Shown here in pieces: positions 1-64,000 of a stretch of DNA of 64,000 nt (the stretch's first letter is position 1; every line of letters begins with the position of its first letter). The notes under the pieces are model-generated. The model had not been told where the DNA came from. It was given only the letters and a program-made list of their open reading frames with translations, and made no database searches. The stretch spans positions 80,201 to 144,200 of the forward strand of contig CAWJKV010000010.1 in the NCBI GenBank assembly GCA_963843555.1, given 5' to 3'. Source of the stretch: an uncultured Methanosarcinales archaeon. Its GTDB lineage: Archaea > Halobacteriota > Methanosarcinia > Methanotrichales > Methanotrichaceae. Both the position numbers and the translations under genes were made by a program.

Positions 1-35
1 CAGATTTATAAGCCAGGGGATTTGATGATCCAGAC

Positions 36-782
36 ATGTTCCCTGAGTACCTGAACCAGCTATTCTATCTCGTGGGCGAAATCGTGGTCATTACGGCCGT
101 CATCGTTCTGATTCTCTCGGTTCTGGTGGCTCTGCTCATCCTTTACTCCTTTAAGACGGGCAACTTCTTCGCGGCCGGTATATGCTTTTAGGCATCATTC
201 TTCTGGAGAGCGTGATAAAAGCTCTCTTCTGGGCGGCCAGGGCGGACGATTCTATGGTGGACGATGTCGGTGTGCGCCTGAGAAATTACATCAACGAGAA
301 GGAGTTTTCGAAGACTCCTCGTGAGAAGCGTTTCATCTTCATGCCCCAGTGTGTTCGCAGCATAGAGTGCCCGGCCAAGCTCACGCCAGAGGGCATAAAA
401 TGCGTGAATTGCGGACGCTGCAGTGTTGGTGAGGCCAAGAAATATGCCGAGGGCATGGGCTACAGATTCTTCATCGTTCCCGGCTCCAGCTTCATCAAGA
501 GGATCATCAAAAAATACCGGCCCGGGGCCATTGTGGGCGTGGGCTGCCATATGGAGATAAAAGAGGGACTGGACCTATGCCAAAGCCATGGCATACCGGC
601 TCAAGGGAGTGCCACTCTCCAATGCAGGATGTGTAGCGACGACGCTGGATTGGGAGCAATTCTATGAGGCCATAACGGAAAAAGGATCAGCAAAAAGACG
701 CTGCCGAAAGCCGACGAAGAGAAAAAGAAAGCTGAAAAAGAAATCTAAAAAATGTGCTGAAAGTGCATTCACTCCATGCTGA
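36..782 (+). CDS. DUF116 family membrane/Fe-S protein, split by two apparent frameshifts (~178, ~600); 3' end uncertain
   Basis: ATG at 36 opens a hydrophobic N-terminus ([25 protein letters not shown]...). ORF 182..667 carries [25 protein letters not shown] and GVGC. The C-terminal [12 protein letters not shown] is in ORF 588..782. TATA-like TTTATAA at 5-11. Confidence 0.8.
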
Positions 783-945
783 TGGCTTCAGATGGGCAAG
801 CCTCAACACATGTCTTGCACTCAGTGCACTTTTCCTTATTTACAACTGCGATTTCCTCGTCGTCCAAGCTGATGGCTTCTTCCGGGCACTCCTCAACGCA
901 AGTTCCACAGCTTACGCATTCTTCTCTGTTAACAACTGCAGGCAT
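769..945 (-). CDS. 2[4Fe-4S] ferredoxin, 58 aa (absent from the ORF track)
   Basis: Manual translation [58 protein letters not shown]. Two CxxCxxCxxxCP motifs; GGAGG RBS upstream. Confidence 0.95.
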
Positions 946-1016
946 TTATTGAATCCTCCAATTTGCTCACTGGCAAATCCACCTGTAAGTATATCCGATA
1001 TATACCTTTCGTTAGC

Positions 1017-3293
1017 TTATGCCAGTTCGTTGTATCTTTTTCGGTCTTTTAGCTCCTGGCGTTTGGCGCTGTTCCATCCGCTCACAGCCTGCAGATAACC
1101 GGTAATTCGGCTGATGTGGTCTACATCTTCCGATCCGCAGTTGGGACAGTTATCCTCCAGTCCTCCTGAGACCTGGGAGCAGCCGAGGCATACAGTCATA
1201 TCCTTGGTGAAAGTGAAGTAGCCTATTTGAGTCTCTCTGGCCAAACGCATGCCGAAGTCCATCAAGCCTTTGGGGTCGGGAGTGGCCTCTCCCATGAAGA
1301 CATGGAAGATATTGCCGCCATCGACGATGGGGAAGAAGACATGCTCAAGCTTTGCCCTCTCGAAGATGGTTACATCTGCACTGGGCGGCATATGGGTGCC
1401 ATTGGTGTAGTAGACAGGAAGATCGCGTGTCTTATGCACGTTCTTCTTCACGGCATCCAGATCGCCTTTCACAACCCTCTCGGCGCAGTCCCTGAACTCC
1501 TCATGGATCAGGTCTGATACCGCGAAACGCTGGGCTGTGGTCTCTGCGGGCGTTCGCGCCAGAGCGATGGTCATGCCGTGCTGCTGGGAGAGCTTTTTGG
1601 CATAGATCTCCATCTCCGTCATAGCGCGTACGGCGAGCTTCCAGGACTCCCGGGATTCGTGCATCTGCTTTCCAGTATGGAACTGGGCCATCTCATTGAC
1701 ACCCACTACGCCTATGGTATAGACCAGGCCCTCCAGGCCGACGGCGATGGAGCCTTTCTCGCCCGTGCTGGGATCTCGGGGCTGTTGCGTGGCAAAGGGC
1801 ATGCGGTGGTTCTTGATGATCTGGTTCATCCATTCGCGTTTAACCTTGAAGATCTCAACGGAAGTGTCCATCAGCTCTCGCAGGTACTCGAAGAGCAGCT
1901 CGTCGTCGCCGCGGGCGAGATAGGCAGCACGAGGACAGTTGAGGGATACTACCTGCCAGGAGCCCATGGAGAAGTGCTTGCCATCTTTGAAGTACAGCTT
2001 ATCCTCGAACTGGTCATCGCTGTCCGAAGTGGCTGCAAATTGGTACGCGCAGCACTGGTAGCAGGATATTCCTTCCCCTGCACCGCGATAGGCAGGAAGC
2101 TGGTTATCGAAGTAGGGGGTGCCGTATTCGGCTGCCAGCTTGAAAGTCTGGAGGTAGAGGTCCTGATAGGTGGGAATATCCGGGTGGGCGGCATTAAAGG
2201 ACTCGTCCTCTTTCATGAAATCAGGCTCGATGCTGATCTCGGGCTTGGGGAAGTTGAAGGGCTTGCCCCAGTAGTCGCCGGCCAGCATGACCTCCATGAG
2301 GGCCTTAAACGCCAGGCGCACCTCGCGCTCGAACTGGCCGTAGGTCTTCAGCGGTGCTTCAGGAGAAGAGCCGTTCCAGACCTTTCCTGCGTAGACGGCA
2401 GGCTTGTCCCTCCAGAGTTTGGGGACTCCCGGGGTGAGCTGGACCGAAGAGAAGACCAGCTGGCCGCCGCGAGCGACCATCATCTGTGTCATCTCGTAGA
2501 CGAACATCTGCATGAGCTGCACGATCTCGGCGTAGGTGCGGTTTTCGAAATAGGGCGCAATGAAGGTGAGGAAATTGTAGAAGCCCTGGCCTCCGGCAAA
2601 GTTGGTCTGAGCGCTGCCCAGGGCCTTGACGGCATGCAGGATGGCAACCTCCGGTTTCTTGGCAGGCCCGGCCACGCTGGCTTTGGTTCCGAGACCGTCG
2701 GGCATCAGGCCGTAGTAGAGGAAGTAGCGCAGATCCCAATCCTGACAGAATGGTCTGGTTCCAAAGTACTCAAGATCGTGAATATGCAGGTCTCCGGCGA
2801 GGTGGCGGTCGGCCAGATAGGGCGGCAGCAGCAGGAGGTACTGCTCTTTGCTGATCTTGTCCGCCTTCTTCTTGTGGCTGGTTTCGGCGTTCTCCTGGAG
2901 GTTGGCATTCTCCTTGGACTCGAAACCGGTTCCAATGTCGATGAGGTGAGCATCAAAGACAGGCGTCCCGACGCGGGTGCAGATGTTTCGCCACTCCGTG
3001 TGGTGCCTCTCCAGAAGGATCACGTTCATGATCTCCCGGACCAAGGGGCCGCTCAGGTAACGGACATTCATCCACCTCACCCGGCGTTCCACCTCTTTGG
3101 CGATGTCCTTGGCCTCTTCTTCGGTTATACCCGGTTCTTTATAGAATTGTTCTGATAGTTTAGTCTCCTTCAGGAGCTGCTTGGCTATGGCCTCTCTGTC
3201 CCAGTCCAGCAGATGGCCGTCTGTGGTTCTAACCCTGGGCATGGCAGAGACGGCTAAACCTTCCAGGGTCTGCTGCACGATTCTGCTGCTCAA
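1017..3293 (-). CDS. nrdD: Anaerobic (class III) ribonucleoside-triphosphate reductase with N-terminal ATP cone
   Basis: ATP-cone-like N-terminus, HIHDL, TPAE, YTNG, CxxC...CPNCGS metal site and glycyl-radical motif SRITGYL. Confidence 0.96.
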   Translation of the reverse strand: MSSRIVQQTLEGLAVSAMPRVRTTDGHLLDWDREAIAKQLLKETKLSEQFYKEPGITEEEAKDIAKEVERRVRWMNVRYLSGPLVREIMNVILLERHHTEWRNICTRVGTPVFDAHLIDIGTGFESKENANLQENAETSHKKKADKISKEQYLLLLPPYLADRHLAGDLHIHDLEYFGTRPFCQDWDLRYFLYYGLMPDGLGTKASVAGPAKKPEVAILHAVKALGSAQTNFAGGQGFYNFLTFIAPYFENRTYAEIVQLMQMFVYEMTQMMVARGGQLVFSSVQLTPGVPKLWRDKPAVYAGKVWNGSSPEAPLKTYGQFEREVRLAFKALMEVMLAGDYWGKPFNFPKPEISIEPDFMKEDESFNAAHPDIPTYQDLYLQTFKLAAEYGTPYFDNQLPAYRGAGEGISCYQCCAYQFAATSDSDDQFEDKLYFKDGKHFSMGSWQVVSLNCPRAAYLARGDDELLFEYLRELMDTSVEIFKVKREWMNQIIKNHRMPFATQQPRDPSTGEKGSIAVGLEGLVYTIGVVGVNEMAQFHTGKQMHESRESWKLAVRAMTEMEIYAKKLSQQHGMTIALARTPAETTAQRFAVSDLIHEEFRDCAERVVKGDLDAVKKNVHKTRDLPVYYTNGTHMPPSADVTIFERAKLEHVFFPIVDGGNIFHVFMGEATPDPKGLMDFGMRLARETQIGYFTFTKDMTVCLGCSQVSGGLEDNCPNCGSEDVDHISRITGYLQAVSGWNSAKRQELKDRKRYNELA

Positions 3294-3783
3294 CTCCCAT
3301 CCCCTCTACGATAAAGCGACATGATACAACCTCTCGATAATCAACCTAATAGACTAATATCTCGCCTTGAGTTTATTCGCTTTGCGCTCCAAACACCCTC
3401 AAAATTTTTTAGCAAATATGTATTATCACTAAGTTATAAAGTCAACGCCTGATCTATCTTGGACAGAGTTATTCTGGCAGAGTTTATTAACCATATTCCG
3501 TGCGTGTGGCGAAAGTAATTTTAGTAATCGCGAAAACAAAGACAGATGGGGGCGATCTTCTCTGTCCTTTCTCTGACCTTTTTCAAATCTTGCGCCAGGC
3601 TTTCCACAGATCATTCATATCAAATTCTGCCAAATAGATGATCAAACTCATTTGAGCTTGCTTGATATCTTAATTTATTAAACGGACGTAATTCTGGCGG
3701 CTTCAGATTAAAATTTTATCTTTTGTACCATCATCATATGTCCTTATTATATTTCAGGAGGCTTAAAAAATTAGACTTTAGCA

Positions 3784-4401
3784 TCACTGCTTCAGCGCCG
3801 CCTCCAGCCTCTTGTTCACCTCTTCCCAGTTCACTATGCTCCAGAAAGCCTCTGTGAACTTAGCCCGCTCATTCTTGTAGTCCAGATAGTAAGCATGCTC
3901 CCAGACATCCAGGACCATGAGGATTTTGTAGGTTGGAATTACGTTCACATTATGCTTCTCGATCTGCATGAGAAGGGGCCTCTGGGTGTGGCTGCACCAG
4001 GCAAGAGCTGCCCAGCCTGATCCTTCTGTGCTATTCGCCGCCGCGGTGAAATCCTTTTTAAAGCGTTCAATAGAGCCGAACTCCTTCTTTAGAGCGTCTG
4101 CCAGAGCGCCTTCGGGCTCCTTGAGTGTCTTATTCGCAGGAGCGAGATTCATCCAAAAGAGGCTGTGCAGCTTATGTCCGCCCACCTGGAAAGAGAGTTC
4201 CTTTAGCGTCGCTTTCATATCCACATCCGTTCCCGCCTGGCGGGCCTTATCCAGTTTCTCCAGGATGGCGTTAGCACCGTTTACGTAGGCTGCATGGTGT
4301 TTATCGTGGTGCAAACGTAGCTGACCCTCGGAGATCTGAGGTGCGAGAGCATTGTAGGCATAGGGCAGTTCCGGCAGGGAATAAAATTTCGTATCGGCCA
4401 T
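3784..4401 (-). CDS. sod: Fe/Mn superoxide dismutase
   Basis: [19 protein letters not shown] and DVWEHAYY. Confidence 0.97.
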
Positions 4402-4599
4402 AGTTTCATCACCTTTAGAATAACCTATTTATTTGGGACTGCTGACTATTTATCCTTTTTCGCGAATGGTCAAACCGCTCCGCGCAGATAATAGTCCAGA
4501 GCATTTTGCGATTCTTTTCACTGTACTGATAATAAGTACTTACAAAAAATTCGTAAATCAATTCACCATACGATTCAAGGACTCTCTTGCATCGCCTCA

Positions 4600-4985
4600 T
4601 CGAATTCGTTCCAGAGCGAAGAAGTGCGAAGCGAGGATAGTTCTCCACATGCCCCAGCACGATGATAAAGGACGATTCCAGCTTTTGAGGATCTCTATAT
4701 CCCGCTTGACCCAGGTGCGTGCCAATACCCTGGCGCTGCCATGCGGCAGCACGGCCACGGGCGCCAGGCCCATGCCTTCTATGGTCTTCGCGCTGCCTTC
4801 GATTTTGCAGGGGAGAAGAGGATGTGGCCACAACCTCATCACTGGCAAGGGCGACCAATGATAGCAGGCAGGGGCAGCTCTTACGCAGTTTGTCGACTAT
4901 GCCGGCCTAAGCCGGCTGGCCGAAGGTCTGCACGTTCATTATTCGGATCGCTTCGATATCCTCCGTCCGCTCTTCTCGAACAAGA
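4600..4985 (-). pseudogene. YhbS-like GNAT N-acetyltransferase pseudogene
   Basis: Pieces across frames: VREERTEDIEAIRIMNVQTFGQPA*AGIVDKLR...LSLVA / HILFSP / GMGLAPVAVLP / WQRQGIGT / FIIVLGHVENYPRF. In-frame TAG at 4907-4909 and several frameshifts. Confidence 0.75.
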
Positions 4986-4991
4986 TCAGCG

Positions 4992-5375
4992 CTACCAGAG
5001 CACAATATACACGTTGTCTCCTTCTTTCCTGCCCTTTAGGAGCTGGCAGTGGCGGAGGATGGCGAACTGGTTCTCCAGCTCCGTCGCCGGCAGCTTGAAT
5101 CTCTCCATTAGTTCTCCCTTGGTGGCTTTTCCTTTCTCCTGGATGTACTCATAAATCTCCTTTTGCAGATCCGTCAGCCCTTCAGTTCCTTCCAGGCCGT
5201 GGCTCTTCCGGAAGATCTTCTTTGACCTTTCTCCCCAGGGATCACAGACCCTGATTCTGTGGCCCACATCGATGTAGCAATCCTCGCAGAGGGTCTTGCC
5301 CTCTGTCGCGAAGACCTCCTCCTCCGAGACCTCTTTGCCGCAGTTCTGGCACTTTATACCTTCCAGCATTTCCAT
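4992..5375 (-). CDS. Hypothetical protein: N-terminal Zn finger plus C-terminal winged-helix-like region
   Basis: CQNC...LCEDC, CDPW, then LTDLQKEIYEYI...ELENQFAILRH. Confidence 0.75.
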   Translation of the reverse strand: MEMLEGIKCQNCGKEVSEEEVFATEGKTLCEDCYIDVGHRIRVCDPWGERSKKIFRKSHGLEGTEGLTDLQKEIYEYIQEKGKATKGELMERFKLPATELENQFAILRHCQLLKGRKEGDNVYIVLW

Positions 5376-5569
5376 TCATCTCTTCATTATGTCTACATCA
5401 TTATTACATTCAGTTCTGCTCTTAAGTTATTGCTCCCTGACTGAAAAGGCATCTCATCTCCGGCAAGATCGTTCGCATATCAATTACTGAATTATTTTGG
5501 CGATATAGTGCCATGATAATGTTTTTAACGAAAAGTTCTAATAGAAAAACCCTACTAAGATAGGAATAT

Positions 5570-6274
5570 ATGCGAGCGTGCTTGATAATAATACTAATTC
5601 TGATCCTGGGATTTGCTAACGCTGCCAAAATAACAGTGGGGCCAAAGGATGCAAACTATTCTGTAATTCAGCAGGCAGTGGATAACGCCAGCGCAGGAGA
5701 TGTTGTTGAAGTTCAGAGTGGAGTCTATCGGGAGAACGTCTACTTCTTCAATATGCCGGTAACACTCTTGGGGGTTGATACCGGCAAGGGATTGCCTGTA
5801 GTGGATGCAGGGGGATCTTCAAGTGCCATCACTATATTATCCAATGACACGACGATTAGTGGCTTCAACCTCACAAACTCGGGCCATTGCGGATGCGGGA
5901 ACGCCGGAATACTGGTGGAGTCATACAATAATACTATCCACAATAACGTCATTTTCAAGAATAAATACGGCATATTTGTCCGGCCTGGAAAGACGAATAA
6001 TACTTTCCTGTCAAACGACCTCCTGGAAAACGAGATATCTGCAAATGACACGAGCGGCAATCGATGGAGTGAAGAGGAGAAGGCAGGGGGCTTGCAGGGT
6101 CTTTTAGAATTCATAACCGGGGCGAAGGTTATAGGAAACCATTACAGTGATTATGATGAGCCGAGTGAAGGCTGCAATGACACCAACAACGATGGATTCT
6201 GCGACCTTCCCAGGAAGATCGGAGACGGTCCGAATGCCGACAACTATCCGTCGGTCTCCCCTCTAAATATTTAG
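5570..6274 (+). CDS. Secreted NosD/CASH (parallel beta-helix) domain protein
   Basis: Signal peptide; IQQAVDNASAGDVVEVQSGVYRE; NNTIHNN repeats; GNHYSDY...DGFCDLP...DNYP tail typical of methanogen NosD-domain proteins. Confidence 0.85.
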   Translation: MRACLIIILILILGFANAAKITVGPKDANYSVIQQAVDNASAGDVVEVQSGVYRENVYFFNMPVTLLGVDTGKGLPVVDAGGSSSAITILSNDTTISGFNLTNSGHCGCGNAGILVESYNNTIHNNVIFKNKYGIFVRPGKTNNTFLSNDLLENEISANDTSGNRWSEEEKAGGLQGLLEFITGAKVIGNHYSDYDEPSEGCNDTNNDGFCDLPRKIGDGPNADNYPSVSPLNI

Positions 6275-6377
6275 CCGCAATCCTTCGGCGGATCCTCCAA
6301 TAATCCTGGGACCGGTTAGATTATACATGTTCGCATGAGTGCATAATACGTCTTCGAATGCAGGTAAATAGGAATCC

Positions 6378-7274
6378 TCATGCCATATCTCCATAAAATT
6401 TTAAGACTGTGTATGCGTTCCCAACAACCTGTATTTCTGATACACCAAAGAACTCCCTATTCCAATTGGTGGGGAGGTATCTTGCGATCGCTAACGCCGC
6501 CCCACTTATTAAAAATGTTATGAAAAAAAACAATCTCTTTTCAATGAATGAAAAAGCACCGACCAGTAAGCAGATCAGGGACACAATCGCCATTGCATTT
6601 CCCCAGCCAACGTGTTTCAGTCCGCCCGTAATCTGGATTGTGCTGTCATCCACTCTCTCTGCAAGCAACATGATACTATTCATGTTAATAGCCATCGATT
6701 CTTCCACTCGATTATTGGTGCCTACAACGGTTGACGGATTTTCAAAATCGAATTGCGCTCCATTGTCTGTCATAACTACCAAAGGAAGATCGAAGCTTCC
6801 CAAGAAGCTTCCACTCGTGTGCTTGCCATCGACTATATACTCAGATACAAGTTCAAGCGGTTTGATTTTGCTGACCAATGCGACTTTTTCCGAGTCGGAT
6901 GGAACTTTGACAAGCCTTGCCAGATTAACCAGGTCGCTGGCAGCTTGAGCGGAGTCAAAAGTTCTTAACCGATTCAAGGCGTCTTTACCGTTGCTGAAAA
7001 TATACTCGTCTACGACCTCTGGGAAAATATTCTGCCCCGGCGTCTTGTAGCGATTCTTAATTGCTTTCTTCAACTCGGCAACGCTCACCAGGAACACTAG
7101 ACCAAGGATTTCTATCTTGTTCTCGACGGTAATAATTTTGGGATTGCGAAGCTTTAAGACTCTCGCAGAAGCTTTTCCGCCAATCTTTCCAGAGGGCAGA
7201 TCTGATGCGGAAGCAAGTGTTATTGCATGAATCTCTTTATCTATCAAATTGGAAATCTCCTGGATTTCATTCAT
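6378..7274 (-). CDS. Hypothetical protein with two C-terminal transmembrane helices
   Basis: About 298 aa from MNEIQE. Hydrophobic pair AMAIVSLICLLVGAFSFI and LFFFITFLISGAALAIA. No family recognised. Confidence 0.65.
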   Translation of the reverse strand: MNEIQEISNLIDKEIHAITLASASDLPSGKIGGKASARVLKLRNPKIITVENKIEILGLVFLVSVAELKKAIKNRYKTPGQNIFPEVVDEYIFSNGKDALNRLRTFDSAQAASDLVNLARLVKVPSDSEKVALVSKIKPLELVSEYIVDGKHTSGSFLGSFDLPLVVMTDNGAQFDFENPSTVVGTNNRVEESMAINMNSIMLLAERVDDSTIQITGGLKHVGWGNAMAIVSLICLLVGAFSFIEKRLFFFITFLISGAALAIARYLPTNWNREFFGVSEIQVVGNAYTVLKFYGDMA

Positions 7275-7278
7275 GGCT

Positions 7279-7776
7279 TCACCTCTCCAGGATGACAAGA
7301 TAGAACGGACCGCTCATGTACACCGTCCCCGTTTGGCGATATGTCCGATCGTCTATTTGCACTATGTCGGGATCCTTTCTGGGTAGGATCTCTAAAACCT
7401 CCGACCGGGTATCGAGGTCTTTTGTGACATCAGAGTACTTTGCTCCGGTTATTGAAGTCTCACCGCCCTTCACGTAAAGGATATCCGGGTCTCTGGCAGA
7501 CTGCAAAACCATTTCGCTCTCCGCCATATTCACTTCGAGATTTTCTGGATTATCTATGTTGCTGCATGTCAATTGTCTCCCCTCGAAAGAATCGCCGAAT
7601 CCCGAGATTTTTATGGACAGCAATTCGCCGGCCCCGGCAACAATGATTGCTTTCCTTGCAAAAAAGTATCGAATCGGAGAGGACTTAAACTCGAAATCCA
7701 TGCATGCCGCCAATCGTCGAGCCGTTTCCGTATCGATTTGTCCATGTGACGCAAATTCTATTAGCTCTTGCCTCAT
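7279..7776 (-). CDS. Hypothetical protein
   Basis: 165-aa ORF with AGGAG RBS; its stop lies a few nt before the next gene's start. Confidence 0.65.
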   Translation of the reverse strand: MRQELIEFASHGQIDTETARRLAACMDFEFKSSPIRYFFARKAIIVAGAGELLSIKISGFGDSFEGRQLTCSNIDNPENLEVNMAESEMVLQSARDPDILYVKGGETSITGAKYSDVTKDLDTRSEVLEILPRKDPDIVQIDDRTYRQTGTVYMSGPFYLVILER

Positions 7777-7989
7777 AGTATCACTCCTTTTCTCTCGTCA
7801 TAGAGGTTATATCTTTCTTTATTGATTCGATAGGGACAACTCCATAGGATAGAACCGGGCCACACAATCGTCAAAGACCTGCCACTGCAGCCCACCAGGG
7901 TCGTCAAATCGCATATCTCTTGAATTGAGATCTTATGAATCGAGAATTATTTGCATAGATTAATAAGTCATAAATGACAATATATTAGT

Positions 7990-8878
7990 ATGTCTGAAGT
8001 CAAAATTTTTTGGGATCCCAATGGTTTCGAATTAGCCACCCTGGGAGACAGGAATTTCCTGAAGACGACTGATGGCGATACACCATCTGTGTCAATCCCC
8101 ATTCGCATGCTCAGCATCGATGCTCCTGAATTGCATTATCCCGACAATAGGCCACCCTCCTCGCAAGATAGGAACCTGGCCCAATTGGCCGAATGGATTT
8201 TAGCTGGGAAGGCCCCCATAAAGAAGGAACTTGGCAAGTATTTATATCCCAAACTTGCCACGGGCACGGCAGGCACTCTACATGAAGAGCAGGGCAAAAA
8301 GGCCAAAGAGCATTTTGAAGAGCTGCTAGACAGGATGTTGGCTTTGCCAAATGGCAAAAAACGAAATGTGTTTCTTCGGGCGGCAGACGAACACTTCGAC
8401 CAATATGGCCGTCTTCTTGCCTACATGGCCCCTAATTACAGCTCCAAGGAATTAGCTACCATGTCCAGGAAAGATCGAGCAACTTTTAATTACTTAATGG
8501 TTGAGTCCGGCTGGTCGGCCACACTTCTCATATATCCGAGCATTCCCAGTTATCTAGATCTGGTTATGCTACAGGAGTCTGCTAAGGATGCCTATCAAAA
8601 GGAAAGAGGGGCCTGGTCCAGATCCGATGACTCTGACCGGCTATGAATACCGTATGTTGGTGAGGTTGTACGAAATCACCAAGCAGATAATTGAGGGAAA
8701 AATTATCTCTTCAAGAGAACAGTACAGTTGGATCGATCGATTCTGTGCAGATATGACTACCAAGGAGATATTCTATCCCCAGGATTACTATCTAGTGGAA
8801 CCTTACAACAGAATTTTCATCTGGCCGGAGGATGTGGCAGAGGCAGTTGGCAGTATGAACCTGGTCCCGCCGTTGTAG
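7990..8878 (+). CDS. Thermonuclease (SNase-like) family protein, one apparent +1 frameshift near 8615-8625
   Basis: TDGDT, IRMLSIDAPE, DQYGRLLAY, NYLMVESGWS and A...ERGAW. The C-terminus continues in ORF 8588..8878 (DPMTLTGYEYR). Confidence 0.8.
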
Positions 8879-8984
8879 TTCATAGTCTAACAGCAGATAA
8901 AGACCTTGACCAAAATCGCACGTGGGGATGAAAACGGACCTCAGGATAGGGGCACATTCGTTCCAGACAACCAAAAAGGAAGAA

Positions 8985-9689
8985 ATGCGAATTAAGATAA
9001 TTAAAGACGGTCCATATCGGGTTACAGGCGGATTACCACTATACGAACAGGTAATAGTAACTGATGAGTCGGGCCACACCCGGGAATTGATTGATAAAAA
9101 AGAATACCCCTCGAAGGATACCTATACCCTTTGCCGTTGCGGTGCATCAAAAGATAAGCCCTTCTGTGATGGAACCCACAGGGAGATCGGTTTTGATGGC
9201 AGTGAAACAGCCAGCAGAAAACCCTACCTGGAAAAAGCGGAAGTATTTGAGGGTCCTGAACTCAAACTGACCGATGCCCACGAACTCTGCGACCACTCCC
9301 GTTTCTGTCTCCGGTCTGGTGGGATAAGAAATCTCATACAAAAATCAGATGACCCAGAAGCTCGACAATCCGCTATTGAAGAGGCCATGATCTGCCCCTC
9401 GGGAAGGCTGGTTCTGTGGGATAAGAAAACCGGCAAATCATTTGAGAAAGATTTTGTTCCATCTCTGGTGCTGGTACACGACAAACAAAAAGGCTGTGAA
9501 GGCCCCATCTGGGTTCGCGGCGGTGTTCCCATTGAATCCGCAGATGGCAGCATGTATGAATCCCGCAACAGGGTAACCCTCTGCCGCTGTGGAAAGTCAG
9601 ATAACAAGCCCTACTGTGACGGCAGCCACTGGATGAACAGCCAACAGAAGCTCGAGTTCCGGAAGAAATGGGGGCTGGGCGATCTTTGA
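8985..9689 (+). CDS. CDGSH iron-sulfur domain protein (two CDGSH motifs around a divergent 4Fe-4S domain)
   Basis: LCRCGASKDKPFCDGTH, CDHSRFC...CPSGRL and LCRCGKSDNKPYCDGSH. Confidence 0.92.
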   Translation: MRIKIIKDGPYRVTGGLPLYEQVIVTDESGHTRELIDKKEYPSKDTYTLCRCGASKDKPFCDGTHREIGFDGSETASRKPYLEKAEVFEGPELKLTDAHELCDHSRFCLRSGGIRNLIQKSDDPEARQSAIEEAMICPSGRLVLWDKKTGKSFEKDFVPSLVLVHDKQKGCEGPIWVRGGVPIESADGSMYESRNRVTLCRCGKSDNKPYCDGSHWMNSQQKLEFRKKWGLGDL

Positions 9690-9789
9690 GCCTCTGCATT
9701 CCTTGCGAAGGGCAACGCAACGCTCATAAGCAAAGTACATAAACATAGAAAATTATGTCATTATGGGCCCCAGATAATACAGCAAAGGA

Positions 9790-10055
9790 GGCAAGAGAGC
9801 ATTTATCCAGTTATAGAGCTAGTTGGATCGTCTCCTAACAGTTGGGAGGATGCGGCTAGAAATGCAATCGACACGGCTTGTGAATCCCTTTGGAACCTTA
9901 GAATAGGCGAAGTCACGGAACTGGACGTCAGGCTGGACGATAAGGGAAATATAGCCTCATATAGGGTTAAGATGAAATTTTCATTCAAATACGACAACTG
10001 GAAGGTAGAACTCGGCTGGAAGGCCGACAGGTGCAGGTCATCTCCGACTTCCTAA
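9790..10055 (+). CDS. Dodecin family flavin-binding protein with no in-frame start codon seen (absent from the ORF track)
   Basis: Manual translation SIYPVIELVGSSPNSWEDAARNAIDTACESLWNLRIGEVTELDVRLDDKGNIASYRVKMKFSFKYD...*, which matches the dodecin pattern ELVGxS..SWEDA..NAI...YRV. Confidence 0.8.
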
Positions 10056-10356
10056 AACATATCGAGTTCCACGACTGACCCTATCTTCCTTCCATTGTCT
10101 TCCTCCATTATGCACGGTCAAGCTTTCAATCGCGGAGATCAAATGAATCTGGACAACGAAGACTCGACGACTTCTGAATTCCCGAAAACCGGGCATGCTG
10201 CATGAAGCATATCCCATCCTTTATGCCGAGATGGCAGCACTTAATATTTGATTGTATCAATTGCCTGGAGGATCTTTGTCTACAGTAGCGGAGGTCTCAG
10301 GAGAGCCCATGCCGGGGAAAGTTTTATCTCCTCGCAGTAGACTCAAATCCTGGCGT

Positions 10357-10428
10357 GCCGGGATAGGGTAGTGGTTATCCTGAGGGACTGTGGATCCCTC
10401 GAGCTGGGTTCGAATCCCGGTCCCGGCC
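10357..10428 (+). tRNA. tRNA-His(GUG)
   Basis: Acceptor stem GCCGGGA/TCCCGGC with C discriminator, anticodon arm AGGGA-CTGTGGA-TCCCT and T-loop GGTTCGAATCC. BRE/TATA-like GAAAGTTTTATC at ~10317-10328. No encoded CCA. Confidence 0.96.
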
Positions 10429-10510
10429 TAATAGTTTATGTGCAGCGATTGTTTTCTCTTTGATTTCCGGGATGGATAGTTCCCTCATGGATCGTCACTC
10501 TCGGGTCTAC

Positions 10511-10903
10511 TTACATGCTCACCGCTTTCTCGAAGGTGATGTGCTCTCCGGGTCCAAGCCTCATTTTAATACTCTGCCACTTGTTGAGATATTGAGCCAG
10601 ATCGCTCCAGAAGGCAGCCATCCAGATTCGTTGCTCATGATCGCTCCAGCTATCTATTGTCATATCCTGCGTTCGCACCATGGCCTTGACCCGCGATTCC
10701 ATATTGGCCATAGTTTCAATGATCTGCACCACAATGCCCTCGCCGTTTTCATCCTCGGCCACTATCAGCTCGAACTCTCCGATATTGATTATTTCTCCGG
10801 GGCCAAGTCTGCCCGCCCTGGCTTTGAGGGCACCCAAGGCAATGGCCCGGAAGATCTCCTCCTGAGAGAACATCTGCACCGCCTTCTTCCTCAGCTCAAA
10901 CAT
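10511..10903 (-). CDS. Hypothetical protein
   Basis: 130-aa ORF with host-like composition and a GGAG RBS. Confidence 0.7.
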   Translation of the reverse strand: MFELRKKAVQMFSQEEIFRAIALGALKARAGRLGPGEIINIGEFELIVAEDENGEGIVVQIIETMANMESRVKAMVRTQDMTIDSWSDHEQRIWMAAFWSDLAQYLNKWQSIKMRLGPGEHITFEKAVSM

Positions 10904-11006
10904 GTTCCTTTGCTCCGAAATTTCTTCTTGGGATCGCTAAAAGTATTATAAGCAAGAAAACCAATATAAAATGCGGGGCTGAAGATCTCTGGAGAGGATC
11001 AAATAC

Positions 11007-11129
11007 ATGGGCTGCTTTGAGAATTATATGGAGTTTCGCGAGGAAGTGGATAATGTCAAAAAGGAGCGTGCGCACAAAGTGGCTCCACTATCACCAGATG
11101 ATATCTCCAATTTCGCCGCGGGATCATGA
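11007..11129 (+). CDS. Putative small protein, 40 aa
   Basis: MGCFENYMEFREEVDNVKKERAHKVAPLSPDDISNFAAGS*, preceded by GGAGAGGA and TATA-like AATATAAAA at ~10963. Confidence 0.4.
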   Translation: MGCFENYMEFREEVDNVKKERAHKVAPLSPDDISNFAAGS

Positions 11130-11229
11130 AGATATCAATAGAACGCGTTGGTTACGTCAGTTGTACAAAATTGCTGGACTACCGGTCTGGTGAATAGAAT
11201 GCTTTTCGCTCGATATTGGACTCCATGGC

Positions 11230-12279
11230 TCATCTAATATTTCTTTCACTACTCTGATCTGCAGTCAAATTGGTGTCACTTCCAGGAGGATGTGAAACAT
11301 TAACCCAGAGATGAAGGTCTCTGTAAGGTTCTGTAAAATTATCCTCTTTGTAGAGCAGGAGCTCCAGCTTTTGCTGTTCTCCGGTATTATTGAGAATGTA
11401 GGTCACGGGCCGCTCCCATGTCTCGTTGTTCTGTAAGGTCAGATTCATGCTCAGTATAATGCCATTGACCTGAGAATCATCTTCAAGTGATGGCGCCTCT
11501 TCTCTCGAAGAATTATTCCTCGGAATGTCTTGCATCAAAGTGCTGTTCATCGAAGTGTTATTCATTGAATTATCGTCTATCGAAGTATTATTCAATGAAA
11601 TTTGCATAGTGTAATTAACCTCCTCATATTCATGGTTCACCACACCCACAATCAATGTGCTCTTATTGCCTGCCTCGACACTTGTAGGGTAATCGTAGGC
11701 CTTTCCTCCCGCCCCCAGGATATAAAATTCCGTGAACTTCTCGCCCTGCTTGGGGGTTACTATGACGTAGACCAGAGCGGCGATGGAGGTTATTATGGCC
11801 AGTACTAATACTAAAGTCAGTGCTTTATCCAGCCGGCCCTTCTCATCTGCCAAGATCTCTCTTTTCAAAGAGCCAATATTTTCGCTGAATTGGATGGAGA
11901 ATCTTTCATCAGCAGGAAGATTCATGCGTCGCCAATAGGCTGCCGCCGCCATGGCGATGGTAAAGATGACCAGGGAGACGACAACCGGAGTAAGCCTGAT
12001 TCCCCAGGGGGTGTAATTGAGAGCGAGGCCCATGAGTGGGACCACCGCAATGCTCAAGCCAAAGCTCAGGGCAGTCCGCTCAATTCCTTCCAGATCCCCC
12101 ATCCTCGGAAAAAGAGCGGCAATGAGTGTATATCCCGGCACAAAGAGCACCATAACAAGGCCCAGGGGTATGCGCACAGGAAGATCATTCAGGGGCGTAA
12201 GAGTGAAGACCAACGTCGCCAGTGCTAGAACGATTGCCGCCATCAGGTCTGGAGGTACCGCCTCAAATTTCTTTTTCAT
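11230..12279 (-). CDS. DUF1616 family membrane protein
   Basis: LFVPGYTLIAALFP, ERTALSFGLSIAVVP, FTEFYILG..GKAYDYP, VGVVNHE and PYRDLHLWVNV. Confidence 0.9.
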   Translation of the reverse strand: MKKKFEAVPPDLMAAIVLALATLVFTLTPLNDLPVRIPLGLVMVLFVPGYTLIAALFPRMGDLEGIERTALSFGLSIAVVPLMGLALNYTPWGIRLTPVVVSLVIFTIAMAAAAYWRRMNLPADERFSIQFSENIGSLKREILADEKGRLDKALTLVLVLAIITSIAALVYVIVTPKQGEKFTEFYILGAGGKAYDYPTSVEAGNKSTLIVGVVNHEYEEVNYTMQISLNNTSIDDNSMNNTSMNSTLMQDIPRNNSSREEAPSLEDDSQVNGIILSMNLTLQNNETWERPVTYILNNTGEQQKLELLLYKEDNFTEPYRDLHLWVNVSHPPGSDTNLTADQSSERNIR

Positions 12280-12281
12280 TC

Positions 12282-13403
12282 TTACCTACCGGGCTCAAGG
12301 CCGAGCAACTGCCGGATCCAGTCCAGGAGCATGCTAACGAAGCTCTTCCTCTGTATGGATTCGGATGCCTGGCTGGACGGGCTCTGTTTCGATGGGAGTG
12401 CAGGATGAAGAGTTGAGTTTTTGCTCGAATTATTCAAGGACGAGCCCATCCTTAAGATCATATCCTTCTCTCTGCATACCTTGCAAGCATCAGTTCCTCT
12501 GACCAGGCAATACTCCTCCTGGCAGTCGCCTGCCTCTTCTGTGAGCGGCTGACCCTGGGCTACTATCTCCCAGTAGCCTCCCGAGAGCCTCTTCTTGAGG
12601 AGCTTTTCGGCCATATCATACTGGCTGGAATTCACGACATTGAGGCCTATCTGCCGGGCATACCAATGGATCGTCTTCTGATTGATCTCCACCGGTTTTG
12701 TCCTCTGCCCGGTTGAGAATTCCTCACTCTTCGCCTTTCCGCTTTCCGATTTATTGGCACCGTCACTTCCGAAGCTCTCGGCTTTGCCTGTGAATGATGT
12801 CGATGTGGTGGATGAGTCTCCGCCTCCCAGGCGGATGATCTTCGAGTCCCCTGCCCCCTTGATCCTGTAATCACCGGCCGGAATGCCCGATGTATCGATG
12901 GCCAGATTATATTTTCCTGCCGAGTCGGCCTGAACCTGTGTCTGGGCCTCGACAGTTACGGGAATCTCTGTCGATCCCGGCAGAGCTCTTCCAAACATCT
13001 TCAGGTTGTACCTGCCCGGCGGCACATCGCTCTGAGAGATGCGAGCCGTTCCTCCATCTGCCTTAAAGCTCTTGGTGATCCAGATGCCTAACTTGACTCC
13101 TGCGTTGAAGTCCTCTACATTTCGAGCCGCAACACTGAAGCGGTTCGGCTTCTGAGGGATCTCCACCGTCGTTTCATACTCGTACTTTCCTGCCGTCACA
13201 GGCAGATTCATGGTGAAGCTGGACTGAAAGGAGAGCTGACTGCCTGGCTTCGCGACCCCGGTAAGAAGGATCTCTTGCCCGGGTGATACGCTGGCAGAGG
13301 ACAGTTCAAAAGAATGGCCGGGAGATATAAAAATAGAGGCAAAAATTGCGGCCAGGATGAGGGCGCTCTCCATCACCTTCGGCCAAACTATCCTCACCGT
13401 CAT
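12282..13403 (-). CDS. Secreted hypothetical protein (beta-rich domain, Ser/Thr linker, Cys-cluster domain)
   Basis: Signal peptide, beta-rich region, SSTTSTS linker and CQEEYC...ACKVC. Confidence 0.75.
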   Translation of the reverse strand: MTVRIVWPKVMESALILAAIFASIFISPGHSFELSSASVSPGQEILLTGVAKPGSQLSFQSSFTMNLPVTAGKYEYETTVEIPQKPNRFSVAARNVEDFNAGVKLGIWITKSFKADGGTARISQSDVPPGRYNLKMFGRALPGSTEIPVTVEAQTQVQADSAGKYNLAIDTSGIPAGDYRIKGAGDSKIIRLGGGDSSTTSTSFTGKAESFGSDGANKSESGKAKSEEFSTGQRTKPVEINQKTIHWYARQIGLNVVNSSQYDMAEKLLKKRLSGGYWEIVAQGQPLTEEAGDCQEEYCLVRGTDACKVCREKDMILRMGSSLNNSSKNSTLHPALPSKQSPSSQASESIQRKSFVSMLLDWIRQLLGLEPGR

Positions 13404-13445
13404 TTGTCCTCTCCGATCTACAGCATAATATTTAATTTGTGGTCG

Positions 13446-14504
13446 TCAGATGGTTTGGTCGTTAAACTCGATCTCATCAAAATTGAAGGATCCATTCAGA
13501 GCTTTGGCGCTGATGGAGTAGCTGCCGGACGGGAATCCTGTGGTGTTTATAACCAGATTGAAGGGACCATCTACGACGAGCTTCTTCACCACAGACATCC
13601 TCAGATCAACCTCCGTAGCATTTTCTGAAGCATCCCCAAAGATCTTGACGTGATAGGATCCCTTAGGAGAGATGAGGTCGGTGTCCGCTCTGGCCAACCC
13701 AGAATTATCTGCTGGAAATTGTGAGCTGATCCAGGTGCGTTCCAGATCCCCCTGCAGCTTCATAAGGCCTACATTGATGTCCTTTACTGGCCTTGCCATA
13801 ACTGTGAAATTGTTGGGCTTCTTGGGCATAAAAATGCCTGGCATGCTGAGATCGTATCCGGTCTTGGAGCCCTTGACAACGACGGGCGTGGATAGAGGTG
13901 GCATGTTCAGTCCCACTATGTCGTACATATATCTTCCAGAAAATACAGGTACGGTGGTTTTGATGGAAAGCGTAAGGAGGAGCTCGCCCTTTCCTGATCC
14001 GGAGAGATTCTTGTCCGTATTCGCCGGGCCAACAAAATCGTGGGCAAGGTAGGGACGGGTCCGGTAAGCATCGTCCATCCTCACGATAGGAATCAGTCCC
14101 ATTGTTGCAGAACCCCATGTGAAGGATAGGTTGCCCAGGCGATACGGGCCATTCAGCAACTTCCTTTCGATGGTCTTGCCGTCAAAGGCCAGCTGCATGG
14201 TATGGTTGCCATAGGTGAGGTTCTTATGATCTGCCGACCACACAACTTCTCTATTATCTCTGTCATAGAGAAATCCGTGAAGGCTGTACTCCCCAGGATA
14301 TATTATGTTCACTCCCACATCGATATTCAGATACTCGAATAGACCATCGCCATTGATGTCCAGGCCGGAATCATTGTATTCTCCCGTCAAGCTGGCAAAT
14401 TCTGCGCCGTCAGGTATTATCTGGCCCGATGCAGCAGGAAGGCAGAATGCCAGCAGGAAGACCAAGGCAAGCCATGCCCCGCATGCAGCAGTAATGGATT
14501 TCAT
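13446..14504 (-). CDS. Secreted hypothetical protein
   Basis: Signal peptide, DxNGDG Ca-binding-like motif, and a C-terminal domain similar to 12282..13403. Confidence 0.75.
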   Translation of the reverse strand: MKSITAACGAWLALVFLLAFCLPAASGQIIPDGAEFASLTGEYNDSGLDINGDGLFEYLNIDVGVNIIYPGEYSLHGFLYDRDNREVVWSADHKNLTYGNHTMQLAFDGKTIERKLLNGPYRLGNLSFTWGSATMGLIPIVRMDDAYRTRPYLAHDFVGPANTDKNLSGSGKGELLLTLSIKTTVPVFSGRYMYDIVGLNMPPLSTPVVVKGSKTGYDLSMPGIFMPKKPNNFTVMARPVKDINVGLMKLQGDLERTWISSQFPADNSGLARADTDLISPKGSYHVKIFGDASENATEVDLRMSVVKKLVVDGPFNLVINTTGFPSGSYSISAKALNGSFNFDEIEFNDQTI

Positions 14505-14510
14505 CCTCCA

Positions 14511-15131
14511 TCAGGGAGCTTTTGCCTCTTGATACTGTCCTGTGTTTTGACAATAAACAGCACCGGGTGGCAGACCTGGCGTGGTGGAGATCTCCTTAGA
14601 CATCACATTTCCATTCTGGTCTACCTTCGTAGTCAGGGTATTGTCGGTTGCCACTGAAGCATCCTGTACGATTTCCGTCGTTGTGCCATCGGAATTGTTG
14701 ACCTCCGTATACTTCTTCAATCCGAAAGGCTCGAAAGTCTCCAGCTTCGCGACAGTGGTCCCATCCGCGCTATAAGTAATGGTCAGGACAGGCCCATTGC
14801 TTGGGGAGATGGTCAGGCTCTTAACAAGAATTCCATCCGGGCCGAAAAACTCTCTCAATATGGTACCGTCTTTGTTTTCATATGCAGTAACGTTGTAGAT
14901 GATGTCATCCTCTGTCACCTGCATCTTGGTCACATTAGAGCCTGCTCTGTCGAAATTCTCGCTTATTGCAAGCATATCCGCCTGCACGCCTTTCATTCTC
15001 GTTTGTAATTCCTCTAGAGAGGCGACCCTCTCCGTTTGATTCGTAGGCTGATCCTGAGCCCAGGCTAACTGGGTGAGGGCCAGCAGAACCAGGATTGCCA
15101 CGCAAGCACTGATACCCTTAACTCTTGTCAT
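14511..15131 (-). CDS. Secreted hypothetical protein
   Basis: Signal peptide (AILVLLALTQLAWA), short coiled coil, then repeated xDG beta-hairpins. Confidence 0.7.
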   Translation of the reverse strand: MTRVKGISACVAILVLLALTQLAWAQDQPTNQTERVASLEELQTRMKGVQADMLAISENFDRAGSNVTKMQVTEDDIIYNVTAYENKDGTILREFFGPDGILVKSLTISPSNGPVLTITYSADGTTVAKLETFEPFGLKKYTEVNNSDGTTTEIVQDASVATDNTLTTKVDQNGNVMSKEISTTPGLPPGAVYCQNTGQYQEAKAP

Positions 15132-15219
15132 AATTTTGTCACCTTATTTGATATATTACCAAGTCATCTATATATCTTTATTTGGGCAAACATGTTCACT
15201 CTTGGGCATTGATACGACC

Positions 15220-15738
15220 CTAATAAATACCTATTACCAGTTACCCAACCTCATTGATATCCATCATGATGCAAACCGCTACCCTCAATAGTGACTGATC
15301 ATTTGGGTACGCCCCTGGTACGCGACTTCTTCGTTTCAGCTCCTTGTTGATTCTCTCCAGGCCGTTCGTAGATCGGATCCTTCTCCAGTGTTGTCTTGGA
15401 AACGATTTGTAATTCCAAAGGTCGAAATCGGAAACTATCAATTGTATCTGCAGACTTTTTGTATCCTTTATCGTCAAGAACAACTGCCAGTTTCTGCATC
15501 TTGGCCTCATCTTCAAGAATATCCGCCAGCATATAAGCAGCCTCCTTTTTATCTTTCTTCGGTATGTTCTTGAGCACGGCAGTCAGATATGTTCATGGCT
15601 CTGTGTCCCCCCTAAAGTTTGGCGACTTGGGGATACAGGGCTACTATATCTCGTGAGAAATAACTAGCTGTTATCTGGTGAACTGCAAGTTGGTTCCTGG
15701 ATATTATTGTGAAATTACATCAAAACTGGCACGCTACC
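15220..15738 (-). mobile_element. IS256-family element relic, internally deleted and frameshifted
   Basis: C-terminal transposase motifs FPRQHWRRIRSTNGLERINKELKRRSRV.GAYPNDQSLLR. IS256-like terminus GGTAGCGTGCCAGTTTTGATGTAATTTC on the minus strand at 15738-15711. The start MNISD joins directly to the C-terminal region. Confidence 0.85.
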
Positions 15739-15739
15739 A

Positions 15740-15756
15740 GGTATACTTGTGGAAAC
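15740..15756. promoter_or_regulatory. 17-bp motif GGTATACTTGTGGAAAC, copy 1 (putative HxlR-family operator)
   Basis: Exact duplicate of 18747-18763. Confidence 0.5.
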
Positions 15757-16059
15757 GTTCAGTTCTTTATACGAACATGCCCAAATATACTATCGTCTGA
15801 AATAAGCGTTTGTTGAAGAAGATTTCAGGCATAACTTGCCTTGAACCGAAGGTAAGGCGGATGGGAGATGAAAGATGGCAAAGTAAAGACATGGAGAGCA
15901 AACTAAATCCTCGTGGTGGGGATGCACCGAAGACAAAGCGACAACGACAGCGCTCAGGTTGTGTACATCATTCCGCCGATCGAGAGCCTGTCCGGATTGC
16001 CTATCTCAGGTTAACAAATGACAAGGGACTGGTCCGAGTGATCAATGACCCAAGGCCGA

Positions 16060-16345
16060 TATGCTTGCCGCCGCAGGATTGCTACTTATTCTGGCGGAAG
16101 GTAAGTCCTTGCCGGAAATGGATGATACAGTGGCGATGACTGACTCCCTGAAAGCGGACCTGAACCACATGCTTCAGGAGCATAAAAAGATAGTTGCAGC
16201 CCCGGAAATTTGACGGAAGCTGCAAAGCGAGATAGGAAAAGATGAATTCGTGAACTTTGGACGAAAAATTGGCTCTGCATGCTCAGACCAAGGAAGAGGT
16301 TCTCTACCCTGCTTCGATCCTGGTAGGAAATACCTGAAAAAAAAA
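16060..16345 (+). pseudogene. Hemerythrin-like (HHE) domain protein fragment
   Basis: Across frames: LPP.GLLLILAEGK..PEM...AMTDSLKADLNHMLQEHKKIVAA / EKLALHAQT.EEVLYPASILVG. Several frameshifts and no N-terminus. Confidence 0.65.
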
Positions 16346-16384
16346 ACAAAAATCAAGGATAAAAACAAGAGTAAAGGATGATTC

Positions 16385-16816
16385 ATGTCTACAGAAGAAA
16401 ACAAAGCCATTGTTCGTCGCTTCTTCATGGAAGGGCCTTCCATGGGAGACCTTGGAGCCGCCGATGACCTGCTGTCCCCGAACTTCACCCTGCACATCCC
16501 GTTGCCCTCCCAACCAGGCATCGCGGGCATGAACGATGTGATCACTGCCTGCCGGACGGCATTCGAGCATCTCAATGTCACTGTGGAGGATATGGTGGCG
16601 GAGGGCGATATGATCGCAGCCCGCTTTTCCGCCCGTGGCATGCATAAAGGCATCTTCATGGGAGTGCCTCCCACGGGCAAATCCATAATCATGACGGGAA
16701 TAGAGATATTTCGCATCGAAGAAGGCAAAATCGCTGAACTGTGGGGCGAGGCTAACCTATTGGGACTGATGTCGCAGCTAGGGATCCTGCCGCCCCAGGA
16801 GGAGGTACAGGGTTAG
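16385..16816 (+). CDS. SnoaL-like ester cyclase family protein
   Basis: ENKAIVRRF, AFEHLNVTVEDMVAEGD, GMHKGIFMGVPPTGK and GKIAELWG. Confidence 0.92.
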   Translation: MSTEENKAIVRRFFMEGPSMGDLGAADDLLSPNFTLHIPLPSQPGIAGMNDVITACRTAFEHLNVTVEDMVAEGDMIAARFSARGMHKGIFMGVPPTGKSIIMTGIEIFRIEEGKIAELWGEANLLGLMSQLGILPPQEEVQG

Positions 16817-16947
16817 AGACATCTCATTCCAATAGGCCTCAAATCCAATATGTCACACTTTGTAGGCCCGAACTATTTCAGGCCCTGGCTTCTGGCTGGA
16901 TTTGAGGATGGCTTTATAATCAGGCTCAGCACTATGCCAGGGCTATC

Positions 16948-18349
16948 ATGAATGACAAACGGATTGTGCTCGTCATCACCTGCATGGCTTCTTTTATTAC
17001 GCCGTTTTTGGCCTCGTCCGTGAATGTCGCCCTCCCCACCATAAACAATGATTTCACATGTCCCGGACCAGGCGCTCCTGGGATGGATAGTCACAGGTTT
17101 CCTGCTTTCGGCGGCGATTTTTGTCGTGCCTTTCGGCCGAATAGCAGATATTTATGGAAGAAAGAAGATTTTTGTGATGGGCCTATCGATCATTGCTGTA
17201 TCATCGCTCTTTTGCGGCATCTCCAATAGCGTGCAGATGCTTATCGGCTCGCGCGTGGTGGAAGGCCTGGGCAGTGCCATGATCTTCGGGACATCCATTG
17301 CCATTCTAACCTCAGTCTTCCCGGCACAGGAAAGGGGCAAGGTGCTGGGCATCAACGTGGCCATCGTATATTTGGGTCTCTCCATGGGGCCGCTCCTGGG
17401 GGGCATCATCACTGCATACGCAGGATGGAGGTTCATCTATGCCGGGATCACGATCTACGCTTTGCTGGCGGCGCTCCTGGCGCAGAGGATGATCAACTGC
17501 GAATGGCGTTGCGCTCAAGAGGGGCGGTTCGACATCTTCGGGACAATCCTTTATGCAGCAATGCTCTCTGCTCTCATGTACGGGCTGGCGCTGATCCCGG
17601 ATGTAAAGGGGGCCTATTTGCTGGGGCTTGCCCTGGCTATAATGGCCGTTTTCTTCCGGTGGGAGCTCAGAAATGAGAATCCCGTCCTGAAGATCAGCGT
17701 CTTTCGTAATAATACCGTATTCCTGTTCTCGAACCTGGCTGCCCTGATCAACTACAGTGCCACGGCCGCCCTTGCATTTCTGTTGAGCCTTTACCTGCAG
17801 TACATGAAGGGCTACGGCCCCGAAGTGACCGGTCTGATTCTGATCGCTCAACCAATAGTGCAGGCGGCCCTCTCCCCACTGGCAGGAAGGCTGTCGGACA
17901 GAGTGGAACCGAGGATCGTGGCCTCCGTTGGAATGGGCCTTTGCGTGGTCGGGCTCACCCTCTTTGCCTTTCTGACGCCGCAGACCCCCATTGAGACCAT
18001 CCTCATCAGCCTGGTCTTCATGGGCCTGGGATTTGCCTTCTTCTCGTCGCCCAACGTAAACGCCATCATGAGCTCTGTTGATAAGTGCGACTTTGGCGTT
18101 GCCTCCGGGATGGTGAGCACCATGCGGCTGATCGGACAGCTGATGAGCCTGGGCATTACCATGCTCATCTTCTCGGTGATCATGGGACATGTGGAGATTG
18201 CGCCCGGGCAGATGGACATGCTCATGGTCAGCATCAAGCTGTCTTTTGGGGTCTTTGCCGGCCTATGCGTTCTGGGCACGATCTTCTCTCTGGCCAGGGG
18301 AAACCTGGGAAGGGATGTGGAGATTGCGGCGGGGCAGCCTGGGAAATAA
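16948..18349 (+). CDS. MFS drug-resistance transporter (DHA2/EmrB-like), apparent +1 frameshift at ~17055
   Basis: N-terminus SFITPFLASSVNVALPTI lies in one frame; GRIADIYGRKK, ERGKVLG and GRLSDRVEPR lie in the next. Confidence 0.9.
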
Positions 18350-18386
18350 ACTCAGGAAAATTTTCCAAAGAGATTTCGAATACCCT

Positions 18387-18746
18387 TCACAGAACGCATT
18401 CGCTGCAGTCCTGGCAGCTGCACTCGATGTTTGTGATCTTCCACTTGAGTGCCCATCGCTTCATATCTTTGACGATATCGATGATCTCAAGGCCGCTTTC
18501 CGTCAGCGTATATTCGCTTTTCACAGGGAAGGAAGTGCTGTCCACTCTGTTCTCGACGAGCCCTTCCTTCTCCAGTTCCTTCAGCCGGGCCGAGAGAACC
18601 TTCTGAGTGATGCCGTCCAGGCAGCTCTTCAGCTCTGAAAAGCGCCTGGTGTGCCCGGCACCTTTATAGAGCTCGAGGAGTATGAGAAGGGTCCATTTTC
18701 TGGAGATATACTTCACAGTCAGGTTTACAGTGCATCCTTCCTGCAT
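18387..18746 (-). CDS. HxlR-family winged-helix transcription regulator
   Basis: GCTV...ISRKWTLLIL, RRFSELK...GITQKVLSARLKELEKEGLV and EYTLTESG. Confidence 0.93.
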   Translation of the reverse strand: MQEGCTVNLTVKYISRKWTLLILLELYKGAGHTRRFSELKSCLDGITQKVLSARLKELEKEGLVENRVDSTSFPVKSEYTLTESGLEIIDIVKDMKRWALKWKITNIECSCQDCSECVL

Positions 18747-18800
18747 GGTATACTTGTGGAAACTTTCTAGGCTATATACTTTAGTATCATAAGTATACTG
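18747..18800. promoter_or_regulatory. Divergent hxlR/hcp promoter region with GTATAC-type palindromes (motif copy 2 at 18747-18763)
   Basis: GGTATACTTGTGGAAAC abuts the hxlR start codon. ATACTTTAGTAT and AGTATCATAAGTATACT overlap the TATA-like TATATA. Confidence 0.5.
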
Positions 18801-18837
18801 TGAAGTAGAGTGTACTATGAAGTTGAGGTAATTAAAA

Positions 18838-20148
18838 ATGGCAGCTATTGAGAAACCCGATATGTTCTGCTACCAGTGCTCCCAGACCGCCGGGGGCACA
18901 GGCTGCACAATTAAAGGAGTCTGTGGGAAGGAAGCGATTGTGGCACGTCTGCAGGATAACCTGCTCTTCGCCATCAAAGGCATCAGCGCTTATCTTTACC
19001 ATGCGCGTGAGCTCGGCTATACCGATCCCGAGATAGATGCCTTCATCGAGAGAGGGTTCTTCTCCACATTGACAAATGTCAACTTCGATCCGCAAGAGTT
19101 CCTGCGACTGGCCGTTAGGGCTGGCGAGATGAACATCAAGACCATGCAGCTTCTCAAGAAAGCCCACATAGAGACCTTCGGCGAGCCGACACCGACTAAG
19201 GTGAAGACGGGAACCGTCCGGGGTCACGGCATCCTCGTCACGGGCCACGATATGCATGCTCTCCACGAGCTGCTCCGCCAGGTAGAGGGCACGGACGTCT
19301 TTGTCTACACCCACTCCGAGATGCTGCCTGCTCACGGCTATCCGGGTCTACGCAAGTACAAGAACCTGGCCGGCAACCTGGGTAAGGCCTGGTTCGACCA
19401 GCGCCAGCTCTTTGCCAAATATCCCATGGCCATCCTGGGTACATCCAACTGTTTCCTCATCCCCAGGGAAGAGTACAGGGATCGCATGTTTGCTGCGGGG
19501 CCCGTTTACCTGCCGGGAGTAAAGCATATCGATGGCTACGACTACTCGGAGGTAATCGCTAAGGCCCGAACGCTTCCGGAGTTGCCGGACGCGCCCGGAG
19601 AGTACGAGCTTACCACTGGCTTTTCCACCGCTGTCTTGCTGGGCCATGCTGCCAAGATCAAGCAGCTCGTCCAGGAGGGAAAGATCAAGCGGTTCTTCCT
19701 GGTGGGCGGATGTGATGCGCCCCTGAAGAAGTCTGACTACTATCGCGAATTCGTGCAAAAGCTTCCCAAGGATGCTGTCGTCCTCACACTGGCCTGCGGA
19801 AAATACCGCTTCAATGACCTGGATCTGGGCGATATCGAAGGCATTCCCCGTTTGATCGACCTGGGACAGTGCAACGATGCTATTGTGGCCCTGGAAGTGG
19901 CTCAAGCACTGGCTGGACTCTTCGGTGTGGGAGTGAACGACCTGCCCCTGACACTGGTGGTCAGCTGGATGGAGCAGAAGGCGGTGGCCATCCTCTGGTC
20001 TCTCCTGGCTCTGGGGATCAAGGGCATTTACCTGGGCCCTATTGTGCCCGGTTGGATCAATGAGGATATGCTGAAGATCCTGGTGGAGCAGTACGACATC
20101 CGGCTGATCAGCACACCGGATGAAGATATCAAGAAGATGATGGGTTAG
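18838..20148 (+). CDS. hcp: Hybrid cluster protein (hydroxylamine reductase), short form
   Basis: [56 protein letters not shown] and SWMEQKA. Confidence 0.96.
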
Positions 20149-20309
20149 AAGTACTGGTATAAAATTTTATTTTTCTTATCATAGACATTAAATATTCCCC
20201 GTCATTTTTTTATCTGCAACAAGAAATTAATACTGAAAATAGTATATACATATTGATTACGTTATCTTTATATAACTTGCTGGCAATCCATTTTTGAGGT
20301 TAGTGTGAG

Positions 20310-21092
20310 ATGGAGGGGTACCTGATATGGTTGGTCTTTCTAGCGCTGGCAGTATTTTCCGTCAGCATTATCCATCTTCAGGCGGGCCGTAATAATAAAC
20401 TGCAAAGAGATTGCCGGCAGATACAGATGGATTTGCATAGACTGCAAGATCAGCTCAGGGAGCGTGAGACGAGGCTCGATCACCTCCAACGTGGTTACAG
20501 CCAGTTGCTGAAGTTGAAAACCCGCGCCTCTGATCTGGAAAACGAACTGAAGAGGACGAAGCATACTGCGAAGTTTGAATCGGCAGAGAGGCTGCAATAC
20601 CTGGAGGATTATATCGCCCAGAGGCCTAATCAGGCAGCTCTATTCCTGGGCACCTTTCCGCCTCGAGGCCTTCACTCAATCGAGAGCCAAATATCCCGAA
20701 TGCTGGAGACGGCAAGGTTCGAGGTGGTGGTGGTATCCCCCTGGATAAAAAGGCAGATGTGGGATCGAATTGCAGTGCCACTGCACAGGTTCTCTCGCCA
20801 GGGTGGAAGGCTTGTGGTATTCATGCGCGGCTGCGAGTCCGACTACAGCTCAGGATTAAGCGACAACATCCAGAGTGCGGTAAAAAACCTGGGCGGCGAG
20901 GTGCTGTTCGTACATTCACTTCATGCCAAGATCTACATGATAGATAGGCGTGAAGCGATAGTGACCTCAGCCAACCTCTCCAAAGGAGGAATCAATGACA
21001 ATTATGAGGCAGGCATCTGGTTGAATGATCCCCATGTTCTCAAGGATATCTGCGCCTACATTGACGATCTGCGCCAATGCCGCCAACCTTGA
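20310..21092 (+). CDS. Membrane-anchored phospholipase D-like (single HKD) protein with coiled coil
   Basis: N-terminal TM helix, heptad region, VSPWI and LHAKIYMID...TSANLS..G...NYEAG. Confidence 0.85.
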   Translation: MEGYLIWLVFLALAVFSVSIIHLQAGRNNKLQRDCRQIQMDLHRLQDQLRERETRLDHLQRGYSQLLKLKTRASDLENELKRTKHTAKFESAERLQYLEDYIAQRPNQAALFLGTFPPRGLHSIESQISRMLETARFEVVVVSPWIKRQMWDRIAVPLHRFSRQGGRLVVFMRGCESDYSSGLSDNIQSAVKNLGGEVLFVHSLHAKIYMIDRREAIVTSANLSKGGINDNYEAGIWLNDPHVLKDICAYIDDLRQCRQP

Positions 21093-21781
21093 AAAATGAC
21101 GGCATCGATCTGGCCCCCAGGCGTTACGGGAAAACCATTTTAAGCTCGACAAAGGATCAAAATCGTGCCCGAATAGGCAATGCAGGAGTTAAAAGCATAT
21201 CCCTACAATTTCGATCTCGGGAGGTCTATACTCCTGAAGAAGATACCTTTCTCCTCCTCAAAGCCGCCCTGGCCGAGGCGAGGCCCGAGGATCGGGCGCT
21301 CGAGGTCGGCTGCGGCAGCGGCTTTATCTCTCTAGAATTAGCTTCGGGGGTTACAAGCCTCCTGGCGACAGACATAAACCCACATGCAGTCCTGGCAACA
21401 AAAGCAAAAGCAACAAATGCAAAGGGAATCGAGGTCATAAGGGCGGACATGTTCCAGGGGATTGGAGGGAAATTCGATCTGATACTCTTCAATCCTCCTT
21501 ACCTTCCCACTGCCCAGGAAGAGAGGAGCGATCAATGGATTAACTACGCCCTGGATGGGGGAGAAAGCGGCAGGGAGACCATCGATCGATTTCTGAAATG
21601 CTTGCCAGATCATCTTTATCCTGGTGGAAGAGCTCTTCTCCTCATATCCAGCCTGACAGGATTAAAGGATGTGCAAGAGATGGCTGTGGCCACGGGTCTA
21701 ACAGCGAATACGGTGGCAAATGCTGGATGCTTTTTTGAGCAGCTTTATGTACTCAGGTTAGAGGTCGCGCATAAACATTAA
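21077..21781 (+). CDS. HemK2/PrmC-like methyltransferase; true start may be ATG at 21180 with a 1-nt deletion near 21220
   Basis: VYTPEEDTFLL, LEVGCGSG, DINPHA, FNPPYLP and ALDGG..GR. Confidence 0.9.
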   Translation: MPPTLKNDGIDLAPRRYGKTILSSTKDQNRARIGNAGVKSISLQFRSREVYTPEEDTFLLLKAALAEARPEDRALEVGCGSGFISLELASGVTSLLATDINPHAVLATKAKATNAKGIEVIRADMFQGIGGKFDLILFNPPYLPTAQEERSDQWINYALDGGESGRETIDRFLKCLPDHLYPGGRALLLISSLTGLKDVQEMAVATGLTANTVANAGCFFEQLYVLRLEVAHKH

Positions 21782-21836
21782 GGCCTGGGATGTATATGAC
21801 TATGGAATGGAGAGGACATCGACAATTTCCTTTCTA

Positions 21837-22772
21837 TTAGACGGCAACCTCATCCACCAGCATAGAGTCCACCAGTAAAGAGACAAGATTTTCCAGTACT
21901 TCATTGACACCCTGACCCGTTTCGGTGGACATCTCAGTCACTTCTCCATATCTCAGTATGTCTGCCTTATTAGCCACAACCAGCATGGGCAGATGGATCC
22001 AGTTCTTCAGATCTTCTGCAAGACGGAGCTGCGAATCAAGCGGATAACCGCAATGCTCGCTGGGGTCGAGTATGTAAAGCACAACGCCCTGCAGGTGGCT
22101 CAGGGCAGCCACGGTCTGCCGCTCAATCTCATTACGCTCAGACATAGGCCGGTCAAGCAGTCCCGGTGTGTCTACAACCTGGTACTTCTGGTGGCCCCGA
22201 TAAAAGTGGCCCACAAAGATTCCCCGCGTGGTGAATGGATAGCTGGCTATCTCGGGTCTGGCTCCAGTGACACGGATAATGAAGCTTGACTTGCCCACAT
22301 TGGGGTAGCCGGCTATGAGAATGGTTGGCACTTCAGGATCAATTGTGGGCATCTTGCGAAGCCTATTTCGTGCTTCATTAAGGAATAGCAGATCCTTCTC
22401 AATGGATCTCATGACAGAAGAATAGCGCCCGAATGCTGACTTTCTGTCCGGAGTGCTATCCATACCTCGAGCCCGTTTAATCTTGACCACATACTCTCGC
22501 GTGATCAGTCTTATCTGTCTCGCAGCCCAGCGCATACGTGAAAGGCTGATTCGCATACGATCCACGCCCGCGACTATATCCGCCATCTCTCTGTAAAAGG
22601 GCGGAAGATTCTCAAAGGATGGAAATTTCCGGACCAAGTTGGTGAGATTGTCGGAGAGTATATTGCCGGCGTTTTGAACCATGGACTCATTGTCAGTGGC
22701 GCGGGAGGCGCGCCTGAAGGACTTATCAAGAAGTTCCTGCGATGTGGGAACGGTTGGAAGCTGCTCGAACAT
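21837..22772 (-). CDS. NOG1-family GTP-binding protein
   Basis: MFEQLPTVPTS start; GYPNVGKSS, YPFTT, DTPGLLDRP and NKAD. Confidence 0.93.
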   Translation of the reverse strand: MFEQLPTVPTSQELLDKSFRRASRATDNESMVQNAGNILSDNLTNLVRKFPSFENLPPFYREMADIVAGVDRMRISLSRMRWAARQIRLITREYVVKIKRARGMDSTPDRKSAFGRYSSVMRSIEKDLLFLNEARNRLRKMPTIDPEVPTILIAGYPNVGKSSFIIRVTGARPEIASYPFTTRGIFVGHFYRGHQKYQVVDTPGLLDRPMSERNEIERQTVAALSHLQGVVLYILDPSEHCGYPLDSQLRLAEDLKNWIHLPMLVVANKADILRYGEVTEMSTETGQGVNEVLENLVSLLVDSMLVDEVAV

Positions 22773-22894
22773 TAGATAACGGTTATCGGCATTAGCAGAT
22801 AAACCTTTAGGCCTCGCCCGGAAGTCTTCATTTAATAAATGGTTTTCGGAAGGCTTAAATACTACTTCCATATCTATATAGATGAGGTGGCCTC

Positions 22895-23179
22895 TTGAAA
22901 AGATTAGGCACCGCGCTTCATGTGGTACAGAACAAATTAATTGTCCAAAGCGAGCAAATTGTTGGAAGCGAGACCAATATCCCCAGAACGAATTCCTGGG
23001 TTGTGGACCAGAAGAGGACCAAGGTCGGAAAGGTTTTCGATATATTCGGCCCCATTGATCATCCATACATCATCGTTCGACCAAATAGAGGAATAGATGC
23101 CGCTGCCCACGTCGGAAAGAAGCTCTATATCGACGAGGCGTCGGGGAGAGATAGCAAGTGGAAGAGATTGAGAAGCTGA
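22895..23179 (+). CDS. gar1: H/ACA RNP protein Gar1/Naf1
   Basis: MKRLGTALH...[15 protein letters not shown]; conserved position upstream of tfb. Confidence 0.88.
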
Positions 23180-24171
23180 GAGAGATAGAGAGGGCAGAGC
23201 CGGAGAAGCTTAAAGAGAGGACCCGGCTCAAGCGCGAGAAAGAGAAGGTAGACGAGTTCGAGAAGTTCACAGTTGAGTGCCCTGAGTGCAAGAGCCACAC
23301 CCTGGTGCGAGACTACGAACGTGCGGAACTGGTTTGCTCCGATTGCGGCCTTGTTATCGACGAGAATTTCATTGACCAGGGGCCGGAATGGAGAGCCTTC
23401 GACCACGATCAGCGTATGAAGAGGTCGAGGGTTGGAGCGCCCATGACGTACACCATCCACGACAAGGGCCTTTCCACCATGATCGACTGGAGGAACAGGG
23501 ACTCTTATGGCAAGACTATCTCCTCCAAAAACAGAGCTCAGCTCTATCGTTTGAGAAAATGGCAGAGGCGTATCCGGGTCAGCAATGCCACGGAACGAAA
23601 CCTGGCCTTCGCATTATCAGAATTGGACAGGATGGCATCGGCCCTTGGCCTCTCTCGAAATGTGCGGGAGACCGCCGCTGTGGTCTACCGTAAAGCTGTG
23701 GACAAGAATCTCATTCGCGGGCGGAGCATTGAAGGCGTCGCAGCTGCAGCGCTCTATGCAGCCTGCCGCCAGTGCAATGTGCCCCGTACTCTGGACGAGA
23801 TCGCTGAGGTCTCCAGGGTCTCCAGAAAGGAGATCGGCAGAACCTATAGATTCGTGTCCCGGGAACTGGCACTGAAACTCATGCCCACCAGCCCCATCGA
23901 CTATATCCCTCGCTTTTGCTCCGGCCTTAATCTGAAGGGCGAGGTGCAGGCCAAGGGAATTGAGATCCTCCGCCAGGCGGCAGAGAAGGAGCTCACCAGC
24001 GGGCGCGGTCCCACGGGCGTGGCTGCAGCCGCGATCTATATCGCCTCCATCCTTTGCGGAGACCGGCGGACTCAGCGCGAGGTGGCTGATGTGGCAGGAG
24101 TAACGGAAGTCACAATCAGAAACCGCTACAAAGAACTGGCAGAAGAGCTGGATATTGAGATAATCCTGTGA
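23158..24171 (+). CDS. tfb: Transcription initiation factor IIB
   Basis: CPEC...CSDCG Zn ribbon, GPEWRAF, RGRSIEG, GRGPTG and [13 protein letters not shown]. Confidence 0.98.
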
Positions 24172-24257
24172 AGGGGTTATCTCCCGGCATTTCTTTTCTG
24201 TGATAGCCTGTCTTCAGTTGTCAATGTCTATAAAGCATAGGCGGCAAAGCATAGATT

Positions 24258-25013
24258 ATGGAAAATGGGCAGACGGATCGTTTCTGGGAGGTGGACTTCC
24301 TGCGAGGAATAGCCATCATCCTGATGGTTCTTTTCCATCTGGCCTTTGACCTCAATTATTTTGGAGTCTACGAGGTTGAATTGGCCTCAGGATTCTGGTT
24401 CTATCTGGCTCGCTTCACTGCCTTGCTCTTCCTCCTGCTGGTTGGGGTCTCCCTCACCCTCAGCCACTCCCGGGCCGTGATCGTGGGCCGAGAAGACAGA
24501 TTTCGCGTCCATCTTTTCAAGAGGAGCCTCTGGATATTGGGCCTGGCAATGGGTGTAACATTGGTCACCTATCTCTTCATCGGAGAAGGCTTCATCGTCT
24601 TCGGAGTGCTGCATCTCATCGGCATTTCTCTCCTGCTGGCCTATCCCTTCCTCCGGCTACATGGAGCGAACTTCATTTTTGGATTATTATTTATACTATT
24701 GGGGTTATACCTGCAGAGCCTCAGCGTCGACTTCCCCTGGCTGCTCTGGCTGGGTTTGGCGCCCTGGAACTTCAGCACAGTAGACTACTTTCCCCTCTTT
24801 CCCTGGTTCGGGGTGATCCTGATGGGTGTGGCCTTCGGCGACTTCTTCTATCGAGACTACCGCCGTAGGATTCGTCTGCCGGATCTTGCAGGGACGCCTC
24901 TGGTGAAGCGGTTAGCGTTCCTGGGCCGAAATTCGCTGGCCATCTATCTCGCCCATCAACCGGTGCTAATTGGTCTAATGTATCTGGTCGGTGTCTCGCT
25001 GCCTGGAATCTGA
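24258..25013 (+). CDS. DUF1624 / heparan-alpha-glucosaminide N-acetyltransferase-like membrane protein
   Basis: RFWEVDFLRGIAIILMVLFH, FGVLHLIG, DYFPLFPW and LGRNSLAIYLAHQP. Confidence 0.9.
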   Translation: MENGQTDRFWEVDFLRGIAIILMVLFHLAFDLNYFGVYEVELASGFWFYLARFTALLFLLLVGVSLTLSHSRAVIVGREDRFRVHLFKRSLWILGLAMGVTLVTYLFIGEGFIVFGVLHLIGISLLLAYPFLRLHGANFIFGLLFILLGLYLQSLSVDFPWLLWLGLAPWNFSTVDYFPLFPWFGVILMGVAFGDFFYRDYRRRIRLPDLAGTPLVKRLAFLGRNSLAIYLAHQPVLIGLMYLVGVSLPGI

Positions 25014-25122
25014 TGGCAGCAAGCCTGGCTCATAATTGAGACCATCCTCTTATCTCTCGTCCTGAGGCTCGCTCTCGAAAGGATCAAATGCTTGTACATC
25101 TTTAAGCGTCGGAGAAGAAGGA

Positions 25123-26706
25123 ATGCTCATGAAGGTTCTTGTCAGTGATTCTTTAGCAGAAGAAGGAGTAAAGAGGCTGGAGTCGGGAGCCGACGTTGAT
25201 GTTATCACCAACCTCTCTCCTGAAGAGCTCATCCAGAAGATTGGAGAATACGATGCCCTGGTCATCCGCAGCGGGACGAAGGTAACGGCTGACGTCATCA
25301 AAGCCGCAGACCGGCTCAAAGTCATCGGCAGAGCTGGTGTAGGCATCGACAACGTGGATGTGGAGGCCGCCACCAAGAAAGGCATCATCGTGCTGAATAC
25401 GCCCGGCGGAAACACCATCTCCGCCGCCGAGCACACCATCGCCATGATGCTGGCCCTGGCCAGGAACATCCCTCAGGCCAATGCTGCGCTGCATAAGGGC
25501 GAATGGAACCGCAAGAAGTACACAGGTGTCGAGTTCTTCAACAAGACCCTGGGCATCGTGGGCCTGGGCCGGGTGGGAGCCGAGGTGGCCTCCCGCATGA
25601 AGTCCTTCGGCATGCAGATCGTAGCATACGACCCCTTTGTTACCGAAGAGCGGGCCCAGCAGATGGGCCTGACTCTCGCGCCGCTGGAGACTGTGCTGCG
25701 AGAAGGCGACTTCATCACTGTGCATACGCCCCTGACCAATGAGACCCGCAACTTGATCGATGAAGATGAGTTCAATATCATGAAGCCGGGCTGCCGCATT
25801 GTGAACTGCGCCCGCGGCGGAATAATAAACGAAGCTGCTCTGGCCAAAGCCGTAGCGGAAGGAAAGATTGCCGGAGCTGCGGTGGACGTCTTCACCAAAG
25901 AGCCTCCCACCGGAAATCCCTTGCTGGAGCAGGAGAAGGTAATAACCACACCACACCTGGGCGCCTCCACAGCCGAAGCGCAGGTCAACGTGGCTCTGGC
26001 TGTGGCCGACCAGATCCTCACTATCGCCAAAGGCGGCCTGCCCACCAATGCCATCAACATGCCTGCCATATCGCCTGAAACCCTGGCGGTCATGGAGCCT
26101 TTCATGGTATTGGCGGAAAAGATGGGCGCTCTTCTGGGCCAGCTAGTAGGCACCGGTTTCGAGGGCATGGAACTCATTTACAGCGGATCTGTGGCTGAGA
26201 AGGATATCCGGCCTGTGACCATATCTGCCATCAAAGGCCTCCTTGGTTGCCTGATGGGAGAGGGCAGCGTGAACTTCGTCAATGCCCAGAGGACGCTCAA
26301 GGAGATGGGCGTCAAGCTCCTGGAGAGCAAGACAGAGTCAGCTAATGGCTACAGCAATGCCATCACCATGAAGCTGACCAAGAACGGTGCGACGACTGTG
26401 CTGCAGGGCACTGTCTCCGGAAATAAGAAGAAGCAGATTGTGCAGCTCAACGATTACAAAACCTACATTCCCACCGAAGGGGACATGGTGATTGCCATCA
26501 TCGAGGACAAGCCCAATATCATCGGCCCGTGCTGCGTCGTCCTGGGTGAGGGCGAGATCAACATCGGCTCAATGCACGTTGGCCGCATAGATGAAGGTAT
26601 GCCGCAGCTCATGGTGCTGAGCGTGGACCACATGGTATCGGATGATATCATGAAGAAGCTTCTGGAAGTTCCGGGAGTGACGAGCGCCAAGATGGTAGAG
26701 CTTTAA
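25123..26706 (+). CDS. serA: D-3-phosphoglycerate dehydrogenase with C-terminal ACT domain
   Basis: RAGVGIDNVD, GLGRVG, NCARGG, TPHLGAST and DKPNIIG ACT region. Confidence 0.97.
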   Translation: MLMKVLVSDSLAEEGVKRLESGADVDVITNLSPEELIQKIGEYDALVIRSGTKVTADVIKAADRLKVIGRAGVGIDNVDVEAATKKGIIVLNTPGGNTISAAEHTIAMMLALARNIPQANAALHKGEWNRKKYTGVEFFNKTLGIVGLGRVGAEVASRMKSFGMQIVAYDPFVTEERAQQMGLTLAPLETVLREGDFITVHTPLTNETRNLIDEDEFNIMKPGCRIVNCARGGIINEAALAKAVAEGKIAGAAVDVFTKEPPTGNPLLEQEKVITTPHLGASTAEAQVNVALAVADQILTIAKGGLPTNAINMPAISPETLAVMEPFMVLAEKMGALLGQLVGTGFEGMELIYSGSVAEKDIRPVTISAIKGLLGCLMGEGSVNFVNAQRTLKEMGVKLLESKTESANGYSNAITMKLTKNGATTVLQGTVSGNKKKQIVQLNDYKTYIPTEGDMVIAIIEDKPNIIGPCCVVLGEGEINIGSMHVGRIDEGMPQLMVLSVDHMVSDDIMKKLLEVPGVTSAKMVEL

Positions 26707-26744
26707 AGCCCTATTATATAATTGGATCATCGAATCAGATTTGT

Positions 26745-26781
26745 TGGCAAGGGCAGGCGAGTTCCTGTCCGCCACTTTTTT
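26745..26781 (+). terminator. Hairpin plus T-tract after serA
   Basis: TGGC-AA-GGGCAGG-cgagtt-CCTGTCC-GCCA followed by CTTTTTT. Confidence 0.55.
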
Positions 26782-27211
26782 ATGGCCTTTGCCTTGAAGA
26801 TGCTCAAAATAGAATCCAGCACCAAGTTTCGGAAAAAGTGGTCAATCCGGACGATGATCTTGTCAAGGCTCGTTCCTTGCATATTGATTTATGAAATGGC
26901 ACAGAGTTTTGGCCTTGTTTTTATTTAAAAAAGTTTTATAATCAGGTGGAAAGGTACTTATAATAGAAAATCTTATATCTATAGGTACCTAAATTTAGGG
27001 GGTTCATTGATTATCATAGGCTATTGACACGTAATTTTGGTGCCACGCTATTAAAATAATAGCTATAAGATCGAATATCATTCAACTTATAGTTATCGTA
27101 TTCAATCAATGTGGTAATATATCGAGGATTTTGGTTAGCGACCGAAACAGTGCTTGAAGAAGGAAATAGCGATCGATTGATTCATATGATGATTATCGGC
27201 CTGAACAATGG

Positions 27212-28708
27212 GTGGGTATTTTGATCGTAACTGCTTCACGGTATAATATATTAGTCCCTCTTAAAAGTGGAGGTTGTCTTGCCTACAACTCACTGAATGG
27301 TGGCATGGCACTATGGGAACCGCACGATCTCGAGATATTTGAAAGCATTAGAAGAGGGGTCACGATAGGAGAGACTGATGCCTCTCTGAAGGATTTAATC
27401 AATGGCGGTTTTGCATTTCCGGGATACGTAGACGAAGTTGAGGTTCTCGATCAGCAATACCGCAAGCATCGATTCGATCGCAGCACCATGATCCTCACCA
27501 TCGCCCCTACCGTTGGATGCAACTTTGGTTGTGATTACTGCTTCCAGGGTGAGAAAAAGAATGATGAATCAATGAGCAAAGATATACAGAATCGAATTGT
27601 TGGCCTTATAAAACGTGTATCCCCTGGGCTGAAGCGACTGCATGTGGCCTGGTATGGAGGCGAACCTCTGCTCAGGCTGAAGATAATCGAGAATCTGTCC
27701 GACCATTTCATCTCTTTTTGCGACGGTCACGCCATCCAATACGACTCAATGATGGTCACCAATGGATATCTTCTTCGCCCGAACGTGGCCAGATCTCTTC
27801 ATGTTCACCGGGTAAAGACGGTTCAGATCACCCTGGACGGACAGCAGATCTATCATGACTCCCGCAGGCCTCTGCTCTCAGGCGGGCCGACCTTTGATCA
27901 TATATTAAAGAATATTAAATCGGTAGTGGATGAGGTCCCCATCAATTTCAGCATCCGGGTGAACATCGATTCTCGCAACGTCGCAGGAATCCACGGGCTT
28001 ATCGAGAACCTGGCAGAGATGGGCCTGGGTAACAAGAGAAATTTTAAACTATATTTTGCACCCATAGAGGCGACAACTGAGGCATGTCATAGCATCGCCG
28101 GGGCATGTATGCCCAAGGGGGAATACGGCGCTCTGGAGGCCGACTTATACCGGCTCGGGTTCGAATCAGGTCTCACAGTTCTCCCCTATCCACCAAGGTT
28201 CAGAGGGAGCTGCGGGGCAGTCCGCCCCACGGGTCTGGTGCTGCTTCCTAATGGAGATATTCATAAGTGCTGGCACGCTGCAACAATCAAGGAAAGGCGT
28301 GTAGGTACCCTCTTTGATCTTGATGCTCTTAATCAGGATCAATTGCTGCGAGAGTGGCTGTTATGGAATCCTTTTGAGATCAGTGGTTGTCGGAACTGCA
28401 AAATCCTTCCCAATTGTGCAGGTGGCTGCGGGTATAAATTCCTTTATTCTGAGGATTCCAAGGGAGAAGGGGCAACTCTCCCGTGTATCAGCTGGAAGTA
28501 CAACATCAATGAGATGTTGATCCTCAGAGCAATAAAATTGGGAATTATTAATGCGGATGATTATGATCCGGCAGCCATAGCGACCGATGAATCGATGCTG
28601 CAAGTGGATCTGGAGCATTGCAGATCACTGATAACAACTGACCCAGAGTCAACGGCAACCTGCAATTTGGTGTCTGAATCAGAATGTGAAACTGTATCTC
28701 AGGTATGA
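27212..28708 (+). CDS. Radical SAM/SPASM domain peptide/protein maturase
   Basis: CNFGCDYC (CxxxCxxC), WYGGEPLL, TNGY and QITLDG. SPASM cysteines CGA...PNGDIHKC...CRNCKILPNCAGGC...C. N-terminal SRYN...AYNS...L..GF extension resembles an RRE. Confidence 0.92.
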   Translation: MGILIVTASRYNILVPLKSGGCLAYNSLNGGMALWEPHDLEIFESIRRGVTIGETDASLKDLINGGFAFPGYVDEVEVLDQQYRKHRFDRSTMILTIAPTVGCNFGCDYCFQGEKKNDESMSKDIQNRIVGLIKRVSPGLKRLHVAWYGGEPLLRLKIIENLSDHFISFCDGHAIQYDSMMVTNGYLLRPNVARSLHVHRVKTVQITLDGQQIYHDSRRPLLSGGPTFDHILKNIKSVVDEVPINFSIRVNIDSRNVAGIHGLIENLAEMGLGNKRNFKLYFAPIEATTEACHSIAGACMPKGEYGALEADLYRLGFESGLTVLPYPPRFRGSCGAVRPTGLVLLPNGDIHKCWHAATIKERRVGTLFDLDALNQDQLLREWLLWNPFEISGCRNCKILPNCAGGCGYKFLYSEDSKGEGATLPCISWKYNINEMLILRAIKLGIINADDYDPAAIATDESMLQVDLEHCRSLITTDPESTATCNLVSESECETVSQV

Positions 28709-28744
28709 TTCGTTTTATCAAAAATCTGAAAGAGGTGGAAAGAA

Positions 28745-29806
28745 ATGAAATATATTACGCAGCCTGTAATAGACGGTGCGACAAATTTCCCTGGACAGAA
28801 TGCCCAGAAGATGTACTCCGTGACATGCGTCAATAGTGGATTGGTGGCAAGCCTTAACGGCAATGCTGTGGAGCTGGTCCAGAAGAACTGGAAAGAAGAC
28901 CCGACTCAGCAGTGGAGGTTCGAGCCTCTATCAGGGCAAAACAGCGGCTACTATCGAATTGTCTCTATGGTGAACGGAAAAGTATTGAGCCTGCAAGGAG
29001 AAACAGACGTCATCGTTGATGCCTGGAAGGATGCTCCCTTGGGTCAATGGAAATTGATCAACCTGGGATATGGCAAGTTCAGGATAGAATCCAGGGCGAA
29101 TGGGGGAATTCTGGATGTCATGGGCTCATCCATGAGTGAGGGGGCAAAGATCAATCTTTATAAACCTGTGGCCAAGACCACCCTGAAGGCTGCCATCTAT
29201 GAGCACGCAAACTATCAAGGTCGAAGCCAGGAGCTGGGCCTGGGAAAATATGACATCAATCATCTCACGATAGGCAATGACGTTCTGAGTTCTCTCAAGG
29301 TGCCAAAAGGGTTAAAGGTCACCCTTTACGAGCACGCCGGCTTCCAGGGAAGGATCAAGAGCTTCACAGCGGATACCGCTTATGTGGGCAACGATTTCAA
29401 TGACATAACCTCGTCGATCGTGGTCGAAGAAGACGGAAAAAGCGTTACCATATATGAGCACGCCAATTATCAGGGAAGAAGTCAGATGCTGGGCGTCGGA
29501 AAGCATGATATGGGCAGTCTCTTCGCAAACGACATTTTGAGCTCCTTGAAAGTGCCCACCGGTTTCGTCGTCACGATCTTTGAGCATGCCGGCTTCCAGG
29601 GAAGGAGTAAGAGCTTCACGGCGGATACCGCTTATGTGGGCAACGATTTCAATGACATAACCTCCTCCATAGTTGTCGACTATAAAGAGGGCACCAGCCT
29701 CAGCCAGCAATGGATGCTTGCGGATATTGTTGTTAATAAACTAGAATCCACATACAACAAAAGCGCAATCATTTATGAACATGCAGTTAGTTCTATGTCG
29801 TGCTGA
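28745..29806 (+). CDS. Ricin-B lectin / beta-gamma-crystallin multidomain protein, apparently C-terminally truncated
   Basis: QxW repeats QQWRF, GQWKL and QQWML. Four Greek-key motifs (YEHANYQG...NDVLSSLKV; YEHAGFQG...NDITSSIVV, twice). A further domain starts with SAIIYEHA and breaks off. Confidence 0.88.
   Translation: MKYITQPVIDGATNFPGQNAQKMYSVTCVNSGLVASLNGNAVELVQKNWKEDPTQQWRFEPLSGQNSGYYRIVSMVNGKVLSLQGETDVIVDAWKDAPLGQWKLINLGYGKFRIESRANGGILDVMGSSMSEGAKINLYKPVAKTTLKAAIYEHANYQGRSQELGLGKYDINHLTIGNDVLSSLKVPKGLKVTLYEHAGFQGRIKSFTADTAYVGNDFNDITSSIVVEEDGKSVTIYEHANYQGRSQMLGVGKHDMGSLFANDILSSLKVPTGFVVTIFEHAGFQGRSKSFTADTAYVGNDFNDITSSIVVDYKEGTSLSQQWMLADIVVNKLESTYNKSAIIYEHAVSSMSC
29195..29680 (+). repeat. 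Internal tandem duplication of the crystallin domain (period about 252-255 nt)
   Basis: GCCGGCTTCCAGGGAAGGA..AAGAGCTTCAC.GCGGATACCGCTTATGTGGGCAACGATTTCAATGACATAACCTC occurs at ~29336 and ~29588. Confidence 0.9.
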
Positions 29807-30732
29807 CATCGTTCCGAAATTTTGAGACTCTGCTGCCAAAGCTGGAAAGTGATCCCGTGAAGAACGGCATCAAGATATTCTATGAGGTAAAGACCAATCT
29901 CAATCGTCACCAGATCAAGGCTCTGGCGGATGCAGGCATCATTTACCTGCAGCCCGGGATTGAAAGCCTTTCCACTCACCTGTTGCAGCTCATGGGCAAA
30001 GGAACCACTACCATTCAGAACCTCTCTTTCTTGAAATGTTGCCGTGACTATGGAATTTTTGTCTTCTGGAATAACCTCATTCGTCTGCCTGGAGAGAAGG
30101 AAGGGGACTATTTGGAGATGGAGGACTTGATACCGAAGATACATCATCTCTACCCACCAAGCGGAGGCGCAAAAAAGGTCGAATGCCATCGTTTCAGTCC
30201 TTACTTCTCAGGAAGGGCGAAGGGAGCGGAGAATCCACGGCCTCTATCCTGGTACTCTGCCCTTTATCCTGAAGGAAAAATTGACCAAAATCGGGTTGCT
30301 TACTACTTCGATGCCGATTGGACGAATACATTAGGGGATGATGCCTATGAGAGCGTAATCTCAAAGACCGGAGAATGGCTCCAAATCTGGCAAAAGGAGA
30401 TGTTTTTGCCGGAATTGAGGTATCAACTTCAGGCGGACGGAAGTGCAATAGTACTCGATACCAGACAAGGCAATCCCAAAGAAATCAAGTTCGATATTCC
30501 TGAGGCTGGTGTTCTTCAGGCCATCGAGGAACCGGCGAATATTGATACAATCAGCCGAACCTTAGGAGATAGAGCACTTTCAAAAGATGCCGTCGAGGAT
30601 ATCTTGCAGGGTTTCATCGAGTCCAACCTGGCATTTAAAGAGAGGGGGAGATATCTGGGCCTCGCTCTTAAGCATAATGCTAAAGACCTTCCCCATTCCC
30701 TGCGCTGCGGCTTTCTTCCTCAGGAGTATTAG
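29790..30732 (+). pseudogene. C-terminal half of a B12-type RiPP maturation radical SAM enzyme (TIGR03975-like)
   Basis: FETLLPKL, FYEVKTNL, QPGIESLSTHLLQLMGKG, QNL..LK, WN.L...PGE, RFSPYF and AYYFD. No B12-binding domain or Fe-S-binding Cys motif present. Confidence 0.8.
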
Positions 30733-32198
30733 TTGCCCCTAAGAGGTTCGGAAATCTTTGTGCATCTCCCCAATGCTATCACTGCCCCAGTGCCAGCCTT
30801 TCCCAGCTCCTCGCGCAGCACCTGTTCCAACTCCTCCTCTGCCACGGGAAGCCCCAGCAAGCGCGTCGGCGCCAGCACCTCCAAAAGGGCAATGAGATCG
30901 GGCGCTTCCTGGCCGCCGGTCATGGCAGCCACCTCGTTCTTAAGCACGATTACCAGAACCTCTCGTTTCTGCCAGACGGCATTGATCAGGGCCTGCAAAC
31001 CCGAATGCGCCAGAGCATAGTCCCCTATAATGGCGATGCCTTTTTTCCGGAAACCTGAGGCCACGCCTATAGAAGAGCCCAGACCGTAGACCACATCCAC
31101 CGATTCGTAGGGCTCTCTTGTGGCGTGAATGGAACATCCCGCATCCCCGGCCACAGCCACATCCAAATTTTTCAGTGCTCGGAAGAGGGGAATAAAGGGG
31201 CAATCCGGGCAGACACCAGCATAGCCGCGCTCCGCCACTGTCTCATAAGCCTGCAGGCCCTTTTCCGGCTCTTCGTCCAGATTCTTCAGAGCCTGCACGA
31301 TATCCGCTTTCTCTACGAGCCCCCGGGGCAGGTGGCCGGTGAGCTTGCCCAACACTTTGGGGCTCATGCCGAGCTGTGACTCGATGAAAGGCTCCGGTTC
31401 CTCTGCGACCAGGATCAAGCGATGGTCCTCGATGAAGCGGCTGAGCATCTTTCGAGGCAGCGGATTGGTGTAGGCTATAGAAAGAAGTGAGACCCCCAAT
31501 TCCTCCGCCAGCGCGGCAGGAAAGCCGCTGGCGATGATTCCTACCTTTTGAGGATTTTCATCCCTGCAGACCTGCATCCGGTTCAGGTTAGTGGACTCGC
31601 TGGCCACTTCTGCCTTGACCAGGATCTGATCATGATGCCTCTGGTGGCGGCCCTGCATGGTAAGCTCCGGGCACGCCTTCTCAAAGGCCTGGCCCGTTCC
31701 GGGAGAAGGCCGCGGCTGAATTGGAGGGCCCTCCATAGACAGAAGGCGTGGCGTGACCCGGACGATGACCGGTATTCTGAGCGGCTCGGAAAGGGCGTAG
31801 GCCTCAAGGATAGAGGCATGAAGGTGCCCAGGAGATCTGGGATCAAGCACCGGCAGTTCGGCCAACGGTCCATAGAATCGGCTGTCCATCTCTGCCTGGG
31901 AGCGCCTGGGCCCCAGATCGTCGCCCGCAATTATAACCAGACCGGAACCAATGGTGTGCGTGGCCGAGATCACCATCGGGTCGGCGAGATTGTTCATGCC
32001 TACCTGCTTGACCAGGACCATGGAACGCAGGCCCGTCGCCGAACCGCCCAGAGCAATCTCCAGGGCTACCTTCTCATTTACTGAGATTTCCGCCTTCAGC
32101 GCTGCAGCGAGATCGGTTATGGGATAGCCGGGAACGTAGGTCCGAACCTTCGCCCCGGCATCATCTGCGGCTAAGAGTACGGCATCCTGACCGTTCAT
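30729..32198 (-). CDS. IorA-like thiamine-pyrophosphate-dependent 2-oxoacid oxidoreductase alpha homolog
   Basis: NEKVALEIALG, KQVGMN, SQAEMDSR, CPDCP, DAGC and IGD...HSG...N...AMTGGQ. Confidence 0.85.
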   Translation of the reverse strand: MNGQDAVLLAADDAGAKVRTYVPGYPITDLAAALKAEISVNEKVALEIALGGSATGLRSMVLVKQVGMNNLADPMVISATHTIGSGLVIIAGDDLGPRRSQAEMDSRFYGPLAELPVLDPRSPGHLHASILEAYALSEPLRIPVIVRVTPRLLSMEGPPIQPRPSPGTGQAFEKACPELTMQGRHQRHHDQILVKAEVASESTNLNRMQVCRDENPQKVGIIASGFPAALAEELGVSLLSIAYTNPLPRKMLSRFIEDHRLILVAEEPEPFIESQLGMSPKVLGKLTGHLPRGLVEKADIVQALKNLDEEPEKGLQAYETVAERGYAGVCPDCPFIPLFRALKNLDVAVAGDAGCSIHATREPYESVDVVYGLGSSIGVASGFRKKGIAIIGDYALAHSGLQALINAVWQKREVLVIVLKNEVAAMTGGQEAPDLIALLEVLAPTRLLGLPVAEEELEQVLREELGKAGTGAVIALGRCTKISEPLRGN

Positions 32199-33094
32199 GG
32201 CATCCCGGGAACGATTGCATCATCCGGCCGGGCACAGAAGGGCAATGCCGCTACGGCTCCAATCAGCCCCTGACCGTTCATGAGAATCTGCACGCCCGCC
32301 TCGCCCGCGGCTTGCAGAGCATCCTCGTACTGCACTCTCTCCATCTTGCATCTCTGGCCAAAGGGCAGGAGCTCGGAGGGATCAAAATCCCTGAAGACGG
32401 CCATGCCCGTCTGCTCCGAGACGGAGTACTTGCGGAGCATTGCCTTGAAGTCGGAGAGCATGCCTTCTCCTCTTCCGGGCAGGCAGGCGAACTCCACCAC
32501 TGTTGAGACGCAGTTCTGGGTCTTGGTGGGCACAGGAAAGAGCTGCACCAGGGAATGTGAGAGGTAGCGCGCCTCGGGGCGATCGACTTTGCTCGATATA
32601 TTGTGAATCAAGGACCATGTCGCTCCCAGGGTCTTGGAGTCTGTATCATCCACACCGATGATCAATCTCTCTCTCCTGGGCAGGACTATGGTGCCCCGGG
32701 CGACGCGACCGCCACCGCATTCTGTTACATCATAGCGCAGGACATCGTCCGCCTTTGCCCTGGAGAGGGTAGCTCCCACGCCCCCGCCACCCAGGCCCGC
32801 ATAAGTCACCTCCACTTCCGGACCCAGCACCCTGACCGACTCTATTCCAGCAGATCTCCTGGAGGAGGCCAGATCCAGGTCGGCCTCGCCGGGCGAGATC
32901 ATGTAGCGGAACCATTCACCCAGGTTGCGTGAGCTCTGAACCAGGGGTCCCTTAGAGTAATGGTATCTGGCCCAGGCTGAGCCGCCGTAGCAGCTGGAGC
33001 GCTCCATGAGCTCAACATGTTTCTCCGCCGGATCAACTACGGCATGGATCTGCTTGTAGACCACCACATATGGATCTTCTAATTCTAGTTGCAC
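32195..33094 (-). CDS. mmp11: Methanogenesis marker protein 11 (TIGR03280-like)
   Basis: DPYVVVYKQI, CYGGSAW, SAGIE, YAGLGGGGVGA, IGVDDTDS..GATW and VQLFPVPTKTQNC. Confidence 0.85.
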   Translation of the reverse strand: MQLELEDPYVVVYKQIHAVVDPAEKHVELMERSSCYGGSAWARYHYSKGPLVQSSRNLGEWFRYMISPGEADLDLASSRRSAGIESVRVLGPEVEVTYAGLGGGGVGATLSRAKADDVLRYDVTECGGGRVARGTIVLPRRERLIIGVDDTDSKTLGATWSLIHNISSKVDRPEARYLSHSLVQLFPVPTKTQNCVSTVVEFACLPGRGEGMLSDFKAMLRKYSVSEQTGMAVFRDFDPSELLPFGQRCKMERVQYEDALQAAGEAGVQILMNGQGLIGAVAALPFCARPDDAIVPGMP

Positions 33095-33149
33095 GCCTCA
33101 TTCCTTGGCTGAGCTCTCTGATAAGTTCTCCGATGAACTCAACGATGAA

Positions 33150-34484
33150 TCAATCCGTGTTGAATTCTCCGATTGCGCCTCTTGATCCATCTCTGTTGCC
33201 GGCAGTGCCCTTCACGCCCTTCATATATTCTCTCAATACCACTGTGGCGTAGCTTCCTTTGGGTAGCATGAACTCCAGCTCAGCAATATCTCCCTCGACA
33301 CTGATTTGAGGTTGGACGGGACATATTGCAGTCCGCCTTGTGCCTCGCGAGCCAAGATCTGCATTCTCCTCCACCCTGAAGTTCTCCTGGGAGACCCCCT
33401 CTTCCGCGAGGACAGCTCTCTCGATCTCGCCCTCTATGCCTTCTGCCAAAATCGTCTCAAAGCCGATAAGGGGCAGAGTTACAAATGCCCTGCCTCTCCC
33501 GGCCAGTCGGTTGACCGCTTCCAGGTTCTCTGAAGTAACCGCCTGTTGCTTATCCATATCCGGCAAACCCCCTCTGGCAAAGCAGACCACATCGCCCTCA
33601 ACGGCTCTGTCCAACGGCAGTTTTGCATCCAGCCTGCGGCTGAGGATCTTATTGAAGAGATATGACTGGTAAGCGTGCAGAAAGAGCCGCTTCAGATTGA
33701 CGGAAAGAACATCAAAGGATTGAGCATAATCACCGGGGTGCTCCGCCAGGTAGTTGAGCATAGCCATTTCATGGTGCAGGTACGCAGGAAAGCCGTTCAG
33801 GGCGGTTGGGATATCTCGACTCGCCCATAGCTCTTCGCGAGCCACTCTGGTCCTATCTGGCTCGCCGGAAAAGGGCAAGGCCAGATAGATATAAACCGCT
33901 TCTTCAATCTTGCCTCTCGCCAGAGCCTCGCCCACTTTATGGGTCACTGGCCTCGTGTCCCCGAACCTCTGCACGCCGAAGTAGTTGGGAACGCCCTTTT
34001 GCTGCACTATCTCCTCGGTGATGCGGGCCAGAATGGCAGTCGGCTCAGGGCAGGCGAGCTCTCGAATGGTGATGCGAAAACGATTGCCTAGCAGATCTCC
34101 CAGGCCCACAGAGCGGTTCGTCCTTCCCAGCACCCTTATTTTCAGGTCAGGCAAAGTGATCCTCTTCAGCTCCGCTTCATCCAGGTTCATGATGCTGATC
34201 CTCTGGACCGTCACCGCCCGCTTGTCCTTGGTCCCGGCCCAGCCGAATCTCTTCTGGCTGATGCGAAGTCTCCTGGACATCTCCCGGATGAGGTGGTGGG
34301 TATCCCAATCGGTCTTCTCCACTTCCAATACCAGGTACCTTCCGCCTTCGTAGTTCTGCTCCTCGAAGACTTCATCCACCAGGAAGTCTTCTGGACAGCT
34401 TCTGATAACGCCACCACAGCCAGGGCTGTTTGTAATGTAGTAATCCATACCCAGGAATCGATCCTGATCTGTTGCGGGTATCAT
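33150..34484 (-). CDS. truD: tRNA pseudouridine(13) synthase
   Basis: PEDFLVDE, AGTKDKRAVT, GNRF, PNYFGVQRFG, AYQSYLFN and LPKGSYAT. Confidence 0.96.
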   Translation of the reverse strand: MIPATDQDRFLGMDYYITNSPGCGGVIRSCPEDFLVDEVFEEQNYEGGRYLVLEVEKTDWDTHHLIREMSRRLRISQKRFGWAGTKDKRAVTVQRISIMNLDEAELKRITLPDLKIRVLGRTNRSVGLGDLLGNRFRITIRELACPEPTAILARITEEIVQQKGVPNYFGVQRFGDTRPVTHKVGEALARGKIEEAVYIYLALPFSGEPDRTRVAREELWASRDIPTALNGFPAYLHHEMAMLNYLAEHPGDYAQSFDVLSVNLKRLFLHAYQSYLFNKILSRRLDAKLPLDRAVEGDVVCFARGGLPDMDKQQAVTSENLEAVNRLAGRGRAFVTLPLIGFETILAEGIEGEIERAVLAEEGVSQENFRVEENADLGSRGTRRTAICPVQPQISVEGDIAELEFMLPKGSYATVVLREYMKGVKGTAGNRDGSRGAIGEFNTD

Positions 34485-34512
34485 ATCGGCTCCAGAGATG
34501 CAAAAGATGATT

Positions 34513-34866
34513 TCAGACGAGCTTGAGCTTGCCTGTTACTTTATCCATCAGCTTATTATGGGCAGGGCCCAGGCCCAGAGCAGTTATGGTGCCGGCAGGA
34601 ATCTCTGTCAAGCCGGCATCGGCAACAATGGCGCTGGGAATGCCGGCCCTTTCCGCATCCTCTCGCAGCCGGAAGAGATCAGGGACCCCAGGCACTTTCA
34701 GGATCACCTTTTTTTGGCCTTCTGCCTTCCAGCTTGAGACCGCCGACTTATCCATTTTTTCTGCCCTCTCCACAGCCATGACTGCGGCATGAGCTACCTG
34801 CACGGCCAGCTTTCCTGCCGAGAGCTTCAGATCCTCTCTAATTACTATGCATTGTTTGAAATCCAT
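34513..34866 (-). CDS. pth2: Peptidyl-tRNA hydrolase, Pth2 type
   Basis: KQCIVIREDLKLSAGKLAVQVAHA, GQKKVILK and DAGLTEI..GTITALGLGP. Confidence 0.96.
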   Translation of the reverse strand: MDFKQCIVIREDLKLSAGKLAVQVAHAAVMAVERAEKMDKSAVSSWKAEGQKKVILKVPGVPDLFRLREDAERAGIPSAIVADAGLTEIPAGTITALGLGPAHNKLMDKVTGKLKLV

Positions 34867-34925
34867 AAAAGGATGACCTCACTGTGAATCAGAAACTCTG
34901 AGTGTCGGAAAAAGAGGCGAGAATG

Positions 34926-36260
34926 TTACGCCTCTTTGGTGAGCACCTTGACACAAGAAGGACTCTTGACGATATTGCCCATCTTCGCACCGATGAGGTA
35001 CTCCAGGCCCTTATCGGCTGCAATATCCAGGACGCGCTGCGTCACTACGCCGTCGAAGATCACGCCGTTGACCTCTCCGTTGGATTCCTTCAGCTCTCTG
35101 GCCAGATCCCTAACTGCGACCTCTTTGAGGACGTTCTGGTTCCTGTCCAGGAGCCTGGCACATAGGGTGCCATCCAATTCCTCCATATGCTTTCTGAACC
35201 ATTCCTTCACCGGCTCGGGCTCAGGAATAGGCTCAGGAGCCGCGACAACGATCTCTTCCACGACGGGAACGGGTGCTGCCTTCGGTACGACCTCACGGGG
35301 CATGACCCTGCGTGGTGCGATGGCTTCCGCCCTTTCGGCGGTGGTTCGAACGCATAGGGGCTTCTCGCGGATGAGGCTCTTTCTCTTGGTGGTGATTTCG
35401 CGCCTTCTCTTGGGTTGGTTCTTGATCTTGTATTGATCCAGCACCTGCTCGACAGGGATCTTCTGGCGCAAAGCCCGAACGATCTCCTTCTGAGTCATAT
35501 CCTCTACGCTTTTGCCCTCTGGTGCCCTGGCCACATAATCGATGTCTGCAACCTGGAGAAGCTCTTTTACAATCAGTTCCCCTCCCCTGTCGCCATCAGT
35601 GAAGGCGGTAACGACCTTCTTGGCACAGAGGTCAGCGATAGTGGGAGGCACATTTGTTCCGCCCACAGCCACGGCGTTCTTGATGCCGTACTTGAGCAGA
35701 TTGAGCACATCGGCACGGCCCTCAACCACCAGGATGGCATCCGAGTCCACCACATTGGGACCGGCAGGCAGATTGTCCTTGCCCAGATGGGTTATCTCCT
35801 CCACGCGCACGGACTGCTTTATCTCCTCGGTGATCTCTTCCGTCTCCAGGATGTTCTCATCAAACATCTCCACCAGGATGCGCTTGGCCCTTTCAATGAC
35901 ATACCTCCTCTTGGAGGCACGCACATCTTCGATGCGGTTGACGGCGATACGAGCGATGCAGGGCCCTACGCGGTCTATGGTCTCCAGAGCTGCAGCCAAA
36001 ATAGCCGTCTCGACCTTATCGAAACTGGACGGAATAGAGATGGTGCCGCTGGACTTTCCTCCGCTGGATGTAATCTGGACGTCGATCCTGCCCAACCTCC
36101 CTGTTTTTTGAAGGTCTCTCAAGTCGAGGTCGCTTCCCAGAAGGCCTTCGGTCTGGCCGAAGATGGCGCCGACCACATCCGGCCGCTCCACTATCCCCTC
36201 CGCTGTTATATCCGCATAAATAACATATTTAGTTGTATCAACATTTTGCATGTATGACAC
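34926..36260 (-). CDS. dnaG: Archaeal DnaG (TOPRIM primase-like, exosome-associated)
   Basis: [27 protein letters not shown] and FDGVVTQR. Confidence 0.96.
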
Positions 36261-36660
36261 CTCTTGTTTTAAAATAGTTAGATAAAAGTCACACCAACAC
36301 TCAGAGAGCCAAAGCTATTAGCAGACCAACAGGAGCTGATTCGCGACCTATTGTCGCAATTCGACTACGCCTATAATAAGGCAGGCAGTGAGCAGTGAAT
36401 GATGGTGAATGTGAGTTTATCCAACTATTTCAGTATCCATTTGTCAATATCATGGAATATATGATAGAAATGCCCACATATGAGCGTTCTTTTCTCCATT
36501 TTGCTGGCATTTCATCGCCCCAAGTTTCACTTAGGACTTAATTATCATGTGATGCGAAGCTCAAATGCGTACTTCTACCACTTAAAATTGCACGAAACTA
36601 GTTTATGAACTTTGTGGTGGAGATTGAGGTCTCCAGCTTATTCAAGATATATAAAAGTTC

Positions 36661-37702
36661 CTATAATACTATAAATCCATTTGCTGTTCTTACTACGTCC
36701 ACCTCTTCGCCGGGCTCGACTTGCAGATCCCTGGGCCGAGACGCGAGAGCTGACTTGAAAGTCTCTGGATCCATGATCTCCAGAACGTCGTTATCTTTGG
36801 TGATAACCATCGCTTTCAGGGCGTCGGCTCTATTTCCCAGGATCTCCACGCCCTCGGAGTTTTCTTCGCTCATGCTGGACCTGCGACCCTCGTGAAGTGA
36901 GGTTATTTGCGTTGTTTTGCCATCGAATCCTGACACAAAGGAGAGCGACCCGCGGAAGGATACAATATCTCCTCTCTTCAATCTCGGGAACCTTACCAAC
37001 AGGGTGGAACGGTACACATCGCGGCTATCCTTTTTTCCCACCAGTTTGCATGTTTCCAGGAGTCTGCCGCCGAAACGCTCCTGGAAAACCCTGGCCATAC
37101 GCCTCCCCAGCTGCGTCGAGCCCAGTATTATGTCCAGGCCGCCTTTGACCTCCTTCATCTCCTGGATAAAGGATAGCTGGTCGCCACCATGGTAGCCTGA
37201 ATCAGCCATGGACCGGGCGATCTTCTTGCACTCTTCAATCTCCTGTGCAGACATTGAGCGTATGTTGTTTCCCCGTGAGCTGCACTGTCGACTGGAAATA
37301 CTTGCCGGCCATGCGACTGCAGCGATCGCAGGCTACTAGTTTAATCCAGACAGGAATTTCACATTGCTCATTTATGCTCTGGCCTCTGAAACTGCCATTG
37401 ATATCCATTTTGGCCAGATATCTGGTTGCTCCAATTTTTCTGAGCTTGATCTCGACATCTGGCTGGCAGAACTCCTGATGAAACCAAAGTGCATCGACTG
37501 CTGCTGAAGACGCCAGTTCCTCTAATGGACGATCTTCCGGTAGCTGCCACTTTCCTTTTGTCTGTCGAGAGCTGCAGACAGAGCAGATGACCACCTCGAC
37601 CATATCGGGACAGGTGATCAGTTTTGTCGAATCCCGGGTGCATTGTAGGCACAGCCCCTCTTCCACAGGCATACCGCATTTCGGGCAAACGACCTGCATC
37701 AC
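36661..37702 (-). CDS. nmd3: Nmd3 ribosome export/biogenesis protein, apparent frameshift at ~37277
   Basis: CPKCG...LCLQC, CSVC and CDRCSRMAGKYFQSTVQL continue as (R)GNNIRSMSAQEIEE...GGLDIILGS...LVGKKDSRDVYR. Confidence 0.88.
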
Positions 37703-38025
37703 ATTCGCACCATCTGGGCATAGAGAACACCGTCGATGGTGAGGACGTTCTCCCGTTCTACGTAGCCCAGCCGAATGGCATGCTCAACGGCTTTGCAGCC
37801 CACGAAATTGGCCATAGTTGCCCCTTTGAGAGCCATCTCGACCTCAAAACCTGTGGCCTTTTCCTCTCCAAAAAAGTCCGGGCTGACTTCGATACAAAGA
37901 TGGCCTTCTTTGAATTTTACGCCCAGAATATCGCTATCGCAGACGGCTATCAGCGTTTCTCTTCCTTGCTGGTAAGTTTTAAGACACATCTCTTTCCTTT
38001 CAATCTCATCGGACGTCTCGGACAT
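37699..38025 (-). CDS. DUF424 family protein
   Basis: LIAVCDSDILG, FFG, ATMANFVG..AV..AI.LG and IDGV.YAQ. Confidence 0.9.
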   Translation of the reverse strand: MSETSDEIERKEMCLKTYQQGRETLIAVCDSDILGVKFKEGHLCIEVSPDFFGEEKATGFEVEMALKGATMANFVGCKAVEHAIRLGYVERENVLTIDGVLYAQMVRM

Positions 38026-38108
38026 GGTAATCGAAGCAAATCATATTTGTTGCTGTTTTTGTTAAGGCTCTATTTCAAATCCAGGGCCTAAATAAGCAGC
38101 GCTAGTAT

Positions 38109-40193
38109 TTAAGGCAGCTTCAGCATTCCCGGCCGTGGCTCGAAGACGTCGCCATCTCTTCTCATGCGATCGATGATCTCTTCCGCTTTAGCTCTTTCTA
38201 TGCCCAGCTCCTCTGCCCTATCCAGGACTGCATCTCTGGAAGCCGGGCCCTGGCTCTCGCGGCTCACGTCTCGGATGATATCTATCACCGATTTGGTTCT
38301 ATCTCTGGTGCTCTTGGTCGTGCCTGAAGCGATGATGTCGGCATCCAGGAAACCTGTCTCGGGGTCCACGCCCACTTTTCGCAGACACGCCTCCAGGATC
38401 TTGACCACCCTCTGGGCGTCGGCAAGAGTCACTTTATCGCTCAGGCGAAGCCGGGCGCTGGCCTCGCCCAAACGTATCAAAGCCTCCAGCTGGCGGGCAG
38501 TGACGGGCACCGGCTTATTTGAGTCCTGGCCCTGGGTCCTCAGGCCGACGTAGTACTTCAGGAAATACTCTTTGGCCTCTTCGGTCAGGGTGGGGAATAT
38601 ATTCTTGCGAGCATAGGCCACATATTTCCTGAGCACCTCAGGCTCGATGGCAGGCATTATCACAGTAAGGGCATTATCGATATCCTCCTGAGATATATCC
38701 GGGTTCCAGGCCTTTTGGGTGGAGAGCTCACCGGCATAGTTGCTCTTCAGGATGTGCTGTGCGATAGCCGAATCCCTCTTGGTGTCCGGATCATCGGTCA
38801 GAACGAAGATCAGGTCGAACCGCGACATGAGGGCTGGAGTGAGATTGATCTGGGGGGCGATGGGCTCGTACTTGTCGAACCTTCCCAGTTTCGGGTTGGC
38901 GGCGGCCAGGAGAGAGCAGCGAGACTTCAGTGTAGCCATAACCCCGGCCTTGGCGACGCTTATCGTTTGTTGCTCCATCGCTTCGTGCAGGGCGCTCTTG
39001 TCCTCGTTGTTCATCTTGTCCATCTCATCTATGGCGGCTATGCCCTTATCTGCCAGAACCAGGGCGCCTGCCTCGATGGTCCAGCGGCCGTCGCCCAGCT
39101 CGTCCTTGACAGCCGTAGCGGTGAGGCCGGCAGAGGTGGAGCTCTTGCCCGAGGTGTAGATGCCGCGAGGCGAGATCTTGATCATGTACCTTAAAAGCTG
39201 AGATTTGGCGATGCCCGGATCTCCCACCAGGAGGATGTGAATATCCCCGCGGATGCGTGCCCCATCGGGAAGATGCTTCTCGAATCCTGAGACCAATTGC
39301 AGGCCCAGAGCCTCTTTTACATCCTCGTAGCCGTAGATGGATGGGGCAATGGAATTTCTTATATTTTCATAGATCTCCGGGTCGCGAGACATCTTCAGGA
39401 TCATCTCCTCATCCTCCGGAGAGATGTCGATCTCTTCGAACTCCTGATCCTTCATCTCCACAGAGATGCCCTTATGGAAGAGGTCAAAGTAGGTGCTCTT
39501 GCCCTGCTGGGGGTTGCTTCGCTGGTAGGATTTGAGAACACCGTTGACGATAACACGGTCTCCGGGGAATATCCTGCCCGCAAGGTCATCCTCCAACTCG
39601 ACATCCAGAGTTTGAGGCTGCTGTCCGCCCCGCAGTTCCTCGGGCGACTCCTGTACCCTGATCTTCTGGGCATCGACGAACTTGGATTGGGCCAGCATGA
39701 GCTTGAAAGGTCCGCCTCTGTCGCAGGCCTGATTCATGCACTTCAGGTTCTGGTCCTCGAACTTGTTGCCCGTCTGCTCCTTGAAGAAGGTGAAGCCGCA
39801 CCTCTGGCACTGGAAGGCGGCAGAGGTGATCTTAGGCCTCACCTCCGTTGCCGTCCTGACCAGGCCGTCAATGGCCAGCAGCTTGCCGATGTGATCCGAG
39901 CGCAGCTCGCGAGTCTTGAAATGGCGGGGCAGCTCCTCGATGCGCACATGTGCCCGATCCATGTAAACATCCATAGGCAGGTCAAGCTCCAGCATGGCAG
40001 CACGCGCAGCTTCCAGAGTCGCTTCCGGGTTTTCCATCAACTCTTCGGCGAAGTCGGGGTCGAACTTGTCAATATCTGAGAAGCGAATCTTCAAGCTGCG
40101 CTCATCAGGGTAGGAGTCAGCCAGCTCCAGAAGATCATCCCAGTAACGAGACCGGAGGAATTCCTCCCATTTGGCGACAGGATCGGCGGGCAT
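38109..40193 (-). CDS. mcm: Replicative helicase MCM (no intein)
   Basis: CQRCG...C...C Zn finger, GDPGIAKS, SSTSAGLTA, IDEMDKM and SRFD. Confidence 0.97.
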   Translation of the reverse strand: MPADPVAKWEEFLRSRYWDDLLELADSYPDERSLKIRFSDIDKFDPDFAEELMENPEATLEAARAAMLELDLPMDVYMDRAHVRIEELPRHFKTRELRSDHIGKLLAIDGLVRTATEVRPKITSAAFQCQRCGFTFFKEQTGNKFEDQNLKCMNQACDRGGPFKLMLAQSKFVDAQKIRVQESPEELRGGQQPQTLDVELEDDLAGRIFPGDRVIVNGVLKSYQRSNPQQGKSTYFDLFHKGISVEMKDQEFEEIDISPEDEEMILKMSRDPEIYENIRNSIAPSIYGYEDVKEALGLQLVSGFEKHLPDGARIRGDIHILLVGDPGIAKSQLLRYMIKISPRGIYTSGKSSTSAGLTATAVKDELGDGRWTIEAGALVLADKGIAAIDEMDKMNNEDKSALHEAMEQQTISVAKAGVMATLKSRCSLLAAANPKLGRFDKYEPIAPQINLTPALMSRFDLIFVLTDDPDTKRDSAIAQHILKSNYAGELSTQKAWNPDISQEDIDNALTVIMPAIEPEVLRKYVAYARKNIFPTLTEEAKEYFLKYYVGLRTQGQDSNKPVPVTARQLEALIRLGEASARLRLSDKVTLADAQRVVKILEACLRKVGVDPETGFLDADIIASGTTKSTRDRTKSVIDIIRDVSRESQGPASRDAVLDRAEELGIERAKAEEIIDRMRRDGDVFEPRPGMLKLP

Positions 40194-40287
40194 TTGCGAG
40201 GGGATGTAGGATGGGCAAAGTATCTAAAGGATTTGGAGCGGGGTGAGATTGCATGAAATTTTTTCACGACAGAAAAGCTAAAAGCCT

Positions 40288-40737
40288 GTGCCAGGAGTCC
40301 AGAGTGCGGAGATGATTATATTGAAGATGACGTGGTTAATTGCCGTCTTAATTATGTTCTTTCTAGCCGTTGCACCAGCACTCGGTGAGATGACCGAGTA
40401 TCAGAGAGGGGTGGCGAACGGCCTCAAAGTCGGACTTTTTGTGGGCGAGTACTATGGAAGAGGCCAGTACGTAGTTGATTATGCGGGGCAGTATAATACC
40501 TATCTTGATACGTACAATCAATTTCTATGGTCGTCTTTCAGCACCAACCAGACTCTTAGGAATGAGTTCATGCTCAATCCCATTGCTGTCGCACCCAGAT
40601 CCTCAGGCAGCGGCGGGCCGCTGCCGGATGCTAGCGGCAGAATTTATGGATATCCTGCAGCTTCTTACTATACCTGGACAGGTGCAGTTCCAGGAACCAC
40701 CCCTGAAAATCCCGGGGCCGCTCTGCCTGGTGTTTAG
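40288..40737 (+). CDS. Secreted hypothetical protein (start probably at a downstream Met)
   Basis: Signal peptide WLIAVLIMFFLAVAPALG, followed by YQRGVANGLKVG. Confidence 0.65.
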   Translation: MPGVQSAEMIILKMTWLIAVLIMFFLAVAPALGEMTEYQRGVANGLKVGLFVGEYYGRGQYVVDYAGQYNTYLDTYNQFLWSSFSTNQTLRNEFMLNPIAVAPRSSGSGGPLPDASGRIYGYPAASYYTWTGAVPGTTPENPGAALPGV

Positions 40738-41125
40738 AAGATAGGGCAATTTCCCGAATTTCCCGGGAAATTTGCGCTACCCGCTCTTCCGGGGCCCAGG
40801 TGAATTGTATATTCTCTTTTTTTGTGAAGTCTAGGATGCGCCTTTGCCCAAATCACCGAATATAGGATCATTTGTTGACTAGCATTTTGGTGATCCATAA
40901 ACCGTCCTATTTTGCCAGCTCACTTCGTTGAAAGACGAATACCGAAAACTTTATATTCGTTGATTGTCTAGTATAGATTGGCAAAAGTCCAATTCTCTTT
41001 TCCCTCCTACATCACGACTTTTGCCTCCCTCCTTATCACACCATATGGATGAAGGGCGAACCAAAACGCCAGGTAGCCAGGCAGAGGAGACGAGCAAGGA
41101 TTTTTCGTGAAGACATGGCTGCGAG

Positions 41126-41990
41126 GGTCGTGTCCTCTAATAAGTTCGAGTTTGTAATAGGGATAAGTCAGAAGTTCGCTCAATGACCAGATATGATCGA
41201 TTAATCCTGCTTTTCTTTGCCAGACTGTCAAATCTATTCTTTCCCAATTCATCTTTGTATTTCAAGGATAAGTGCTCTCTACGGTAATTGAAGTTTGCAA
41301 AAGTATAGAATCATTTGTTCATATAGAGGTTAAGCCTTTCGATGTAACTGGTCGATATCATATAGAATCGATATCCTTTGCCATAAATTATTCTCTTGGT
41401 TACCTTTTTGAGAACGCCCCCTTCTCTTTCCTTTATTATCTGGGCATATCTTAATAAATCGCTTATTGCCAATCTTGGCGATCTAGGTCGTCCTCTTTTT
41501 CCTGTTCGTGGAAAGGCTTGTAACTGTCAGTATTGCTTAAGTAGGGCATTTGGATAGCACTTCAATCCATCGGTTACAAATAGCGGCATCGATCCCAGGT
41601 GTTTTAGCGATATTTGCAACAAGATTATCTGCCATTTCCTGTGATCTTTCTCCGATCACATGTGATACCACTAGCCTTGAACTGGTAGCCATGCTTATCC
41701 AGACCCAGGTTCCTTCATCCTCGAATTCTCTGTCTTTCGGCAATTGGTTTTTTCCACAAAGGTCCATAGTTCATCCATCTCTACCTTTTCGGTTACTATG
41801 TCCTTCATGACGACTTCGTCGACCTTCTGACTATGTTCAGCAGCTCTAGAAATCCATTTGCTTACTGCATCGGGTTTAACTTAAGAATCACTTCGATCTT
41901 GCGAAGGCTCATGCCACTCATGGACATCTCTAAGGGTTGAACAACTTTATCGTTACTTGTTCTGAGATCGTAAAAGGCGGTGTTGGTCCT
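41126..41990 (-). mobile_element. IS1-family transposase relic (one end kept, 5' part deleted)
   Basis: Fragments TAFYDLRT, EMDELWT, WVWISMATSSRLVVSHVIGERS, FVTDGL, GKRGRP, TSYIERLN and AGLIDHIWSLSELL, with stops and frameshifts. GGTCGTGTCCTCTAA terminus at 41126. Confidence 0.8.
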
Positions 41991-42208
41991 ATCACAGCCA
42001 AGGCCTATCGCGCCTCCGGCGCATCCGTAGGTCTCTCTGCTGAACACTGCTGTCCTCCCCTCGCGGGCGACTTTGGCATAGAGCCACATGATGCAGCCCC
42101 ATGCAATCCTTCTTGAGTTCGAGTGCACCTTTAGGGTTTTTATCGCTCCATATGAGCGCGACAGGTTCTGTTCTCAAGCCCGGCTGCCCGAGCAATTGCG
42201 CTTGTCAT
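41990..42208 (-). pseudogene. DUF169 family gene, N-terminal fragment fused to the IS1 relic
   Basis: MTSAIARAAGL / EPVALIWSD..P..A / WGCIMWLYAKVAREGRTAVFSRETYGCAGGAIGLG, then an abrupt switch to transposase sequence. Confidence 0.7.
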
Positions 42209-42653
42209 TCCCATCTTCCTTCACCTCCGTTCTGTCGAGATTTGTGATGACACGTTCGGCAATCCGGTAGGCGATCTCTTCCTCCTCAGGCGAAAAGCCC
42301 GCGAGAACCTCATCGTTGAGCTGATCGCCGATATTGACAAGTTCGCGCTCGATCGACCATGCCTTCTCAGTTAGCCTCACTATTAGTTTGCGGCTGTCTT
42401 TTTCGTCTTTTTTCCGAACGATATAGCCAGCCGCCTCCAGTTTCCTCACCTCTCTGGAGCAGAGTGCCTTGTCTATCTTCAGATCGGAGGCTATCCGCTC
42501 CTGGCTTGTACCGTCATGCTTGTAGAGATACCTCAGGATTGAGTACTGCGTTATACGAATAAAGTAAGGGCTGATCTTTTCGTTCAGCCAAGCTTGCTGG
42601 AGCCAGTACATCCGCGAGATGTACTTCCCAAAGGGTCCGTCTGTGTCTCTCAC
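42174..42653 (-). CDS. MarR-family transcription regulator, copy A (GTG start at 42653)
   Basis: QYSILRYLYKHDGTSQERIA..LKIDKALCSREVRKLEAAGYIVR..DEKDSR...VRLTEKA. Confidence 0.9.
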   Translation of the reverse strand: MRDTDGPFGKYISRMYWLQQAWLNEKISPYFIRITQYSILRYLYKHDGTSQERIASDLKIDKALCSREVRKLEAAGYIVRKKDEKDSRKLIVRLTEKAWSIERELVNIGDQLNDEVLAGFSPEEEEIAYRIAERVITNLDRTEVKEDGNDKRNCSGSRA

Positions 42654-42657
42654 AGAT

Positions 42658-42701
42658 TTAGTTGATGAGTCAACTAATATTAATAGTTGATGGGTCAACG
42701 A
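42658..42701. promoter_or_regulatory. Tandem palindromic operators flanking an AT-rich TATA-like core upstream of marR A
   Basis: Perfect TTAGTTGA-TGAG-TCAACTAA at 42658-42677 and TAGTTGA-TGGG-TCAACGA at 42684-42701. Confidence 0.75.
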
Positions 42702-42812
42702 TAACTGGTTTCTTCAGTTTTACTTTCAAGTTTTTTTTACTGGAAAGCTAAACAAGAAGCTCTGAACGACGCTAAAAAGGATAGGGAAATTTGTGCCCTC
42801 TTACGAGAATTT

Positions 42813-43529
42813 TTAATCAATGCTTTTTCCAAACTGATTGCAGAAGGCAAAATCCCCAATATTCCTGCGTACCCTCAGGTATTTGGGCGGCTGGGAGACA
42901 GGATATCCCAGGCGGACGGCATAGGCGATCTTCATATACTCCGGAATCTTGAGAATTCGCTTCACCTCTTCCTCTACAGAGCCCCCGCCAAAAACGCTCA
43001 GTATATGATAGCCGATCCCAAGGTCCTGGGCCATGAGCCACATATTCTCCATGAGGCAGCCTAGGCTCACGAACCCCAGAGCATCCCCCTCAGATGCAGG
43101 GGCCCTCTTCCTTGAATCATAGACCACTATGAGCAGCACAGGGCTGCCCTGAATTCTGTACCTCAGGGGAGCAGGCCCGCTCTCCCGCGCCACCCTGGTC
43201 CAGTCGCCCGGAGTCCTCCAGGACGGCGGGAACTGGGCGCCCAGGATTCCTACCTTCTTTTTGCACAGCTCTTCCTCAGAGAAGGAGAGCTGTTGATAAT
43301 TCTCCCTGAGGAATTCTTCTGAGATGCCTGACTTGATATTTCCTATTTCATCTAGGATTTTTTTGTCGTCAACGATGACGATATCGAAGTTCTGCATGTT
43401 GTGGGCTGTGGGAGCCCAGCGTGCCGCCTCCAATATTTTCCTCAAATCCTCCTTGGAGGGCGGACGGTTGGAATCAAAGGGTACCCTTGACGAATGCCTC
43501 TCCCGGATAACCTTCAAGACATCGCTCAT
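42813..43529 (-). CDS. Nitroreductase family protein
   Basis: IRERHSSR, ILEAARWAPTAHNMQ, ENMWLMAQDLGIG and RLGYP. Confidence 0.92.
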   Translation of the reverse strand: MSDVLKVIRERHSSRVPFDSNRPPSKEDLRKILEAARWAPTAHNMQNFDIVIVDDKKILDEIGNIKSGISEEFLRENYQQLSFSEEELCKKKVGILGAQFPPSWRTPGDWTRVARESGPAPLRYRIQGSPVLLIVVYDSRKRAPASEGDALGFVSLGCLMENMWLMAQDLGIGYHILSVFGGGSVEEEVKRILKIPEYMKIAYAVRLGYPVSQPPKYLRVRRNIGDFAFCNQFGKSID

Positions 43530-43561
43530 GAGATCAAACCTCCATCATATCTTTACCATCC

Positions 43562-43800
43562 TTAGATCTTTAAATTGCTCTGGAATAAACCTTTCCTGAC
43601 ATCATCCTCTCGTAGGCCAGGGGGCAGTCCTCAGGCGGATATATCTCAACTATGGGCCTAACGACTGTGAGGACGCTGAAGCGCAATGCATCCTTGGATC
43701 TTTCTCCTACCCAATCCTGATGGACCTTCCCCCGCGCAGCAGCAGGGATAACGGGATCTGCAGCAATCTTCTGGGAAGGTAACGATGACCATCTCCCCGT
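43562..43800 (-). pseudogene. C-terminal fragment of a Zn-dependent alcohol dehydrogenase
   Basis: GEMVIV / LLLRGGRSIR / WVG..SKDALRFSVLTVVRPIVEIYP.ED...AYERMMSGKV.SRA across frames. Confidence 0.6.
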
Positions 43801-44066
43801 TGTTTGCAGCTATCTTTTTCGTCCCTCTTCCTAACGAAAAAGCCTGCCTTCTCCAGTTTCCTCACCTCTCTGGAGCAGAGCGCCTTGTCTATCTTCAGGT
43901 GTGGGGCTATCCGCTCCTGGCTTGTACCGTCATGCTTGTAGAGGTACCTCAGGATTGAGTACTGCATTATGCGAATAGAGTAAGGGCTGATCTTTTCGTT
44001 CAGCCTTGCCTGCAGGAGCCAGTATATCCGCGAGATCTTCCCAGAGGGTCCGTCCGTGTCTCTCAC
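43801..44066 (-). pseudogene. MarR-family regulator copy B, truncated after DEKDS
   Basis: Highly similar DNA to 42390-42653; fused to the ADH fragment. Confidence 0.8.
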
Positions 44067-44070
44067 AAAC

Positions 44071-44114
44071 TTCGTTGATGTGTCAACTAACATTAATAGT
44101 TGATGGGTCAACGA
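44071..44114. promoter_or_regulatory. Second copy of the tandem GTTGA-N4-TCAAC operators, upstream of marR B
   Basis: TTCGTTGA-TGTG-TCAACTAA at 44071-44090 and TAGTTGA-TGGG-TCAACGA at 44097-44114. Confidence 0.72.
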
Positions 44115-44265
44115 AAAAAGTAGATGGTTATACGCATCGGCCAATGGGTTACCTTTCGAAAATCAATTCTATTTTGCCTCAAAAAGTTTTATCTAATATA
44201 AGTATTATTAGTGATCAACCATTGGTTGAGTCTTCATGATGCTTCGAGCCATGAGGTAATAGACT

Positions 44266-44448
44266 GTGAAAGAAGAGCTAGATAAGCTCAGGCAGGGTAA
44301 TGGCACCCGAAACTGGCAAACATGTTCTGATGCAAACGTAGGACCTGAGCTGGATTTTGCCGACATCATGAACACAGTCGGTCAAGGATTATTGGTGACT
44401 GGCGAAAATGGCTCATTAAATATGTTAATCCTGCCTTTGCAGTCGTGA
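44266..44448 (+). pseudogene. Possible PAS-domain sensor N-terminal fragment
   Basis: FADIMNTVGQGLLVTGENG, then YVNPAF in another frame. Confidence 0.45.
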
Positions 44449-44658
44449 GAAATGACGCTTAACGGCGGGCCGCTTGTTGAAGGAAATAAGGATCTTCAAG
44501 CGCAATTGGGTATCAATTTTTATCCTCGCGATATGCTATTCAGCCGAGATGCGTCGCGCCCGGAAATAGCATGCACCGACAGTCTTTTTAGGAATAGTTC
44601 ATATTTGTTTCGTTCCACCGGCAACCCGTAAATACCAAGCCGTTTCAACTTCATTTGA

Positions 44659-45679
44659 ATGTTGAATGATGTTCGCCTTTCCATCGCGGCAGAATTGATC
44701 AGAGATTACATCTCCCTGGACGGGATTGACTCGTACTGCGCCGAGACGGGAGTAGAGAGCCGGGACTTCGTGGAGGTAGAGCCCTGCGATTTTGAAGGCG
44801 AGATATTCGCAGTAGACGGCTCCAATGCCCCGATATGCAGCTGGTCGGTTGCCAATCTGAATTTCATCCGGGCAGGCTATGCCGTCTACCGGGGAAGGGA
44901 TTGGCAGAGGACGGTCATCACCTACGACGATATCTTCCTGGCCGACCCCAGGATGTGCAGGGAAGCCTTCGATCCCTATCTGGAGCAGATCTTCAACCTG
45001 AAGAGAATCGATCTCAAGGAATCAGATTTGGACAGGCTCTCCAGCTACTTCCGGGAGCTGCAGGAGTATGTGGCCCTGAATGAAGCCATAAACGATGCAA
45101 CCCCTGGAGATCTGGTCCTCTACGACGGCAGCTTCGATGTCTTTGAGCCTTTGCGAGGCGTTCTTTCCACCATATTTGCCCGGGCTAGAGAGAAGCACGT
45201 TGCCCTCCTGGCCATAGCCAAGTCCAGCTCTCTATTCTGGGGCGAAGAGATATCATTGCCTTTTGTGCAGCACACCAGCATTGCCGGCAGCCTGCTTATG
45301 CCAGGAGCTGCCTGGTATCTTAGCCTGAGGGATAAAAAAGTGGACCACGGCCAGGGCAGATGGGAAGGCGAGACCTACATCGTCCGCTTTAGCGGCCGCT
45401 CTGAGAGCGCCTTCCGGGTGGATGCGCCTTTATTTCTTGCCAGCGAAATCGGCCCGACCCTGGGAAAGCTGTCCGCCTACTCCTGTTCCTCCGAATGCCC
45501 GGGATATCCTCATGCCCTCTTCCGGGCCCACCGGGATATCAGGATCACTGCCCAGGAAGGAAGGCACACTGCGCCAGAAGCTGATGGAGCGGCTCTCTGC
45601 TATGGGGCTCAGTCAGTCTCAGGTTAGAGTGCTGATGCAAGACTACCACGACGTCCTGGAGATGCGACAAAGAATCTAA
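44659..45679 (+). CDS. nurA: NurA nuclease, apparent +1 frameshift at ~45568
   Basis: FAVDGS, LYDGS, IAKSS, FRVD and GYPHALFRAHRDIRI; position directly before herA. Confidence 0.88.
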
Positions 45680-45732
45680 GACGGATAGGAGAAACGAGGG
45701 ATAATTGAGATGAACAAAAGGGAGAGACGAAG

Positions 45733-47326
45733 GTGGAGATAAAAGAAGATGAGAATCTGCCTCACCAAGGCGGCAGTCTGTTGAATCGAATGGTGATAGA
45801 AAAGGGAGATACTACCTACCGCATCGTCTCAAAAAGCGTTACTGAATATCATTTCATAGTGCCCTACGACCAGCCCGAGGAGGATCGAGTGGAGGTTGGC
45901 CAGATCTTCTCCGTCAAAGACCGTGGCTTGACTTTCCTTGCCCGCGTTTTGAACATTGAGCACAGCTCTAACTATGACGGTCACTGGGATACCACCATGA
46001 AGGGGACTCAATTCTTCGACCACGATCAGATCTTCAACCGGGTTATCGCCGAACCCCTGGGTTGCGTTTCTCCTGAGGGCGTCTTCAGAAAGTCCCGAAC
46101 TCTGCCCACCAAATTCGCGCCTGTGATGCGCGCCGAGAAAGAGGAGTTCAAGTTCCTGCGCAGTGTTATGGGAGATATAGAGGTTGGATATCTGAGAAAC
46201 GGCTCCAGGCTGGTGGAAGAGATTCCCGTGGCTTTGCACAGCGAGGCCATGGACCACCACATGGGCGTCTTCGCCACAACCGGCATGGGCAAGTCCAACT
46301 TCATGAAGGTATTTGCCGCCTCGTGCATGAGGCTGGCGGCAAGAGGCAAGTCCAGGTTCGGGCTGCTCATCGTCGATCCGCACGGAGAATACCTGAAAGG
46401 GAAAAGGACCGGCGAAAGGGCTCACCCATCTCAAGAGATACAGGGAAGGTCTTGCCTGCTACTCCACTGACCTGAAGAACGCCTCCGATCCAGGAGTGGA
46501 GGAGCTGGCCATATCCGAGAGTGAGGTCCGACCGGAGGACATCGCCCTGCTCTATGAGTGGTCGCCGCCACAAAGGGACGCTCTGGATGCCATCTCCAGA
46601 ATCCTGGACTCGGGCAACTGGCTGGAGGAGATCCAGCGCCCGGAAGGGCTGGCCAGGATGGTCCAGGAAGGCTTCAAGGACACCACCGTCATGGTTCTGG
46701 TTAGGAGGATCAAGAATGAGCTGGAGAGAAACAAATACATAAAGAAGAGGTCCAGCCTGAACAACATCCTGACCAATCTGCAGAAAGGTTTGGTCGTCCT
46801 GGTGGATATCCCCAGGATGAGCGACCGCTCCGAGCTCTTCTTGCTCTCCGTCATCTCGCGCCATATACTGGAGGAGTACAAGAAAGATGAACAAGAGGGC
46901 CGCAAGAACTGCCTCATCACCATCGAGGAGGCGCAGAGGGTCCTCGGTGCAGACGGCAACATCTCCCGCTTCGAGAGCATAGCCCGGGAAGGCCGCAAGT
47001 TCGGGGTGGGGCTATGCGCCATCACCCAGCAGCCCAAGCTCATAGATAAAAAGCTCCTCTCCCAGTTCAACACCCTGGTGGTCATGGGCCTGGGAGACAG
47101 AAACGACCGCCAACAGCTCGAAGAGTCGGCCAAGCAGGACCTCTCCTCGATGGATATCGAGATTCAGACTCTGGAGAAGGGGGAAGCCGTCGTCTCCACG
47201 CTGAATATCCCCTTCCCGGTGCCTGCCAGGATACACCGCTATGAGGATTACTTGCGCCGTCTGGATAAGGAAGAAATGGAGGAGAGCCTTATAACCAGAG
47301 GAGGCTTCAAACCGTTTCTGGAGTAG
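45733..47326 (+). CDS. herA: HerA helicase/ATPase, apparent +1 frameshift at ~46405
   Basis: HMGVFATTGMGKSN, VDPHGEY, IEEAQR, AREGRKFGVGL..ITQQP, SQFNT and LEKGEA. Confidence 0.92.
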
Positions 47327-47338
47327 GAGAGGGAAGAG

Positions 47339-48484
47339 TTGAAGATAATTCATCTGGCCGATTCGCATTTGGGATTCTCCAGCTACAGCCGTATGGATGA
47401 GCACGGCCAGAACCGGATAGAAGAGATGGTCTACTCCGGATTTGATCAGGCCATAGACAAGATCATTCAAGCCCGTCCCGATGCCGTTGTCCATGCGGGT
47501 GATGTCTTCCACCACGTCCGACCCAAGATCAGACCACTGGTGGTCTTCCAAAGAGGTTTGCATCGGTTGATGGAAGAGGGCATACCTGTGATCATAATCA
47601 GCGGCAACCACGACGCCCCCAAGAGCTTTTCTCTGACCAGCCCCTTCCGGCTCTTCGAGGGCCTGCGGGATGTGCATATTGCCCAGCGTTATAAGTACGA
47701 ACGCTTTCAGGTCGGAGACCACGATTTTCACTGCATTCCCTTCTGCCTGGAACCGCAGGATTACCTGACCGAGTTTGAGAGAATCGAGCGCTCGGGGAAA
47801 GATGTGCTGGTTATGCATGGCCTGGTGGAGTCGCTGCAAAACCGTAAGATGAGGAGCGTGGGAGAGCATGAGCTGAAGGATAGCCTGCTGAAGAGTGACT
47901 TCGACTACATAGCTCTCGGCCACTTTCATGGGCAGGCGAAGATTGCCGCCAATGCCCGCTACAGCGGCTCGGTGGAGTACTTCAACTTCGGGGAGGCCCA
48001 GGACGAAAAGGGTATGCTTCAGGTAGACCTGGAGACAGGAGCGGCCACAAATGTGCCTGTGAAGCCAAAGTACATGATGGACCACCCGGCCATAGACTGC
48101 ATCGGGAAGCACTCTGAGGAGATAGCAGAATGTCTCCTGGAGCTGTGCCATGAGGATGAGGTGAGGGATCGGATGGTTCGCATCACCCTGAAGAACGTCA
48201 ATCGTGCCGCTTACAGGAGCATAGATCAGGGAAGGCTAAACCGGCTGGGAACGACCGCCCTTTACTTCAAGATTCGGCTGGAGTTTCTCGATGAAGAAGA
48301 GCATATCGAGCGACCGGTGGACAAGATGCTGCTCCATGAGGAGTTTGCCGGCTTCATGGAGGAGAGAGCTTCCCGAGATATGATACCAAAGGCGATTAAA
48401 GACGATGTCGTCGCCTATGGATCGGATCTCATGAAAAAAGCAGTGCTGTCCAGGCACAAAGAGGCGTTGGATGCATCTCAATAA
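47339..48484 (+). CDS. mre11: Mre11/SbcD nuclease
   Basis: HLADSHLG, AGDVFH, SGNHD, ALGHFH and YSGS.E...FGE. Confidence 0.93.
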   Translation: MKIIHLADSHLGFSSYSRMDEHGQNRIEEMVYSGFDQAIDKIIQARPDAVVHAGDVFHHVRPKIRPLVVFQRGLHRLMEEGIPVIIISGNHDAPKSFSLTSPFRLFEGLRDVHIAQRYKYERFQVGDHDFHCIPFCLEPQDYLTEFERIERSGKDVLVMHGLVESLQNRKMRSVGEHELKDSLLKSDFDYIALGHFHGQAKIAANARYSGSVEYFNFGEAQDEKGMLQVDLETGAATNVPVKPKYMMDHPAIDCIGKHSEEIAECLLELCHEDEVRDRMVRITLKNVNRAAYRSIDQGRLNRLGTTALYFKIRLEFLDEEEHIERPVDKMLLHEEFAGFMEERASRDMIPKAIKDDVVAYGSDLMKKAVLSRHKEALDASQ

Positions 48485-51400
48485 GCTGGTCATGCGCAAC
48501 TTCAAGAAGTTTCGCCGCGCCGAGGTGGAGTTTCAAGACGGGCTCACCGGCATCGTAGGCAGCAACGGCGCCGGAAAGAGCACCATAGTGGAGGCCATTG
48601 CCTGGGCTCTCTATGGAAACCGTGCTTCCAGCATAAAAAGAGATTTCATTCGCAATGCCCAGGCCGGGGAGTCAGATCCTGTGGAGATAAGGCTCGCCAT
48701 CTCCCTGGGCAAACAGGAGCTGGTCATCTACAGGGCCATGAAAGGAAAAGGCCTCATGCCGGAGACCTTTCTAATACTGGACGGGCAGAGAATTGCAGCG
48801 GGCACAAAAGAGGTGGACCAGAGGCTGGAGGAGATCCTGAAGATCAGCTATCCGGATTTCATGAAGACCTTCTATGCCCGGCAAAAAGACCTGGACAATC
48901 TTCTAAAAGAGGGCGGGGCGGGCAAGAGGGAGTACCTGCTCAAGCTCCTGGGACTGGATGATATCAAGGAAAATGCCATAGTTGAGATCAAATCCGACCA
49001 CGCCCTCCTGGAGGAGCAGAAGAGCCGGCTGGCAGGAGCGCTGGCGGAAATTGGGGACGTCGAGTCCCGGCTGCTGAATGCCTCTCAAGAGATTCTAATA
49101 GCAGGAAAGGGGCTGGAGGAAGCCGAGAGCGGCCGGGCAAGTCTGGCGGAAGCCTGGGAGAAGAGGCGGCAGGAGCTGGAGACCATGGCAGAGAAGATGC
49201 GCCAGCATGGTCTCTTAACAGAGAGGGCGAAGAGCCTGGAGGCAACGGATGGAGAGCTGAAAGCGATAGTGAAGGCGGCAGAAGAGCGGCTCTCTGAAAT
49301 CCATGCGTCTAAGAAAAGGCTCTCGGATCTTCAGCCCATGCTGGAGAGGCTGGCGGGCATAAAGGACAGACTGGAAATTTTGCAGCCCAAGAGAGTGGTT
49401 TATGAAGAGACGGCCCGTCACATAGCCGCCCAGGAGGCTGCTATACAGGGCGAGAAGAAGGCATTTGCAGAAAGTCAGAGAGAGCTCCTGGCGCTGGTAC
49501 CAGGATGCAGCCATGCTAGAAGAAATCCGTCCCCGGGAAGAAGAGCACACCCATCTGCAGGCCCGGCTCCTGGTCCTGGAGGGCTTGAGAGATAAATATT
49601 TTGAGATACAGGCCCGGATGAAAGAGGAGGCCGTCAGAGGGCAGGCGATCGAAGCCAACCAATCTCGCATCAATATGCTGATTGGAGATCTTCACAAAGC
49701 CCGGACCAGGCGGGAGGAGATTGCATCCTGCCGGGAAGAAGAAAAAAGGTGCAAGAGCGAACTGGCGGAACTTATGCGGCAAAGAGAGCTGCAAAAGGAG
49801 CTGGAAGGTCTGCAGGCGCGAGAGAATGCCCAGGAAGAGCGCCTGGCCAGGCTGAAGAGTGAAGCGGCGGGAGCACGAGAAGAGCTGGAAGGCCTGGGGA
49901 GAATTGAGGAGAAAGAGGCACAGCTGCGACGTCAGGATAAAGATCTGGACCAGCTGGTCAGCGAGCTCTCCCACGTCCTATCGGATCTGAGAGGAAGTTG
50001 CAGGGTCCAGGAGATGACCCTCAAAGATGCGGAGCGCTCTATAAAAAGGGTTATGGCCCTGGGCGCAGAAGGGCTCTGCCCCACCTGCGAGCGGCCTTTA
50101 GAGGACCAGCGCGATCTGCTCATAAAAAAGTATGAAAATTCCGCAGCAGAGGCAAGAGTGGAGCAGGAGAAGCTTGCCGCCAGAATTGCCGCTCAAGAGG
50201 AGTTGATCGAGGGTGCGACCAGGTCGAGGAGCAATCTGGCCCGGGCCTTCGACGAACTGAATGCCCAAAAGAGCCGGCGTTCGGCTCTGCAGGCCGATTT
50301 GAAGAGCCTGGCCATACAGATGCACGAGTCGCAAACCGAGCAAAAGGAGATCAGGGCCAGAATCGGGAGACTGGGAACCGTCAACTTCGACGCCGTAAAG
50401 CTGCAGCAGACGGAATTGGCCCTGGAAGCACTTGGGCCCCTGGTTATGGAGTACGCTGGCCTTTCCCAACGTCTGGAGGGGCTGCCCGGCCTGGAGATGG
50501 AGATGGCCCAGGGGCAGCGGGAGTTCGCTGCTCTCAAGGAGAGGCAGGGACAGCTCATCCGGCAGATACAGGACCTGGGCTACACTGAATCGGATTACAT
50601 GAGTGCCAGAGAGTGTCATGCTACCCTCAAGCCGCTTCACGATCGATTTCTCTCTCTCTCGGAGAGGGTGGCACAGATTCCCGCCCTGAAGGAGAGAGTG
50701 ATAGGGCAGGAGAAAGAGATAGAGAGGCTCGAACTGGGACTGTCGGCTCTGCACAGCTCGCAAAAAGAGCTGGGCTATGAACCTTCGCAGTATGAGGCTC
50801 TTTTTAGAGAATTGAAGGACCTCGGTCCAGCAGAGAGCGAGGCGCAGAAGATTCGCGTGATGATAGCAGGCGAGATGGAGACGGAGGAGAGGCTGGCTGC
50901 GGCCCATGCAGCCGCAGAAAAACTAAAATTGGATCTCAAAGTGTGCAGGGAGAATCTTCTGGCCCTGGCATACAGCCCGGATGAGCATGAATTGGCGAAA
51001 GATATGCTGGCCCGCGCGGAAGAGAAGCTGGAAATGGCCAGGAAGGCTGTTTCAGAGCACCAGGTGCGGATGGGCGTTCTGGTGGCAGCCCGGGACCGAT
51101 TTGTCGAAGAAGCGCAGAGGAAGAGGGAGCACGAGAGAGCGTTTGGCGAAGTGCGCCGACGGCTGGAGGTAGTGGATACCGCCAGGGCTCTGGTCAACGA
51201 TTTCATGGACCAGGTATTGATCCGGGTCAAAAACGATATCGCCCGCGCCGCCAGCGAGATCCTGGAGGAGGTCAGCGGCAAGTACAGCCTCCTCAAGATC
51301 GATGACGACTTCAACATTCAGGTAGAGGACGGAGGCGAATGTTATCCCATATCTCGCTACTCGGGCGGGGAGATCGATATGATCGCTGTATCCGTGCGCG

Positions 51401-51651
51401 TGGCCATCAGCGAGTACCTGATGCGCTTTGGGCCGGATGGGGAGAGCTATTCATTCCTCATTCTGGACGAGGTCTTCGGCAGCCAGGATCAGGAGCACCG
51501 GGAGAAGATGATTCAGATGCTCCGCAGCCTCGAAGAGCGGTTTCCTCAAATCATCGCCATCAGCCACATCAGCGACGTGCAGGGGCAGTTCGACAATACC
51601 TTGCAGGTCGTGGAGGATGAGCTGGGCAACAGCCGGGTGGAGGCGATTTAG
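48471..51651 (+). CDS. rad50: Rad50/SbcC SMC-family ATPase, apparent +1 frameshift at ~49495
   Basis: GSNGAGKST, Q-loop YARQ, zinc hook CPTC, signature YSGGE, Walker B LILDE and ISH. Confidence 0.93.
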
Positions 51652-51710
51652 GCTCTCCGCCTTTTTCCTGTGGCTAACCCCGGTTACTGTAGCGTTCCAG
51701 TTTTTAGTTA

Positions 51711-51833
51711 GCCTTCCTCGGTTCTCTGTGAACTCTATGAGCTCAGTGGTTGAAACGTAGCAAGCACGCTGGCTCTCAGCGGTTACGGACGTTCACCACA
51801 GAGTCACAGAGAGCACGGAGGACACACAGAGGC
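51711..51833. repeat. Imperfect inverted repeat built from ~9-nt CTCTGTGNN units (REP-like element)
   Basis: Left arm ...CTCTGTGAACTCTATGAGCTCAGTGGTTGAAACG; right arm CGTTCACCACAGAGTCACAGAGAGCACGGAGGACACACAGAGG. Confidence 0.65.
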
Positions 51834-51872
51834 TTCTCTTCTATCACCCACTCGATAAAGCGAGGAACCCGT

Positions 51873-53046
51873 TTAGCCCAGCGCATATCCCAGCAAACGG
51901 GCCAGCTTTATGGCATCCCAGTCCAAATGGCGAAGCATCCTGGCCATGAGATGACTGGGCCGGTCGATATCTCCATGCTCTTCTATAGTTTTTATGAGCC
52001 GGGGTTTACTTGCCAGATAGCCGACGACCTCATCCAGCTCGGCAGCGCTCATTTTATTCAGCATGCGGTTGACTCTCATGCCGATCTCCAGCTCCCGGCC
52101 TAATTTGGCCCGCCAGAGCCGGTCGTACTCCTGCAGCCGCTCTGCGCTTCTGTCGCCTTCCATTGCGGCGGCTGCCGCAACGCCGCCCGCGATCTTGGCA
52201 GCGACCAGGCCTGGATAGATGCCGCCTCCGGAGGTGGGCTTGACCTGCGCTGCTGCGTCCCCTACGGCCAAGAGGCCCGCGACGGCCGTATTGGCAGCCG
52301 GGCCAAGGGGCAGACCGCCCACGTTCATGGTCGTTGCGGATCCACGGATTCTTTTTTTTATCCGATCCGAATTCAAGAAAGCCCGCAGATGATCGCATCC
52401 CCGATCGCGCGCGCATAGACCTATTCGGGCCGTCTCCTCGCCGGTGGGAACGACCCAGGCGAAGAGCCCCGGTGCCGGTCCCAGGTGTACCTCCACCGAT
52501 TCAGGATCCTCCACAGCAAAAGGAAGCTCCACCTGCGCCCCAGAGAGGACTATCTCGGGCGGCATAATGCCCAATTGACGGGCCAGCCTGGCCCTGACCC
52601 CCTCTGCCGAGATGACAATCGATGGCCCGGATCTCCTCACCACCGGCCAGGCTGAGAGTGCATAGGCCCTCATCCCACCTCATCTTGCGAACATATGAGC
52701 GGAGTCGAAGCTCTGCTCCCTTCCGCAACGCCTCTCTGGCCAGAGCTCTGTCAAAGAGCCTTCTGTCCACGACCCAGGCCTTGCAGGATCTGGCTTTGAA
52801 GTTCAGGCGCGAGCCGCCCGGAGAAAAGATCGCGGCACCAGACATGCCTAGTTGGATGAAGGATTCTCCTGCCAGCTCCGACTCGGCTATAGCCCCTGCT
52901 CCCAGGAGGCCGGCGCACTCCACCGGCCAACCTACCGCGGCATGCTCTTCCAGCAGAATCACTCGCGCGCCGGCTTTGGCAGCATATTTGGCGGCCATGG
53001 AGCCAGCCGGCCCCGCACCGATGACGGCTACATCAAAATGATCCAT
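51873..53046 (-). CDS. Geranylgeranyl reductase family protein, apparent frameshift at ~52625
   Basis: VIGAGPAGS, PVECAG, DRRLFDR, FAWVVP and VGDAAAQVKPTSGGGI. Confidence 0.9.
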
Positions 53047-53142
53047 ATTCGGAGAAAGTGAATGGCGACGATATTGTTAGCTTTTTTCTAGAGCCTCGGG
53101 TCTTTAGCCCATACCATATCTTTCCGCGGAACGGACAGGAAT

Positions 53143-53508
53143 TCACGGGAAGCATCTCTCAAGGTATGCCGCCAGATCCTCTACGGTCTCAATCTTCTCA
53201 TCAACAGGAAGACCATCCGAGATGCGTTCGTATACTACATCCCAGGTGGTATATGCCCGGAGCCTCAGGACCGGCTCGCCCTTAGGCGTTGTGGCAATAT
53301 CGGTCTCGAAGCGTTTCCACTGACCACCTTCCCGCTCGACCTCGAAGTTGGTGCAGGCTGCACAGGTGCCGCCATAAAAGCCAGCCTCCTCGACATCGAT
53401 AAACAGCCTTATCCAGGAGATGCACTTTTGGTAGCGATAGACTCCCTCTTCGATGCATTCGGGACCGTCCCATCCGGCCAGTGGTGGTATTTCAGAGTTC
53501 GTGCTCAT
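53143..53508 (-). CDS. Hypothetical protein
   Basis: 121-aa acidic ORF with CAAC; no family recognised. Confidence 0.6.
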   Translation of the reverse strand: MSTNSEIPPLAGWDGPECIEEGVYRYQKCISWIRLFIDVEEAGFYGGTCAACTNFEVEREGGQWKRFETDIATTPKGEPVLRLRAYTTWDVVYERISDGLPVDEKIETVEDLAAYLERCFP

Positions 53509-53521
53509 AATCTATCCATTC

Positions 53522-53686
53522 TTAGAGATTCGCAAGATGTTCTATGAAATCATCGGTATTCTTGAAGCGTTTTCCAAGACCTGCCTTAAGCTCGGCCTCG
53601 CCTCTCCGAATATTGGCGACGATTCGCGTATCATCTTCAATCGCTTTTTTGCTTGCAGTGGGTTTATGGATGATCTCTGTCTCCAT
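53522..53686 (-). CDS. Small protein, 54 aa, antitoxin-like (absent from the ORF track)
   Basis: METEIIHKPTASKKAIEDDTRIVANIRRGEAELKAGLGKRFKNTDDFIEHLANL*, with AGGAG RBS. Confidence 0.6.
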   Translation of the reverse strand: METEIIHKPTASKKAIEDDTRIVANIRRGEAELKAGLGKRFKNTDDFIEHLANL

Positions 53687-53831
53687 TCACATCTCCTGAA
53701 CAAAACAAGCCCTCAAATGATTAAAACGCTTTTCCTGACTCTTGCTGCAGCCGGTTTGCATCAAAGAAGCTGAAAAAGGTTCTGGGCAATTTGTGCAAAA
53801 GCATTTGTAGATTCCGCACCAATAATTGTTC

Positions 53832-54680
53832 ATGCCCGAGGTCGTGCAGCTAACTGAAGAGAAGGCAGCAAAGACGGAGGAGGGTGCGTCTGGTGAGGAT
53901 TCGACGCCATCCGTTCCTCCCAGAACCATCTGGTCCGGCAACCTGCGCATCGGTCTCGTGAACATCCCGGTGAAAGCATTGTCCATGATCAGAAATACGC
54001 GTATCAGTTTTCGAATGCTTCACCGGAGCTGCAAGACGCCCATCTCCTTCAAGCGCATCTGCCAGGAAGGAGACGAAGTCCCCCTCGCGGACACAGTTTA
54101 CGGCTATCCTCTGGGCAAGGGCAAGTACGTAATCCTGGAAAAGAAGGAGATCGATAGCATGAAGCCCGAATCGAAGAACACAATAGCCCTCGATCGTTTT
54201 GTGAACTTCTTTGAGGTCGATCCCCATTATTTTGAGAAGACCTATCTTTTGCTGCCCGATAGATCAGAGGATGCATATTCCCTCTTAAGAAGCGTTATGG
54301 AGAAGACGGGAAAAGCCGCTATCGGCAAGATCACAATGCACTCGCACGAGAATCCGGTCATGGTCCACTACTACCGCCGGGCAATCGTCGCCACTATCAT
54401 GAGGTATCCCGATGAAGTCCTGGATTCGGAGGGCTATGCAGTTCTAAAAGAGCTTCCGGTGCCGAAGGAAAACGAGCTGCAACTGGCCATGGAGATTGTA
54501 AAAGGCCTGAGCGGAGACCTTGATTTTGATACCTACAAGGACGAATACCGGAAGCGAATCGAGGCCCTGGTCAAGTCCAAGATGGAAGGAGTAGTCATGG
54601 TCCCGGAAGCGAAAAAGCACCAGCCCGCTGCCAAGAGCCTCATGGAGGCCTTGAGGATGACTGCAGAGTCGTTGAAATGA
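53832..54680 (+). CDS. ku: Prokaryotic-type Ku protein
   Basis: RTIWSGNLRIGLVNIPVK, ISFRMLH, YFEKTYLLLP, AYSLLR..M, YKDEYR..I and LMEALRMT. Confidence 0.95.
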   Translation: MPEVVQLTEEKAAKTEEGASGEDSTPSVPPRTIWSGNLRIGLVNIPVKALSMIRNTRISFRMLHRSCKTPISFKRICQEGDEVPLADTVYGYPLGKGKYVILEKKEIDSMKPESKNTIALDRFVNFFEVDPHYFEKTYLLLPDRSEDAYSLLRSVMEKTGKAAIGKITMHSHENPVMVHYYRRAIVATIMRYPDEVLDSEGYAVLKELPVPKENELQLAMEIVKGLSGDLDFDTYKDEYRKRIEALVKSKMEGVVMVPEAKKHQPAAKSLMEALRMTAESLK

Positions 54681-54708
54681 TCGCGACAATTTGCCAAGGT
54701 TAACTGAA

Positions 54709-55644
54709 ATGGATCCTGCAAAGCCCATGCTGGCTGTTTCCGGTCAGCCCTTCAACAAAGAAGGCTGGATCTTTGAGCCCAAGATCGATGGAACGCGCTG
54801 CCTCACAACTGTCTCAAAGGAAGTGCGCATGCAGAACCGCAGACTCGTGGATATCACTTATCGCTATCCTGAAGTGGCCGGGGCCCTGGCCCTGACGGCC
54901 CGGGAATGCGTTCTGGATGGAGAGATCACCGTCTTCGTGAAAGGCCGGCCAAGCTTTCGAGCTCTTGCCGAGCGAGACCATCAGAGTGAGAAAATGAAGA
55001 TAGATTATCTCTCCCATGCCATGCCGGTAAGCTACGTTGTCTTTGACATCCTCTATGCGAAGGGGAAAAGCGTGATGGACCTGCCTCTTCGCGAAAGAAA
55101 GAAAATTTTGCATGAAGAGCTGGAGGAGAGCGAGATCGTAAGCATTGCGGATTCATTTCCCGAAAGAGGCGAGGATTACTTTCAGGCTGCCTTGAAAGCA
55201 GGAATAGAAGGAGTTGTTGCCAAGCGACTTGACTCCCAGTATTTGCCGGGAATAAGAAGCCAGGACTGGATAAAGATCAAAAAAAGCCTCAAACTGGACC
55301 TGGTCGTGGGAGGCTATATTCCAGGAAATGGAGATCGCGAACCGTATTTCGGCGGCCTGCTCATAGGAGCATACCGTCACGGTCAACTGGTCTATATAGG
55401 ACGGGTTGGATCCGGCTTTTCTGAAGAAGAGCTAAAGGAGATTACAAGTCACTTTTTGCCAAGAATTCAGTCTCCATTCTCCAATCCACCGCCGACGCCT
55501 GATGTGATTTGGATCGAGCCGAATCTGGTGGTGCAGGTAACTGCCCTGGAGGTCACGCACGATGGTAGTCTCCGGGCGCCGGTCTTCTTGCGCACCAGGG
55601 ATGACAAAGACCCGCAAGAGTGCACAATAGACCAGCTCGAATAA
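54709..55644 (+). CDS. ATP-dependent DNA ligase, stand-alone LigD-ligase/LigC type
   Basis: PMLA, motif I EPKIDGTR, LDGEI, FDIL, EGVVAKR..S.Y.PG.RS..WIKIK, YIGRVGSG and LRAPVF...R.DK. Confidence 0.93.
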   Translation: MDPAKPMLAVSGQPFNKEGWIFEPKIDGTRCLTTVSKEVRMQNRRLVDITYRYPEVAGALALTARECVLDGEITVFVKGRPSFRALAERDHQSEKMKIDYLSHAMPVSYVVFDILYAKGKSVMDLPLRERKKILHEELEESEIVSIADSFPERGEDYFQAALKAGIEGVVAKRLDSQYLPGIRSQDWIKIKKSLKLDLVVGGYIPGNGDREPYFGGLLIGAYRHGQLVYIGRVGSGFSEEELKEITSHFLPRIQSPFSNPPPTPDVIWIEPNLVVQVTALEVTHDGSLRAPVFLRTRDDKDPQECTIDQLE

Positions 55645-55799
55645 ATCCCTTTAGGCAGAATTCCTGAACACAAATCTGCGACGCGTTCTCACTGATTCGA
55701 ATCATTGTTCCTGATGATTGAGTAATTACAATCTGTCCATATTTTCGGTCAGATTTGTTCATAATCGTCTATATGATTGCTGAAATCCAATAAGGGTTT

Positions 55800-56087
55800 A
55801 TGATGAGATCCATGACGAAATATCTGGCAATAATCATACTGGCATGCATGATGACTGCAATACCGACCGCGGCCTCCGCCGAAAGCGATGACCTCGACGG
55901 CCTGAGAAACCTCGTAACGTCCTTTGAAGACACCCGGTTAACCTCCACGGATCTGGCCTACTTCCTCGCCACTCACAACTACGACGCAGTCCCAAGAGGA
56001 GATCATGTGGATCTGTTCCTGGAGGGAACGCTCTACAGGCTTGTTCCCAATGGCAACGCCCCGGGTCTATGCGATATAGTGATTTAG
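55800..56087 (+). CDS. Small secreted hypothetical protein
   Basis: Signal peptide; DLAYFLATHNYDA and PNG..PGLC. Confidence 0.7.
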   Translation: MMRSMTKYLAIIILACMMTAIPTAASAESDDLDGLRNLVTSFEDTRLTSTDLAYFLATHNYDAVPRGDHVDLFLEGTLYRLVPNGNAPGLCDIVI

Positions 56088-56323
56088 AGCCAGTTTCGAT
56101 CTCGAACTCGGATGATGTTTCGTCAAAGTGTCAAAGTCCATGACAAAATAATAAACAAACCGGATCTCGATCCAATCCCACTATTCTGGGCCTCTTTGCA
56201 GAGGCATTTTGACTCACGCCCATCCTCAATTGGCTGCCGATAATAAGCTTGGGGATGGGAATGATACCGTTTCGTTTCCGGCCCGAAACTTCTACCAAAA
56301 TGACTGAGGGTGAATGTATAAAT

Positions 56324-56731
56324 CTACGCCATCACCTGCTCCTTCAGGATGTATCGGATCAGGTCTTCTGAGAGCTTGGTCTCTCTCTGCAATTTCTTCA
56401 CAGTCTCCTCGATGCTGTTGCCTTCGGACATGAGGCTGGATATCCGGTTCACAATCTTTTCGCCTATGGCATAGTACTCATCGATGTCCTTGCGGTGGCC
56501 CCAGACATCTCCTCTCAAGAGCTGTACACCCTGTATTTCCAGGAACTGTTGAGCGGCCTTGGACATGGTTTCATGGTATGAAGGCGGGATCTGCACAGCC
56601 CGCAGACGGGGACAGGACTGTACCAGGTTCATCATATCCATGTTAGAGGCTCTGAATGCCAGATGAACCAGCTGCTCATTCCTATTCAGATCAATAATCT
56701 CTTTCTTCGAACTAACTACCCTCAGCTTCAT
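56324..56731 (-). CDS. DUF1699 family protein
   Basis: MKLRVVSSKKEI, VHLAFRASN, CPRL and GDVWGHRKDIDEYY. Confidence 0.9.
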   Translation of the reverse strand: MKLRVVSSKKEIIDLNRNEQLVHLAFRASNMDMMNLVQSCPRLRAVQIPPSYHETMSKAAQQFLEIQGVQLLRGDVWGHRKDIDEYYAIGEKIVNRISSLMSEGNSIEETVKKLQRETKLSEDLIRYILKEQVMA

Positions 56732-56966
56732 GAAACTTACTAATGCTCTTAAAATATTTATAGATAATGGTAATCATAGTACTCCTTAATTAGATATACT
56801 GATATAAGAAACTGATTTGATAGAATATTTATGTATCGGAGCTACCTGCCAGAAATATTTTCAGAATTATGTTAAAGAGTTGAGCTCGTTTTTATGATAC
56901 ACAAATTTTTATATTTAAAAAGCTACCTTTTGCTGGGTTAGCGATAGTACAGTCAATTGCGGTTCA

Positions 56967-57956
56967 TTATGGTTCACTCAAGGAGAAGGATCTTACCGCA
57001 GCTGCACAGTTCGCCAGGATTTTGCCTGCCAGTTCCTGGCTTGGCCAGGACCCCAGGCCGCAGTCGGGACCCGTCGCGCGGAGCCGATCTCCAAATTGGG
57101 CATAGGCTTTCTCCAGCCTCTTCTTCATAACCTGGGGTGATTCCATGTCCAGGATCTCCTTCTCCAGCCGAACCACATCATCCCAGAGATTGATGCCGTA
57201 TTTCTCATTCAAACGGGCAGACATAGAGAGAATATCAGTGCGGGCGATGCCAGCCCGCAGATAAGTGTCCGTCTCTTCCAGAACCTTCCTGTCGATCAGC
57301 TTCAGATAGTCGGGATGGGCCGCAGACTCAACACCTAAGATACTGATGCCGGGAACGCGGGCACAGGTCTCAGCATAAAGGGGCGAGTGCAAATGAACCT
57401 CACAGTCCATACCAAGGCATGGAGAACTGGCAATCTCCAGTGCCCGAAAGATCTCATCCTCAGAGAAGACAATGTTGGAGCTCATCCCAAGGCTCGGCTC
57501 GTCTATTGACGCCACAGTCATCTTTCTCTCGCCCTTAGCCCCGGCGAGGAACCTGGCCACACTCTCCGCCAGAGTGTAGAGAATATCAGGGTAATGCGTA
57601 GCCCCAAAGGCAGATATATAAAGCTCGATGGGTCCGGTGACACAGACGCGCACGCTCTGGCCCGGAGGCATCGCCTGCAGTTCCATTATCCTGGCATGCT
57701 CTCTCTTTATCAGATAGGGGCTCTCCGAGAGATCCGGGTTTTCGATGGGATCCAAGAACATGCGAATCATATCCCGGAACTGAGGATAAGTGGGAACCTC
57801 CACTCCGGCCAGCAATTTTTGATCCAAAACATCGCGCACAAGCTGCAGATACTGATCGTGAGATAGATTTTCCAGCCGGACACCTTTAGGCAGGGGAAAG
57901 CTGCCGATGTCATCGAAGAAGATGCCCTTCAATTGCCGCGACATCCTGGCCACCAC
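56967..57956 (-). CDS. Core (single-domain) MetE-like methionine synthase
   Basis: DDIGSFPLP, YPQFRDM, CVTGP.EL, SIDEPSLG, HLH and GPDCGLG; overlaps the thrC stop. Confidence 0.85.
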   Translation of the reverse strand: MVARMSRQLKGIFFDDIGSFPLPKGVRLENLSHDQYLQLVRDVLDQKLLAGVEVPTYPQFRDMIRMFLDPIENPDLSESPYLIKREHARIMELQAMPPGQSVRVCVTGPIELYISAFGATHYPDILYTLAESVARFLAGAKGERKMTVASIDEPSLGMSSNIVFSEDEIFRALEIASSPCLGMDCEVHLHSPLYAETCARVPGISILGVESAAHPDYLKLIDRKVLEETDTYLRAGIARTDILSMSARLNEKYGINLWDDVVRLEKEILDMESPQVMKKRLEKAYAQFGDRLRATGPDCGLGSWPSQELAGKILANCAAAVRSFSLSEP

Positions 57957-59305
57957 TAAAAGAAGCGTCCCAGGTAATTCTTCAGAGAAGCATAATTTCC
58001 GTTCATCTTCTCGAAGTGCTCCTCCAGCTCATCCAGCCGGGCCATGGCCTGCGGCAAAGGCGGATTTATGCCCGTGAGTCTCACGATCTCCTCCGGGAAC
58101 TTGGCCGGGTCGGCCGTCTCCAGGGAGACGCATGGACTCCAGTCCCCGCACTCTTTCAGATACTTCATGAGCCCTGCCCATCCTACTGCCCCGTGAGGCT
58201 CCAGAAGGACTTCATATCGATTGTAGGCTTCTTTTATAGCCTTACGGGTCTCTTCATCCGTGATAGAAACGGCATAAAGATCCTTACGCATAGCTGTGAG
58301 GTCCGGTTGCTTGGAAACCAGACCCATCTCGTCCATCCTACCGCCATAAAGATAGAAGAGCCTTGCCAGGTTGCTGGGGTGGCCGACGTTCATGGCATTG
58401 GAGATGCAATTCTTGCTGGGCCGGATAGGCGAGTAGACCCCGGTCTGCATAAAGCCTGGAAATTCGTCATTCGCGTTGGTCGCCACCACAAACTTGTGCA
58501 CGGAAAGGCCCATATTCAAGGCAATGAGCCCGCCCATGAGGTCGCCGAAGTTGCCGCTGGGCACGGAGAAGACGACCTCTTCCCCGTGCAGAGCCACGCG
58601 AGAGGAAGCGTAGAAGTAGTAAACCGCCTGGGGCAGCAGTCTGCCGATATTTATGGAATTGGCTGAGGAGAGGTTGAGCCCCTGCAATTCGGAATCGGCA
58701 AACGCCTGCTTGACCAGAGCCTGGCAGTCATCGAACTTGCCATCTATTGCCTGCGGGAAGATATTCTTTCCCAATGTGGTCATCTGACGGCGCTGCCTGA
58801 CTGTCACCTCCTTCTCAGGAAATAGTACGACAACTTTAATGTTCTCCAGGCCAAAGAAAGCACGAGCTACAGCAGAGCCGGTATCTCCCGAGGTGGCGGT
58901 GAGGATGATGATGCTCTTGCCGTCCTCCTTCAGGAAGTATTGTATCATCCGGCCCATGAGCCGGGCGGCAAAGTCCTTGAAGGAACATGTGGGGCCGCGA
59001 TCCAGCCGCAGCAGATACTTTTCGTCGTAGACGCGCTCCAGTGGAACCTCGTAATCATAGGCGTCCTGCAGCATATCTCTCAGAGCGCTGTCCGCAATCA
59101 GATCGCCCAAATAAGGCTTGACGACTTCATAAGCGATCTGTGGATAGCTCATCCTGGGAAATTCCTCGATAGTAGTCCCGGGAATCAAGGGAATCTGCTC
59201 GGGCATAAAGAGCCCCTTGTCCGGGGCCTGGCCCATCAGGAGAGCTTGCCGAAAGTCCACACGCTCGGGGTGGCCGTTGGTGCTGAAGAACTTGATAGGA
59301 GACAT
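57956..59305 (-). CDS. thrC: Threonine synthase (long type)
   Basis: GQAPDKGLFMP, GPTCSFKDF, ATSGDTG, SANSINIGRL and VPSGNFG. Confidence 0.96.
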   Translation of the reverse strand: MSPIKFFSTNGHPERVDFRQALLMGQAPDKGLFMPEQIPLIPGTTIEEFPRMSYPQIAYEVVKPYLGDLIADSALRDMLQDAYDYEVPLERVYDEKYLLRLDRGPTCSFKDFAARLMGRMIQYFLKEDGKSIIILTATSGDTGSAVARAFFGLENIKVVVLFPEKEVTVRQRRQMTTLGKNIFPQAIDGKFDDCQALVKQAFADSELQGLNLSSANSINIGRLLPQAVYYFYASSRVALHGEEVVFSVPSGNFGDLMGGLIALNMGLSVHKFVVATNANDEFPGFMQTGVYSPIRPSKNCISNAMNVGHPSNLARLFYLYGGRMDEMGLVSKQPDLTAMRKDLYAVSITDEETRKAIKEAYNRYEVLLEPHGAVGWAGLMKYLKECGDWSPCVSLETADPAKFPEEIVRLTGINPPLPQAMARLDELEEHFEKMNGNYASLKNYLGRFF

Positions 59306-59360
59306 GATCCAATGAAATTAGGCGTAATTGATCTTTAAGCCTTTGCCAACAAAAAAATTA

Positions 59361-60227
59361 TTAAGTGGCAGTCTTCTCGCAGTGATCCACCAGGGCCCAC
59401 AGGATGTCGGTGTCTTTTAGAATCCCCATCAGCTTCTGACTGGATGTGACCACAGGCATCTGGTCTATTCGGTTCTTGCGCATAATGGCCGCGCAAACGC
59501 TTACCGCATCATTTTTAAAAGCCGTTTTGGGCGGAACCATCACCTCACGAACAGGAATATTGCGAAGACTGATCCGAGAAACGGTGTAATACCTGCTGAT
59601 GGTCTTCATCACCCGGTCCCACATCCAGGTGTCCTCTCCATCATCAGCAGACATATCTGTCTTCTCTACAGATTCCTCGATCACACTGGATTTGATGAGG
59701 TCCCGGTCTGAGATTATGCCTACCAGCTTGAGGTCAGTATCTATGACAGGACATGCTTGCACGGCTGCATACTCCATAATCGATCCGGCTACGGGCAAAG
59801 GCATCTCGCTCCAGAGCACCACTGTCTCCTTTTCCAGGTATGGCTCGATGCTCTCGGTTATATTCATCTCCTCTGCTACACGTATGATATCGGCGACAGT
59901 AAGTATTCCCACCAGCTCTTTATCTTCCACCACAGGAAGGCGTCTTATGCCGTGCTGAATGAGCAGTTCGGAGGCCTCAACTATGCTCTTCTCCGGGCTT
60001 ATCACAACCGGATCTCGTGTCATGAGCAGAGCTGTCTGGTCTTCCTCGCGATTGCGGAGGAGGTCGGTCCTGGTAATCATTCCCACTACCTCTCCTTTCT
60101 TCACCACGGGAAGTCCGGACACCTTCCGGTCCTGCAGCGTCTTCAGAACATCGTCCCGGTTGCCAGGGATGGCGACATAGGCCACACTCCTGACCATCAC
60201 GTCCCTGACCAGAATGCTCAAGATCAT
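59361..60227 (-). CDS. Four-CBS-domain protein
   Basis: Repeated VRDVM / SGLPVV / RRLPVV / DQMPVV with G(I/M)(I/L)(T/S/K)xxD. Confidence 0.9.
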   Translation of the reverse strand: MILSILVRDVMVRSVAYVAIPGNRDDVLKTLQDRKVSGLPVVKKGEVVGMITRTDLLRNREEDQTALLMTRDPVVISPEKSIVEASELLIQHGIRRLPVVEDKELVGILTVADIIRVAEEMNITESIEPYLEKETVVLWSEMPLPVAGSIMEYAAVQACPVIDTDLKLVGIISDRDLIKSSVIEESVEKTDMSADDGEDTWMWDRVMKTISRYYTVSRISLRNIPVREVMVPPKTAFKNDAVSVCAAIMRKNRIDQMPVVTSSQKLMGILKDTDILWALVDHCEKTAT

Positions 60228-60664
60228 TCCCTCGGAACCGCCGGAACCGTCAAGACAGGAATCCCGGAGCTGCGAACCACTTTCTCTGCCACACTTCCCA
60301 GGAGGAACTTATCGACACCGGTACGACCCACAGCGCCAACAATTATTAGATCCATGCCTGCCTTTTTCGCTTGGTTGATGATCTCAGAGCTGGGGTGGCC
60401 CTCAATCACAATGCTCTCGAAGGCCACACCCTTTTCTTCGGCCAGCTTCTCCACATCTTCTACGGCTTCCTTTCCTTCTTTGAGGAGAAGCTCTCGCATG
60501 CTGAAGAGAAGCATGTCATCCGGCAGATGGGCCGTCCTTTCCGTGTCTGCCACATAGAGGGCAGTTACCTTTCCACCCGATATTTTGCCCAGCTCCAGGG
60601 CCACCTTGGCAGCTCTCAATCCGTGCTCTGACCCGTCGGTTGCAACCAGAATCTTCTCAAACAT
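60224..60664 (-). CDS. Universal stress protein
   Basis: KILVATDGS, GHP..EII and LLGSVAEKVVR. Confidence 0.95.
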   Translation of the reverse strand: MFEKILVATDGSEHGLRAAKVALELGKISGGKVTALYVADTERTAHLPDDMLLFSMRELLLKEGKEAVEDVEKLAEEKGVAFESIVIEGHPSSEIINQAKKAGMDLIIVGAVGRTGVDKFLLGSVAEKVVRSSGIPVLTVPAVPRE

Positions 60665-60692
60665 GATTTACCTCTAAATACCTTAAATACCA

Positions 60693-61751
60693 CTAAAAGA
60701 TAGCTAATATGTCAGATGGCCCGGCTCTGCGCACAATGCTGGCCAACGGATTTCTCGATCCCCACAGATTGTTCGAGTTCCTGTTTATGACCATCACTCT
60801 AGCCTCTTTCCCTTCCCGGATCGATCCGAGCCTCTGATCGAGTCCCATTATTTTTGCACCATTTAGCGTGCACATCTTAAATACCTGTCTATCGTCATGC
60901 AGCAGGGCCTTGGCGAGGAAGTGCATCTCCTCGAATATATCAGGCGAGTTGAGCATGATGTTGTCCGTTCCCACCCCTACTGTTATGCCGAGCTCCACCA
61001 TCTTTTTCACATTAGGCAGACCCACGCCGGTCACCAGATTGGATCTGGGACAGACCACCACAGGAATGTTGGCGCGAGCCACATCTCTCAAATCTGAATC
61101 GTCTGCCCGGCTCATATGCACCAGGAAGTCGGGCTCCAGGGCGATGGAGTCGCCTATATCATCTCGAGCGGCCTCTCCGGCGTGGACGGCCAGCGCCTGA
61201 CAGACTTTGCGAGCCGCAGCCGCAATAGTCTTGATATGTTCGAGATCGTGATCTCTGATGCTGCTTATCCCCAGGCCCCAGCAGCTTTCCGGAGCATTCG
61301 TCTCGCCCTCACAGGGCCGGCCGAAGATGCGCATGAGAAGCGGCAAATCCTGAGCCGCCTCCATAAGCCTCCTCAGGCCCTCCTCACCACCTTCCCGAAA
61401 GTCGGCAAAGGCATAGATGCCTGAGTCCGCCATCTGCATCAGGCTCCGCCTCATGCCCTCCACGATAAGCTCGCGCGGTGTCTCCTCCAGCAGGCGCCCT
61501 TTTAACCCACCCGGGCCGACCAAATCGGAGAGAGGCAAGAAGGGCGGATCCTTGAAAGCAGAGTCGCCCACATGGACGTGAGAATTGACGAAACGGGGGC
61601 AGATTATGCCCTCAAGATCAGCATCGACGTGTTCCGGCCCAAACTCCTTTATAAATCCGTCCTGAATGCTGATGTACCCATCCTGCGGCTCGAAATCATC
61701 ACCATAGATTATGGTTCCCTGGAGCAGGATCTCGCGCGATTGGGGCATCAC
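60693..61751 (-). CDS. Amidohydrolase (metal-dependent deaminase family)
   Basis: VNSHVHVGD, HAGE, LVHM, CPRSN, GTDN and TLNGA. Confidence 0.9.
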   Translation of the reverse strand: MMPQSREILLQGTIIYGDDFEPQDGYISIQDGFIKEFGPEHVDADLEGIICPRFVNSHVHVGDSAFKDPPFLPLSDLVGPGGLKGRLLEETPRELIVEGMRRSLMQMADSGIYAFADFREGGEEGLRRLMEAAQDLPLLMRIFGRPCEGETNAPESCWGLGISSIRDHDLEHIKTIAAAARKVCQALAVHAGEAARDDIGDSIALEPDFLVHMSRADDSDLRDVARANIPVVVCPRSNLVTGVGLPNVKKMVELGITVGVGTDNIMLNSPDIFEEMHFLAKALLHDDRQVFKMCTLNGAKIMGLDQRLGSIREGKEARVMVINRNSNNLWGSRNPLASIVRRAGPSDILAIF

Positions 61752-61890
61752 TCCCCGTTGGGCAGGTAAGCTATTTAGCTTCTCTTGGGCATACTTCGGG
61801 CATCTGATGAAAGACGCAGGCTGCAGACTGCAGACTGCCGACTTTCAAACTATTTGCGATACAGACCAAGACCATAGGCGGTGCAGACTA

Positions 61891-62559
61891 TTGGCCAGGC
61901 CCTTCGTATTCATCAACAGCGCCATGAGCGCGGACGGAAAGATCAGCTCAGTGAATCGCACGCAGGTGAGAATCTCCGGCCTGGCGGATCTCGCCAGGGT
62001 TGACGGCCTGCGGGCATCCAGCAATGCCATCATGGTAGGATTGGGTACAGTGCTGGCGGACGATCCCGGCTTGAGGGTCAAGTCGAAAGATCATCGCGAG
62101 GCGAGACTGAATAAGGGTTGGCCGGAAAACCCGCTGCGCGTTGTAGCCGACAGCCTGGCCAGAACACCGCCGGACGCCAAAATCCTTGGTCCAGGGTGCC
62201 TGATCGCCGCCTCCAGTTCCGCCCCGGAGGATAGACTGGAGAGGCTCTCATCACGGTGTGAGATAATTAAATGCGGTATCGAGAGAGTGGATCTGGCGGA
62301 ACTGATGGCAGAGCTTTATGAGAGGGGCATAAAGCGTCTAATGGTGGAAGGCGGAGCCCGGCTCAACTGGTCTCTTATCAGGCTGGGCCTGGTGGATGAG
62401 CTGTATGTCTATATTGGAGGCCTTATCATCGGTGGAGAGAGTGCACCCACCCTCGTGGACGGCCAGGGATTTCGAGAGTCTTATCCCCGTCTGAGGTTGG
62501 ATTCTGCGGAGAGGCTGGATGAGGGTGTGCTTCTCAAGTGGAGCCTGGAAAAATATTAG
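61891..62559 (+). CDS. arfC: 2,5-diamino-6-(ribosylamino)-4(3H)-pyrimidinone 5'-phosphate reductase (RibD C-terminal type)
   Basis: RPFVFINSAMSADGKI, MVGLGTVLADDP, LRVVADS, LMVEGGA and APTLVDG. Confidence 0.9.
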   Translation: MARPFVFINSAMSADGKISSVNRTQVRISGLADLARVDGLRASSNAIMVGLGTVLADDPGLRVKSKDHREARLNKGWPENPLRVVADSLARTPPDAKILGPGCLIAASSSAPEDRLERLSSRCEIIKCGIERVDLAELMAELYERGIKRLMVEGGARLNWSLIRLGLVDELYVYIGGLIIGGESAPTLVDGQGFRESYPRLRLDSAERLDEGVLLKWSLEKY

Positions 62560-62647
62560 GCGGACGCATGCCTGAAGGAAGGAGGCACAGCCGTCTGCTT
62601 GAAGGGGGCCATTCTATCGCACCGTTCGCATTTCCACATTCTACATC

Positions 62648-63094
62648 CTATCGCACCACCAGCACAGGCACTTTGGAGTTGCGAACTACCTTATCAGCGA
62701 CGCTTCCCAGGAGGAACCTCTCCAGACCTGAGGCTCCGATGTAGCCGATGACAATAAGGTTCATGTTCTCCTTTTCTGCCACACGGATAATGGTGTCTGC
62801 GGGATGGCCTTCAATGATCTTTCTTTCCGCCTGGACCCCGGTCGTCTTTGCCATCTCTTCTATTCGTTTTATGGCCTCTTCACCCTGCTCGTTTAGGATT
62901 TCCCTCATGGCCGCAAAAGGATCTTCGACGGGTTTTGAGAGCAATTCCCCCAGAGGAGCATTCTCCTTGCTGATGTCAATCACGTAAAGGATTGTAACTG
63001 CGGCCCCATAAAGCCGGGCCATCTCTATTCCTGCGGCTGCTGCCTTCTCGCTGTGCGTGGATCCGTCAATGGCAACCAGTATCTTTTCAAACAT
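62648..63094 (-). CDS. Universal stress protein
   Basis: MFEKILVAIDGS, GHPADTII and LLGSVADKVVR. Confidence 0.94.
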   Translation of the reverse strand: MFEKILVAIDGSTHSEKAAAAGIEMARLYGAAVTILYVIDISKENAPLGELLSKPVEDPFAAMREILNEQGEEAIKRIEEMAKTTGVQAERKIIEGHPADTIIRVAEKENMNLIVIGYIGASGLERFLLGSVADKVVRNSKVPVLVVR

Positions 63095-63279
63095 GATATC
63101 ACAAGTATAGATAGGCTTTTTTAGGTTATAATTATTTTGACCGACCCTATTTAACCGAACTGCGACCTCGGCGCCCTTTTTTATGAAGAATTCCAGATCC
63201 TTCACCGGTGGTTCATACCAGCATGCTTAGACCGCATTTGTACTTCAGCATGCAGGCCGGGCTGGAGACGGACGCCAAA

Positions 63280-63396
63280 AGGGATTAAGGGCTTTGAGTC
63301 CGATGTCCGGGAGATCGTCGAGCGGCTGAGAAGAGAGAATAAGAGGAAGCCGGCTTTCATCGATGAGCTGAAGACGCTGCAAATTTTGGCTTGGTG
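63280..63396 (+). pseudogene. Possible C-terminal remnant of a larger (SWIM-type) protein
   Basis: Start-less frame FESDVREIVERLRRENKRKPAFIDELKTL, resembling the KRRPAxxxEL ends of such proteins. Confidence 0.3.
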
Positions 63397-63434
63397 ATAA
63401 ACTCCAAATACGAAAAGAAATAACAGTTAAAAGA

Positions 63435-63998
63435 ATGCGTAAGCTCATCGCCCATGCCTCGGGAAAGGTCCAGATGGCCGGCTACAGGTCCCGTGTAGTT
63501 ATCATAGCTAAAGCCTTTGACCTCAAAGGATATGTTAGGAACCTGCCGGATGGCAGGGTGAAGATCGTAGCGGAGGGCTCCGAGGCCGATTTAGAAAGGT
63601 TTCTTGCAGCCATAAGGATTGAGAATTCCCTTATTAAGGTTGATGACATCAAGGCCGAGTTTTCTGATGCCGAGGGAGCTTATGAAGACTTTTTCAAGGT
63701 GGTCGGAGATAGGGAGACGGATGCCCGGCTGGATGTGGCCGCGGAGCATCTGAAAGAGCTGATAGCAGCCGTGAGAGAGGGGTTTAAGGAAACCAACTCC
63801 AGGTTAGGCGAGATCTCTGGAAAACAGGACCACGTGATCGACAAAATCGATGAGACCCGCGAGGAGATAGCCTCCACCCAGGAGGAGATGGTCTCTGAGG
63901 TCCGGGGCCTGCGCTCGGATCTGAAGGGCCGAACAGATGAGAGGCTGCAGAGGATCGAGAGCGATGTGACGGAGATCAAGGCCAGGATGAGGTCTTAA
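63435..63998 (+). CDS. Acylphosphatase domain with C-terminal coiled coil
   Basis: SGKVQMAGYR and LKGYVRNLPDGRVKIVAEG, followed by about 90 aa of heptad repeats. Confidence 0.88.
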   Translation: MRKLIAHASGKVQMAGYRSRVVIIAKAFDLKGYVRNLPDGRVKIVAEGSEADLERFLAAIRIENSLIKVDDIKAEFSDAEGAYEDFFKVVGDRETDARLDVAAEHLKELIAAVREGFKETNSRLGEISGKQDHVIDKIDETREEIASTQEEMVSEVRGLRSDLKGRTDERLQRIESDVTEIKARMRS

Positions 63999-64000
63999 CT

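Follow-up and report, generated by a model that had tools for sequence, protein, structure and literature searches.

The window analysed here, a stretch of 64,000 nucleotides from an uncultured Methanosarcinales archaeon, carries three co-oriented open reading frames between serA and a convergent iorA-like gene (Table 1). Their positions and orientation were reproduced as the original prediction gave them, and so was the AT-rich leader in front of them, serA and iorA having a GC content of 57–59%. A promoter test of the sigma-70 type found 6 sites against 6.5 by chance, and no promoter was identified in the leader. The hairpin behind serA is a weak call alone, since 4 such terminator-like sites were found against 4.2 expected by chance; a similar hairpin follows serA in all four relatives inspected. 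At the right edge the 3’ end of the iorA-like gene has diverged from its counterpart in island-free relatives. The low GC content, an empty site at the island position in close relatives and the small number of family genomes scoring over the family cut-off (3 of 105) make the island look acquired, in line with the horizontal transfer proposed earlier. Also as proposed, a separate small precursor is missing: no Cys-rich ORF of at least 20 aa was found on the + strand from serA to iorA.

Table 1. Features of the island and its edges (positions in the window)
Feature	Position	Strand	Remarks
serA terminator-like hairpin with T run; left edge of island	26751..26782	+	
Leader, AT-rich, presumed promoter region	26783..27211	+	35% GC
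ORF1, TIGR04463 radical SAM/SPASM maturase gene, whole	27212-28708	+	498 aa
ORF2 as written	28745-29806	+	353 aa
Carrier gene, 5’ part within ORF2	28745..29785	+	codons 1-347
Filler at join, 33 bases	29785..29817	-	reads R-N-D-V-S-T-T-stop
ORF3 as written	29800-30732	+	310 aa
TIGR03975 B12 radical SAM C-methyltransferase gene, 3’ half	29821..30732	+	= residues 332-634 of L029 ortholog
Convergent iorA-like gene, 3’ end; right edge of island	30729..30803	-	

ORF1 is the intact radical SAM/SPASM enzyme with an RRE-like N-terminus that had been predicted. It passes TIGR04463 (554.3 bits against a cut-off of 525, positions 1–438), and is laid out as an RRE at ~1–90, a CX3CX2C motif at 103–110 and seven SPASM cysteines (334, 353, 393, 396, 402, 406 and 425), the ten cysteines being invariant across 57 aligned sequences. 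In the predicted structure the N-terminus folds into three strands and three helices, as is typical of an RRE; the best structural matches are to CteB and TigE.

ORF2 does contain the ricin-B and crystallin domains ascribed to it (RicinB_lectin_2 and Crystall, both above the Pfam cut-offs), but it is not a complete protein. A conserved N-terminal motif, M-K-Y-I-x-Q-P, is followed by a ricin-B beta-trefoil, two beta/gamma-crystallin domains and the start of a third, six residues into which, at residue 347, the carrier sequence breaks off. Codons 1–347 correspond to residues 1–356 of an 863-amino acid carrier in the related locus L029, with 64% identity. The last six residues and stop codon of ORF2, as well as the GTG start of ORF3, come from the 33-base filler, as does one of the two cysteines of ORF2. 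Its best PDB sequence matches are microbial beta/gamma-crystallins and ricin-B beta-trefoil lectins, and its domains are predicted to bind sugar and Ca2+; it has four N-D-x-(I/L)-(S/T)-S motifs, which we take to resemble the Ca2+-binding motif. ORF3, broken at the same point, is half an enzyme, as first described: it aligns with positions 324–606 of TIGR03975 only, at 261.9 bits (cut-off 281.85), and both the cluster motif Cx7Cx2C and the domain for B12 binding belong to the missing half. A 605-amino acid B12 enzyme is known at 85% identity to ORF3.

Whole clusters in related loci

A SPASM enzyme, a crystallin carrier with a Cys-rich tail and a whole TIGR03975 enzyme occur together in seven of 17 related loci, three from Methanothrix (L012, L018, L029) and four bacterial, and these are the loci with a SPASM identity of at least 52%. 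In all seven the large protein with the Cys-rich repeat tail adjoins the maturase. As proposed, the three genes recur together elsewhere and the lectin/crystallin gene occupies the precursor position. In the other ten loci an adjacent Cys-rich ORF carries other domains (eight found by script; L021 and L022 by eye).

The whole carriers (~475–1213 aa) combine ricin-B and/or crystallin domains with a fascin/FRG1-like trefoil and, joined through a flexible Gly/Ala linker, a tail of 150–200 aa of (A/D)-A-C-(G/A)-A pentads ending approximately in CAIDxIPIIPGI. Among 601 cysteines the residue three positions on is A in 38%, D in 36%, N in 9% and E in 8%. Tails of this kind were found in 21 of 67 longer ORF2 homologs, and they ride on many different N-terminal domains. 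The N-terminal motif is present in 14 of the 21 tailed homologs versus 2 of the 46 others. Since it forms a strand within the fold of the L029 carrier model, it may be structural rather than a leader. Residues 670–863 of that model have a pLDDT under 50, that is, no confident structure was predicted; a pentapeptide-repeat beta-helix, which the tail resembles, was dropped for want of a confident fold. The whole TIGR03975 orthologs score 505–630 bits, over the cut-off, and possess the Cx7Cx2C motif and a B12-binding domain (the latter below the Pfam cut-off); a whole B12 enzyme gave no matches among PDB sequences at 1e-5.

Compared with L029, the window copy has a gap of ~2.5 kb comprising the carrier tail and half of the methyltransferase, a figure which rests on that locus, the whole loci compared all coming from strains at ~70% identity or less. 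The missing parts were not found elsewhere in the source genome, which is 82% complete.

The join between ORF2 and ORF3

The 33 filler bases are part of neither gene. Their counterpart in island-free relatives is the region around the iorA stop, which they match in register with the stop codon; on this sequence evidence the island allele and the empty allele are combined at the join as a mosaic. Against the iorA ends of three of four relatives the filler scores 14, 17 and 16, values reached by none of 2938 random 33-mers from the island; the iorA end of the fourth, G079, does not match (score 6). In sequencing run X2 one low-depth contig joins the serA end, the filler bases and iorA in series. 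In run X1 the crystallin reading frame stays open beyond 29784 in one low-depth contig, 38 bases ahead of 29819 are unaligned in another, and an island-type iorA end is found together with contigs diverging at 30803–30837. Two other origins of the filler were discarded. An IS end or other repeated element is contradicted by its single copy in the window and genome and its absence, at ≤3 mismatches, from 58 other genomes of the genus; an integron/Xer site, suggested by resemblance, was abandoned once the iorA-end match was found.

We lean towards the gap being an assembly artefact, the consensus of mixed strains, and consider this more likely than a true recombinant: since run X1 contains both types, mixed alleles in one sample do occur and could mislead a consensus. 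The alternative, a genuine join in a strain that recombined an island-bearing with an island-free allele and retained 33 bases of the former iorA end flanked by island sequence on either side, falls a little short of an even chance; the cluster would then be a fresh pseudogene. The order is collinear with both alleles, the serA–iorA gap is a variable site (G079 has another gene of 1.2 kb there, and runs X4 and X5 have different sequences after serA) and the remaining ORFs are free of frameshifts. It would, however, require two illegitimate joins 33 bases apart, and the remaining genes show no decay (ORF1 is 94% identical to P0001). This alternative concerns the cause of the gap only.

Candidate substrate and proposed pathway

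We consider it very probable that the window holds a broken three-gene cluster, the whole form of which likely modifies the tail, with a cysteine at every fifth position, of a lectin/crystallin carrier. Judged from the sequences the tail, and not the lectin, is likely to be the substrate. By extrapolation from CrpC and CrpA (see below), the RRE of the enzyme would bind the conserved first residues of the carrier, ~670 residues from the tail; a complex prediction with the RRE (1–92) and the first 34 residues of the carrier scored 0.04 against a mark of 0.32, which speaks neither for nor against such binding. The TIGR04463 enzyme would then, as is likely from the same parallel, cross-link tail cysteines to nearby residues, the 5’-deoxyadenosyl radical abstracting hydrogen two to three residues after each cysteine, probably from Asp, Asn or Ala, with formation of a thioether ring; we infer cross-links and acceptors of the CrpC/CrpA kind by analogy. 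The B12 enzyme would C-methylate tail residues, to go by its family name and the Cx7Cx2C motif. The product may remain a whole protein which binds glycan and Ca2+, its tail stiffened. In the window copy, with the tail absent from the carrier and the cluster motif from the methyltransferase, the pathway would be dead.

Alternatively the tail, once modified, might be cleaved from the carrier and set free as a polycyclic methylated peptide, with the lectin/crystallin part serving only as a giant leader or delivery domain. The lack of a confident predicted structure for the tail, its flexible linker and its association with many different N-terminal domains would fit, as would the finding that the tails of 5 of 10 carriers scanned pass the CefA model NF038108 (38–91 bits against 30). 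We regard release as unlikely, no protease or peptide exporter being evident by eye in the long ORFs beside L012, L018 and L029, and CrpA being treated as a modified whole protein (PMC13692751). It is very improbable that the SPASM enzyme, although intact with all its cluster cysteines in a genome only 82% complete, now serves a different Cys-rich protein of that genome in trans: a six-frame scan gave 6 runs with cysteine at every fifth position, all of them simple repeats unlike the tail in stop-to-stop frames of 59–91 aa, and tblastn with the whole L029 carrier matched this locus only. The original proposal, that of a complete 353-amino acid protein modified in its folded domains, could appeal to ORF2 being the only non-enzyme gene of the island and ending in a stop codon, but with its two cysteines, its end within a crystallin repeat, the coincident break in ORF3 and a tail in 7 of 7 whole orthologous clusters it is effectively refuted by the whole orthologs; the likely substrate is the tail lost from the window copy.

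Tail modification of a whole carrier being preferred, a fuller picture may be tentatively drawn, its parts taken jointly being rather less probable than not. The whole clusters would make a doubly decorated protein of 70–130 kDa which binds glycan and Ca2+, recognized through a short N-terminal leader ~670 residues from its core, and with tens of thioether rings and C-methyl groups turning the tail into a rigid stalk on the surface that binds metal or self-assembles. They would form one conserved subfamily across myxobacteria, cyanobacteria, methanotrophs, clostridia and Methanothrix, the last having received it from bacteria; the tree was a quick one only, and no donor is claimed.

Relation to known systems

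The original prediction knew of no described archaeal cluster like this one, which does not hold, as this kind of system (CrpABC) is already in print. For Methanococcus voltae, Dieter et al. 2026 (PMC13692751) showed that CrpC, a member of TIGR04463, introduces thioether cross-links into the Cys-rich protein CrpA at CAVD/CAGD motifs, and that without the RRE or the leader CrpA is still modified once. Their Supplemental Data set 1 lists an orthologous Methanothrix cluster, with the carrier RQW80219.1 next to one TIGR04463 and two TIGR03975 proteins; by eye the first 400 residues and length of this carrier match those of L012. Crystallin, ricin and lectin do not occur in the available text and supplements.

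CrpC (by its published layout) and ORF1 share family membership above the cut-off, an RRE, a radical SAM domain, a seven-Cys SPASM domain and a methanogen host. CrpA and the whole carriers are both large proteins in which a C-terminal Cys-rich repeat (C-x-x-D type) is accompanied by a hydrophobic end with Pro, and the residues after cysteine in the carrier tails resemble the motifs modified in CrpA. They differ in that CrpA has 298 aa and no lectin/crystallin domain whereas whole carriers here reach 1213 aa, and in that the CrpA row in the supplement lists no B12 methyltransferase whereas a TIGR03975 enzyme is adjacent here. The window copy differs further in being broken, its Cys-rich-tail protein missing.

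A literature search found no description of the variant with a lectin/crystallin carrier and a methyltransferase. CrpC demonstrates that a large protein can be cross-linked by enzymes of the RiPP type; the carriers of this variant bring recognizable binding domains and a second, methylating enzyme, and so make both the function of such proteins and the B12 radical C-methylation of a folded protein’s tail amenable to testing. For cloning, L029, L018 and L012 are suitable as whole clusters, and the window copy is not. Caution is warranted in that the cysteine-poor “precursor” beside half an enzyme owes its existence to a mosaic join within a single assembly.

Other systems bear partial likeness. 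Carrier tails pass the 65-position CefA model and some whole carriers are named CefA by NCBI, but the carriers are large multidomain proteins, the enzyme fails the CefB model NF038107 (223 against 600 bits) and ORF2 itself does not match CefA (0 families in the profile scan). Cx7Cx2C is an unusual motif described for PoyB/PoyC and the bottromycin B12 radical SAM C-methyltransferases (PMC5682303); whole ORF3 orthologs are likened to PoyB/PoyC by this motif, but those enzymes and the bottromycin ones act on peptide precursors. In its domains ORF2 is like clostrillin, Myxococcus Protein S and ricin-B lectins, the difference being fusion in the whole carriers to a Cys tail predicted to be enzyme-modified. 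Its ricin-B domain is the sugar-binding fold only, with no toxin A-chain present.

The island and its missing parts

We regard the window copy as genuine but broken, one example of a kind of system that has recently been characterised. As noted, its three ORFs lie between serA and the convergent iorA-like gene. From its named nearest homologs the source organism is judged to be a Methanothrix-like methanogen. The iorA-like gene is short and scores under the TIGR03336 cut-off; just upstream of it lies the gene for methanogenesis marker protein 11, which exceeds the cut-off of TIGR03280.

Features of the window and of related loci
Feature	Position	Remark
serA	25123-26706	one flank of the island
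serA-iorA gap	26707-30803	variable site (loci L058-L061)
ORF1	27212-28708	+; SPASM enzyme
ORF2	28745-29806	+; carrier fragment
Filler	29785-29817	33 bases at the ORF2/ORF3 join
ORF3	29800-30732	+; methyltransferase C-half
iorA-like gene	30729-32198	convergent; other flank
Marker protein 11	32195-33094
Second L029 carrier	L029:12997-16638
L023 carrier	L023:5016-7706
Distant SPASM enzymes	L010:6621-7985; L011:6996-8366
B-lectin carriers	~9000-9960 in L017, L019, L026; 48-983 in L021
Peptide and second SPASM enzyme	G000 contig C8:17926-19594	outside window

ORF1 is, as proposed, a radical SAM/SPASM enzyme with an RRE-like N-terminus. It matches TIGR04463 with 554 bits (profile search; cut-off 525) and falls below the cut-off in all 24 other displayed families with a whole-enzyme cut-off, the SPASM domain model excepted. 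Across 57 aligned sequences none of the ten Cys in the radical SAM and SPASM motifs varies, and the predicted model of ORF1 (pLDDT 89; best structural matches CteB and TigE) begins with the RRE-like unit. A domain search found both ricin-B and crystallin domains in ORF2, whose nearest solved sequences are clostrillin, ThreeFoil and Protein S; the crystallin motif would bind Ca2+. ORF3 is indeed half an enzyme of TIGR03975, to which we take PoyC itself to belong: the match is limited to model positions 324-606, and a whole-genome search found the N-half nowhere else in the genome.

Compared with L029, an intact metagenomic cluster, ORF2 breaks off at residue 356 of the 863-aa carrier, and ORF3 picks up at residue 332 of 634, a gap of 2,527 bases. 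The carrier has lost two crystallin domains, a fascin/FRG1-like trefoil and the entire tail, and the methyltransferase its B12 domain and the Cx7Cx2C motif. The NCBIfam name and this motif, shared with PoyB/PoyC as described in the available text of PMC5682303, support a probable C-methylation by the B12 enzyme.

The ORF2/ORF3 join

The filler matches neither adjoining gene. Four of the 58 genus genomes have serA next to iorA on a single contig; of these, G079 carries another gene between them, and the site is empty in G077, G030 and G027, where the iorA end abuts the serA terminator directly and reads Q-D-A-D-T-A-stop or R-N-D-A-G-T-K-stop. The minus strand of the filler reads R-N-D-V-S-T-T-stop, in register with these ends and with TAG-AAC identical. 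Alignment scores are 14, 17 and 16 against the three empty-site ends and 6 against G079; the scores of 14, 17 and 16 were not attained by any of 2938 random 33-mers from the island. The window thus runs from the left part of the island through the iorA end of the empty allele into the right part of the island.

We lean towards an artefact, a consensus running across island-bearing and island-free strains; double illegitimate recombination is a serious, if lesser, possibility. A contig of sequencing run X2 joins the serA end, the filler bases and iorA, and one of run X5 joins serA directly to iorA. Close relatives are intact at the breakpoint: one contig of run X1 reads on in frame beyond 29784 as A-N-Y-Q-G-R-S-Q (our translation), and P0199, a 605-aa enzyme, is 85% identical to ORF3. 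Four near-identical ORF2 relatives, seen as protein sequences only, are short (61-288 aa), three finishing in apparently out-of-frame tails, perhaps through sequencing errors or decay. The serA-iorA gap varies in content, with nothing in the three empty genomes, a 278-aa membrane-like gene in G079 and different sequences in runs X4 and X5.

Origin of the island

Horizontal acquisition, also part of the original prediction, appears likely. The island genes have a GC content of 48-49% vs 57-59% for the flanks, and TIGR04463 exceeds its cut-off in three of 105 family genomes, this one included, with one further copy split across two contigs; a scan of 400 other genomes sampled from the phylum, scoring at most four candidates in each, did not detect it. 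A quick tree (52 rows, L018's partial enzyme and CrpC excluded) places the six rows that contain the named Methanothrix enzymes in a single group (SH-aLRT 95) amid sequences from bacteria, the backbone being unresolved. Transfer from bacteria is likely, neither donor nor direction being singled out.

Carriers and whole clusters

CrpC of Methanococcus voltae is a TIGR04463 enzyme that binds three 4Fe-4S clusters and installs thioether links, probably ranthionine, at motifs including CAVD and CAGD within the Cys-rich tail of CrpA (298 aa); the RRE and the first residues of the substrate boost processing, and neither is required (Dieter et al. 2026, PMC13692751). In that paper's BLAST table for CrpA, the Methanothrix carrier RQW80219.1 has a TIGR04463 neighbour and two of TIGR03975, and TIGR03975 also stands next to three bacterial entries. 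The belief that no such archaeal cluster had been described therefore fails: large-protein substrates, methanogens and even TIGR03975 co-occurrence are already in print. The available text of that paper does not mention the lectin/crystallin architecture, and a search of open-licence literature found no publication on it.

Seventeen related loci were compared, 16 from genome contigs plus L029; 18 further metagenome loci were left out, and L087, whose proteins are identical to L029's, was not counted separately. The suggested recurrence of lectin/crystallin proteins with Cys-rich tails beside SPASM homologs was found, as crystallin-bearing carriers, in seven of the 17, each with a whole TIGR03975 enzyme: Methanothrix L012 (two methyltransferases), L018 and L029 (with one carrier of 863 aa and another of 1213 aa), and bacterial L013-L016 (Okeania, Eubacteriales, Acidimicrobiia, Polyangiaceae), the L013 carrier being split over two ORFs and that of L016 extending off the contig end. 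These lectin/crystallin carrier and B12 methyltransferase clusters are a conserved variant, uncharacterised so far; they merit testing, for which the window copy would be the wrong choice.

The tail, present in 21 of 67 longer ORF2 homologs, is a pentad repeat (Cys spacing five in 73% of 601 cases) that nearly always ends C-P-A-D-A-C-A-A-D-A-C-A-I-D-x-I-P-I-I-P-G-I. A strict N-terminal M-K-Y-L-V-Q-P-type pattern occurs in 14 of the 21 tailed homologs vs two of the 46 tail-less ones. In the 863-aa carrier model residues 1-669 are well folded and 670-863 fall under pLDDT 50. Inspection by eye revealed no signal peptide; a surface role is a guess. In the second L029 carrier a tryptophan-rich repeat region of ~300 aa precedes the conserved M-K-Y-L-V-Q-P motif, so that the putative leader would be internal or an internal start used.

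In the remaining ten loci the Cys-rich tails that accompany the enzyme sit on other domains (B-lectin, metallophosphoesterase or none known); a B12 enzyme is present in two. Bacteroidota TIGR04463-like clusters (L017, L019, L021, L026) use a B-lectin carrier of 307-326 aa, which has a shorter Cys tail and gives a putidacin-L1-like match below cut-off; four conserved enzyme-like genes come next. The 896-aa L023 carrier has DUF7910 trefoil repeats and a metallophosphoesterase domain ahead of a CrpA-like Cys tail, and may be an enzyme serving as carrier. More distant SPASM enzymes (36-37% identity) occur in L010 and L011, from two genomes that belong to a different family within the class; no Cys-every-fifth ORF lay within the 20 kb read around them. 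In genome G000 a 67-aa peptide with three Cys-Cys pairs at its end directly precedes a second SPASM enzyme (25% identity to ORF1), a candidate separate RiPP pair.
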